Assembly: GCA_964016885.1 (NCBI GenBank)
Contig: OZ024743.1
Location: forward strand, 27,838,001-27,902,000
DNA from: Eledone cirrhosa
Lineage: Eukaryota
Length of the DNA stretch: 64,000 bases
Direction: 5' to 3'
Both the position numbers and the translations under genes were made by a program. Position 1 is the first letter of the stretch; each line of letters opens with the position of its first letter. Below are positions 1-64,000 of this stretch, one piece after another. The notes below the pieces were generated by a model. That model made no database searches, was not told the origin of the DNA, and saw nothing but the letters and a program-made list of their open reading frames with translations.

Positions 1-207
1 CGAACAATAAAATGGACAAATATACAAGTAAATATGATACAACCAATATTATAAGCATGTTATAACGAACGAATGTTATGGCCAGCGACACCCCTTGAAT
101 TTTTTATTCACAAGCTACGCATATATGTCAGAAACGCAGACTTAAAACATTCTGTTGTTAGTCACTGCGTGTCTAACAGATGTATATATATATACTGCGT
201 GTCTAAC

Positions 208-349
<142 letters not shown>

Positions 350-401
350 CAACAGAATGCTTTAAGTCTGCGTTATATATATATATATATATATATATAT
401 A

Positions 402-620
402 GGAAGGCGTGTGGCTGAGTGGTTAGAGAATTGGATTCACAATCTTGAGGTTGTGAGTTCGATTCCTGGACAGGGCGGTGCGTTATGTCCTTGAGCAAGG
501 CACTTTATTTCACGTTGCTCCTTCTACCTGGAGTTGCGACCGATAGATAGTATTAGCAACTGGAAAGACCAGCGGAAACATTGTTTCCTCGGTCCGATTT
601 GACGAAAGTCGATCGCTAAG
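402..620 (+). mobile_element. tRNA-derived SINE with CORE-like central box (family 1)
   Basis: A-box-like TGGCTGAGTGG and B-box GAGTTCGATTCC, then GTCCTTGAGCAAGGCACTT; related copies at 5293-5485 and 11398-11640. Confidence 0.8.
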
Positions 621-625
621 ATATA

Positions 626-907
626 TAGGAAAATGTATGACCCCGCCGGCAGAGCTCAAGCCGTTTCGACGGCTATTTCTAAATTAGAATTTTTAGCGTG
701 GTAAATAAATAGCCGAACTTTTCAAGGGGTAGGTTCGGCTATTTATTTACCACGCTAAAAATTCTAATTAAGTCCAGAAATAGCCGTCGAAACGGCTTGA
801 GCTCTGCCGTCGGGGTCATACATTTTCCTATTACCCACTCTACTAGCCTAAGTATTGAGTACTCTCTCTGGTGCGTTATGGTCCATCTGGTTCCTTACCA
901 CACCTCG
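626..907 (+). repeat. Palindromic PLE-terminus-like element, family A copy 1
   Basis: Inverted arms span 626-830, followed by a tail shared with 15195-15266 and 40081-40154 (reverse). Confidence 0.75.
640..730 (-). ncRNA. Type I hammerhead ribozyme motif (U3-A8 variant; cleavage triplet mutated in this arm)
   Basis: Minus strand: ACCCC TTGAAAA gttCGGCTATTT..AAATAGCCGtc GAAA CGGC..GCCG GC GGGGT. The right arm and the sister copies read GCCG-TC in at least one arm. Confidence 0.7.
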
Positions 908-1796
908 TTCGTTATATACTTATCTAGTTGTTTCGCAAGAATCATAAATTTGCAATCGTGTGCTTTTATTCCTAAATATACTAATATGTATATATACATG
1001 TTGCCCCAAAATGACTGACTGAACACATACATGCTTTTTTTCTTGTTTCTGTCTTCTGATGATGGGGTATACTCCAAAACATTATAACTCTTTTCCTACT
1101 ATATCAAGAGTTAAACTAATATTTCTTCATTGTGGTGTATTATTTGCTTTGAGGTTTTCGTTTCATTTCGCATACACATACATATACATACACACACACA
1201 CACTCTTTCTCTCTCTCTTTCTCACACACACAAACATACACACACACACATATTTACGGTATCAGAACATATCAATTATGTATGATATTTCTGCTTCTCG
1301 GTAGAAAAGCTCACTGGACATTAGATATACTAGCAGAAAAACCACCCGCCGGATAGTTTTCTGCTAGCATGTGTAGTGTGCATATTGATATTACATGCAA
1401 AAATACATGCATGTAGATATGATATGTCAAATAAAATCGTAATTGACAATATGCAGTGAGATTGAAGAGAGACTGTGTTAGACTCACTTCTGTAATCAAT
1501 AAAGTAACCCATGATACATTTTAAAAATATGATATTATATATAAACTGCATTACGGTGAAATGTAATGAAACCTTATATAACGCTGCAAATATACGGATG
1601 TTTATATAAGCAATGTAATAAGTGTTATGATATAATGGACGCTAACCGGAAGTGTAGACATTTGAACATTTTAAAAGAAGTGAATCTTAAAATAAACAAT
1701 CATTATATATAAGAATATTTATGTTTAATCAACAGCTACGAAATTTAGTAGATAAATTATGTAATATTCGTTAATTATTTATTCACAGAAAATAAA

Positions 1797-1985
1797 GGGC
1801 GGTGGATTGGCAGTATCAGTAGAGGGTCGGACGCCATGCTTTCCAGCATAGTTACGTCCCTTTACGATCTGAGTTCAAATCCCGCCGAGGTTGACTTTGC
1901 CTTTCATCCTTACGGAGTCGATAAAATAAAGTACCAGTAATGCACTGGGTAATTGCTGGCCTTGTGCCTAAAGTAGAGACAACTA
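1797..1985 (+). mobile_element. SINE family 2, full length
   Basis: B-box GAGTTCAAATCC then GACTTTGCCTTTCATCCTT..GTCGATAAAATAAAGTACCAG; nearly identical to 63358-63545. Confidence 0.85.
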
Positions 1986-2211
1986 TTTATTCAAAGTAAT
2001 CTAACTTATTTTACTAACGGGATAAAAAATATATATTCGGGACGCAGTTCCATACTCCTCCCTTTATTATAGTTATGATGTATACATATATATAGAGAGA
2101 AAGAGAGAGCCATATATCTTTTGAGAAACACAGAATTGTGTACACACGCAAAAGACATCATATTTAGGAAAAATACGTTCTTCAAAATGGAAAATATTCT
2201 TGTTACATAAT

Positions 2212-2309
2212 TGTTTCTACGTTTGGCACAAGGCCAGCAAATACCCAGTTCATCACTGGTACTTTCTTTTATCGACCCCGTAAGGATGAAAGGCAAAGTC
2301 AACCTCGGG
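2212..2309 (-). mobile_element. 5'-truncated SINE family 2 copy with 16-bp TSD
   Basis: ATTCTTGTTACATAAT duplicated at 2196-2211 and 2310-2325. Confidence 0.85.
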
Positions 2310-2612
2310 ATTCTTGTTACATAATGGCACCATTTTATGATTCTCGGAGCCATAATTTAAAATCGATCTAAGTAATTGATCATCGATCATCATCTATCGA
2401 TTTTGTTAAGGTTAGTGGGAGACGCGAATCAATCATCAGAGGAATTTACGTAATTAAATAAAGATGCAATAAAGTATATTGTACAAAATACTTATCTATA
2501 TCTGCCGGGATCTGCGAGTTATGCCAACACGATAGACAAGATGGTGTAATAACGATTAACCCATGGTGGCAGATACAAACAATACTTAATTTGAATTATT
2601 GATGCTCTAGCC

Positions 2613-3279
2613 CAGTGTTTCCCAACGTGGGCGCTAGTATCCCCTTGTGGACGCTGTTGTGTTGAAAGGGGGCGGTCGGAGTTTTTATTTCATGGGGGGG
2701 GGGGTATACTCAGGTGCCGCAATGGGTATTTATCCATTTTTTCGTCTTTCAAATCTTTTTCTGTCAAATTTTCAAAAATTGAAAAAACACTTCTTCCACT
2801 TTCGTGACACCAAGCGAATTGGCATCATGTGTAACTGGTGTCGCAAAAGGGAAACCCTCAAAACAAAAACAAATACGAAAAAACAGATGAATGGTGACAG
2901 ACGACTAAAAGAAAAAAAACAACAAAATAATGAATAAAAGCGAAAAGAGTTGTGGTCAGAATTTTGGATGAAACTGGCGTTTGGGAGTGACTGATATGTG
3001 TGTTTGTATGTATGGGTATGTTTGTATGTATATGATTGCGTGTATGTGAGTGTGTTGCCCCTTTGAATTCCTTTCTGCGATTGAACTTAAATTGACACCT
3101 GGTGATTAAAGGCCCAACCACACACTCACACACACACACATTTGTTTTAGGTTTCGTACCCATTTGATGTAAGATGAATTCAGTATCTTTTTTGAAATTT
3201 AATTTGACAGGGGGGGGGGGTTGACAAAAAGGTTTGCGCTCAAAGGGGGCGCTGACTGAAAATAGGTTGGAAAACCATG
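2613..3279. mobile_element. Non-autonomous hAT (Charlie-like) transposon
   Basis: Imperfect TIRs CAGTGTTTCCCAAC / GTTGGAAAACCATG; perfect 8-bp TSD CTCTAGCC at 2605-2612 and 3280-3287. Confidence 0.9.
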
Positions 3280-3829
3280 CTCTAGCCATTGAGCTTTTCT
3301 TCTGAGAAACACATATATCATATATAATATAAATATATATCCTGATACTTTAATGGTTTATATAACAGCTCCAAGTTCATTATTTGTTGAGCTGCTCACA
3401 CTGCGACTAATATTTCGCAGCTCTATGACGTTCAGTTCTGTTTGTATCTGCTCCCATGGGTTAACAGTTATTACACCACTTTGTTTATCGTGTTGGTAGA
3501 TCCTGGCAGCTTTTGTACAATATATTTTTTTGCAACTTTATATATGATAATAAGAGACATGCATAGGCGGGTAAATGTTATGTCGTTGAACATATGATGG
3601 CGTGCTATTTAGTTACTGCCATTTACGTGGCCAGTTTAATGATAATTACTTGAGTAATGGACTGATCCTCCATTTCAAAATCAATAGGGCTTATTACCAG
3701 TTGGTGGATATTTCAGATTACTGAAAGAACCAGCAAATAACCATTGCTATGCATTTGAGGGTGGAATAAATAATTAATAATATGTGTGTATACATAAATA
3801 TAATATGTATACATACATATGTATATATG

Positions 3830-4330
3830 TTTCTCTTTCTCTTAATTTCGAGTAAATTTTTGACGGGCCACCTTCCTGGTGGCAAGGCTGTAAAAGAAAA
3901 GAAATTGTCTTTCCTTGAATCGCAAGAATGTTTTGCAAAGTTTGAAGGCGCCAGCTATCGCAGCCATTTGTAGTCTATGAATTAGGGAGCTGCGTTTTTT
4001 GTCCACACATTCAAGTTCAGCTATACTTAGGTCCAAGCGGGCTGGTATATAAGCTGTAGCTCGAACAATGATGGGTATGAAGCTAAAGGTGTATCTTGGA
4101 TAGTGGATCCTCAAACGCCTCATCAATAGTCCGTAGATATCCTCCTTCGCTTGTATTTTTCTTACAACGTTGACATCAAGTGGGCAGCTGGTCTCTATAA
4201 CAGAGCACGTTTTCAATGTGTGGTCCCAAATAACAATATCAGGCCGGTTGTCTTTTAATTAGGTGGCAGTTTTTATTTTCTGGTTACACTAGTATTCTTT
4301 AGTGACATCTATCTAAACATATTCCTCATC
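3830..4330 (-). pseudogene. R4/Dong-like RLE endonuclease 3' fragment
   Basis: Translates NRPDIVIWD..CSVIETSCP..FIPII; similar to the RLE region at 60030-60365. Confidence 0.8.
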
Positions 4331-4397
4331 GTATGTATGTATGTATTATGTAAGTATATATTTATGTATGTATGTATATATATATATATATAGCTGT

Positions 4398-5006
4398 GTC
4401 GGATCACTCTTGTCTGCTACTGGTAACATGTAACCCAGTACAACATGTATATGGTCGGATCATCAGTGACTAAACCGGCAACCACACCAAGTTTACTTGG
4501 CGAGGAGGGCGATTTTGGACACCCTGCAGGACAAAAAACAGAACCTGACAAAGGGCAGAAAAACTCATAAGAGTCAACGGCCATCCAAAAGTTTGTAAAT
4601 ATGTATATACACATGTACATATGTGTATATACATGGGTGCATGTGTATGTATATACGCGGGGACATAGAAATAGTCGGGCTGGACACCCGATTACGCGGT
4701 TAAACCACTGTGAGTGAAGGACCCCTAGCATTTGTCAGGGGATTCTTCTAGGAGAAGCCATCTCAGGAAACTGGGATAACTCCGATATAAACCTGCGGCT
4801 CAGTAGTTACTGATGATGTTGATCTTTTCTTCTTTTCGGGTTATAGCTACTGTCGCTCAGAGAGTGGGATTGGCTCAGTGCACAGTCTTTCCTCACTTTA
4901 AAAAATATCTTCACGCACAGGCATTTCACAATAGAATTAATTAATAATTATTAATAATGGTTTATCGTGCAACGGCCATACTCGATAACGAGGGAGCAGC
5001 CATCAT
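4398..5006 (+). mobile_element. Bipartite ORF-less RTE derivative, subfamily B
   Basis: 5' module matches the RTE 5'UTR at 52760-53060; 3' hairpin CTCG-ATAA-CGAG then GCAGCCATCAT. Confidence 0.85.
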
Positions 5007-5027
5007 ATGGCTTTGTATGTATAATAT

Positions 5028-5201
5028 TTGTTTCTACTTTAGGCACAAGGCCAGCAAATACCCAGTTCATTACTGGTACTTTATTTTATCGACCCCGTAA
5101 GGATGAAAGGCAAAGTCAACCTCGGCGGGATTTGAACTCAGATCGTAAAGGGACGTAACTATGCTGGAAAGCATGGCGTCCGACCTCTACCGATACTGCC
5201 A
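5028..5201 (-). mobile_element. SINE family 2
   Basis: Reverse complement of 1797-1985. Confidence 0.85.
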
Positions 5202-5292
5202 TTAATACTTACGAATACACACACACACATACATACATACACACACACATATATATATATACATACATATATACATGTACATATATCGACAG

Positions 5293-5751
<459 letters not shown>

Positions 5752-5907
5752 AATAATAGTTAAATGCAGTCCACTTAGGTGAAGTCCAGTTATGGTATTC
5801 CAGGTAGTGGATGATATTAACGCTTGGCTTGGTTTGACTCAACAAGGCGTTTTCATAGTGATGATGCTGGTATGCTGTAATTCCTATGTTGTAAACACTT
5901 GGAGTAA

Positions 5908-7501
<1,594 letters not shown>

Positions 7502-7567
<66 letters not shown>

Positions 7568-7601
7568 TATATGTATAGTTATATATATATATATATGTAT
7601 G

Positions 7602-7684
<83 letters not shown>

Positions 7685-7697
7685 GTGTATGTATGTG

Positions 7698-7737
<40 letters not shown>

Positions 7738-7789
7738 TGTATGTATGTATATATATGCATGTATGTATATATATATATATATATATACA

Positions 7790-7833
<44 letters not shown>

Positions 7834-7907
7834 CATATATATATACATATACACATGTGTGTGTATATATTTATATGTATGTTTGTATGTATGTATATAT
7901 ATGCATG

Positions 7908-7985
<78 letters not shown>
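7502..7985. repeat. (TA)n-rich compound microsatellite, representative of many in the window
   Basis: Direct reading; similar tracts at 211-346, 5487-5748, 10965-11082, 13885-13977, 39770-40010 and 57000-57500. Confidence 0.98.
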
Positions 7986-7986
<1 letters not shown>

Positions 7987-9298
7987 GATATTAAACAAAT
8001 GGAAACTATATTTATAAAACCATATTTATTTCGTTATATATATTTCTGGGATATCATATTAAAAATATGGTATGCCTTCCTCAAACAAAATACAATATAT
8101 AAGCTGTTTTATAAATAATTTTGACATACCTTAGAATAATGCAACTTCCATTTAAAAAGTTGATTTGGTAGTGAACCTGTTAAGGACAGTTATATAGTAA
8201 GAAAGACGAAGAAAAACGAAGATAAAAAGAAGACGATGAAGAGATGTATGTAAAGAAAAACAACAGAGCGAGATAGAGAGAGAAGGAGATATGGGAGAGA
8301 GAAATATATTAAGGAAGTGAAAAAATAGTAGGCAGCTTGGGGACAGATGATCAGCGTACAAGTGAGAGGTTAAAATAGCCGACACATAAATCACGTCCAG
8401 TGTAGAGGAGAAAAAGAAATAAAGATGATATATTTAAAATATATTAAAAATATATTATGTCTCATCCATTTGAATTATCAATTTTTATGAATTAGGTATT
8501 ATAATGTAAATATCAGTATTCGTGAATGAAACACATATCCATAATGTGTGAAAAAAATGACCCCATGCTTAGTTTAAAAATTCTTAGGTCTATAAGCAAA
8601 ATCTGAGACAAAACTTCAAACATAAGTATATATGCATTCTCATGAAAAAAGAAAAAAGAGAAAAGAGAATGTTATCTCAAATTCAAGTTGATAATTATAG
8701 ACACACATGTGAACTTACGTGATATGCTCCGCAGATTCTTATTTTTCATGAAAATCTTCATTGCGTTACAAAAGATTCCACCATACATAAAATATACATT
8801 AACATTTATAGTAATATTCCTGCCCTCACTTACATGATTATCGATCAAGCATAGAATAGACAACAGATATCAATATTAAAAACGCCAAGAATATCTTCAT
8901 CACTCCACAGAGTATCTAGGGACGTAAGAGAACATAGTATGCCACGCATATCAGTCACATAAAACCACCCTTCCAATTTATTTGATAATATGTTGTCAAG
9001 TTCATTAGAAGCAATCAGAATCAAAAGCAAACAAAAACCAAAATTGTTCAACAAACCTTATTTAGCAGAAATCATTCAAAACTTATTCTACAAATGCTCT
9101 TATATTTATTATAGAAGTTTATCTAGCTTAAAAATTTATTCAAAAGATTGGGAACATCGCCAATTTTAGGGTAGTTTAATTAATCTCATTAATTATATAT
9201 TCATGCAGAAAGGTTTTAAAAAATTGAAGGTATCGAAAGATTTATCGCCAAGTTTCATAAATAGTTAAATATCTTAAGTAAATATACTACATTTTATA

Positions 9299-9690
9299 CT
9301 ACATTTTAAATTTATATTTATATTTAAAAGTTGAGTTCAATCTATGTCTGCAGCAGCTGAATAAATTGGTTCGTAAATTAAGGGAATTTTTAGATTTTAG
9401 TATAAAGAATATCTCCTCCGCGCAGAGGTCACATGTCTCAGAAGAGGAATTAAAAGGAATCCCTTTTGAGACTATATTCCAAACCATCGAATATCCAACT
9501 TTATCATGTTTAAGTTGCCAGAGTAAGCCTGATAGTGATGTTGAAGATTTTTTATTTGGATCCGTGAAAGAATTTTTGTGATTATTATAGCGAAGTTTAA
9601 ATTCTGTAAACCTACTCCAAAAACTGTTGAGTGCTTTTATATCAGTTATAAAATATTTACTCGTTGTAACCCACCAATTTTAAATAAAAC
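9299..9690 (-). pseudogene. Penelope-like element GIY-YIG C-terminal remnant
   Basis: FKLRYNNHKNSF..SLSGLLWQLK..WNIV..CDLCAEE..LNLRTNLFSCCRHR, the pattern seen at PLE C-termini; abuts (TA)n. Confidence 0.8.
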
Positions 9691-9693
9691 TTT

Positions 9694-9741
<48 letters not shown>

Positions 9742-10559
9742 TGCATATATATATATTTATATATATACATATATATATATATACATATACACATATCATA
9801 TGTCAAAGATAATGGATATATATTAGCAAATGTACTTCTCAAGAACACAGGGGATTACAATATCCCTGGAAACTTTATAACTTCTTTTATATACAAACAT
9901 TGGTAATTTGGAGTACAAAAGCGATATCGTTATGTTATAAATAGTCTAATTTTGCTGAAACCCATAAATGTCATGAGATTGGCAACGTGCAGAAATGTTC
10001 ATTTATCCTGAGGACATGAGTGCAATATTCAGGAAATTAAACTCTCCAATGATAAAATGAAAATGTTTGCAGTTATATTTGTCAAACATCAATGTATATC
10101 ATTGTTCACATTGTAAAATTATAGGCGGTAGAATCGTTAGAAAGTTCAATATTTATTCCGAGGCATCGTATTCTTAGTTCAAAACATGCTGAGGTCCACT
10201 TTGTCTTTCTTTTTTCTGGGGCGATTAAAGTGTACCAGACATGTGCTGGTGTAATACACACACAACACACGCACACAAACAACCACACACACACACACAC
10301 ACACTCCTATCTCTCTTTATCTCTCTCTCTTTCTCTTTCTTTCTTTCTTTTTTCTCCCTCTCTCTCTCTCTCTTTCTCTCTCTGGATTCTGGGGGATTAG
10401 GTTAAAGAGGGTCTAGAGGGTGTCCGTATCTGCATGGGCCTCTAAAACCATCAGCGAACTCATGCTACATACTACCCATAATACTTAATTGCGAGTAACG
10501 GCTATAGTTATACACACAGACACACAGATACACATATCCCCCCATATATATATATATAT

Positions 10560-10654
<95 letters not shown>

Positions 10655-10683
10655 AGTGGTAACACAACAGTTAGTTCTCCATA

Positions 10684-10723
10684 CCGAGAACAATTGTTTC
10701 ACCTTAGCGGATCTTCAGCTCAG
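10684..10723 (-). ncRNA. Minimal type I hammerhead ribozyme motif
   Basis: Minus strand: CTGAG CTGAAGA tCC gctaa GGt GAAA CAATTG TT CTCGG; palindromic stem III, weak stem II. Confidence 0.6.
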
Positions 10724-10991
10724 AAATGGAAATCCGCTTGGATTATCTATTTGTTTGGGGATCTGAAACCGCGGTAAAGGCTCATATAGTAAGTACAGTG
10801 AATATTTTGAAATTTATTTTAAAATGTTTTCTTTATTTGCTTTCCCTTGATTTTATATGTTCTGGCTTGTTAATTTATTAACTTGCCATTGAACCACACA
10901 GGCATACGGTCGGACTATACTTGTATCCCTATGTGTATTATTTACATGTAGCAACACATACTTTTATATATATATATACACTGTATATATG

Positions 10992-11086
<95 letters not shown>

Positions 11087-11397
11087 AGTAAGGTTGCTTG
11101 GATGCGTCCATAGGCGGTATTAGTAATTATAACGATACTGTATATCTTATAGATCTTATTAGTATTGCCACGTATATAATTGCTAGAATTACTAAACCAT
11201 AGTTGGAAACTCTAATCGGGAGGTTATTTTAAGTTATTTTAAGTTATTTGTAAGAAAATAAAGATCTTATGATGCGTGTTTACTAATGTTTTCAAAATAC
11301 TCAATTTAAATCTGATATTAGTATAAAACAAACAATATTAATTACAAATACTGTTGCATAACGTAGAGTCCTTTTGTATGTTTCATTAGAAACACTA

Positions 11398-11640
11398 GGG
11401 AGGCGCATGGCCTAGTGGTTAGAGAATTGGGCTTGCAATCGAAAGGTTGTAAGTGCAATTCTTGGACCGGATGGTGTGTTGTTTCCTTGAGAAAGACACT
11501 TTATTTCACGTTGCTCCAGTTTACTCAGCTGTAGAAATGAGATGATAGGATTTGGGGCCTATCATTAAATTACCCAAGACACCTCCAGCGATATATACCT
11601 TGGGGAAGGCCAGCTAAACCCGCATAGGGGTGAGCTGTCA
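11398..11640 (+). mobile_element. tRNA-derived SINE family 1, diverged
   Basis: GGCGCATGGCCTAGTGGTTAGAG..TCCTTGAGAAAGACACTTTATTTCACGTTGCTCC. Confidence 0.7.
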
Positions 11641-13005
11641 CACACAAACAGACACATTAGAAACCCTATTTTTATTTATAAACCCTATAATCCTTGATTT
11701 GACATAGTGCCTGGTACTTATTGTCTCGACACTGAAAAGACGAACACATAATGTAAATAGACAAAGGAAAACATTGTAGTATATTATAATAAAGTAGTAG
11801 CCATCTTTTAATCCCTTCAAAATCGATCCAGAATGCAAAAATAATTAAATTCTAGTTGAAATGGGAATATTTAGGGTACCGGGCAATCAATTAATAGGAG
11901 GGAAATTCTTATCCTGTCACCGATATAGCCTGCTTTCATGATCAAAACGTTTAATTATAATGGACTATTACACCAAACTGTGTCTATGGAAATACAGTCT
12001 CCCTTGTTTGAAGTAGGTACCACAAGTAAGTACAGTCACTGTATTTATAAGAAGGCGACCCTGAAAGGTACATTTTATCTCGATGTACGTAAGTACCATG
12101 ATGATATGAAGAATACTGAATTGTAACTAGATATCACATAATAGTATAGCTAGTTCTCCTAAGCTGAAGAAGAATTTAAAATCTGATGCTCTTCAGGGCA
12201 TGGAATGCTACCCACTATAACCATATCCAAGGAAATGTTTCCTACAAACTTAAAACTATGTAAACCAGAGTTGAGTACCGGTCCCATAAATGGAATATGA
12301 TTATAATAATATTGTATAACATTGTCGCAATCTACCTTAACATTTAAATACCTGTGGTAATGTAATAGTGCAGCAGAGTTTCCTCTTATTACATTATCAA
12401 CACTCTCACCCTCCATCTTCTACGCTATCAAAAACTGCTTAAAGTATCACAAAAGTAGCACAATGACCTTGATAAAATCTGATATCATATGACAACCTCC
12501 TTTTCAACGTATGCGTAATTTATTTGAAAAAAAATCATATTAATATCTCCCAGCAATGCCTTATCCAGAAATAATCATTGATTGTCGAATTGATGTTGCT
12601 AGGCAATAATTTCAGACACTTCTTCCCCAAACCAATATTTTCAGAACAAATTTTCAATTAAAATTTCCCCGTATTTAATTAGTTTGTTTCCATATTTTAA
12701 TTTTGCTGCTATCTCCACTTAAAAAGAATAATTCTACTGATGCATAAAATAAAAGAACTCAACCCGAAACATCTTTAATACGAGTTTAGAGCTACCAATA
12801 CTTCGACAATTAAGCAAATCAAGTATACAAGGAAATTTGCAATCAAGATTATAATTGATAAACATTTACTAAGTATATTTACTCTTCAATTTGAGGAATA
12901 ATAATTACACAGAATTAGATGAGTAGTTTTTAGATTATAGCATTCATTTGCGTATTTCTGAATCTAATACTAGACATATTGATACGAAACATGCTAGACT
13001 CCTAT

Positions 13006-13068
<63 letters not shown>

Positions 13069-13378
13069 TATATATATATATATATCACAAAAAAAGGAAA
13101 ATCTGCTTCGTTGAATCAAGACGTATCTGAGGACTTTGCGATTTTCAGAGTCAGGTTCGATCATCACATCGATCGTGCCTCAAGCTGGTCTCCAGAGAAA
13201 CGATTGTAATATGTCCAATAAATTCCATTCGTCGCAACACTGATCCTCTTTTTTGTGATATCATACTCTGCTCTATGAGACCATCGAGTGCTCAAACAGC
13301 CGACCGCATACGGACGGTTTAAGCATCCAACACCAATTATATATATATATTTATATATATATATACATATATATGTAT

Positions 13379-13414
<36 letters not shown>

Positions 13415-13418
<4 letters not shown>

Positions 13419-13544
13419 CTATCGCCGTATTTTGACTAAAGAAATTAAAGAAATTAAAGAAATTATTTCTCCGAGGGTTCTTAACCCCACTATCAGGCTA
13501 AATAATTTCTTTAATTTATTTAGTCAAAATACGGCGATAGCTTA
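13415..13544. repeat. Short inverted repeat insert in (TA)n
   Basis: TAAGCTATCGCCGTATTTTGACTAAA.. / ..TTTAGTCAAAATACGGCGATAGCTTA. Confidence 0.9.
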
Positions 13545-13602
13545 CATTTCTGATAATTTCAAACCCACTCGCTGTTTCGAAAATATTCTTACTTGATATA
13601 CA

Positions 13603-13640
<38 letters not shown>

Positions 13641-13688
13641 AAAATAATGAAATAAAAACAAAGAACAAGTTTCTTATGTTAAAAAATT

Positions 13689-13813
13689 CATCATTTTACG
13701 ATCGTTTCTGGGATGTATATGTATATCATGTTTAAGATCTATGTAAAAGTATTACAAATTATCAGAGGAAATATACATTCCTTCACATATACATGCCGTC
13801 CTCAGAAATGATG
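13689..13813 (-). ncRNA. Type I hammerhead ribozyme motif with long stem II
   Basis: Minus strand: CATCATTT CTGAGGA cGGcATGTATATGT..ACATATACATcCCa GAAA CGATCG TA AAATGATG; 8-bp stem I, palindromic stem III. Confidence 0.8.
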
Positions 13814-13881
13814 GATTACATTGGATTACATTGAATTCTTCATACGGATTGGACACTGCCGTATATTTTGGTAGATTTAGC

Positions 13882-13980
<99 letters not shown>

Positions 13981-14050
13981 TATGAAGAGAGAAGAAACAT
14001 TTAGATATAATTAGTAATAAAATGTATCATACTTAAACTGCTCCTAAATT

Positions 14051-14136
14051 CCTCGACTACGTAGTTTCGTGGCATAAACAAAAACAATATATCAAAGATA
14101 TAGAGTCCCTGCGAGGTCTGCCGACTTATCAAGAGG
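14051..14136 (-). ncRNA. Hammerhead ribozyme motif, tandem copy 1 (U3-A8 variant)
   Basis: Minus strand: CCTC TTGATAA GTcGGCA..TGCCAC GAAA CTACGTAG TC GAGG. Confidence 0.8.
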
Positions 14137-14643
14137 ATACCTCATTTTACTAGTCTCAAGAACGCGTCTACACGACGTGAGAAAGAATCCCAAAAGGCGG
14201 AGGGGGAGATAGTCACGCGATATAACGGTCGAGAAACAGAGCTAAGCCTCTTATAACCACGAAGAAAATACCACGGAGGCGGAGGGGGTATTCATATCGA
14301 GGCCGTAGAAGAGGTGGTGAAGAAGGCGAGAAGTATGAGTAATGGAAGCTTTCCAGTTGTCCCCACACTTCAAAGATTGCTCGACCAGAGGGAGTTATTA
14401 ACAATATATTTAGAAACACACAGATACATGCGGACACACACATATATACATGAATGCATCCGCACCCAACTGTGAGTTAAGGGTGCCAACTTCACCGATG
14501 TTGCTCAATGAATGACTGGGACAGACCAATTCAGTTGAACTAGACTGAACCAGTATCAGAGTTAAAAATACATTATGAAGAGAGAAGAAACATTTAGATA
14601 TAATTAGTAATAAAATGTATCATACCTAAACTGCTCCTAAATT

Positions 14644-14729
14644 CCTCGACTACGTAGTTTCGTGGCATAAACAAAAACAATATATCAAAGATATAGAGTC
14701 CCTGCGAGGTCTGCCGACTTATCAAGAGG
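14644..14729 (-). ncRNA. Hammerhead ribozyme motif, tandem copy 2
   Basis: Same sequence as 14051-14136. Confidence 0.8.
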
Positions 14730-15086
14730 ATACCTCATTTTACTAGTCTCAAGAACGCGTCTACACGACGTGAGAAAGAATCCCAAAAGGCGGAGGAGGA
14801 GATAGTCACGCGATATAACGGTCGAGAAACAGAGCTAAGCCTCTTATAACCACGAAGAAAATACCACGGAGGCGGAGGGGGTATTCATATCGAGGCCGTT
14901 TATTAACTCTGATACTGGTTCAGTCTAGTTCAACTGAATTGGTCTGTCCCAGTCATTCATTGAGCAACATCGGTGAAGTAGGCACCCTTAACTCACAGTT
15001 GGGTGCGGATGCATTCATGTATATATGTGTGTGTCCGCATGTATCTGTGTGTTTCTAAATATATTATATATATATATATATATATA

Positions 15087-15264
15087 ATAGGAAAAAAGTA
15101 TGACCCCGACGGCAGAACTCAAGCCGTTTCGACGGCTATTTCTGGACGTCGAAATGGCTTGAGCTCTGCCGTCGGGGTCATACTTTTTTCCTATTTCCCA
15201 CTCTACTGCCCTAAGTATTGAGTACTCTGGTGCGTTATGGTCCATTTGGTTCCTTAGCACAATT

Positions 15265-15266
<2 letters not shown>
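15087..15266 (+). repeat. Palindromic family A copy 2
   Basis: Arms span 15087-15194; same tail as copy 1; (TA)n on both sides. Confidence 0.8.
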
Positions 15267-15300
<34 letters not shown>

Positions 15301-15307
<7 letters not shown>

Positions 15308-15369
15308 ATACTTTGGGAGGGTCATGTTGCCAATAAGAAACACACGCACCCTCCCAAAGTATAACAATA
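15301..15369. repeat. Short inverted repeat in (TA)n
   Basis: TATTGTTATACTTTGGGAGGGT / ACCCTCCCAAAGTATAACAATA. Confidence 0.85.
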
Positions 15370-15479
15370 TCGGTTTCAACACACGATTTCAGATAAAGAA
15401 TCTTGCTAAACAAATTCAGAAACGAAATATATATATATACATATATATGTATAACAAATATATATATATATATATATAT

Positions 15480-16272
15480 ATGATAATAAGGGCGCTGCGG
15501 AGTTGCAAATGGGTTACATATGAAAAAGTTTGTCCTTCATCAGTGATCTTCCAACCATCATAGGCATTTCATCGCTTTAAAGACCTTATACCTCCGGTTG
15601 GTGCGAGCAACGGCTAAAAAAAAGTCGTTGGGACACGTAAATAAAGGGGACGCGAGGGTAAACAAACAAAATGGTGAAGCAACAGAAAGTGAGGAAGAAA
15701 GAGACAAGTCCCAGATTTCTATGAATTTAAATTCGGTGAAATCCTGAACGAGAGAATAAAGACCATCAAACCTGGTTGAAATGTCAGCAAGGAAGGAATT
15801 TCGCACAGGTCTAACGGGAGGAAGAAGGGGTCTGGTCTGCGAATTCGGTAAACATAAGTTCTGTGAAATCGTAGACGAGAGAGAGAAAAAATTCATACCA
15901 GCTTGGCCAGCGTGCGAGAGAAAAGAATTTCACACAGGTCAAACGGGAAGAAAGAGGAGGAGGAGAGGTAGTGACAGAGAATGAGTGAGTGAAGGGTGAG
16001 GAAGAGGCTAACAGAGAGAGAGACTGCTAGAAAGGGTAAAGATACATAGAACGAAAAAGACGGGTAGCAGCAGAGGAAAGAATGTGTAAATATGATAATA
16101 AGGGCGCTGCGGAGTTGCAAATGGGTTACATATGAAAAAAGTTTGTCCTTCATCAGTGATCTTCCAACCATCATAGGCATTTCATCGCTTTAAAGACCAT
16201 ATACCTCCGGTTGGTGCGAGCAACGGCTAAAAAAAGTCGTTGGGACACGTAAATAAAGGGGACGCGAGGGTA
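15480..16272. repeat. Element with about 180-bp terminal direct repeats (pLTR- or TRIM-like)
   Basis: 15480-15660 nearly identical to 16092-16272; non-coding interior with short internal repeats. Confidence 0.75.
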
Positions 16273-16273
16273 T

Positions 16274-16330
<57 letters not shown>

Positions 16331-16389
16331 GAAAGAGAGAGAGATGAGGAGGGAGAGAGAGAAAAGGAGATAGATCGATAGATAGATGG

Positions 16390-17981
16390 ATAACTTTTTA
16401 TTTATTTGCTACCAGGGCATCAAAGATTGGGACAAATACAAGAGGGGGAGTTTACATACATTTCCAGAGACGTGTAAAAACATATAACAAATAAAATATT
16501 TTGGGGTTTTGTTGTGGTTGCTTTTGTATTTGTTTTAGGTGGGGAGGGGTTGGGTGGGACAGTGTCTTGTGTTGTTATTTTTTCGTGTTGTTGTGGTTGT
16601 TGTTGTTGTTGTTGTTGTGGTGGTGGTGGTGGTGGTGGTGGTGGTGGTGGTGGTGGTGGTGGTGTTGGTGGTGGTGGTGGTGGTGGTGTGTGTGGGGTGG
16701 GCAGAAGCGTCTTTTTCTTTCTTTTTTTGGGTGGGTGGGGGGCATTTAAAAGGAGACAGGAAGCCCTCAGGTGACCACTTCTTGAACAGTTGTAGCATGA
16801 AGGCCGTCTGCCCTCAACAGAATTTTTTATGAAGGCGACTCCATCCAAGGACAGACGCTGCGATATTCTTGCTATCCGTTCTGGTCTCATTTGGAACAGA
16901 ACTTCAAGGCTATTGCCGTCGAATACGCCCCCGGTAGATTCGCCTATCGAAAGGATTGTGTCCTCATCTTCTAAGAATCCCGTTAGCACCCACCAAATGC
17001 TCGCATTTGGCCTGATGCCCGAGATTCTTATCTTTTGAGTTCTTTTTCCCAAATATGTGGGGAAAAAGGTGTATGCTTTGGATACAATTGGCGACACAGA
17101 ATATTTCCGTGCCGCCAATTCATCTTGCATTAAAACAGATATGCTTCCATACAGTTTCCCTTTATGTATGAAAGCGATATCCTTGCAGGCACTACTTAGG
17201 ACCAGATCAATTTCGCTTGGGGACAATTGAGCCGGTTTCCTAGTCGTGTTCGAAACTGTCCTAAAGATTACGGTCCTGAGGACTGTGTCCCTTCTAATTT
17301 CTTAGGGAAAGGTAATTGTGAATTCCCCACCTTCCCCAAAATTTACACAATTCCTTGCTTCTTTCAGCAATTTCTTGGCATTCGAGATGTCCAGTGCCTT
17401 GTATGTCTGCGTTTCTCGGACTGCCTGTGCGAAGGAGACTGCAGCTGTGGGTCCATTTTCTTTCGTGTTGTTATCATTGCTGTTGTTGTTATTCGTGTTG
17501 GCTTGCCTTTTTCCTTTGTTGGTGTTGTCATTATTGCTGTTTTTGGTTGTGTTGTTATTGTCATCGTTGTTGTTGTTGGTTGTGTTGTTATTGTCATTGT
17601 TGTTCTTGTTTGTGTAATTGTTACTTTTGGGGTTTTCACCCATTTCCACAATTTTTTCTTTTGATTCCGTGGTGTCTTTTTCGGGAGTGGGGAGGGAAGG
17701 CTTACAACGTTGTGCTGCTACCTTCTCTCTATCACTTTCCTGGGGGGGGGGGCATGCGTCGTGTTAATGGCGTCCATTGTCACTAAACGACTTTTTATCG
17801 ACAACTTATAACTATCAAATTTCGCCCCAAAAAGGGACGAAATTTATTTTACCCAACGTCTGCAGGCCCAGGCGAGGGTTTAAACACAACAAATAACAAC
17901 TAGCTTAAACAAACCTACCGCTTCTCGTAATAAATTCCGACAAAATGCAGGAGCGAAACAAAAACACGTCTATCTTCTCCG
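16390..17981 (-). mobile_element. ORF1-only Tx1/L1-like non-LTR element in (GATA)n
   Basis: 5'UTR, gag-like ORF, then AATAAA-containing 3' end; GATA repeats at 16273-16392 and 17982-18072; no EN or RT. Confidence 0.7.
16420..17649 (-). pseudogene. Gag-like ORF1 with CCHC zinc knuckle and one premature stop
   Basis: ORFs 17302-17649 and 16420-17226 share a frame and the gap is open (EIRRDTVLRTVIFRTVSNTTRKPAQ); SFAQAV motif; CYNCSRSGHLRASC; TAA at 17302-17304. Confidence 0.8.
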
Positions 17982-17991
17982 AGATAGATAG

Positions 17992-18073
<82 letters not shown>

Positions 18074-20992
18074 GAAGTATAATTAGTAAAATCCAATTGG
18101 AAGGTCCACTCCTTTTTGGCTGGCCTGTAATCTAAGTGGTTTTAAACTGTTTATTATTTGTCGAAATCCAGATCGAACCCAGTGTCGGTAAGGGAAATAA
18201 CCTTTGTATAAAATCGATTCAATAACGTCGGCATGGGGCAGTCTTTTGTTCTGTAAGGTGCATTAGTGCCATGGTTAATATACATTGTATCCGGAATTAA
18301 CGTTTAAAATAGGACGTAATTACATTGAAACAGAGTTGTTGAGATTAGGATATGAAGAGGAAGTTTGAGTGGAAAATAAAGTCTGTTGTATTGGAATCCC
18401 TCTAGGAACAACTAGGGCTTAGTGTATGAAGCTGAGCGTGACCATGCTGGTATTCTAAATTTTATTGTCAGTTTTCTGTCCGCTCCTTGACCTTCATTCT
18501 CCTGTAAAGCATTCAGTTAGTTGAACAGAGTAAAAATTCTCAGAAAATGTATACGCTTTGATACATGCATATAAATATGTATGGATTTACGTATATGTAT
18601 GAATATATCAACAAAGCTAAAGCATATTAGCTTAAAGGCATTGAGTCCATAGGTTCCAGTATAAATATACACACAAGCTGTATATCCACATACAGTGGGG
18701 GCAATTACATTTCGTAATATACATATGTATATATATATATTTATTTATTTAGGTTTGTTGGTTCACCACTGGATAACACTTGTCATTCCGTATGGTCAAC
18801 CTCGATGTAATATTATGGAGAGCACTCAACGTAATGCAACTCACCCGTCTTCGTTTGTGTCGTTTAAAACAACGTAAACTTTACAGGAAATCTGCATGTT
18901 GACTATTTGAGTTGGCCTACGTTTGCATCAGCTTGGGAAGTAAAAGAGAAACTTTGCAAATGAGTACTGCACAGGGTTTAATGAACTATGATTTTAATCT
19001 CCTAACAAAATTAGTGCTGCATATCTTTTGCCCATCGAAATGATGCATTTATTGATCGCATATAACAGGAAATAGATATTCTGTGCTTAAACAGAGAGCG
19101 TTCTGCGATGTAATTTGACAAAGTCAAACAACCTGCCCAAGCTTGCAAGCCGTAGCTACATCAAAAGAAGGTTTAAGCTAACTTTGTTCCTCGCTCGACA
19201 AGTTGACTCATTCAATACCAGTTCTTGAAGCCATGACAGCAGAGAATTATTTTCAAGAAATCGACAAAATGCAACAAGGACTGCTACATTTAGATCCATT
19301 ATTAGTAACTCATAAAAACACTTGTCTCACAACTTTCCCTGCATAAAATTAAAAAAGCTCTACTCTATCCAGAATGATCTTCATACTTCTCTTTGACAGA
19401 CTGCAATTTATTCAAGTATCTCAAAAGATCCCCGAAAAGAAGGTTTTCAACAAAGAAGCACCATCTCAAAATAGCTTCGAAGAGTGTATAGATCTTAGGA
19501 GTAGAGTCTTCTATGCTACGGGAATAAGTAGGCGTGATTTTGTTTGGCAATCGTATAAATTAATAAAATCTATTCTGATTGGAGTTATGGTCCTTGAAAT
19601 TTGATGGTAAAAACAGCAATTTTCTTTGCCCTAGCCTGTTATATGAATGTGAGTATCTGGGTATTTCTAATGTTTCATGTTATTGGATAAATACGTTAAA
19701 GGATGATATACAGAAAGATGTACGCCAAACAATGAATACTTAATTAATAGGAATTTCCCTTTTAACGAAAGGAAACACAATTTGACTGGAATTTGTGGTG
19801 AATTTCAAAGAGACGGAGAGAGAAATTCAAGAAATTGGGAGTTAATTCCCTCGTGCTGACTGACGAATTGATATGAATTCGTAGTAGGTCAAGTCATATT
19901 TTGAATATCAAAAGCGCTGGACAATATCTCAATCAGTTCAGGCTACACCTTGATATACATGTTATATCTATGGAAAATTGATGAAACTGTGTCTGTAAAT
20001 GTGATAGAAAGATGGAATGAGAAATTACCAGCTTAAAACTAGTTATTTATTTTATGAATAACTCCTAAAAAACATTAGAATGAGATCCTGCTTCAATCAT
20101 AGGAAATCCAGAATAATAGCAGCAATGTGAAAATAGGATATTTGTTTGTATTCCATCAGTTGCATAAATTTTGTATAAATAGTACACTTCTGTTAAACAT
20201 ACGAGATCAAATTTCAAGCTGGTAAATTCTCATTTAATGTTTCTATTATATTTCGTAACCCGTTCAAATAACATGAGATTTGAAAGTACTGTAATCGACA
20301 GTGGTGTAGATCTGAAGAATTCCATTCCATATAGGATGCTCAAGAATCGCAAGTCCCACGAACTTCTTTATGTATGCTCCTACTGTTAAAACCAAATATA
20401 TTGTGCATCCTTGGGTGCTGTCTTTACAAATTTCAGAATTCTAAATGCTATGATGGTTATAGAACTAATGCCATAAAGCTGGTATTCGTTGTAATTCAGT
20501 AATTCTTTATTGTTTCAAGTATTGCCCCTGGAAAGATGTAATATTTGGATGCGTGGGTTATCTCTGGATTCTCTGGGTTTTAAACGTTAAAACCTCCCAA
20601 CATCCCTGTTACTACTAATTCGTAATAGTTTTAAAGAATTGGGGTATTTCAAAAATGAAGATAATAATTTCAAATTAATTAATATAAAATTCTTCAGTTT
20701 GACTTAATATTATATTTTTATTTACTAAGCCTGAATTAGCAATATGGGATTTACAGAATTGAATTGTAAAGCATAGCACTCATTTTGAGTACAGTGCATT
20801 AGATACCATAAAAGTTTGGAAAACAATTCTGATATACTCGTAAAGCTTTTTCAACTCAACAACACCGTGTATTCTGCTGTACATACACATATAATTGTAT
20901 AACAAAGGTATGTTCCATACATTACACATTATGTAAACACACAGATATAGCTGCATGCACATACCCATATATATACATATACGTACAAACAT

Positions 20993-21106
<114 letters not shown>

Positions 21107-22021
21107 GACGTAAAATAAGAAAATTATAAAAATTTACTTACTTACTAAAATTTCACTCCAACTATATATAGACTATAAATATAAAAGACTCCCTGAAGCA
21201 CACTTCTTGTTATCACCTTGGTTTTAATTGCTAATTGAATAACGAGGACCTATGAAAAAATGCTATATTGGCAAACTGCCAAACCGTAAATCTTGGTACA
21301 TTTCTCAATGGTGTGAACGCCAGAAAAATGAGCGATGTTAGTAGAGAAGATAAGGTTTGTGTGAACTGAATTTCCTTTTTTTTTTTTTCAATATATTTAT
21401 CTCGTGTTAAAAAAGTTTAGTTGATTTTCTAATAATGACGTTAAGCCGTTTCGGCGTTTCAGACACAAAAATACTCTTTTGGAAGTCGTCCTACAATTCT
21501 TATTACATTGTTGTAAATTACTATTTCCAACAATGTTCAACGATGCCTTTTGTGATTCTTGCTTGTTTGTGGCTTTGTTTTGGAGTTTTATCAGAACAAT
21601 GCTCGATTGATTTACCTTGTTTATTATGCTTTCGCTGATATTTGAGCTTCCAGTTTATTGTTTAACAGATCTTATTGCTTTATGTAATGCAATAATAATG
21701 TTATGAAATAGAAAAGCTGTTGTTGCTGTCGTTTAGCCACATATTAATTCTGTTTGAGAAGAGCAACAAACGATGATCAACGTATCTTCTTGGGGACGAG
21801 TAGGACTATAATACCTAATTTGAAATCTGCTTATATAACACGATAAATCCAGCTACCACATAATGTCTGCCTCAAAGACATATTTAAACATACAGATTGT
21901 GTAGCCAATGTGATTATATAAATCATGATACCCCAGTTATTTTATCTCATTTAAGAAAACGAAACTTGTTTGAAATATTAAGAATCCAGATGTCCGTTTA
22001 AAGCGTCGATGTCTCGTATTT

Positions 22022-22216
22022 CAGATCAGCCAATCTCTAAAATTCGAAACGGAGAGTACCATGAAAAAAGGTGTCCCAAAACAGGGAGAAATGAGGCAAA
22101 ATGGGGAAATTTTACATAATGAAAACTATATTCATTTTAACAAGAGAAGACATCTCTCACCCATCCCAAATTCAGTGGGAGATCTCCCCGTCAGACGGGG
22201 AGAGATGACAGGTCTG
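22022..22216. mobile_element. Old MITE copy 1 (hAT-like ends)
   Basis: Ends CAGATCAGCCAAT / GATGACAGGTCTG; homologous to 23503-23697. Confidence 0.6.
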
Positions 22217-22465
22217 ATATTGTTTTTCGGTGCTTCATTCCTTTTTTCTTACTCCTTTTCTTATTTCCATTTTTTTTTCTTTCGTTTCCTTATTAGCATG
22301 TGCATTGTACAGATTCTTTACTACTGGATATGTTGTATTGCAATAAATTATACCTGTAATATTCATCAACACAGTTAACTTTTCAGATCCAGGCGATGAA
22401 AATAACATACTCTTCTCTTGTCAGTCTTCAGAACATTTCCAATGGTTAATGAAAAGATACCGGCA

Positions 22466-22506
<41 letters not shown>

Positions 22507-22509
<3 letters not shown>

Positions 22510-22841
22510 TATTTGGAAATACACTGTATGTTTAATTAAAAGCATTTTGAAGACCTTACGCTATTGTTTTAAAGTAGTGACTATGTCACTTACTTCTTTT
22601 TTCAAGAATAAGCTGACAGATCTCTGTTTCATACTGTTGGTATTCATCAGAGCTTAGCACTCGTCTTTGTCTGTTGAAAATTATAAATGTTGGATTCTTA
22701 TAGAATTCCAGTAATAATCAGAAACTGATTATACAGAACGGTTGCCGGTCCACCAAAAATGTACAGTGTATTGCCAAATATACTATATATACATCGCAAT
22801 TTCAGAGCACCAATTCTAATTTTCAACTTTTGCTGGACCGG

Positions 22842-22843
<2 letters not shown>
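22507..22843 (-). mobile_element. PLE terminal remnant in (TA)n
   Basis: Contains a canonical hammerhead and an inverted repeat TTGCCGGTCCAcCAAAA / TTTTGcTGGACCGGCAA (22742-22843). Confidence 0.7.
22609..22656 (-). ncRNA. Canonical type I hammerhead ribozyme
   Basis: Minus strand: TAAGCT CTGATGA ATAC caaca GTAT GAAA CAG agat CTG TC AGCTTA; all three stems pair, GUC site. Confidence 0.9.
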
Positions 22844-22875
<32 letters not shown>

Positions 22876-23037
22876 GTGCAACCACTTCATTACAAATATA
22901 CATGTTGTTACCACTCTGAGAATGGTTGGCTCGCATATCCGTTCAATCAAGGGCACCCGAGCTATAGGAAATGTTTTTCCTATCGTCTCGGTAGTCGGTA
23001 ACTACACACACACACACATATATATATACATATATAT

Positions 23038-23136
<99 letters not shown>

Positions 23137-23502
23137 AATATACAGAGAGAGAGAGAGATAAGTGCTGTGCTAATTGAACGTACGTTACCTTGATAATAAG
23201 AATAGAACAACACAAACGATAAGATAAAAGTATGTGTGTATCATTTCATACTGATATCCTGACACCTGTCAAATACGATCTTGTTTAGGGACACGTGGAA
23301 TAATGTAGTTATCATATTCTCCTAATTTCCATTAGGACATCAGTCTAGACAGATACTTTCGTATGTTCCTCTTTATAAATGGCTTCTAATATCATTCGTG
23401 GCTTCTAGTATTTCGATTCTTCTTATTGGGATTATTTTATGTTTTTTCTGTGATCAGAAACTTGGTGCGACCTCTTGTTCTTGTGTTGTCAATTCCACAA
23501 TG

Positions 23503-23697
23503 CAGACTTGCCAACATCTAAAACCCCAAACAGGGAGTACTATGAAAAAAGTGTTCCCAAACGGGGAAAGAATGAGGCAAAATGGGGAGATTCTACATAA
23601 TGAAAGCTATACCCATTTTCATAAGAGAAGGCATCTCTCACCCACACTAAAGTGGGTGGAAGATCTCCCCGTCGGACATGGAGAGTTGACAGGTCTG
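23503..23697. mobile_element. Old MITE copy 2
   Basis: TIRs CAGACTTGCCAAC / GTTGACAGGTCTG (11 of 13 complementary). Confidence 0.65.
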
Positions 23698-25813
23698 AAA
23701 TGGATCATTCTATGAGATAGTGATTAACTTCGATGTCATGGTGGGATGAAAAATCCTCCCCTACTACAATTGACTATAAGGTAAGACTCCCTACCAGTTT
23801 AGTGAACTGAAACAATGTAGAGTAGTTATTGTTTTCCTCTTCAAAATCAGTTAAAATCAGAAGCTCATTTGAACTCATGCTCCATGTGTAAGTATTCCAT
23901 TGTATTGTACATTCAGTCCTCCCATTTGCTGTAGAAGCTACGTAAAAACTTTTACGATCAATCTCTTTTAAATTCTTTTCTTCCATTCGTTGCGTCTATA
24001 GGTACTTCGCACAAATAATTTTCACTTATCGCACGTTTTCTATGTTATTTTACCATTCTATACTACACTTATCGTCATTTGCGTCTTTTTCATGTTCGTG
24101 AATTTAATTGGATACTTTTGCTATTATTCGAAATTAAAGTTTGTATGGTTGGTAAATTATAATTTCTCATAGGTATAATATCTTTAACCAGTTTCTCTGA
24201 GTAAAGAACACTATTTCTATTTCTGGTCTGGTTCCAACTTCCTGTTACCGAAAGTGGATTGGAAATCTTCCTTTTAACATCACACAAAGATTTTTTTATT
24301 TTATTACAATCAATAGATGCAGAGCTACCCATAGTGAATTAGCAATACAATTTCCATTGATTTAGGATTTACGTCAAAATACACATACGCATAAACACCA
24401 CATAAGCAGTCTCATACGAACACACCTATACTGCACACATATGCACACACAGATACATATGCAGACATAGTGAAGTAATGGCTGTGAAATTTATAAACAC
24501 TGTGCGTAGATTGCTAGATTAAATAGTCTTATAGGGTTTATCTTCGTCAATCTGCATTCCGAGTTCAAATTCTGTCGATGTTGTTTTCCCTCCAGAATCA
24601 ATAGTATAAGTATCAATTATATGCCAGATTTGACTCAATCGATTACATACTCTCCCCAACAAAAATCGGTATGTTACTTTCTGATAAAAGAAATCAATTG
24701 ATATAGGTTTCTAAACGATACAATACAAACAAGAATAGCGAGACATACTAGCTAAAAATTGAACTTCCAGGTGGTAGGGTTGTAAGATCAGAACGAACAG
24801 CTTAATCTTTTTATTTCACAAATGAGTTATATTTGATACTTGATGCTGCTAGGCAATCATTTCAGACACTGCTTCTTCATATCCATATTTTCAGAGCAAA
24901 TTTTCTATTACATTTTCCCGTATTTAATTGGTTTGTTTCCATGTTTTAATATTGTTCCTATCTCCATTTAAAACGAAAAGTTCTAGTATTAATTAAACTA
25001 ATCTCTGAGCTCAGTGGGCTGATTGACTGAAAGTAGTGTTTTGGTTGCCTCAATACAAATTCAATGTTACATATAGAGATGGAATGGGAGAATTGCATCT
25101 ACTCCCTCCACTGTACCACTTCTGAAGAGAACTTGACTATTAAGACTGTACTTTGAGCAAGTTTGCTAGGTTAATTTGAACTCCATTCAGAATATGGTAC
25201 TACGTCGGAAAAGTTACACAATTTGTACAATAACGGTATTTATATTTTTCGACATAAAAGGATAAAAATGAAGTCATCTTATACAAGATTTGCAATCACT
25301 GGGTATAGAGTGATGAAACTAGATTAAATACTGAATATTAAATACTGAACTAAGAGACATGTCTTTTTTACAGGAACAAAAAGAGCTTTTGTTTTGTCAA
25401 TTGACTCGATCTATTACAATCTATTACTTGTGCTTGTTTGTATCATAAACACGAACGGATTAGAGTGAAATATAAACCTGGCAGGATTCAACATAAACAA
25501 AGAAATTAAAGGTTTCGTATTTTGTTGCAGATCACAAAGACGTAAAGAGAGTAAAGCCAACGCTAGAAGACGATGGAGGTGAAAAATAAATATGAGCTTA
25601 GCTGAAATTGAACTCAGACCGTAAAGCAATAAACACTGAATTATAATTTATAGCATACATGCACACCCACAAATTTGGCGGGGAGGGAATAGTCAATTCG
25701 TACGACCGTAGGGATTGTCTGCTACTTCTTTCATTCTGAAAAGAATTGGATTTGAAATCAGAGTGTAAAACGACGTAACTAATTGTTGGAAAGGATTTAG
25801 TCTGGCATATTTA

Positions 25814-26110
25814 CAGGGTGATCCGAAAGTCTTGTCACTCCTTGTCACATATTGTTTTAACTTTCATTATTTTTTTGTTTTAATAATATAATATATAATA
25901 TTAATTATAATATATAATAATAATAATATAATTTTCTATTTCAGAGACCCTACAGTTGGAAGAGAGGCTGCTTGCAAGTGTATGGACACATGATCGTGTG
26001 CATTCTGGCAAGAGCATGGAGGATGTGTGACATAACTTCAATATTCGGCAAACCGAAGAGGACGATACTGCGATGGAAACATAAACTGTTTCTCATTACT
26101 GTTTCTAACA
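25814..26110 (+). pseudogene. Tc1/mariner 5' remnant with N-terminal HTH
   Basis: TA-CAGGGTGATCC terminus; LEERLLASVWTHDR..PKRTILRWKHKLF resembles DUF4817-type transposase N-termini. Confidence 0.55.
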
Positions 26111-27984
26111 CACTCAAGTCTTGCCTTGATATTTTCAAATATTTGAAAGATTATTGGCAAGTCAAGTAACCATCGAATTAATAAGAATTGTCAATTCAGG
26201 TACTTCTGCATAATTCTACCATAAATAGAAATTTATTGGAACATTATAAAAGAATGCATGTTAGTCGTGTCATTGGGGAAATTATAGTCGTTTTTCTTTC
26301 TCTATAGCTGTTCTTGAGTTAAATAGATTTTCAAATTTATTCTATCTTGCCCATTAATTTTGCATACGCTTCAAACCTATTGTATTTTAAAGAATCACTT
26401 TGATGGGTATTTTTTCCATTTTGAAAAACAATAAAGACATTCAACTTTCTTGTTCATCTGGACAATAATCCGATGCTTCGTTTGTTTAGTTTTTGTTGCT
26501 GTTTTTTATCGTCTTTAAAAATAGAAAAGTTTTCCACTAAGTTGACAGATTTATAACTCACTGTTTTTAGACTGTAAATTAACCTGTCTGACACTAAAGC
26601 TAACAGATTGGCAATCGAGCAGACATTTATAGTAAACTATCAACCTGATCAAACATATTTAATATGTATAATGTCATCTGAGATTCAGAGTTTTTCCCAT
26701 TCTCTTGAAACTATTTCATTGATTTACTTGAAAATTCTTTCGTTTCGGGCATGTTTAGACGAGGCTCGGTCATTATACTCCAGAAATAGAGTATACCGGG
26801 AGAACAGATAAGTGAATTAATACCGTACTAGACAAGAATCGTGAAATTTCTGTTTAGAATCTTTTGAACCCTACTTAAATTTCAGCTAAATCAGTCCACC
26901 TATCTATCTGCAAAAACTAGGTCCCACACGAAGAAACTAATACTGAGAGCAATGCACATGCACGTCTAGCTACTTGAACAATCATATTTAGAAACTGGTG
27001 AAGACAGGATTATACGGATTATTACTGAACTAGGAATGTTAAATAAATTAAACAAAGATTTAAGTTAAAAAGTCGAAATACAGAGAAATTGTAGCAGCTT
27101 TCATTAAAAAAACATATTTTAGAGAAATAAAGCAAAATTGCTAAATCTAGACAAGGATTTATTCTTACACTAGTTCAAATATTTATAAAACAGAAATAAT
27201 GCATTCTAATAATAGCAAAATACCACACATTCCGTGGAGTGTGTGGTCAATCCACTGAAGTCATCTTCAATACATTACTAGTAGCTTATTTTATCGACCC
27301 TTGAATAAAGCTGACCTCGGCGGAATTTGATCCTAGCATCTAGAGAGCTGTAACTAAATACCACAATTATGCTAATTCCCTGCTCTAAGATATGTTTAAA
27401 ACAGAAACTGTTAACAATATATATATATTTTGAGAAATGAACTAGAGGATTTCACTGTAACTTTGAGGTGTGGGTTCAATTCTCATGTGTGCTAATGCCC
27501 ATTTTTTTTTTATATGTGCCGTTATTATCAGATTGTTTTATTTAGTCAAAGTTACGCCGAAATTTAATTCAATTTTCAAATTCCACTCGATGTTATCTAA
27601 ACATACTGCAAAATATTTTCTTTGAACATAAGTTATTGAAAATAGAAAACTATTCCAGTTCTATGTGTACTATATTATCTTATTATCATTCATTCTTTCA
27701 TTTGCAATCATATTATGAAATATATTTTAACCGAATTTTGGAATAGACAAATACTTTATCAGTGTTTCTTTTAAAAGAACACATTTATAACAGCCAATAT
27801 CACCCAAACAAACACAGCATTATAATATCAACAAATAATACTTAAAAGTTAAAAGGACACTAACATTTTAAATTTTGTTATCAACAGCAAACAGACGTCA
27901 ACAAAACTATATATCACTATTGCAATATTTTAATTCAAACAATCCATATGTAATCATAACAATTGTAAACTTAGTCACTAGCTG

Positions 27985-28470
27985 ACCATACATCTGTAAT
28001 ACGGTGCCAATAGAGGTCGGTTTTATAGTTCCATCTCTTTCCGTCTCTGAAAAGTTTGTTTGCCATTTGTGGCACGTTCCATGTATCTTCTTATGATTGG
28101 TATATGGCTTATGTTTCCAGTATCTAGGCGTGAGGAATACTGTCTAAAGCCTTCTGGTGACCAACCCATGCCATGCAATGACTCTTCTTTCTCTTTCTGC
28201 TTTCTTTGTTTATCAATAATTGATCTTTAGAGTCATATGAGCATTTGTAATATTCCTTCTGCTTTTATGGAAACACGTTGTTTATTCCAAGTATTAATTA
28301 TACTCCCTGCGATATTATTGTAGTTTTGAATTTTAAGTTTGTAGGAACCCAAGTTATCTGTCTATAATTTATTGAGTTTGCTGTTTCTTTATTATTCAGA
28401 ACTAAGGTAGTTTCCCGTTCACTAAGCCAGACTTCCGTTTAACTTCCTTGATAGCCACTTATACAACCCT
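27985..28470 (-). pseudogene. Decayed R4/Dong-like RT fragment
   Basis: KQKEYYKCSYDSKDQLLINK..MAWVGHQKALDSIPH parallels [31 protein letters not shown] in the element at 45064. Confidence 0.7.
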
Positions 28471-28924
28471 GCTAAATATGTTCATTAGAGGTTTTCCCCT
28501 TCCTTTCACATTGCTGTCTTGTGCCAAATTTAGAAACAATTATTTTTTAATGGTAGATTGGCATTATCGGACACAATTTCCTTGAGGTATTTAGTTATAG
28601 CTTTTTCCGTTTTGAGTTCAAATTCTACCGTGGTCGAATCTCCTCATCATCTTTTCAAGATCGATCAATATAATGTATTTCATTGTTCTTAACCACAAAA
28701 TTCTAATCTGCTGTTTATATAGGAAATAATTATTATTAGCACTATTGAATCCTTTATCAAACATTTCTGACAACAATATGCTTTACACCTCATCCTGACA
28801 TTCCCAAACCACCTGAAACTTCCACTTGATCTCGGATATAAAAGTGTTTATATTTATCTAAAACGTAAAATAATTTCACGCAACAACCTTTGTTAAATTA
28901 GCTTCCAGACATCAACTTAACATC

Positions 28925-29135
28925 GATTTCTAACATAAGCCCAAGGTGAGAGATTTGAGGAAGAGGAGGTTCGATTATATGAACCCAAGTACTTGACTTG
29001 TACTATACTTTATTGACGTTGAAAGGATAAAAGGCAAGGGGAATTTCGGTGGGATTTGAACTCAGAAAGTAAAGAGTCGGAACAAATGCTGCTAAGCATT
29101 TGTTGGGGCTTTAACAACTCTGCCTATTCACCGCA
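28925..29135 (-). mobile_element. SINE family 2-related, diverged
   Basis: GAAAGGATAAAAGGCAAGG..GGGATTTGAACTCAG; other decayed copies near 10130-10250, 24550-24640, 27280-27360, 28560-28680 and 58150-58290. Confidence 0.65.
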
Positions 29136-30454
29136 CTAAACACAGGCATAATAATGAAAAGGTTATTTTACGAAATTTCTTCAAATTCTTTAATATTTTT
29201 TTTTTATCATTTGAAATAAGGTAATGCAAGAGTTAATTGCAGTAAGGTTCTATAAGGTAAAACTGGCTTCTTATTATATTTAAATATTACACCAGAATAT
29301 GAAGAAATTACAACTGAAAAGTGACAACATACTTATAGTTCGAATACACAATGTTTTAATCAATAACACTGACCGACATTAACAAAGAAAATTAAAGGAT
29401 GGGGTCAAAATATGATGTGAAATTAATAGGAGTGAAAGAGGATAAGAAGAGCACGAAAGAAATAAAAAGTAAACTAATCAACGTATTGACTAATTGAAAC
29501 TTGTTCTATTTAAGGCGAAGTGGTTTTAATGAGGAAACGAAAGCAACGGTAGCGGGAGAGAGTAAGAAAGAAACTGACAGATTGAAAGTGTGCGAAATAT
29601 ATGAAGAAACAGTGGGTGAAGGGAAACAGAAGAGTGACACACAGACTGGTAGATCAATGAAATTATAGAATATGCGGTGGAAAGTCAGTCTCCAACGGTA
29701 ATCTCCAAAAAGAAGGATGTGGGGAGATTATTTAATGGAGAAAGAGAACGGCAGAGAAGAAATAATGTATAATCTTGACATGAAAAAAAAAAGATGAGAG
29801 AATGACGGAGTGAGTAAAAGAGAGAAGTTTGAAGAAACACTAAGTGGATGTGGTGAGAATAATGAAGAGAGAAAGGAAATTGCTACTGTTTCGTTCAAAT
29901 TTATAATAAATTTCTAGTAAATTTCTAATGGAGAGACTATTGATTGAATGTATTTTGTGTGGAGAAGTGTTACAGAAATGTTAGGGGTAATATGTAGATA
30001 AGGTACCGTAGAAGTATGGGGGTAAAGAGATAAAGATAAGGATATGTATGAATATGGAAAAAGAAAAAGTAAAGGAGAGAAGAAATTGGAAAAAAGATTA
30101 AATAGAAAGAGCGAAATGAGAAAACAAATTAACAGATGATCAATGGGTTATGCACGAAGGAAGAAAAATTACAGAGGAAGGAAGAGTATGAGACTGGATA
30201 GGTGTTAGATGATGAAAGACAGAGGAAGAAATTGATTTTAGAGAAGGGAAGAAATGAAATAAAGATGTAGAGAGACGGCGACAGAATAGAAGAAATAAGA
30301 AGAAAGGTGAAGAAAATAGAAAAACTGAAAGAGAAATAAAGAAGTGAAAAAGTTTATTTGGAGATAGAAACTGAAAGAAGAAATGACGAAATGAGTAGTT
30401 TGGCACGATATATATAAATAATATACACACACACGTGGTGTGTGTGTATAAATA

Positions 30455-31170
30455 TTCGGGGCCTGTCCCAAAGGTAAGGGGAACTGATGTTTTATTTAAA
30501 TATATATTAGATGTAGATGAAATTACAAGTTATCTCGTTTAAAATACGACCCCTGGGAAGTCACACAGCGGTTCCAGCCTTTTTTTCCACCAGTGATCAT
30601 AACAGTATCTGAAGTAATTTTCTGTGACTGCCCTTAACTCGTCGTTTCTAATTTTTTGTATGCTTTGCATAGTTCCAAAATTATGACCCTTCAACTTCGA
30701 TTTCAACTTAAAGAAGAGTTAGAAATCATGTGCAGCTATATCTGAGCTGTAGGTGGAATGTGGAAAAGTGGGAATGTTTTTCTTCACCAGAATTTCTCTA
30801 CTAGAAAGTGCTGTGCGAGCAGCCTTATTATCATGGTGTAGAAACCAAACTCCTGCAATCTTGTTTCAGATGCGCTGGACTCGTTTTCGATGTAATTCCA
30901 AGACATATTTGTAGAAGGTGCAATTAACTACTGACTGTTCTGGGGATAAAAGCTCTTTGTGAACAATACCATGTCGGTCGAATAAAATGATAATCATATT
31001 TTTTCACCCGGGATCTGATCACGCGTGCTTTCTTCGGAGGAGAATATTTTGTGTACTACTCCTTACTTTGCCGTTTTCGCTCTGAATCGTGCTCAAACAT
31101 CCATGTTGCATCTCCTGTTATTACTTTATACAAGAAATTTGGCTCAGATTCAAGTGTTTCTGGCAAATCC
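30455..31170 (-). pseudogene. Decayed mariner transposon
   Basis: Terminus-like CGGGGCCTGTCCCAAAGGTAAG; minus strand LFFKLKSKLKGHNF..WNRCVTSQGSYF, typical of a mariner transposase C-terminus. Confidence 0.75.
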
Positions 31171-31324
31171 TGACAAAAGCCAGAGTGTGTAAGGAAAGAG
31201 TGGCAAGCGAATAGAGATATAGAGACGAATGGCATATAAATAAAGAGAAAGGTAAAGTTGATAAAAATGAAAGGAATTTCTTAATTAATTGTTTGTGTGA
31301 GTGTGTGTATATATATACGTGTGA

Positions 31325-31416
<92 letters not shown>

Positions 31417-32439
31417 GTGCGTGGAATTGGGGTGAGAAGGTGATTGTTCGTTTAATTTTTAACTTTCCTCTTACTTTTTCCTATGTGATAAAAACAATAC
31501 TAATTATTAATTGTTATCGGTGAAAATAACTGGAGGAGAAAAGCAGCTGGTAATGTGAAGTGATGCTAAAAATCAGATTGATGGGAATAACAAAAAATGC
31601 AACAACGACTAAATAAAAAATTAATGAAAGAACAAAGAAGAAATAATGTTTATTTATTTTATTTTTCTTAATTATTTGTTAACGACTCCCTCCGAAAAGA
31701 AACAGTATATAGGAAATACAATAAATATTAATTGAGTTAATTTGTCAAGTTCGATTTTTTTAGAATGTATTTTTCCTTTTATCTTATTAATATTTGTGAT
31801 TATTACATCCCTTCTTTTGCAGAATGTTTATTTATTTCATTAATCCGTAGCAAAATTTTAATTAGATGTGGTAAGGGAGGAGAAATACTATTGAGTTCAT
31901 AGAGTTGAAGTTTCACTCCCAGGCCTCTACATATTACATTTTCGCTACGTTTTCTGTAACAATTACGTTCCGCGTTTTTGTCCTTGAACAAGGCCTGGAC
32001 AATAGAACAATCATTTTCAGCCACGGATGATCAGATCTATGATCAAAGTCTTTATCACTGAAGCGTTTCATCACAAAAATAATGTTTGTTTTAAGTTACG
32101 TATCCACTCTGGTTCAAGATACATGTTTCTATATTTATTGTGTAGCTTCAGTTCAATGTTATAAGCTAGCAACACATATACCAGATTTGTAGCCTTGTAT
32201 GTTGTTACTATTCCCCTCAACTGGGTACATTTCCTTTATTACATTCATTTTTATTCGGGAAGATTTTTTCTCATATTTGTTCTGAGTGGCGTCCCTTTGC
32301 AGTTGATGTGAAACTGTTGCAATGTAGTATTTTCATGCTTTTTTTCTTAGCGAAACGTTGTAATTTAAATGAACTGCAACTGACAATGGGAAGGCGTATA
32401 TGCTACTTAGTACTAGCTTCAGTGGTACCAGTGTGTGTG

Positions 32440-32776
32440 TGTGGTGCGGTAAATAAATATATACATATACACCAGGTTCGAACAGAAAGAAACTAAACTC
32501 TCACTCTCACTGCCACTGTCTCTCCTGCTCTCCCCGCTCTCACTGATAGGAGAAAACGGGGGCCCACGCGCTGGACAGAATAGACAAGGCGTTTCCCCGG
32601 GTGATGGTGAGGCAGACGCGCTGGAAGACCTATTCCAGCTCGCTAGGCTCACACCTGCGGGTAGCCAACTCTGTGCCGATGGTGATGAGTAGGGAGGTGG
32701 CTCTAGGGCCGAGGACGCCAGAAGTCTCCTTGCTGGAAGATCGTTGTTGGTATTGATATTGTTATGTTAGCTTACA
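32440..32776. mobile_element. Possible solo LTR or GC-rich repeat relic
   Basis: GC-rich island bounded by TG..CA; no TSD found. Confidence 0.3.
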
Positions 32777-33956
32777 TCGTCATGTTGTTATTGTGCTTAT
32801 ATTACAACTTTTAGCCAGCGTTGAGTCGACAGATTCCGTTATGTGAATCAGTGTACGTTTAAAAATCCATTGTGTCTGTTCGTTTAGATGTTTATGTATA
32901 ATGTCGATTTCTATGTGTTTGATATTTCATAGATTTTTATTTTTTGTATAAAAATTTAGGTTCAGATTGTATATATGATTTTTTGAGTTGTTTACTCATG
33001 TCCTATTTCCAGTATATAATGTGATTATATTCACGATTAGAACGACAGAGACACATGTGACATGATGACATTGTCTATTTATTGGTGATATATATACAAT
33101 TACAAATCTTTAAAATTTTCGACAAAATGTTGTAGCGAAAGTTATTTACAGCTTTAGTTTTCATTAAAATCGATTTAACTCTCTGTTTCACTAACGTATT
33201 TCTAATGACATACTATGTATTTTAATTAATTAGTGTAGAATTGGAGGAGGTTTGTTTATATATATATATATTCAATCAATTTAAACGTAGAGCAATTAAG
33301 TAGAGCAATTAAGCCATGAGATGTATCTAGTTCCCTTTACAGTTAAGAAACAAAAGTAAGATAGACAGGAAGTTAAAAAAACGGAAGGCTAATGGAAGAC
33401 AAAAGGAGCATAATAAGATGAAAAAATGACAAAAATCAATGACAGCTATAAACAGATAAGTTTCTATAGAAGAATATGTTCGTAACCATCATATACTGAA
33501 ATATTTTGTTTATTTCCAATCTCAGTAGGTTTTAAAGATCAATTTCAAGATTTCCTCTTTCTCATTAAGGTAGATTCTACATTGGAACAAATAGTGCAAA
33601 AACAGTTTTTGAGCAGTTCCATAAGGCCATAAAGTTGATTCTATACGATTTGTTAATTGAAGTAGGAACCGTTTGAAAAGAGAGATTTTTTCATAAGAAC
33701 AAGGCGGTTTTGGGCGAGTTGATATTAAATGGCTAAATATCATAAGTCTGCCTAGGCGTAGATACTTAGTGTAGCGCGTAAAGATTTATCTGAAACATTG
33801 CCTGCTTAGTTTGTTATATATGTATTTTGTTCTGTACATACTGACAAAATATTGTGTAGAAATATTTGTATCTAACCTTATTTAAGTTGCCATTAAATAA
33901 GCGGTGATTATACACATCCGAATATTGAACTGGCCACAACGATGGTTATGATTTAA

Positions 33957-34373
33957 GTATGTATGTTCTTCTGGTTTTATAATTTCACAAATTTTTACCA
34001 ATAGAGAGAGAGAGTCGATTTCTAACATAGACACAAGACTCTCTCATTGGAATTTACACAACATCAACTAGGTAGATTATGTATGTATGTCTGCATGTGT
34101 AGATATGGATGTTATTGTATGTGTGGATGTGTATGTTTTGAGTTGTATGTGTGCATGTGTATATATGCTTTGTATTTGTACATGTGTATATGCAGTTATT
34201 AGATGCAACATTTTTAGAATGTTTTACATATTTTTACTGTTCCATTAATGGATTGTACTTGTAATTTCCTAACTAGTTGTGTTCTTTCTGTTCCTCAGAA
34301 GCCTAGCTTCTCAAGATTTGTATTGAGGCAGTTACTAACATACCCCAGTGCCCGAATAATCACAGGCATAAAT
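33957..34373 (-). mobile_element. 3' end of (TACA)n-associated R4/Dong-like family
   Basis: Reverse complement of about 60195-60600; TGTA repeats on both sides. Confidence 0.85.
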
Positions 34374-34468
34374 GTATGTATGTATGTATGTATGTATGTA
34401 TATCGCTGTGTGTACGCATCGGCTTACCTATCCAATTACCTAACTTCTTTCTTCTCTATTTATTGCCG

Positions 34469-34502
<34 letters not shown>

Positions 34503-34503
34503 T

Positions 34504-35110
34504 GTCAGGTCACCACTTGGTGCTACTGGTAACATGTATCCCAGTACAACCTGTCTCATGGTCGGGTCGTTGGCGACTAAACTGGCAACCCCACCAAGGT
34601 TTCTTGGTGAGGAGGGTGACTTTGGGCATCCTGCAGGACTAAAAACAAAACCTGTCAAAGGGCAAACAGCTCTTAAGAGTCAATGGCCATCCAGAATCAC
34701 CGGGAGAGATGACCCCTTAGCCTTTGTCAAGGCAGAATTCTAGGAGAAGGAAAACTCTGATATAACACCTGCAACCCTGATGGTATCCAATGATGTTGAC
34801 TTGTTCTTCTTTTTGGTAAATATCATCTTGGTTAAGAGAGTGGGACTGGCTTTGTGCAGTGCCTTTGCTCACTATAAAAGCTTCACGGCACAGGCATTGC
34901 TTTATATCTGGAGATCTCTCTGCACTTGTCGTCACATGGTACCATGGGCCTAGCACTATGTGTCAATAATTGTCACAAGTGTAGTGTTTGTACCAGAGTT
35001 TTCAAGTCGCTGGCTGGACTAAAAAGTCAGTCATTCAGCGCATCGGTAGAGGTTCTCCTACATGGATATGAAGTAGTGGCCGTACTCGAAAACGAGTTGG
35101 CAGCCACCAT
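34504..35110 (+). mobile_element. Bipartite RTE derivative, subfamily C copy 1
   Basis: RTE-like 5'UTR (CTAGGAGAAGGAAAACTCTGA) plus 3' module encoding HKCSVCTRVFKSLAGLKS and hairpin ACTCG-AAAA-CGAGT; (TGTA)n tail. Confidence 0.85.
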
Positions 35111-35182
35111 GTATGTATGTATGTATGTATGTATGTATGTATGTATGTATGTATGTATGTATGTATGTATGTATGTATTTAT

Positions 35183-35788
35183 GTCAGGTCACCAGTTGGT
35201 GCTACTGGTAACATGTATCCCAGTACAACCTGTCTCATGGTCGGGTCGTTGGCGACTAAACTGGCAACCCCACCAAGGTTTCTTGGTGAGGAGGGTGAAT
35301 TTGGACATCGTGCAGGACTAAAAACAAAACCTGTCAAAGGGCAAATGAGCTCTTAAGAGTCAATGGCCATCCAAAATCACTGGGAGAGATGACCCCTTAG
35401 CCTTTGTCAAGGCAGAATTATAGGAGAAGGAAAACTCTGATATAACACCTGCAACCCTGATGGTATCCAATGATGTTGACTTGTTCTTCTTTTTGGTAAA
35501 TATCATATTGGTTAAGAGAGTGGGACTGGCTTTGTGCAGTGCCTTTTCTCACTATAAAAGCTTCACGGCACAGGCATTGCTTTATATCTGGAGATCTCTC
35601 TGCACTTGTCATCACATGGTACCATGGGCCCAGCACTATGTGTCAATAATTGTCACAAGTGTAGTGTTTGTACCAGAGTTTTCAAGTCGCTGGCTGGACT
35701 AAAAATTCACACTCGTTCAGCGCATCGGTGGGGGTTCTCCTACATATAAGGTGGTGGCCGTACTCGAAAACGAGTTGGCAGCCACCAT
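35183..35788 (+). mobile_element. Subfamily C copy 2
   Basis: Head-to-tail near-identical repeat of 34504-35110. Confidence 0.85.
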
Positions 35789-35924
35789 GTATATATATAT
35801 CTGTATGTATGTATGTGTGTATGTATATGTATATGTATGTATATGTATATATATATGTATGTATATAGGTATTTGTATATATATATATATATGGGTATAT
35901 GTATGTATATATATATGTATGTAG

Positions 35925-36312
35925 GACCCCTTAGCCTTTGTCAAGGCAGAATTCTAGAAGGAAAACTCTGATATAACACCTGCAACCCTGATGGTATCCA
36001 ATGATGTTGACTTGTTCTTCTTTTTGGTAAATATCATCTTGGTTAAGAGAGTGGGACTGGCTTTGTGTAGTGCCTTTTCTCACTATAAAAGCTTCACGGC
36101 ATAGGCATTGTTTTATATCTGGAGATCTCTCTGCACTTGTCATCACATGGTACCATGGACACTATGTGTCAATAATTGTCACAAGTGTTTGTACCAGAGT
36201 TTTCAAGTCGCTGGCTGGACTAAAAAGTCACACTTGTTCAGCGCATCGGTAAGGGTTCTCCTACATGGATATAAAGTAGTGGCCGTACTCGAAAACGAGT
36301 TGGCAGCCACCA
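35925..36312 (+). mobile_element. Subfamily C copy 3, 5'-truncated
   Basis: Starts at GACCCCTTAGCC; same 3' end as copies 1 and 2. Confidence 0.85.
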
Positions 36313-36333
36313 TGTATGTATGTATGTATGTAT

Positions 36334-36977
36334 GTCGGGTCACTCTTGGGTGCTACTGGGAACATGTAACCCAGTACAACCTGTCGATTGTCAGGTCGTT
36401 GGTGACTAAACCGGCAACCCCACCAAGTTTACTTGGTCAGGAGGGAGTTTGGACACCCTGCAGGACAAAAAACAAAACCTAACAAAGGGTGGAAGAACTC
36501 ATAAGGGTCAACGGCCATCCAAAAGTGTGTAAATATATATATACACATGTACATATGTATGTACATGGGTGCATGTGTATGTATATGCGCAGGGACATAG
36601 AAATAGTCGGGCTGGACACCCGATCGCGCGGTTAAACCAATGGGAGTGAAGGACCCCTAGCCTTTGTCATGGCATTCTTCTAGGAGAAGGCAACTCAGGA
36701 AACTGGGATAACTCCGATATAAAACCTGCGACTTCGTTTGCATCCAATGATGTAAACCAGTTCTACTTTTTGGGTAAATGCATTTGATGTTCAGAGAGTA
36801 GGATTGGTACCGTGCAAAGCTTTTCCTCAGTTAAAAAAGCTTCAAGCACAGGTATCGCTTGCTATATGACATTTACTTTTTGCGATGGATGACATGGCTG
36901 ACCATAGGCAAGTCCCTGGCAGGACTAAAAAGCCACGTCCTCTTACTCATTACTTGAAATCGAGTTGCAGCCATCAT
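36334..36977 (+). mobile_element. Bipartite RTE derivative, subfamily D
   Basis: B-type 5' module with a different 3' module, shared with 43847-44020. Confidence 0.8.
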
Positions 36978-37437
36978 GTATGTATGTATGTATGTATGTA
37001 TGTATTATTTTAGATATGTATTGTTATGTATGTATTTATGTGTGTGTATATGTATATATATATATTTGTGTGAGTGTGCACGTATGGTCATTATAAATTG
37101 CATTATTTATATAGCTTCTTGCATGGTAGTATTTCTCTGTGAAAAAGATAAGCGAAAGAATTCATTAAGCTTTTAAATAGATTGAATTTTTAGATTGCTG
37201 ATTTTCGGACTATTCATTATTTCTGCGCACTCAAATCGTGACATAAATGATAATAGGATTTCGATGCTTTAGAGATAAGTTTTCGAACTGATTTCTTCGG
37301 TTATACCCTTCTACTAAATATTTACGGAAAACAATACCTTTTAAAACATAATGCCGAACATAGAAGCATGAAAGATGCGATGAATAGTATAGAAAATTCA
37401 AATAGTATTTTAATTTTATAGAATGGAGAAAACTGTG

Positions 37438-37537
37438 TATTCACCTGGGCTGCTAGATACAACAGTCAAATCTCTCATTGAAACAATATTCACCTGGGTT
37501 ACTAGATACAACAGTCAAATCTCTCATTGAAACAATA
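37438..37537. repeat. Tandem duplication of a 49-bp unit
   Basis: TATTCACCTGGG..CATTGAAACAA occurs twice. Confidence 0.9.
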
Positions 37538-39168
37538 GGCATATTTTGGATAACATATTTCTAGATATTCAAGCCCTGCTAGAAGGACTGGATTGTCATA
37601 ACTGAAATGCAGTGGGTCATAAGTCGATTCAGTCCAGGATTGACCTCCGGTCTAATGGACAGCGGCAACGACGAATAAATTTAACACGTGAGCGTTCGTT
37701 TCCATGATGATTTATTTGTGTGTAAAATGAATAAAACGCTGATGGCTTTCGAAATCCTAAACTGATATTTCAATTCTTTGTCAGGTCATATAATCAATAA
37801 TGTATCCGTATATCACTGAAACTCTCATACTTGAAAACATAAAAAGAAACATTTCATGCTTAGCCGTTAGAAAATTTTCTTCCAGCATCTTCAAAAACTT
37901 CTTTTGAATCAACAAGGGAGCCGCTACACTGTCACTCGAAGTGATGTTTCCATGCCCTTCTTCGGCTTTCCGGGACTGCGAAGATTCCTGGAGTTGATGT
38001 CCAGCGTGACAGCTGCAAGTCTACGTCTAATCTCTTCATTGTCTTTTCAATACACTTTATCCTACTGGACGCCATTTTCCTCATCGTTCTTTTCACAATA
38101 CCTCAATCTACACTTGTATTATGTGTGTACGTCTTTCTATGTATGTTCCTGTATGCATGTATGTCAACATGTGTATAAATACAAGTACATATGCATACAA
38201 TGTTTGTATATAAGAACCCCCATGTATGTGTAATTCTGCATGGATACCAATAAATACATACTATTCTGTTCCTTAATCCTTTTAGCTATTTTCTTTATTT
38301 CCTTTCGCATGCATCCATCCATACATACATACATATATGCATGCGTGTATGTGTGTGTGTGTGTGTGTGAGCGGGGTTTATTCTAACTATTTGCCTTTCA
38401 ACTTTTTCATCTCTACTCCAGTTCTCTTCGTCGATTTTGCTTGTAACATACCAGCATCTGTATATCTTCAGCTACATATAATTTGGAGAAGAAAGAGGAA
38501 CAGAGAAAGCGGCCAATGAATGAGTCAGGAGAGATGAAATAGAATGAGAGAAATAAGAGAGCTTAGAATAGCAAGAGAATACAATAATGGAGGTTAGATA
38601 AAAGATATAGAGAAAATGAATAGGATATGAAGCAAGAGAAACATTGATAAGGACAAAAGTTCGTTCAGTAATTGCTTTGTGTTGTTTAAATAAGTGGTGG
38701 CCGGAGAGAGAAAACTTTAAGTGTTTTGAAATATACCACGTTGCCTGTAGAAAGGTCGTTCCTCCACTAATAACATTTTTCGCTTCAAAGAATAAAACAT
38801 CTTTTTATATTTATATATTCAAATTAATATCCGTTCTCATGATCTTTTTTTGAGATAAACGTTAGTTGCTCTGCTGAAGTAATTTACACCTCTACTAGCA
38901 GTGTTTTGTTTATCTTCAGACGCACAAAACAGTATGATATTATCTTTTTATGTAATGTGGTTTAACTATAACTTATGGAATGCCCAAAGGGGAATAGATA
39001 TCATTGTATCTACAAATGCTAGACATCATAATCAATGGCAAACGTTTCTAGCGACTTTACATTTATAAAATTACCGCGTTAGATAAAAACAATATTTCAA
39101 TTCTAAACATTTGTCGATGGTTTACGAAATTTAAATGCAATCCTCAGTATTTAGATCGGAGCTGCTAC

Positions 39169-39299
<131 letters not shown>

Positions 39300-39539
39300 C
39301 CTAAACTATTTGACTAACACTTACTAATGGATATGATACAAATCGAAGGCCTGGTCAGAATGTTTATATTTAGACATTTTCACTATTTCTTTCAGATATA
39401 TATTATAGTTTGTTGGAAATTATAGATCGATTATTTTTCTTCTGATGTCTGTTGACATTAGTATCTTGATAATTTTCTAGCTGTGTATGAAATGGTGTGT
39501 TAGTAATTCTCTAAGGCATTTTTCTGGTATATGATGCTG

Positions 39540-39687
39540 ATGTTTAGAATAATATATTCCTTTCCCGAATCCTGTCTGCCTCTCTGGGAATATGTTAATG
39601 TCCATCCAGTGAGTAACTAACCTGTTGTGGAGTATTGATATAAGGGCATTGATTAATAAGTAAGTAATACAGATTCCGGGTATCGTG

Positions 39688-39690
<3 letters not shown>
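39540..39690 (-). pseudogene. Decayed LINE RT fragment
   Basis: ILHNRLVTHWMDINIFPERQTGFGKG matches the RT domain pattern ILxxRL..PxxQxGFRxG. Confidence 0.55.
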
Positions 39691-39717
<27 letters not shown>

Positions 39718-39720
<3 letters not shown>

Positions 39721-39799
39721 GTAGGAGGTGAGTTTTATTGTAGTACAATAAAGCAATGCAGATATCGGATATATATATATATTTATATATATATATATT

Positions 39800-39849
<50 letters not shown>

Positions 39850-40065
39850 TATATATTTATATATATATATATATATATTTATTTATATATATATTTATAT
39901 TTATATATATATATATGTATAAATGTATATATATATATATATAAATATATAAATATATATATATATAAATATATATATATATAAATATATATATATATAA
40001 ATATATATATATCCGATATCTGCATAGCTTTATTGTACTACAATAAAACTCACCTCCTACATATA
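39718..40065. repeat. Inverted repeat (about 55-bp arms) around an AT microsatellite
   Basis: TGTAGGAGGTGAGTTTTATTGTAGTACAATAAAGC..ATCGGA and its reverse complement at 40012-40062. Confidence 0.9.
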
Positions 40066-40080
40066 TATATATAAACAAAA

Positions 40081-40254
40081 GGAATTGTGGTAAGGAACCA
40101 GATGGACCATAACGCACCAGAGTACTCGATACTTAGGCTAGTAGAGTGGGAAATAGGAAAAAGTATGACCCCGACGGCAGAGCTCAAGCCGTTTCGACGG
40201 CTATAGCCGTCGAAACGGCTTGAGCTCTGCCATCGGGGTCATACTTTTCCCTAT
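40081..40254 (-). repeat. Palindromic family A copy 3
   Basis: Near-perfect palindrome centred on GGCTATAGCC (about 40199-40208) with the family tail on the left. Confidence 0.85.
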
Positions 40255-40385
40255 ATATATATATATATATCCCTTGGCCTACTGCAAAATCAATACTTGT
40301 TTTTTTACGAAGAATGAACTCTGGCGTGAACTTATTTCTAAAAACCCATTCCGAGTCATGTAAGGAACGTTTTTTAGTTGTTTAT

Positions 40386-40425
40386 GCCCTTGAGAAGCCT
40401 ATTCGGGCGAAACATTCGTAGGTGC
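40386..40425 (+). ncRNA. Minimal hammerhead motif (U3-A8 variant)
   Basis: GCCC TTGAGAA GCCT attc GGGC GAAA C attc G TA GGtGC, followed by AATAAA. Confidence 0.65.
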
Positions 40426-41179
40426 TATTTTAAATAAACATGTTTTAACGGTTTGTTCTCCTTTATTTACTTCCCCACGTGCTTCCGCTCTGCTAATTCT
40501 CTCGCCCACGAGATATTAACACTTCTAATATTAACACCGCCGGCACTAGTATTGAGCACCCTCTGCTTACGCTATTGGCAAATAACTACATGTATCGCGT
40601 ATCCCTCCTTCACTCTAAGACGGGCCGCCGACGTTCCACCGATCTTGCGGATGAGCTCAGCAGTACGGGGTCCAACTACGCCTGCGGTCTCGACGGCGAC
40701 CGGTGCGAAGAGGAAGCGGCTGAACAAACTCCGGTATATGTTTATTTTACATTCTTCTACGAGGCGGGCTGTGATGCCGGGCTTTGTGGCCGAAGTGACT
40801 ACGTTGGAGGCGGAGAACGTGACGTACCAGGTGGCGTCCCAGATGAGTTAGTTATGTTAAGTTAAGTTATGTTATCAGTTTAGGTGTCAACTGACGTAGA
40901 ATATGTATTATGTAAGATGTTATATTTTATTAGGTGATGATACTGTAGTGTATGTTCTCTGACAGTTTTTCTTTAAATAATACCAAGTGAAAATTGTCTA
41001 ATAAGACCTGTTGTATCATTTGGGCAACAAATGAACTGTTAAGATGTGTAAATGAATTGAGGATACCTCGAATACAAAGTGGGTCGTGCCAAACAGGATT
41101 ATCTTTTAATCATGTTAATGTTGTAAGCTCTGATATTATTTTGTTTGTGTCTATAATCATTAAAGTAGTTATAAATCAT

Positions 41180-41430
41180 TGCCAATAAATCATTATTAGC
41201 ATTCCACTTACATTCATACGCCACAACTTAGATATTTCCATTTCAAGTTCCTTTAATACAGTTTTTTGGTTTTGAAAGTTTTCGCGTGTCTTTCATCAGA
41301 TGGCAACGAGATGTCTATTAGAGAAGATATATTATCATTTCAATATATAATGATGATGTCTGCCATATTTGATTTCATATATTTGTCAGTCTCGAGAGAT
41401 AGTTTTAGATTTTGAAGGCAAGTCATTGCG
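41180..41430 (-). pseudogene. Decayed R4/Dong RLE fragment
   Basis: ETDKYMKSNMADIII..LIDISLPSD..ELEMEISKLWRM. Confidence 0.6.
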
Positions 41431-41452
41431 ATATATTATGTAGGATACATAC

Positions 41453-42026
41453 ATGATGGCTGCCCCTCGTTATCGTGTATGGCCATTGCACGATATACCA
41501 TTATTAATAATTATTAATTAATACTATCGTGCAATGCCTGTGAGTGAAGATATTTTTAAAGTGAGGAAAGACTGTGCACTGAGCTAATCCCACTCTCTGA
41601 GCGACAGTAGTTATAACCCGAAAATAAGAAAAGATCAACATCATCGGTAACTACTGAGCCGCAGGTTTTATATCGGAGTTATCCGAGTTTCCTGAGTTGC
41701 CTTCTCCTAGAAGAATGCCCTGACAAATGCTAGGAGTCATTCCCAGTGGTTTAACCGCGTGATCGGGTGTTCAGCCCGACTATTTCTATGTCTCCGCGCA
41801 TATACATATGTACATGTGTGTATACATATTTACACAATTGTGGATGGCCGTTGACTCTTATGAGTTCTTCCGCCCTTTGTCATGTTTTGTTTTTTGTCCT
41901 GCAGGGTGTCCAAAATCACCCTCCTCACCAGCTTGGTAGGGTTGCCGGTTTAGTCACCGACGACCCGACCATGCGACAGGTTGTACTGGGTTACATGTTA
42001 CCAGTAGCACTCAAGAATGACCCGAC
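41453..42026 (-). mobile_element. Subfamily B full copy
   Basis: Homologous to 4398-5006; (TACA)n flanks. Confidence 0.85.
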
Positions 42027-42106
42027 ATACATACATACATACATACATACATACATACATACATACATACATACATACATACATACATACATACATACAT
42101 ACATAC

Positions 42107-42330
42107 ATGATGATGGCTGCCCCCCTCGTTATCGAGTATGGCCATTGCACGATACAACATTATTAATAATTATCAATTAATGCTATCGCACAATGCCTGT
42201 GCGTGAAGATTTTTTTTTAAATTGAGGAAAGACTGTGCACTGAGCCAATCCCACTCTCTGAGCAACAGTAGCTATAACCCGAAAATAAGAAAAGATCAAC
42301 ATCATCGGTAACTACTGAGCCGCAGGTTTT
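42107..42330 (-). mobile_element. Subfamily B, 5'-truncated
   Basis: 3' part only, within (TACA)n. Confidence 0.85.
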
Positions 42331-42419
42331 ATAATACATACACACATAATACATACACACATGCATACATACGTATATATATATATATATATATGTGTTG
42401 TTTGCTACTTCACTTCAGT

Positions 42420-42790
42420 GAACATTGCACAATCATGTACAAGCAGGTGACTTTTCAGACCCGCTTTTGTTTTGCAGGCACGTTCACAGATCTGACACTT
42501 GAACTCTTTCTCCTGGCACTATCTGCTGGATTGTGTCTTCGTGTATTCTACGATGTCTGGTCAGTCCACCAGCTGACTTGCAAATTAAGCCACACTCATT
42601 GAAAATGAACCATGTAGAGCATAGCTGCTGAACCATCTCACAAGTGGCTCGATTCTCCCTGGCTCGTGTGACTTCAGATGGTTGAAAAGTCATCTCATGA
42701 TAGAAGAAATCGGCCACATACATTGCATCTCAATTCCTGATGGATTTCTTCAGGGATTGTATTTGGGCCCCACTTATGGAGTAAACGCTT
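42420..42790 (-). pseudogene. Decayed RTE ORF 3' end with C2H2 fingers
   Basis: ECGLICKSAGGLTRHRRIH and CKTKAGLKSHL match the fingers of the RTE at 49165-49920. Confidence 0.7.
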
Positions 42791-43147
42791 CAAAGTAGCA
42801 TGCTCCACTCATTTTTTTCTCAAAGACATAATATCATTACGTAATTATCATTATCCATGATGTTCGGCCTTCAGTATCAAGTATTTGTGGCCTTTACCAA
42901 AGCCTTCGATACTGTTAATCGTAGTGCATGAGGAAACTTAGATGTCCAATTTGTTGGAACATTTTTATAAACTCCGTCAAAGAAGGGAAGCAAATATCAA
43001 ATTCAATGGGACACTTTAAGAGCCAAAACACACACATATACACGCACACATATACCTGCATACATCCATGCATGCATACATACATACATACATACATACA
43101 TACATACATACATACATACATACATACATACATACATACATACATAC

Positions 43148-43749
43148 ATGATGGCTGCCCCCCCCCCCCCCTTATCGAGTATGGCCATTGCACGATATAC
43201 CATTGTTAATATTTCTCAATTAATTCTATCGTGCAATTCCTGTGCGTCAAGATATTTTTTAAAGTGAGCAAAGACTGCACTGAGCCAATCCCACTCTCTG
43301 AGCGACAGTATCTATAACCCGAAAAGAAGAAAAGATCAACATCATCGGTAACTACTGAGCCGCAGGTTTTATATCGGAGTTATCCCAGTTTCCTGAGTTG
43401 CCTTCTAGAAGAATGCCCTGAGAAAGGCTAGGGGTCCTTCACTCCCAGTGGTTTAACCGCGCGATTGGATGTCCAGCCCGACTATTTCTATGTCCCCGCA
43501 CATATACACACACATGCACCCATGTATATACACATATACATACATATTTACACACTTTTGGATGGCAGTTGACTCTTATGAGTTCTTCCGCCCTTTGTCA
43601 TGTTTTGTTTTTTGTCCTGCAGGGTGTCCAAAAATCACCCTCCTCACCAATAAACTTGGTGGGATTGCCGGTTTAGTCGCCGACGACCCGACCATGTGAC
43701 AGGCTGCACTGGGTTACATGTTACCAGTAGCACTCAAGAGTGACCCGAC
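43148..43749 (-). mobile_element. Subfamily B full copy
   Basis: Homologous to 41453-42026; (TACA)n flanks. Confidence 0.85.
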
Positions 43750-43815
43750 ATAACATACATACATACATACATGCATACATACATACATACATACATACAT
43801 ACATACATACATACA

Positions 43816-43846
<31 letters not shown>

Positions 43847-43848
<2 letters not shown>

Positions 43849-44020
43849 GATGGCTGCAACTCGATTTCGAAAAATGCCATCATTTGATACAGATGTGGCT
43901 TCCTAGTCCAGCTAGGGAGCCACTTATGGCCAGCAATGCCATGCATAGCCACGCATCGCTAAAAATTGTCACATATCAAGCGATGCCTGTGCGAGAAGCT
44001 TTTTTAAGTGAGGAAAGGCT
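43847..44020 (-). mobile_element. Subfamily D, 5'-truncated
   Basis: Matches the 3' module of 36334-36977. Confidence 0.75.
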
Positions 44021-44679
44021 ATACATACATACATCCATACAAACAAACAAGCCAACAAACAAACAAGACTTCTCAGAATCATTGTCGGTATTTCGACATA
44101 GTAATCAATGGACAGAGTCACCAGCTTGGTTATATCAGTGAGTTATACTATATTGTTTTTGGAAATGTTGCACAGCCAGAGGTGATTGCAGAGTCTGTCT
44201 CACTTGTTTCATATATTGTAGATATTTCTGTCTAGGAATAAATCACGTTCAATTTCAATGCTTAAAGAATAGTACATATTATGTTCTGAAATAAAATTGA
44301 TATATAAAAAAAGAACCAAAAATGTTTTCTATAAAGAAATACATTATCACTAACAAAATAATATAGAATTAGAATATAGAAACCAAACAAGAGAAAGCTA
44401 TAAGAAAAACAACTTAAGAAGCGTGGGAGGTGAAAAGAAAACGAAATAAGAACAAAAAACAATAGATAAATATATAAACAAATTAGGAAAATAAAACATT
44501 AACTGAATATTTGAAAGTCAAATTAGTTGTATTCTATTATCTTTGTTTAGTTTGCATACATAATTATTGTTTAGAGGAAATCAGTGTATACGTCAATAAA
44601 CAATCAGAAGTAATAGAACTGTTTAAGAATTATCAATATCAATTATTCATATATGATATAATATACAATATATATATAT

Positions 44680-44747
<68 letters not shown>

Positions 44748-44950
44748 TATATATATATATTCGTCTATGGCATTTAGCACACCCACGTCCTCTTTATATT
44801 CACACGTATGCATGCGTGCGTACATACGTACATATACATACACACACATATATGCATGCATACATGCATACATACATACATACATACATACATACATACA
44901 TACATACATACATACATACATACATACATACATACATACATACATACGTG

Positions 44951-44991
44951 ATGATGGCTGCCCCTCGTTATGGAGTATGGCCATTGCACGA
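44951..44991 (-). mobile_element. Detached RTE/subfamily-B 3' tail
   Basis: TCGTGCAATGGCCATACTCCATAACGAGGGGCAGCCATCAT then (TGTA)n on the minus strand; continues the sequence broken at 49154. Confidence 0.7.
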
Positions 44992-45003
44992 GAAGAAAAA
45001 AAA

Positions 45004-45043
<40 letters not shown>

Positions 45044-45046
<3 letters not shown>

Positions 45047-48000
45047 GTTCGAATAACGGTGAAATGGAGACTAGAACGTCATGTGACAGACTCTCACCCA
45101 ACAGGTGCCCCCTGGCTCAGCAGCAGGAACCTGAGTGTCAACCAAATACTGCTGATGTTGGAGGAAGGAGAAGAAGGAAAGGGGCCAGAACCACCTGGAC
45201 GAAAGAATTGAATAGAACTGTTATGCAATGTTACCTGAAAAGTAACCCCAAGGAGAGGGGCTACAGGAGACGGATGCATAACATCTGGAACGAGATTGGT
45301 TTATTTAAATTAGATGAACAAAAATTGGCCGGGCAGGCTCGGGTAATAAGAACTAATGGGTGGATAAGCGAGCTGGAACTGGAGGAACTGAGCAGAGAGA
45401 ATGGCTTGGAGATGGCGGGTGTAGTATGCCAGACAAGCGAGCCAGTGGGAAATGAAGGTGAAGAGGTCCTGAGAACGGAGGAACCACCCGAAGCAGACAA
45501 TGATCTGAATACTGAGATAAATAATACCTGGAACAGAGATACGGCCACTGAAGAGATGAATGCTGACGGGCTAGGACAAGATTCGGTTGACATCCTAAAT
45601 TTAGTGGTAGATGAATTGAACAATGATAGTGGGAGACCTATGAACCTAAGATTTGTAGACAGGAAAAAGTTAAAAGAAACAACAGCTAAGGTAAACAAAG
45701 TCATCCCATACCTTGAGGCGAGGAGCCTTCACCAGTGCAACAATATCCTCAAAGCAACAGCAAATACGGTGAGGAAACTACTTGGTATAAAAGCGAGAGG
45801 AAACAACAGACAAGAAAGAGCAGAGCCGTGGTGGAAGAAGCGACTGAGTGGGCAAATCGGGGAAATGAGAAATGACATAGGAAAGCTTGAGTCACTACTG
45901 AATGGGACACTAAAAAACATAGGCACTAAAAATAGACTGGAAATAAAATACAAAACTAGGAGGAAAAAGCTAAATATTATCATAGAGGAACTGAAGCAAC
46001 GCATTGTAGCAAAGAGTGCAAAAATCAGGCGATACGAGAACAGAGTCAGTCAGTATAAACAGAACCGCATGTTCGACAACAACCAGAAGATGCTGTTTGG
46101 ACAGCTTGAGGGGAAAGAAAGAGGCAACGACTTGATCCCTGGGGCGGAGCAAACTAAAACATTCTGGAGAGGAATATGGGAGCAGGATGTTAGACATAAT
46201 GTCCAGGCAGGGTGGATTGGGACAGTACAGAGGGAGATCGGTGAGCAGGCACAACAACAAACTGATTTGAGTATCACAGTTGAAACTCTTAAGGGGCAGG
46301 CCAAAAAACTAGCCAACTGGAAATCACCAGGCCCAGATGGTGTGCAGGGGTATTGGATTAAACATTTAACATCCCTCCACCCGAAGCTGACGGCCATGTT
46401 CAATGACTGCTTGGTGTCGGGTGAGGTGCCAGAGTGGTTGACAAAAGGTACCACAGTTCTGATAATGAAAGACCGAATCAAGGGTAATGATGTTACCAAC
46501 TATAGACCTATCACATGTCTGTCCGTAATGTGGAAACTGTTGACGAGCATTGTGTCTGAGGAAATCTGCCATCACCTCCACACAAACAACTTGTTACCGG
46601 ACGAACAGAAAGGATGCCGAAAGAAGTCACGTGGTACAAAGGACCAGTTACTTATTGATAAGATGGTAATGGGGAATTGCAGGAGGAGACACACTGATCT
46701 TGCCATGGGATGGATAGATTACAGAAAGGCATTTGACATGGTGCCTCATTCTTGGATCACCAAAAGCCTGGAGATCTTCAGGGTGGCAGATAACATCAGA
46801 CAGTTGCTGGGCAGGAGTATGGGGTCCTGGGAGACAGAGTTGACATCAACTGGAGTATCCTTGGGAAGCGTGAAGATCAATAGAGGTATCTTCCAGGGAG
46901 ATAGCCTGTCCCCTCTGTTGTTTGTCCTTGCCCTGATGCCCTTGACCATTATGCTGCGAAAAGTGAGGGCAGGATACAAGTTGGGAAGGGGAGAGCTTAC
47001 CATCAATCACCTCCTCTTCGTGGACGATCTTAAGCTCTTCGGGAAAAGTGAGAAGGCGTTGGATGTGCTTGTTGACACTGTCCGTATTTTCAGCAGTGAT
47101 ATATGTATGCAGTTTGGTATTGGTAAATGTGGAGTCATTGTGATGAGGAGGGGTAGGTTGAGCAGAAGTAACGGGATCCAAATACCAACAGGTGAGATGA
47201 TAAAGGAAATTGACTCTGAGGAAGGATACAAATATTTGGGCGTTCTGGAGGCTGATGGCATAAAGAACAAAAAAATGAAGGAATTGTTAAGAACTGAATA
47301 CATTCGGAGAGTAAGGAGCGTATTGAAGTCACATCTGAACAGCAGAAATGCCATAAGCGCAGTAAATTCCCGAGCTGTGTCTATTATTAGGTACAGTGCG
47401 GGAATTCTGAGATGGAATGTTGCTGAACAAAAAGAAATGGATAGGAAGACTAGGAAGCTATTGACCATCTACAACATGTTCCACAAGAGGAGTGATGTCG
47501 ATAGACTCTACCTAAGGAGATCTGAGGGTGGAAGAGGTCTTATCAGCATAGAGGACTGTGTTCAGATGGAGAAAAACAACCTATACAAATACGTGACCTA
47601 TAGTAAGGAGCCAATGCTCAGAACTGTACTGAAGGAGGGGACAGTAGGCCAGGGGATGTCCAAGGAGGAAATAAAATCAAGGAGGAAGAGCAGCCTTAAG
47701 GGAAAATCCCTTCATAGTACCTTCTTTGAGAAAACTGAATTTAGAGATCCACAGGCATGGAACTGGTTGAGAAGAGGAGACCTCAAAAAGGCTACAGAAG
47801 GAATGCTAATGGCTGCGCAGGAGCAGGCCCTCAAAACGAAGTGGTTGAAGCACCATATTTACAAGGAGGAGGCTAGCCCACTGTGCAGGATCTATGGAGA
47901 GAGAGAGGAGACTGTGGCTCACATTGTGTCCGAGTGTAAACACCTAGCCCAGACCCACTATAAGGGCTGGAGACACGATGTGATGGGCAGGGTGATCCAC

Positions 48001-48530
48001 TGGCACCTGTGCAAAGTAAACAATTTACCACATTCTGTGAAATGGTATGAGCATAGGCCAGAGGCGGTGATGGAGAACAATCAGGTGAAGGTGCTGTGGG
48101 ATTTTAGGATACAGACGGACAAAAAACTGGAACACAATAGACCTGACCTGGTGGTTGTGGACAAAGAAAAAAGATCGTGCCTGATTGTGGATGTGGCCTG
48201 CCCTTCGACACGAGAGTGCAAGAGAAGGAGAGGGAGAAAATTAACCGATACCAGGACCTAAAGTGGGAGGTGAAAAGGATTTGGAACTGCCATGAAGTCA
48301 AAGTGATCCCGATTGTCATAGGCGCACTGGGGACTATCTCCAAAAGTTTCCAGGGATGGTTGAAGAAGATCGGCCCCTTCACGCTTTTTGGAACACTTCA
48401 AAAGGCATGCTTGCTTGGAACAGCAAGAACCCTCCGATACGTCCTGAATATCTGAGGCTGCAGGTAGTGGCTTGATATTCAATCCAACGGACTTTCCAGT
48501 TAACCAACATCAATGACTGAAATTCAAGGA
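45044..48530 (+). mobile_element. Near-full-length R4/Dong-clade non-LTR retrotransposon in (TAA)n
   Basis: Single RT-CCHC-RLE ORF; (TAA)n on both flanks, the known target of Dong elements. Confidence 0.92.
45064..48455 (+). CDS. RT + zinc knuckle + restriction-like endonuclease polyprotein, one frameshift near 48203
   Basis: [57 protein letters not shown] (second Cys is Tyr), RHD, RPDLVV..IVDVACP; C-terminus continues in ORF 48177-48455. Confidence 0.9.
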
Positions 48531-48616
48531 ATAACAACAATAATAATTATAATAATAATAATAAATAAATAAAAAAAATAAAAAAGAAATATATATATAT
48601 ATATATATATACATAC

Positions 48617-48946
48617 ATGGTGGCTGCCAACTCGTTTTCGAGTACGGCCACTACTTTATATCCATGTAGGAGAACCCCTACCGATGCGCTGAACGGGTGT
48701 GACTTTTTAGTCCAGCCAGCGACTTGAAAACTCTGGTAAAAACACTACACTTGTGACAATTATTGACACATAGTGCTGGGCCCATGGTACCATGTGACGA
48801 CAAGTGCAGAGAGATCTCCAGATACAAAGCAATACCTGTGCCGTGAAGCTTTTATAGTGAGCAAAGGCACTGCACAAAGCCAGTCCCACTCTCTTAACCA
48901 AGATGATATTTACCAAAAAGAAGAACAAGTCAACATCATTGGATAC
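48617..48946 (-). mobile_element. Subfamily C, 5'-truncated
   Basis: Reverse complement of about 34782-35110. Confidence 0.85.
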
Positions 48947-49015
48947 ATACATACATATATACATACACACATACATACACATACACACACATATACACAC
49001 ACATACATTAATAAC

Positions 49016-49055
<40 letters not shown>

Positions 49056-49153
49056 GCAATAATAATAATAACGACAACAACAATAATAATATACATATTC
49101 ATATATATATACACACAGACGCACGCACATAAGCATATCTACACACACACACA

Positions 49154-52100
49154 CACGATAGCAACTAACAGTGCTGCGATCGAATGCGGCTTTTTAGCCC
49201 AGCCAATGATCTAAAATGTCTTGCACAGAGTCGGCAACCAAAACATTCACTGGGAATAGTCGGCTGTGGTTGGAGTTCGTGTACTTTTGCATGTCGCTTG
49301 AGCCCTCCTGCTGATTTACATTCTCTACCACATGTTTGGCAAGCATGATGAGTAGCATCTCCAACAGCAGCCTGGTAGTCAACCACTGGTCTTACTTTAT
49401 GACTGCGAAGATGACTTTTGAGTCCAGCTTTGCTTAGGCAGAGTCTCGCACAGACGCTGCATGTCAGCACCATAGGAGGACCCTCGCCGTCTGGAAGTGC
49501 AACAGCAATGCCCTTCCTCACATCCCGCTTTACTTTCTCGTGTGCGATTCGAGATGCCTCAAAGGCAACTTTTCCCTCATATACAGTCTTTCTCCATTTA
49601 TTACGATCAGCAGCAATATTTTCCCATGTATCAGCAGAGATGTTAGCGTCTTTCAGAGAGGCTTTCAAGGAATCCTTATACCTCTTTTTTGGTTTATGTG
49701 GCGGTCGTTTTCCTTTAACCAACTCTCCATAGAAAAGTTGTTTTGGTATTCTAGAATCCTTCATCCTGGCAAGGTGACCACTCCAACGGAGTCGTTGCTT
49801 AAGCACAAGAGCTTCTATACTGTCACACATAGAGCTTTCCAAAATCTCGACATCACTGATGTGGTCCCTCCAGTTAACGCCATGGATCCGTCTGAGACAC
49901 ATCTGATGGAAACGCTCCAATTGCCTAAGGTGGCGTCGATATGTGACCCAGGTCTCTCAGGCATAAAGAAGACAAGAGAGTACACATGCCCTGTACACCT
50001 TTACCTTTGTCCTCCTGCATATGTCTCGCCGACCCCCAGAGTCGCCTTTCTAGCTTTCCGAAAGCATCACTTGCTTTCCTAATCCTAAGTGAGATTTCAC
50101 TGTCAAGGTTGCCGTATCGATTGACAGTGCTTCCCAGGTAGACAAACTGATCAACCACTCCAAGTCGTTTGCCATACACATAGATGTTTGGTTCAGTGTA
50201 CTGCTTACTGGGGGCAGGTTGGTACATGACGACGGCTTTCTTGAGACTGACAGTCAAACCCAGGGCAGTGCAAGCGTCAGAAAATGCATTCAAAATGTGC
50301 TGCATATCACGCTACAAGATCGCAATCATCTGCATACAAGAGGTCTCTTATGATTGATGTAAATACTTTTGTCTTCGCAGCAAAGCGCCTGATGTTAAAT
50401 ATGCTGCCTGAGGTTCGATATCGGATGTAAACACCATGCTCGCAATTCCTGAATGCAATACAGAAAACTATTGCAAAGTATATGGCAAACAGGGTCGGTG
50501 CTGGAATATCCCCCTGTTTCACTCCATTGTTTACTGAGATAGGCTCCGACATGTTACCTCCGACATTAACCCAAGCCTTCATGTCGTCATGGAAAGACCT
50601 AACTAAAGCGAGGAACTTATCAGGGCAACCAAGTTTCTGGAGAACCTTCCATAATGCATCTCTGTTGACAGTATCGAAAGCCTTTGTCAGATCGACAAAA
50701 ACCTGATACAGATCCAAGCCTTGTTCAATGCACTTCTCCTGGAGCTGTCTAGCTGAGAAGATCATATCAGTAGTGCCGCGTCCAGCACGAAACCCAGATT
50801 GACTTTCAGGAAGAACACAATCTGCAATGTGTGTCAGCAGACGGTCCAGAAGCATCCTACATAAAACTTTCCCTTCGACAGAAAGCAATGATATACCTCT
50901 GTAGTTCCCACAATCATTCCTGTTACCCTTTCCCTTATACAAGACCACCATTACTGCATCTCTCCAGTCCTCAGGCACGGATTCATTAGCCCATATCCTT
51001 CCAAACAAAGAGTGAAGATGTTGCAGGAGTCTCTCACCACCATATTGTAGGAGCTCAGCATGTATGCCATCCATACCTGGAGATCTTCCACTGTTCAGCT
51101 TCGAAATAGCCACTGCAACCTCCACAAGCGTCGGAGGTTCTGCGAGAGCTACTTTCACAGGACTTTCTGGAATGAGATTGAGGAAATCTTCACTGACGAC
51201 AGACGGCTGATTCAAAAGATCATCAAAGTGCTCTCGCCATCTTCGTAGAATTCCCTGTGAGTCACGAAGAAGTTCTTTGCCATCCTTGCTGCGAAGCGGT
51301 TTCACCAGAGAAGAAGACGGTCCATAAACCTCACGCAAGAGACTTTGTGTTATTGGAATCAGACGCAGTTTGTATCTCACCAGCCTTCTCACTCCACCAC
51401 TGATCCTTCATCTGAGAAAGACTCCGCCTAACACGTGATTTTACATCCCTGAGCTCCTCATGCAACGTATTCCTCTCCTGTGGTTTTGCCGTCAAGTAGC
51501 GTGACAGAGCACGCCTCTTATCAGCCAATAAGTCTTCTATATGTACATCATTCTCATTAAACCAGTCCTGATGTTTTCTCTGCACCAATCCCAGAACACG
51601 CCTGCCTACATCATAAACCGACTTTTTAAGGGTCGGCCAATCCTCACCAAGATCTGCAGCCTGCATCTCTTCTTCCAATGTCCTCTTCACATGTTTATCC
51701 TTAAGACGAGCAGCATTCAATCTTTTGGGCAGGGTAACACCAGGAGCCCGGATTTTACGTTTGGTGATTAGTTTCACTTTTGCGCGTACCAGGCGGTGGT
51801 CCGTCCAGCACTCAGCTCCACGAAGAACACGAACACACTGCACATCCTGTCTGTCACGCATCCTGACTAGGACGTAGTCCAAAAGATGCCATTCCTTAGA
51901 TGCAGGATGCATCCATGTGGTCTTGAATTTGTTCTTTTGTTGGAACATGGTGTTGGTAACACACAGATCCAGCTCCTCACACATCTGCAGCAGGAGCATA
52001 CCATTGCTGTTACACTTTCCCACCCCATGCCTTCCGATTACATTCCATGTGTTAAAATCCCTACCCACTCTAGCATTAAAGTCACCAAGCACGATGACTT

Positions 52101-53060
52101 TGTCTGCCTGAGGGATATTTCTTAGAACACCTTTCAATGCATGGTAAAAGGACAGTTTTTCTTCATCGACAGAATTCATAGTTGGAGCATACACACTCAC
52201 CAGGGTAGCATATCTTCCCTTGTCCAGCGGAACTCTCGTGGACATAAGACGCTCACTAATCCCTACTGGGAATTCTTTTAATTTATTCACAAGTACAGTC
52301 TTAACAGCAAATCCTACCCCAGCCTCTCTTCTGGTTCCTTCATCTCTTCCTTTCCAGAAGAATGTATATTCTCCACAAAATTCCGTAAGATGACCATCTC
52401 CAACTAACCTCGTCTCAGATAAAGCCACGATGTCAAGATCGTAACGTCGAAGCTCCTTTGCAACAAGAGCGGTCCTTCGTTCAGGACGCTCCAAAGAATC
52501 CCTGTCAAGCAGCGTCCGTACGTTCCAGCAGCCAAGACTAAATGCCCTGTTTGGCTCTATTACAATGGCACGATGACGAGCGGGCCCAGGATGTGATAAC
52601 TTGGGGCCCCTGCCCTTATTGCCAATGATCTTTTTTGTTCCAGAACTTAAATTGCCAATTATCTCTTTTACATTGTTCTGGAACATCATTGAATTGGAAA
52701 AAAAAAAAAAAAAAAAAGTAATAATAATAGTAATAATAATAATAATAATAATAATAGTACACTATTAATAATTATTAATGCACTCGTGCAATGCCTGTGC
52801 GTGACGAATATTTTTAAAGTGAGGAAAGACTGTGCACTGAGCCAATCCCACTCTCTGAGCGACAGTAGCTATAACCCGAAAAGAAGAAAAGATCAACATC
52901 ATCGGTAACTACTGAGCCGCAGGTTTTATATCGGAGTTAACCCAGTTTCCTGAGATGCCTTCTCCTAGAAGAATGCCCTAACAAGGGCTAGGGGTTCTTC
53001 ACTCCCAGTGGTTTAACTGCGCGATCGGGCATCCAGCCCGATTATTTCTATGTCCCCGGG
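49154..53060 (-). mobile_element. RTE-clade LINE, near full length
   Basis: 5'UTR 53060-52760, AT tract, then a single EN-RT ORF with several disablements. Confidence 0.92.
49165..52689 (-). pseudogene. RTE ORF: APE endonuclease, RT, three C2H2 fingers; disrupted near 51335, 50307 and 50020
   Basis: CWNVRTL, LSETR, VYAPT, LGDFNARVG, TDHRLV; NYRGISLL, FVDLTKAFD, GVKQGD, LLYADD; three CxxC..H..H motifs (first His of the last one is Arg). Confidence 0.92.
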
Positions 53061-53211
53061 CAAAAAAAAAAAAAAAAAAAAAAGAATCACTTATTGACAT
53101 TTATACGTACGACATACACACACTCGCATACATATGCGCGCACACAGCAACACTCATACATACAACAAACACACACACACGCTACTCTACTCACTTACAC
53201 GCACACACACG

Positions 53212-53279
<68 letters not shown>

Positions 53280-53284
<5 letters not shown>

Positions 53285-54506
53285 GGATATACCCCAAACC
53301 ACCACTCCGACTGACAACCAAATTTATTTAAACGTTCAAAACGTATGCAACTCCATCGAAAAACTTATGAATACCAACACAGAACAAACGACATTGCTCC
53401 ATATCAAAAACCAAATGGGATACCTCTGGAAAAAACATCTAAAAACCAGAAAATTCACTTTCTGGAATATGATAAAAAACCTCAACAAAGCTGGAATTTA
53501 CCAAAAATGGATTAACTCAACACCGATAGTTTTACCACGTAAATTCCAAATAAAGCATATTACAAACGAACCTGAACCAGAAAGAAAACTCCGTGAACAA
53601 ATGTCACTCAACAGGATAAACATGGAAATAGAACTCCTAAAATTAAGGGCCACCTCAAACGAGCAAGTGTATAAGGATACTGATAAAAATATGGAGGAAG
53701 AATGCACTAAAAAGGCCGAGGGAACAACCCTACAAAATTTAATCAAATCGTGGAAACAGGACTGCGAGAATGCAGAAACTATTTCCCTTAAGCGGTGGGA
53801 AAAATCCGAAAACTGGTTCCTCAAATATGAAGAAGACTTTAAAAGGACGCACCAAACAGGTAACCCCTTTATAAAGCATTTGAACATAACAAGAACTACA
53901 ACAGACACATTTACACCACCAAACCAAACACACACTAACCACAGGCACATCCCCCACCAACACAAACCAAATACGGCCAACTACACCAAAAGAAACACAC
54001 CCAACCACCACAACACAGGTTTCCGTAGAAATGCCCCCTACATAAACCAACGACGAAATAACATAGATCCAACTCACAACACACACACCACATTCCTCAG
54101 AAGAAATCCACCCAGACCACTTGAAATCACAACAGAACTTACCCACAACCACACCAGACATCACCCTCAATCCAACAAAAGACAACTCCCCAACCTCAAC
54201 ACTCTGTACCACAGAAATAACGCACCCAGACCACATGAGCCAACAACAGAACCCTTGCTCATCAACAACCACAACACATACCACCCCCACCATCACATTC
54301 ACCCTCATGAAACAACAAGCTACAGACCCACACGCAACAGACCAACAAAATATAATCACACACAAAACTACATTCCTTTTTTAGGGAAAAGCCTGAAATA
54401 CCAGGATACTCGATGCCCCCCCCCCCCCCCCCCCTCAGGAGAAACCAAAAATAATCAACCTCTCAAAGACACCTCTAACCAACACACAAATCAACATTTT
54501 AAGTAA
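53280..54506 (+). CDS. PLE N-terminal ORF (helical region plus His/Thr/Asn-rich linker), probably 5'-truncated
   Basis: Open frame from the (TA)n edge; overlaps the RT frame around a 19-C run. Confidence 0.6.
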
Positions 54507-56700
54507 GGGCCTGAAATTTACACCTACACCACGTAAACCAAACTTCCCCGAAATGAAGGATGACATCATGGAATACTGCCGAAAGCTGCGACTAACGGAA
54601 TTCTTCCACAACGACACCAACACTGAAGACGAATCACTGGTTAGAAATAAAAGCAATTTCTGCCCACAAAAGGGAAGAAATAAAGCACTGGACACGTACT
54701 GCGAACACATCACCAACTTTCCCTATGAAAAAATTACAAATAAACACACGAAATCAAACCTATCTACACACGAATGGGAAGAATTATTCACACTTAGAAA
54801 CAACCCTGAGATAACTATCAAAGAAGCCGATAAAGGCAGTACTGTTGTCATTATGAATACGGACTACTATAGGACCCTCGCACTTAACATTTTAGAAAAC
54901 AACACATACTATGAAAAAACAGAAAACTACAAACACACCAAAACAATGGGGAACCTTTTAACCTTACTGAATAAATACCGCAACAGCTTAACCACAAAAG
55001 AGTTTAACTATATAAGCCACTTCAAATGCAATACAAGCTCTTTTTACGGCTTACCGAAACTCCACAAATGTAAACCCATAAACGATGCATGTGACACCTC
55101 AACCAACAATTACATTGAACTAACACCACCAGAAGACCTAAAACTCAGGCCAATTATAGCAGGCCCTACATGTGAAACCCACAGACTTAGCAACTTTCTG
55201 GACATCCTACTGAAACCCTTTCTACAACATATACAGAGCTACATACGAGATGACCTTGACATGCTGAAACACCTCCCTAAAACAGTAAGTGCAAATACAA
55301 TTCTTGTCTCCTTTGACGTAATAAACCTCTACACAAACATACCTCACAACTATGGAATAACAGCAGTCCAATACTGGCTTAACACACACCCATCAGAAAT
55401 ACCGACACGCATCAACACAGATTTTATCACTGACGGACTCCGCTTTATCCTACAAAATAACTACTTCACATTCAATGGTTCAACATACAGACAAGTATCA
55501 GGTACGACAATGGGCACGAAAGTAGCACCCACATATGCCAACCTAGTCATGGGATTCCATGAACAACAAATATACAGTCAGTCCCTTCTCTTATTTGGAG
55601 ACTCTTTCCACACACACCTCAAAGCCAATTGGAAAAGATATCTAGACGACTGCTTTATCCTATGGCAAGAAGACATGAACTCACTTACTACGTTTAAAAA
55701 CATGATAAACAACATAGATAATAACATACAATTCACAATGGAATCCAACCCTAAGCAATTAGCCTTCTTGGATATTCTCATCTCTGTAATAGACGGGAAA
55801 TTAGATACAGATATATTCTATAAACCCACAGATTCCAAGCAATACCTCTTTTTCACATCAAGTCACCCAAAACATACAAAACTTAACATTCCTTACAATT
55901 TGGCCAAACGTATATGTACCATAGTATCAGATCCACCTAAACGGGAGCAAAGACTAAAGGAACTAAAAGACACCCTTATCTTAAGAGCCTTTCCACTTGA
56001 AATAATCAACAATGGAATAGACAGGGCAAAACACCTAAATCCCCATCAACTTAACAATCCAAAACAGAAAACCACACTCAACACCCTGCCATATGTATCC
56101 ACTTTCAACCCCAGAAATACCGAAATGTTTGATCACCTACACAAAAACCTCCCCATCCTACTTAAAGATGTAAAAATGAAATCTATTCTTGAAACACACA
56201 AGATCCTTAAAAGTAAAAGACAACCCAAATCACTTAAACGCATTCTCACTGGACCAAATATACCCAAACCAATCCTCAACCCTACAGTTACCAAATGTGG
56301 TAGAACAAACTGTGGAACGTGCCTCTACCTCACTGAAGGACAAACATTTACATTCAAAGATGGCCAAACATTTACAGTAAAAAACAATTTCACCTGCAAC
56401 TCGGAGAACTTGATTTACGCAATAACTTGCGGTGGGTGCAAACACAACTACATAGGACAGACGGGCACCTCATTACGCAAAAGAATGACCATCCACCGCC
56501 AACAAATCCGGGACGCTAACACAAGAAAAATCCCCTTGAGCAGCCATATTGCGAACTGCGCAGGAATGACACTACCCAACTTTAAAATCTTCCCCTTCTA
56601 CAAGTGCTCAGATTCGTTCACACAGCAACAAAGAATAAACAAAGAAAATCTATTCCTTAACAAATTTAAACCAAAACTAAACGGGTTATCACCCCAATAG
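54433..56700 (+). CDS. PLE reverse transcriptase + GIY-YIG endonuclease
   Basis: IINLS..LSKGLKFTP, EADKG, FYGLPKLHK, SFDVINLYTNIP, GTTMGT..PTYANL, RYLDD, KCGRTNCGTC, NLIYAITC..NYIGQT. Confidence 0.93.
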   Translation, partial: PQEKPKIINLSKTPLTNTQINILSKGLKFTPTPRKPNFPEMKDDIMEYCRKLRLTEFFHNDTNTEDESLVRNKSNFCPQKGRNKALDTYCEHITNFPYEKITNKHTKSNLSTHEWEELFTLRNNPEITIKEADKGSTVVIMNTDYYRTLALNILENNTYYEKTENYKHTKTMGNLLTLLNKYRNSLTTKEFNYISHFKCNTSSFYGLPKLHKCKPINDACDTSTNNYIELTPPEDLKLRPIIAGPTCETHRLSNFLDILLKPFLQHIQSYIRDDLDMLKHLPKTVSANTILVSFDVINLYTNIPHNYGITAVQYWLNTHPSEIPTRINTDFITDGLRFILQNNYFTFNGSTYRQVSGTTMGTKVAPTYANLVMGFHEQQIYSQSLLLFGDSFHTHLKANWKRYLDDCFILWQEDMNSLTTFKNMINNIDNNIQFTMESNPKQLAFLDILISVIDGKLDTDIFYKPTDSKQYLFFTSSHPKHTKLNIPYNLAKRICTIVSDPPKREQRLKELKDTLILRAFPLEIINNGIDRAKHLNPHQLNNPKQKTTLNTLPYVSTFNPRNTEMFDHLHKNLPILLKDVKMKSILETHKILKSKRQPKSLKRILTGPNIPKPILNPTVTKCGRTNCGTCLYLTEGQTFTFKDGQTFTVKNNFTCNSENLIYAITCGGCKHNYIGQTGTSLRKRMTIHRQQIRDANTRKIPLSSHIANCAGMTLPNFKIFPFYKCSDSFTQQQRINKENLFLNKFKPKLNGLSPQ

Positions 56701-56995
56701 AATTGTCATAAAATATAAACACACATACGCACGGAATCACTACTATTAAAGACCAGAGACCAATTCTGTAGAATCAGGTTTATTCGTTGACAGACCATGC
56801 CTTTGTGTGACCAACACATCCATGTTAAACCCTGCACGTGCACACACATATATCTATATATATATGCGCACACAGAATTCACCACTGTCGGTTGCGGGGC
56901 CCAATCTACATGAAGAACTCAATGTGATCAGAATAACTTGTATTTTAATTTCACTGTCCCAACTTCTTATATTATGGAAAAAATATATGTGTCTG

Positions 56996-57031
<36 letters not shown>

Positions 57032-57062
57032 GAGGCCATTTCTCTGTGTGTGGGTGTATGTA

Positions 57063-57093
<31 letters not shown>

Positions 57094-57339
57094 ATGTGTG
57101 TGCATGTGGATGTATGTATTGTGTGTGCGTGTGTGTGTGTGTGTATGTATGTGTGTATCTGGATGTATGCGTATGTGTATATATATATATATATATGCGT
57201 GTGTGTGTGTATATATATGTGTGTGTATGTGTATATATATATGTGTGTGTGTGTATGTTTGTATGTGTGTATGTATATATATATATGTGTGTGTGTGTAT
57301 GTATGTGTGTATCTGGATGTATGTGTATGTATATATATA

Positions 57340-57374
<35 letters not shown>

Positions 57375-57455
57375 GTGTGTGTATGTGTATATATGTGTGT
57401 GTGTGTGTGTGTATGTATATGTATGTGTGTGTATATGTATATATATATATATATA

Positions 57456-57494
<39 letters not shown>

Positions 57495-57838
57495 GTATGT
57501 GTGGATGAAGGTATGTGTGTATATATAGGTGTAAGTGCACTAAATCCCTTTCTATCACGCTCCACTCTCCTACCCACCACAGGAAGATATGTGTATGTAT
57601 ATTGCTTCCACCCCCTCACTGACCAGCAGCTGGCCAGTTGGCGATTGCTAAATCTGACCTTTATAAAATAACCCACACCCCAAATAACTTCTCATTCACT
57701 ACCAGAAAGGGACACAGCAGTCAACCTGTTGTTGCTACCTAGATGAAAACTGCTATGAAATCCCACAATGAATTTTATACTTGAATTTTCAAACCTCAAA
57801 TTTTAACTTCGTATTATTAATTTTTCTTAATATTAATC

Positions 57839-57886
57839 AACATTTGAAAAGATAGCTTTTGCAGTCCCATCGAAACCGGTCATTTT
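57839..57886 (+). ncRNA. PLE 3' hammerhead motif (U3-A8 variant, weak stem I)
   Basis: AACAT TTGAAAA GAT..ATC GAAA CCGG TC ATTTT. Confidence 0.6.
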
Positions 57887-59171
57887 TTATACCCTTTATT
57901 ATTTCCTTACCTTATAAAATTATGTTTTTTCACAAAAAAGTATTCTGTCTCTTATATATTCCATGTGCCATTACCAACCTCAATTTTCTCTATAACCTTC
58001 GTTTTGTGTAGAAAATTACACTTTTCATATATATATATATATTACCGTCATTACTAATACAAGATTACAAGATTATGTCAACTGTTGACTTTCAAGAGTT
58101 TGTATAGTTGAAGCCGATCGTATTACAGTCCAGTATTACTATAATTGCTTTACAGCATAGAGTTATGGCTCTCCACGCTCTGAGCTCAAATCCCGCCGAG
58201 ATCAACCTTGCCCTTCATCCTCACAGAGTCAACAAAAGAGAGTACCAGTGATGCGCTGAGCCAGTCGCTGGATCCGTGCCAAAAGCAGAAAAATTATTAT
58301 TAAAGTTGTTTTCTTAAGGCACGGTCGCTGGTGATGGTGTTGGCGGCGGCGGTGGCGGTGTGGTGGTGGTGGCAGTTGATGTTGTTGTTGTGTTGTGTGT
58401 GTGTGTGTGTGTGTTTTGTTATTTTGAGTTTTTTTTTGTTTTTTTTCCTCTTCCCCTTTTCTTTTCTTTTCTTTTCCCTTCCTTTTTTTATGTTTTGATG
58501 CCGCTGTTGTTGTAAATGTTCATTTCAGTTCATTCTGAAGTTGTTGTTGCTGTATAAATTAGTGCCGGTGTTGTTGTTGTTGTAGATGTTGGGGTTGAAA
58601 TCTGGTCGTTTGACTGAGTGATGTATATACACACATATATATATACACATTCAACAGAGAGTAGAGAGTTTGACAACAGGTCGATGACTTTAGTCTATAT
58701 AGGGTATGGTATGGTAATGACATGTGATGGTGGGGAGAGAGTGTAGACGTTATTGTGGTGGTGGGGACAGTGAGATGTATCTAGTTCATTTGACCGTTTT
58801 CTTCTCTTAGCAAAATTTGAATTTTAGCCATGTTATATTGAGATGTAAGTAAATGTAAAATGTAAAATATAAATAAGGATTGCTCTGCTAAAATATACTA
58901 AAATATTTGTGTAACTTCCACAAACTTCTGTCGTGACATTCCCGAGTCCAGTGACCAACAAATTGTTGTATTTTGATGTTTCAGAATACAAAAATTAATT
59001 AAAAACTTACCCCACGAAAAGACAGCGTGTGTTGTCCTATCTATAAGCTCCCTCATACATACATACATACATACATACATACATACATACATACATACAT
59101 ACATACATACATACATACATACATACATACATACATACATACATACATACATACATACATACATACATACA

Positions 59172-60600
59172 TACAAAACAGTGGCTCACAATGTGTTTGC
59201 TGTGCCTGTCCTAACACCAACGTTTGGAATACTCAATTGGACGATAGACGAAATCCGAGCAGTTGATGTTGGAACTCGAAAAATACTAAACAACACCGGC
59301 AACTTCCACATCAACAGTGACATAGACCGCCTTTACTTGAAACGTAAGCAGGGAGGCAGAGGCCTAACATCAGTCCAGACAGCATTTGAATATCGCATCA
59401 TATCCCTCCGTCTCTCGAGCAAGTCTATCTGCATGAAACAGATAAGAGAGTTGGGAAGGAACTCCTCAAGAGATATTCCCTGTGTGATAATCAAAAACTC
59501 ACACCCAGGGATGTCGCTCAGAAGTATCGCAGTGAATCCATGGATGAAAAATTGCATGCTTATCAGCAAAAAATCTTGCATGGATATGTTGCCAGGAAGC
59601 TCTAGAGTGAGAGTAATATAGATAAGGAAAGTAGTCTATCTTGGACCAACAACCGCTATATTGGCTCCCACTTTGAAGGATACGCTTTTGCAATCCAGGA
59701 ACAGGAGATCAACACGAAATACTTGATTCACAAAAGAGATAGGGATGCAGGCAAAACACCTAGATGTGATAGCAAGTGCAGACGCTGCAGAATCAACATT
59801 GAAGATGTCACCTATGTCATCAGCAGCTGTCCAAAGATGTCATCGCGGTACTATCTACCTATGAGGAATTATGTAATGGCCAAAACACTGTACAATGCAA
59901 TCTGTAGAAAAGATATCCCCGATAATAAACACATTAAAAGCTACAGCAATGTGGAAGACATCTATATACATAATACGACAGAGTACTGGTGGAATGTTCC
60001 AGTAAAAACCCCAATAAAATGCAGGCGGAACAGACCAGATATTATGATATGGGACAGGGAAAAGAAAACATGCACATAGTGGAAGTTAACTGCCCAGCAG
60101 ATGCCAATATAATATCAAAGATTAGCGAAAAGGAGAATTTTATGCAGAACTGATGAGAAATCTGCAGATACTCCACTCTGATTACACCTTCAGATTTATG
60201 CCTGTGATTATTGGGGCACTGGGATATGTTAGTAACTGCCTCAATACAAATCTTGAGAAGCTAGGTTTCACAGGAACAGAAAGAACACTAGTTAGGAAAT
60301 TACAAGTACAATCCATTAATGGAACAGTAAAAATATGTAAAACATTCCAAATATTTTGCATCTAGTAACTGCATATACACATGTACAGATACAAAGCATA
60401 TATACACATGCACACATACAACTCAAAACATACACATCCACACATACAATAACATCCATATCTACACATGCATGCAGACACGCATACATATGTACCTAGT
60501 TGATGTTGTGTGAATTCCAATGAGAGTCTTGTGTCTATGTTAGAACCGACTCTCTCTCTCTATTGGGAAAACATTTGTGAAATTATAAAGCCAGAAGAAC
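59172..60600 (+). mobile_element. 5'-truncated R4/Dong-like element in (TACA)n
   Basis: RLYLKRKQGGRGL, AIQEQEI, CRRC..VISSCP, RPDIMIWD, FMPVIIGALG; frameshifted; TACA repeats on both sides. Confidence 0.88.
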
Positions 60601-60616
60601 ATACACACATACATAC

Positions 60617-60949
60617 ATGATAGCTGCCCCCCTCGTTGTCGAGTATGGCCATTGCACGATGTAAAATTATTAATAATTATCATTTAATGCTATCGATATT
60701 TTTTAAAGTGAGGAAAGTCTGTGCACTGAGCCAATCCCACTCTCTGAGCGACAGTAGCTATAACCCGAAAAGAAGAAAAGATCAACTTCCTCGGTAACTA
60801 CTGAGCCGTAGGTTTTATATCGGAGTTATCCCAGTTTCCTGAGATGCCTTCTCCTAGAAGAATGCCCTGACAAAGGCTAGGGGTCCTTCACTCCCAGTGG
60901 TTTAACCGCGCGATCGGGTATCCAGCCCGATTATTTCTATGTCTCCGCG

Positions 60950-61023
<74 letters not shown>

Positions 61024-61250
61024 TATATTCACACACATACATACATGTATATACATATTCACACATTTTTTTACTCTTATGAGTTCATCCGCCTTTTGTC
61101 AGGTTTTGTTTTTTGTCCTGCAGGGTATCCAAAATCACCCTCCTCACCAACTAAACTTGGTGGGGTTGCCGGTTTAGTCACCAACGACCCGACCATGCGA
61201 CGGGTTGTACTGGGTTACATGTTACCAGTAGCACTCAAGACTGACCCGAT
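60617..61250 (-). mobile_element. Subfamily B full copy with expanded internal (TA)n
   Basis: Homologous to 41453-42026. Confidence 0.85.
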
Positions 61251-61884
61251 ATAAACATACATTCATACATACATACAATATAACATACATACCTAATTTC
61301 AGTAAATCAGTATATAAATTTCCTTCACCGAAGTAGTGTTTTCACCAAAAGTCGAGCTTTGAAATGTTAGCAAAAGATTCGCCTAACCCATGCTAGCGAG
61401 GAAAATGGACGTTAATCAAAGATGATGATATAAATACAGTAGTAGTATTAATGTTGTAGCATTATCGGTAGAGATAGCGGTGTGTTGCTGAAAGTTTAAA
61501 CACTTAGTTCTAGAACTTTAATCTCTTTTTAGTATTATAAATTCATTTTTCAAAGTTGAAAGTAGAAAGCGTAGAAGGAATGAAAGTTATATTTACCTAG
61601 TTCTGTTGTTGATTAGAAATAAAAATTGGTTTTGGGGAAATTATAAAGTATTGTGATAATAAAATCTGTACAAGCTATATAAAAAAAAATGTCTTTTATT
61701 CATTGTATTGATTTACGGAAATTTGTCTTGAAAAGTTACCATTTCATGACAAGGGGTTATTAAGGTTGAACATTTTGAATAAAAACGATGTCTTACATGT
61801 TTTTATTATATGCATTGTTCGGTTGTAAATAATCAATTCTAAATTTATTATACATGATCACATAGCTTGAGAATTGCCTCCAAA

Positions 61885-61922
<38 letters not shown>

Positions 61923-62059
61923 TGATAGTCAGTTGTACTGAGACCGAGAAGACCACAAATCAGAGAAGTACTCGCTACATGGTATGATGCAGAGTGGGTG
62001 CATTAATAAAAGTAAAGGATCGATTGCGGTTTCGGCTAGGAGAGTTATTAACTGAAACC

Positions 62060-62495
62060 TTTAGGTCTCTGTCCCTCATTATCGCTGCCATGTCCTGCGT
62101 CTCCAACAGACCAGTGTCTGTTCTTAGGGCATCAACATACGTTAACCTTGGTCTTCCTCTTTCAGTGTGACCATGCTGGGGCTCCCACAGGAGCACTGAG
62201 TGCAATGTCAACTCTGGATGTCGGTGAGCATGTCCAGCTAACCTCAGTCTCCTCTGTGTCACTTTTGAGTTGACTGTTGGGAGGCTCCCATACAGCTCTG
62301 AGGTTTCATCCTCAGTGTATACTGATTAATGTTCAGAGCCATCCTCATCATTCTTGTGTAGCACCCATCCACCATCTGAGTGAGTCTCTTGGTCAGTGTC
62401 CAAGTCTCAGACCCGTACAGCAGCACAGACTCCACTACAGCAATGAAGAGGTGGATCTTCAGGTCCTCACGAAGGTCCGACTTCCACACCGATCT
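62060..62495 (-). pseudogene. RTE/RTEX-type LINE 3' fragment
   Basis: VESVLLYGSETWTLT..RRLRLAGH..LLWEP..RGRPRLTYVD. Confidence 0.8.
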
Positions 62496-62546
<51 letters not shown>

Positions 62547-62620
62547 TATCCCTGGTTCAGTCGGGGGTAACCACAGTAAGCAAGGTACTCAATACAAAGC
62601 AGAGTATAAATATTTAATAC

Positions 62621-62736
62621 AGAAAAGCTTCCACAGGACTAGAACTGTTTCATTAGTGAGAAATCATCAGGTGTCATCAGGGCTTCCTGGTGATTTCTCA
62701 CTAATGAAACAGTTCTAGTCCTGTGGAAGCTTTTCT
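62621..62736. repeat. Palindrome containing a degenerate hammerhead core
   Basis: Arms AGAAAAGCTTCCACAGGACTAGAACTGTTTCATTAG.. and reverse complement; CTGATGA..GAAAC..GTC on the minus strand with poor stems. Confidence 0.75.
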
Positions 62737-62779
62737 CTCTCTCTCTACATATATATATATATATATACTAATAATAATG

Positions 62780-62965
62780 ATTTCTATTATAGGCACAAGG
62801 CCAGTAATTTGAGGGATGGGAACATCGATGAACATTACTGGTGCTTTATTCTATCGAGGCAAAGTTAACCTCGGCGGGATTTGAACTCAGACTGTAAAGA
62901 ATCGTAACTCTATGCAGCAAAGCATGGTGTCCGATTCTCCACCGATACTGCCAATCCACCGCCCT
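62780..62965 (-). mobile_element. SINE family 2
   Basis: Reverse-complement similarity to 1797-1985. Confidence 0.8.
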
Positions 62966-63357
62966 TATATATACTAATAATAATAATAAATAAAAAGGGC
63001 GAGGTGTTAGATCTTCCTTACATTTATTGAGGTGTGACGCGCGTTTCGGTATTGACCAGCTCAAGGCTCGATCTGTATTGATTTGGCTCGACTCTGGGAT
63101 CGAAAACTCGTCGCACTTCTGTCATATATATATAAACCTATGGTGTTGGAAATTCTTAACGGAGAATCGAAATCAGATTGCAGTATTATTTCATCGGTAT
63201 CTTACATAACATTCTATGTACAAATTTGCATGTCATCAATGAAATTGACAGATGCTTATATCTATTTCATTTCAGACAAATGATGATTAATTTCCCAGGA
63301 AAAATTATAAGATGCTGGAATCTTGCTTTCTGCGTATAAATTTGTTTTGTATTATTT

Positions 63358-63545
63358 CGCGGTGGATTGGCAGTATCGGTAGAGGGTCGGACGCCATGCT
63401 TTCCAGCATAGTTACGTCCCTTTACGATCTGAGTTCAAATCCCGCCGAGGTTGACTTTGCCTTTCATCCTTACGGGGTCGATAAAATAAAGTACTAGTAA
63501 TGCACTGGGTAATTGCTGGCCTTGTGCCTAAAGTAGAAACAATTA
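63358..63545 (+). mobile_element. SINE family 2, full length
   Basis: Nearly identical to 1797-1985; ATTATTTC occurs on both flanks. Confidence 0.85.
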
Positions 63546-64000
63546 TTTCAAGAGATTATTTTCATAGACAACTTTATACGTCTATCATTTATTTGGCATT
63601 TACAGACCACTGATTTCTGACATTATTCTAGGGAGATTATTTCGTAAGAGTTGTAGACATTTTCAAGTATTCTCTTTCCTCTGTTATTTAGAATGTTACG
63701 CTTTGTGTCTATTCAATTTGATCAAAATAAATAAAATGGAAGTCAACACAACAATCCCAGTTACACAGGAAATTAGACCTAACATACAAGCATCTTCCCA
63801 CACCACGTACAACGCTGATCGAAATTCAAGAACACAAAGGTGACCCAATCATGCAGTAAAAGCTAGTAGGAATCTGTTGGAAAGATACAGTAATAACTTA
63901 TTTTTCTACGTTTCTACTTCTGCTTCTAAATTTTGAATGCGTAGCTTAATATATAATTCCTGAATATCAGTGTAGTGGTATATCAATTAGTATATCAATT

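Follow-up and report, generated by a model that had tools for sequence, protein, structure and literature searches.

Recognition of a LINE template is commonly assigned to the RNA's 3' end alone. In flavivirus RNA and in Ty1, copying of a long RNA is aided by short complementary elements, one at either end; these belong to other element classes and rely on other priming, the LINE described here being a non-LTR element that uses target-primed reverse transcription. Among RTE elements, bipartite derivatives are already known (PMC5786205; PMC7245038; PMC4844689; excerpts). WALLSI3, RTESINE1/2 and Bov-A consist of a 5'UTR and a 3' end with the ORF deleted, and the available part of that study remarks that few LINE groups yield 5'+3' derivatives 'for unknown reasons' (Kojima 2018, PMC5786205). 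RTE LINEs and Au-like SINEs also share a covarying 3'-terminal hairpin, which is local (PMC6007223, in the part available). R2 SIDEs are internally deleted non-LTR parasites as well; template jumping or recombination has been proposed for them, recombination being deemed likelier, and the available text makes no mention of 5'–3' pairing (PMC3414825). RTE-2_OV of Octopus vulgaris has a single ORF with endonuclease, reverse transcriptase (RT) and C2H2 finger, and a microsatellite that begins where the ORF stops and takes up most of the 3'UTR (PMC9115989, in the part available).

We analysed a window of 64,000 nucleotides from a repeat-rich part of the 3.0-Gb genome of Eledone cirrhosa. It contains a LINE of similar layout (Table 1), surrounded by short ORF-less relatives, here called B, A and D. 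PF03372 (E 2e-12) and PF00078 (E 1e-23) match consecutive pieces of one broken LINE ORF, which combines AP endonuclease and RT; a separate ORF1 is absent, and the 3' end carries a short tandem repeat, with tetranucleotide or dinucleotide tails after the terminal hairpin. On this anatomy, and on a by-eye likeness of its UTRs to those of RTE-3_AMi, the window LINE is classed as RTE-type. Its 3'UTR is split by a family A copy and by an unrelated non-LTR element, an insertion type also present in LINE copies L032 and L039. Over 34–54 kb of the window, Rfam gave no ribozyme match at E 0.1 and only miRNA matches, all microsatellite-driven; a PDB search returned L1 and R2 proteins and no RTE structure.

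Table 1. Features of the window LINE and its ORF-less relatives (window coordinates)
Feature	Position	Strand	Remarks
Single RTE-type ORF	49165..52689	-	AP endonuclease, RT, C-terminal C2H2 fingers; in pieces in window copy
5' arm of end-to-end stem	52783..52793	-	Late in LINE 5'UTR, ~95 nt upstream of first ATG; identical in 39/39 other copies
3' arm of end-to-end stem	44982..44992	-	Exact 11-nt complement of 5' arm, immediately before terminal hairpin
Terminal hairpin of RTE tail	44964..44975	-	4 bp, one mismatch in window copy; tetranucleotide repeat tail next
Post-stop 10-mer	49154..49163	-	Late-derived start of microsatellite 3'UTR, outside conserved stem
LINE's own microsatellite 3'UTR, first part	48947..49153	-	Resumes ~48600-48530 and 45040-44993
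Family A copy	48609..48946	-	5'-truncated, inserted into LINE 3'UTR
Unrelated RT-encoding non-LTR element	45045..48530	+	Inserted in (ATT)n part of LINE 3'UTR
Young LINE 5'UTR, upstream part	58026..58593	-	Severed by RT-encoding insertion at ~53270-58000; blastn, 83%
Family A copy	34505..35112	+	Arms 34895-34908 and 35065-35078; 156 nt incl. ORF end between
Family D copy	43850..44020	-	5'-truncated; arms 43985-43974 and 43889-43878
Subfamily B copy	41448..42025	-	RTE 5'UTR + 3' end, ORF absent; arms 41536-41525 and 41495-41484
Subfamily B copy	42099..42333	-	5'-truncated; variant matching old LINE L227
Subfamily B copy	43140..43755	-

The first-pass annotation of this DNA had proposed that the two ends of the LINE are complementary across the ORF, with 52793-52779 in the 5'UTR pairing at 13 of 15 nt with a sequence obtained by joining the post-stop segment 49163-49154 to 44986-44982. 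The letters quoted are present in the window, but the join is not a property of the family. We fetched 39 further copies of the window LINE, 30 of which extend to the stop codon; the two halves are adjacent in none of these 30, and all 30 have a microsatellite block of at least 200 nt after the stop, which is the LINE family's own 3'UTR. The joined sequence with four flanking bases has no exact match in the 3.0-Gb genome, and the bare 15-mer matches at 641 sites, of which all 30 inspected are antisense copies of B's 5' arm. Pairing at '13 of 15' is thus artefactual, because the 15-mer follows the stop in 0/30 other copies, an outcome that the annotation itself had named as refuting, and because the two 5'UTR positions taken for decayed mismatches are instead the family state (39/39 copies). 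Older LINE copies have a different post-stop sequence, grading into the present one, plus a separate 3' arm, which rules out an ancestral contiguous 15-mer split by the microsatellite block.

End complementarity nevertheless exists, in another register. The segment 52793-52783 is exactly complementary over 11 bp to 44992-44982, the 11-nt stretch that precedes the terminal hairpin, and this is its true partner rather than the post-stop 10-mer; the annotation had the right phenomenon in the wrong register. Among 22 two-ended copies, 21 have all 11 positions paired in cis and one has 10 (G-U allowed). In these copies the arms lie 2.7–5.0 kb apart and the 3' arm 200–1221 nt past the stop. The 5' arm stands ~65–110 nt upstream of the start codon in the young family, in an older subfamily and in a further autonomous family, F.

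The 12-bp hairpin reported for subfamily B (41484-41495 / 41525-41536, with a 29-nt AT loop and the ORF missing) is present, and 11 of its 12 pairs have probabilities of 0.83–1.0 in the folded copy. A 23-mer across the B junction has 3849 exact genome matches, so B is an ORF-less family of many copies with one junction. It does consist of a 5'UTR and a 3' end, as had been claimed, but the parent is not the window LINE's own subfamily. A search for ORF ends near the tail yielded an older LINE subfamily that has the same 3' arm as B and is mostly 83–90% identical to the window LINE. The 5'UTR of its copy L227 matches one B variant until the junction and then runs on to the ORF, and the L250 5'UTR likewise matches B to the junction. 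On these matches, B descends from the older subfamily. Both arms occur in full-length old copies, so that the complementarity is older than the deletion, as the annotation had supposed: L267 has 13 complementary bases in cis, L249 has one mismatch, and the 3' arm of L250 is decayed. At pair 11, old copies have U-A, the intermediate copies L253, L255 and L259 a U.C mismatch, and young ones G-C, a series that amounts to a single compensatory event together with its intermediate.

Other origins for B found no support. The 5'UTR has a 12-nt direct repeat in common with the old post-stop sequence, but a junction formed through it is not supported, as B retains the parental 5'UTR past that repeat; the reverse course, a LINE made by inserting an ORF into a B element, is ruled out since old and F LINEs have the same UTR frame directly before the ORF. 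B and A show no SINE-type head in Rfam, with no tRNA, 5S or 7SL match over 34–54 kb, a region that includes full-length B and A. The head common to B and A was absent within 700 nt upstream in 30/30 young LINE copies.

Three more ORF-less families, A, D and G, share their flanks but differ in arm sequence. Both arms are retained at consensus level in all four families (B, A, D and G), across arm-to-arm loops of 29 nt in B, ~60 in G, ~90 in D and ~156 in A; the loops of A, D and G include the ORF end. In L367, a G-derived copy, the loop is just a few nt. The 28 pattern matches obtained for a parent of A were all A copies or truncated A, a parent of G was not found, and only the ORF end of the parent of D was recovered (L302). 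Family F is autonomous and has 33–67% amino-acid identity, by segment. We predicted the F 5' arm from the F 3' arm before inspection, and the prediction was confirmed: the consensus arms (from 28/30 and 30/30 loci) pair at 11/11 positions, all Watson–Crick. The single F copy seen whole, L351, has 10/11 paired.

The two arms covary: pairs have changed in five lineages, the arms differ yet still pair, and the complementary ends are kept by compensatory change. At pair 7, for example, the LINE and B have A-U, families A, D and G have U-A, and F has C-G. Cognate duplexes range from -17.8 to -22.3 kcal/mol over the five lineages. The true arm assignment ranks first of 120 permutations, and shuffled arms reach the cognate energy in 0–1 of 5000 trials. 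Counts of sequences in this comparison are of rows, overlapping loci included. The D 5' arm pairs equally well with the F 3' arm as with its own, and D and F are therefore not fully independent. In an alignment of 15 copies drawn from the four ORF-less families, a 13-pair helix has 97.4% of cells paired, cells here counting related sequences, and 5/13 pairs are changed on both sides. Slid registers reach 28–48% and 0/500 shuffles reach the cell count, a control biased toward the stem because the structure was picked from the same sequences. The second helix of the alignment, the terminal hairpin, has 95% of cells paired. At the family level, A and G contain G-U pairs, which favours pairing of RNA over pairing of DNA.

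Folding models gave a divided picture. Among short elements, the stem formed in 3/4 copies folded, the fourth being one of two A copies, whose 3' arm carries a deletion. Cofolding of the young LINE's UTRs without the microsatellite gave a stem probability near 1 in 5/5 copies, and cofolding of whole UTRs including the microsatellite gave 0 in 3/3. By cofold, the probability was high for F, high in one of two old copies and 0 in the other. The stem is absent from the minimum-free-energy structure of one full-length young copy, where forcing it costs 12 kcal/mol. In the young LINE the stem would thus need help from protein or from kinetics.

We also read stems by eye in the published sequences of other animals, in parts 1–3 of 15 of supplement S1 of Kojima 2018 (PMC5786205). 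Alligator RTE-3_AMi has 10 bp (~283–292 with 3854–3863, ~3.6 kb apart) and the stem of turtle RTE-1_PSi has 9 bp, both bases of pair 2 being changed; in both elements, the arms sit in a UTR frame like that of the window LINE. BovB has 10 bp (~812–821 with the 3' end, ~3 kb apart), and Bov-A2 has a compensated pair. Shorter stems were seen in RTE1_LA, RTE-11_AMi and RTE-4_PPo, and in HaSE1 and HaSE3 no clear stem could be made out by eye. In WALLSI SINEs the two parts join with a loop of ~6 nt, and published Pol III SINEs, which have no need of translation, retain a 5'UTR piece that ends at the arm.

In five lineages, paired changes have maintained the match between the arms, and the RNA of this LINE therefore likely folds end to end. 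The reading we favour, and hold to be fairly probable from these sequence comparisons, is that the arms covary and that the stem and the terminal hairpin would together serve as a copying signal for the element's protein. An arm of 11–13 nt late in the 5'UTR would pair with the arm before the 3'-terminal hairpin, and the helix, lying beside the covarying hairpin, would be part of what the protein recognises. ORF-less families may start as unexceptional deletions within the element, to which the proximity of the ends might contribute; deletions are common, and families would spread only when both arms survive.

That the complementarity arose by chance, or as a DNA-level inverted repeat formed after the deletion, we hold to be highly improbable. 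Eleven base pairs are short for AT-rich UTRs, and models of the whole folded RNA do not favour the stem, but it occurs in full-length elements, at a fixed position and in five lineages with different sequence, and the G-U pairs also speak for RNA; the F prediction and the permutation test already refute this origin for the most part. The stem could instead form for translation or RNA stability, as a closed loop that ORF-less families merely inherit. In some RNA viruses translation is aided by end pairing, and the place of the 5' arm close upstream of the start codon would suit such a role, yet both arms stand at consensus level in four non-coding families, and in published Pol III SINEs the retained 5'UTR piece stops at the arm. 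Since the non-coding families keep the stem, a role in copying is favoured over one in translation, and we rate the closed loop as quite unlikely.

The annotation had further suggested that the stem holds the ends together and RT jumps across it, a mutational bias that would itself make the ORF-less families. B lends itself to this account, its 3' breakpoint falling within 1 nt of where the 3' arm ends on its inner side, and the 5' breakpoint lying 29 nt beyond the 5' arm (L227 compared with B); so do the very short loops of the WALLSI SINEs and of L367, and R2 makes template jumps in vivo (PMC3414825, in the part available). However, the junctions of A, D and G lie tens of nucleotides off the arms, none of 11 internal deletions (59–1318 nt) across the ORF or its start in the 39 young copies falls at the stem, and the sole end-to-end deletion, in L069, takes out most of the 3' arm. 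As a general cause, directed loop-out is therefore not supported and we think it unlikely, although a contribution in B and elements of the WALLSI type is plausible. Because four ORF-less families keep the arms and only B breaks at the stem, selective retention of the arms fits better.

These ORF-less families belong with the bipartite elements of Kojima 2018 (PMC5786205), for which, unlike here, the available text mentions no pairing between the two parts; nor does it for RTE-2_OV (PMC9115989, in part), unlike the window LINE. The terminal hairpin of RTE and Au-like elements is present here too, but the stem links sequences 3–4 kb apart where that hairpin is local (PMC6007223, in part). A literature search of partial coverage, confined to sources other than subscription papers and patents, found no description of RTE end-to-end pairing, and the available part of PMC13295347 does not mention it. 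For gene writing, RTE-1_MD has been employed with a payload flanked by its 5' and 3' UTRs, which were improved by screening (PMC13708176, in part); if the stem rule is valid for RTE-1_MD, it would be directly useful for the design of RTE gene-writing templates.

In the RTE clade as a whole, the signal that marks the template may be split between the RNA ends and assembled by a long-range stem beside the 3' hairpin, a generalisation from sequence to which we give even chances. Some RTE-mobilised SINEs, such as tobacco TS, are described with a 3' tail only (PMC3747384, in part). Such SINEs count against an end-to-end signal. If true, a split signal would explain the 5'UTR piece kept by RTE parasites and RTE-driven SINEs. 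The covarying end stem bears on the puzzle of why few LINE groups make 5'+3' derivatives (Kojima 2018): end pairing is a likely reason for the frequent short two-end parasites of this group.

In close genomic copies of the RTE-type LINE on the minus strand of the window (together, the young LINE), the stop codon lies 200–400 nt from the 3' arm of the proposed end-to-end stem (loci L031–L065), as against ~10–40 nt in copies of the older subfamily (L168–L217). The added 3'UTR of the young copies is layered microsatellite, and despite this lengthening from old to young copies the 3' arm still adjoins the terminal hairpin. Single copies at three loci (L069:5185, minus strand; L093; L117) have lost the 3' arm, largely or entirely, through deletions. 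Within both UTRs of the young LINE, (ATT)n tracts are a recurrent site of a second non-LTR element in opposite orientation, found at L032, L039 and L065–L068 besides the window.

The 5' head of the young LINE (window; L002–L030) differs from the ~150-nt head with which copies of the ORF-less families B and A begin. None of 30 young copies has this shared head within the upstream 700 nt, which suggests that the young LINE 5' end was replaced. By eye, the B/A head resembles an HDV-like ribozyme; an Rfam search of window 34–54 kb (E 0.1) returned no such match. In D, another ORF-less family, the 5' arm has an extra local partner ~20 nt downstream, and two folds may therefore compete for it.

Window features of the LINE, its relatives and neighbouring elements
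Feature	Position	Strand	Remark
B/A head	42025-41880	-
B/A head	43755-43600	-
B/A head	34505-34650	+
Family D 5' arm region	43985-43945	-
Second non-LTR element	45045-48530	+
Young LINE 5'UTR parts	53070-53270; 58026-58593	-	Split by RT-encoding element
RT-encoding element	54397-56700 (ORF)		Presumably Penelope-like, from its features
LINE C-terminal fingers	49168-49956	-
Another zinc-finger-ended LINE, 3' fragment	42400-42980	-	Lacks RTE tail motif

The C-terminal fingers of the LINE match zf-C2H2_jaz, a dsRNA-binding model, weakly and below the cutoff (E 1e-3), and are a candidate reader of the stem.
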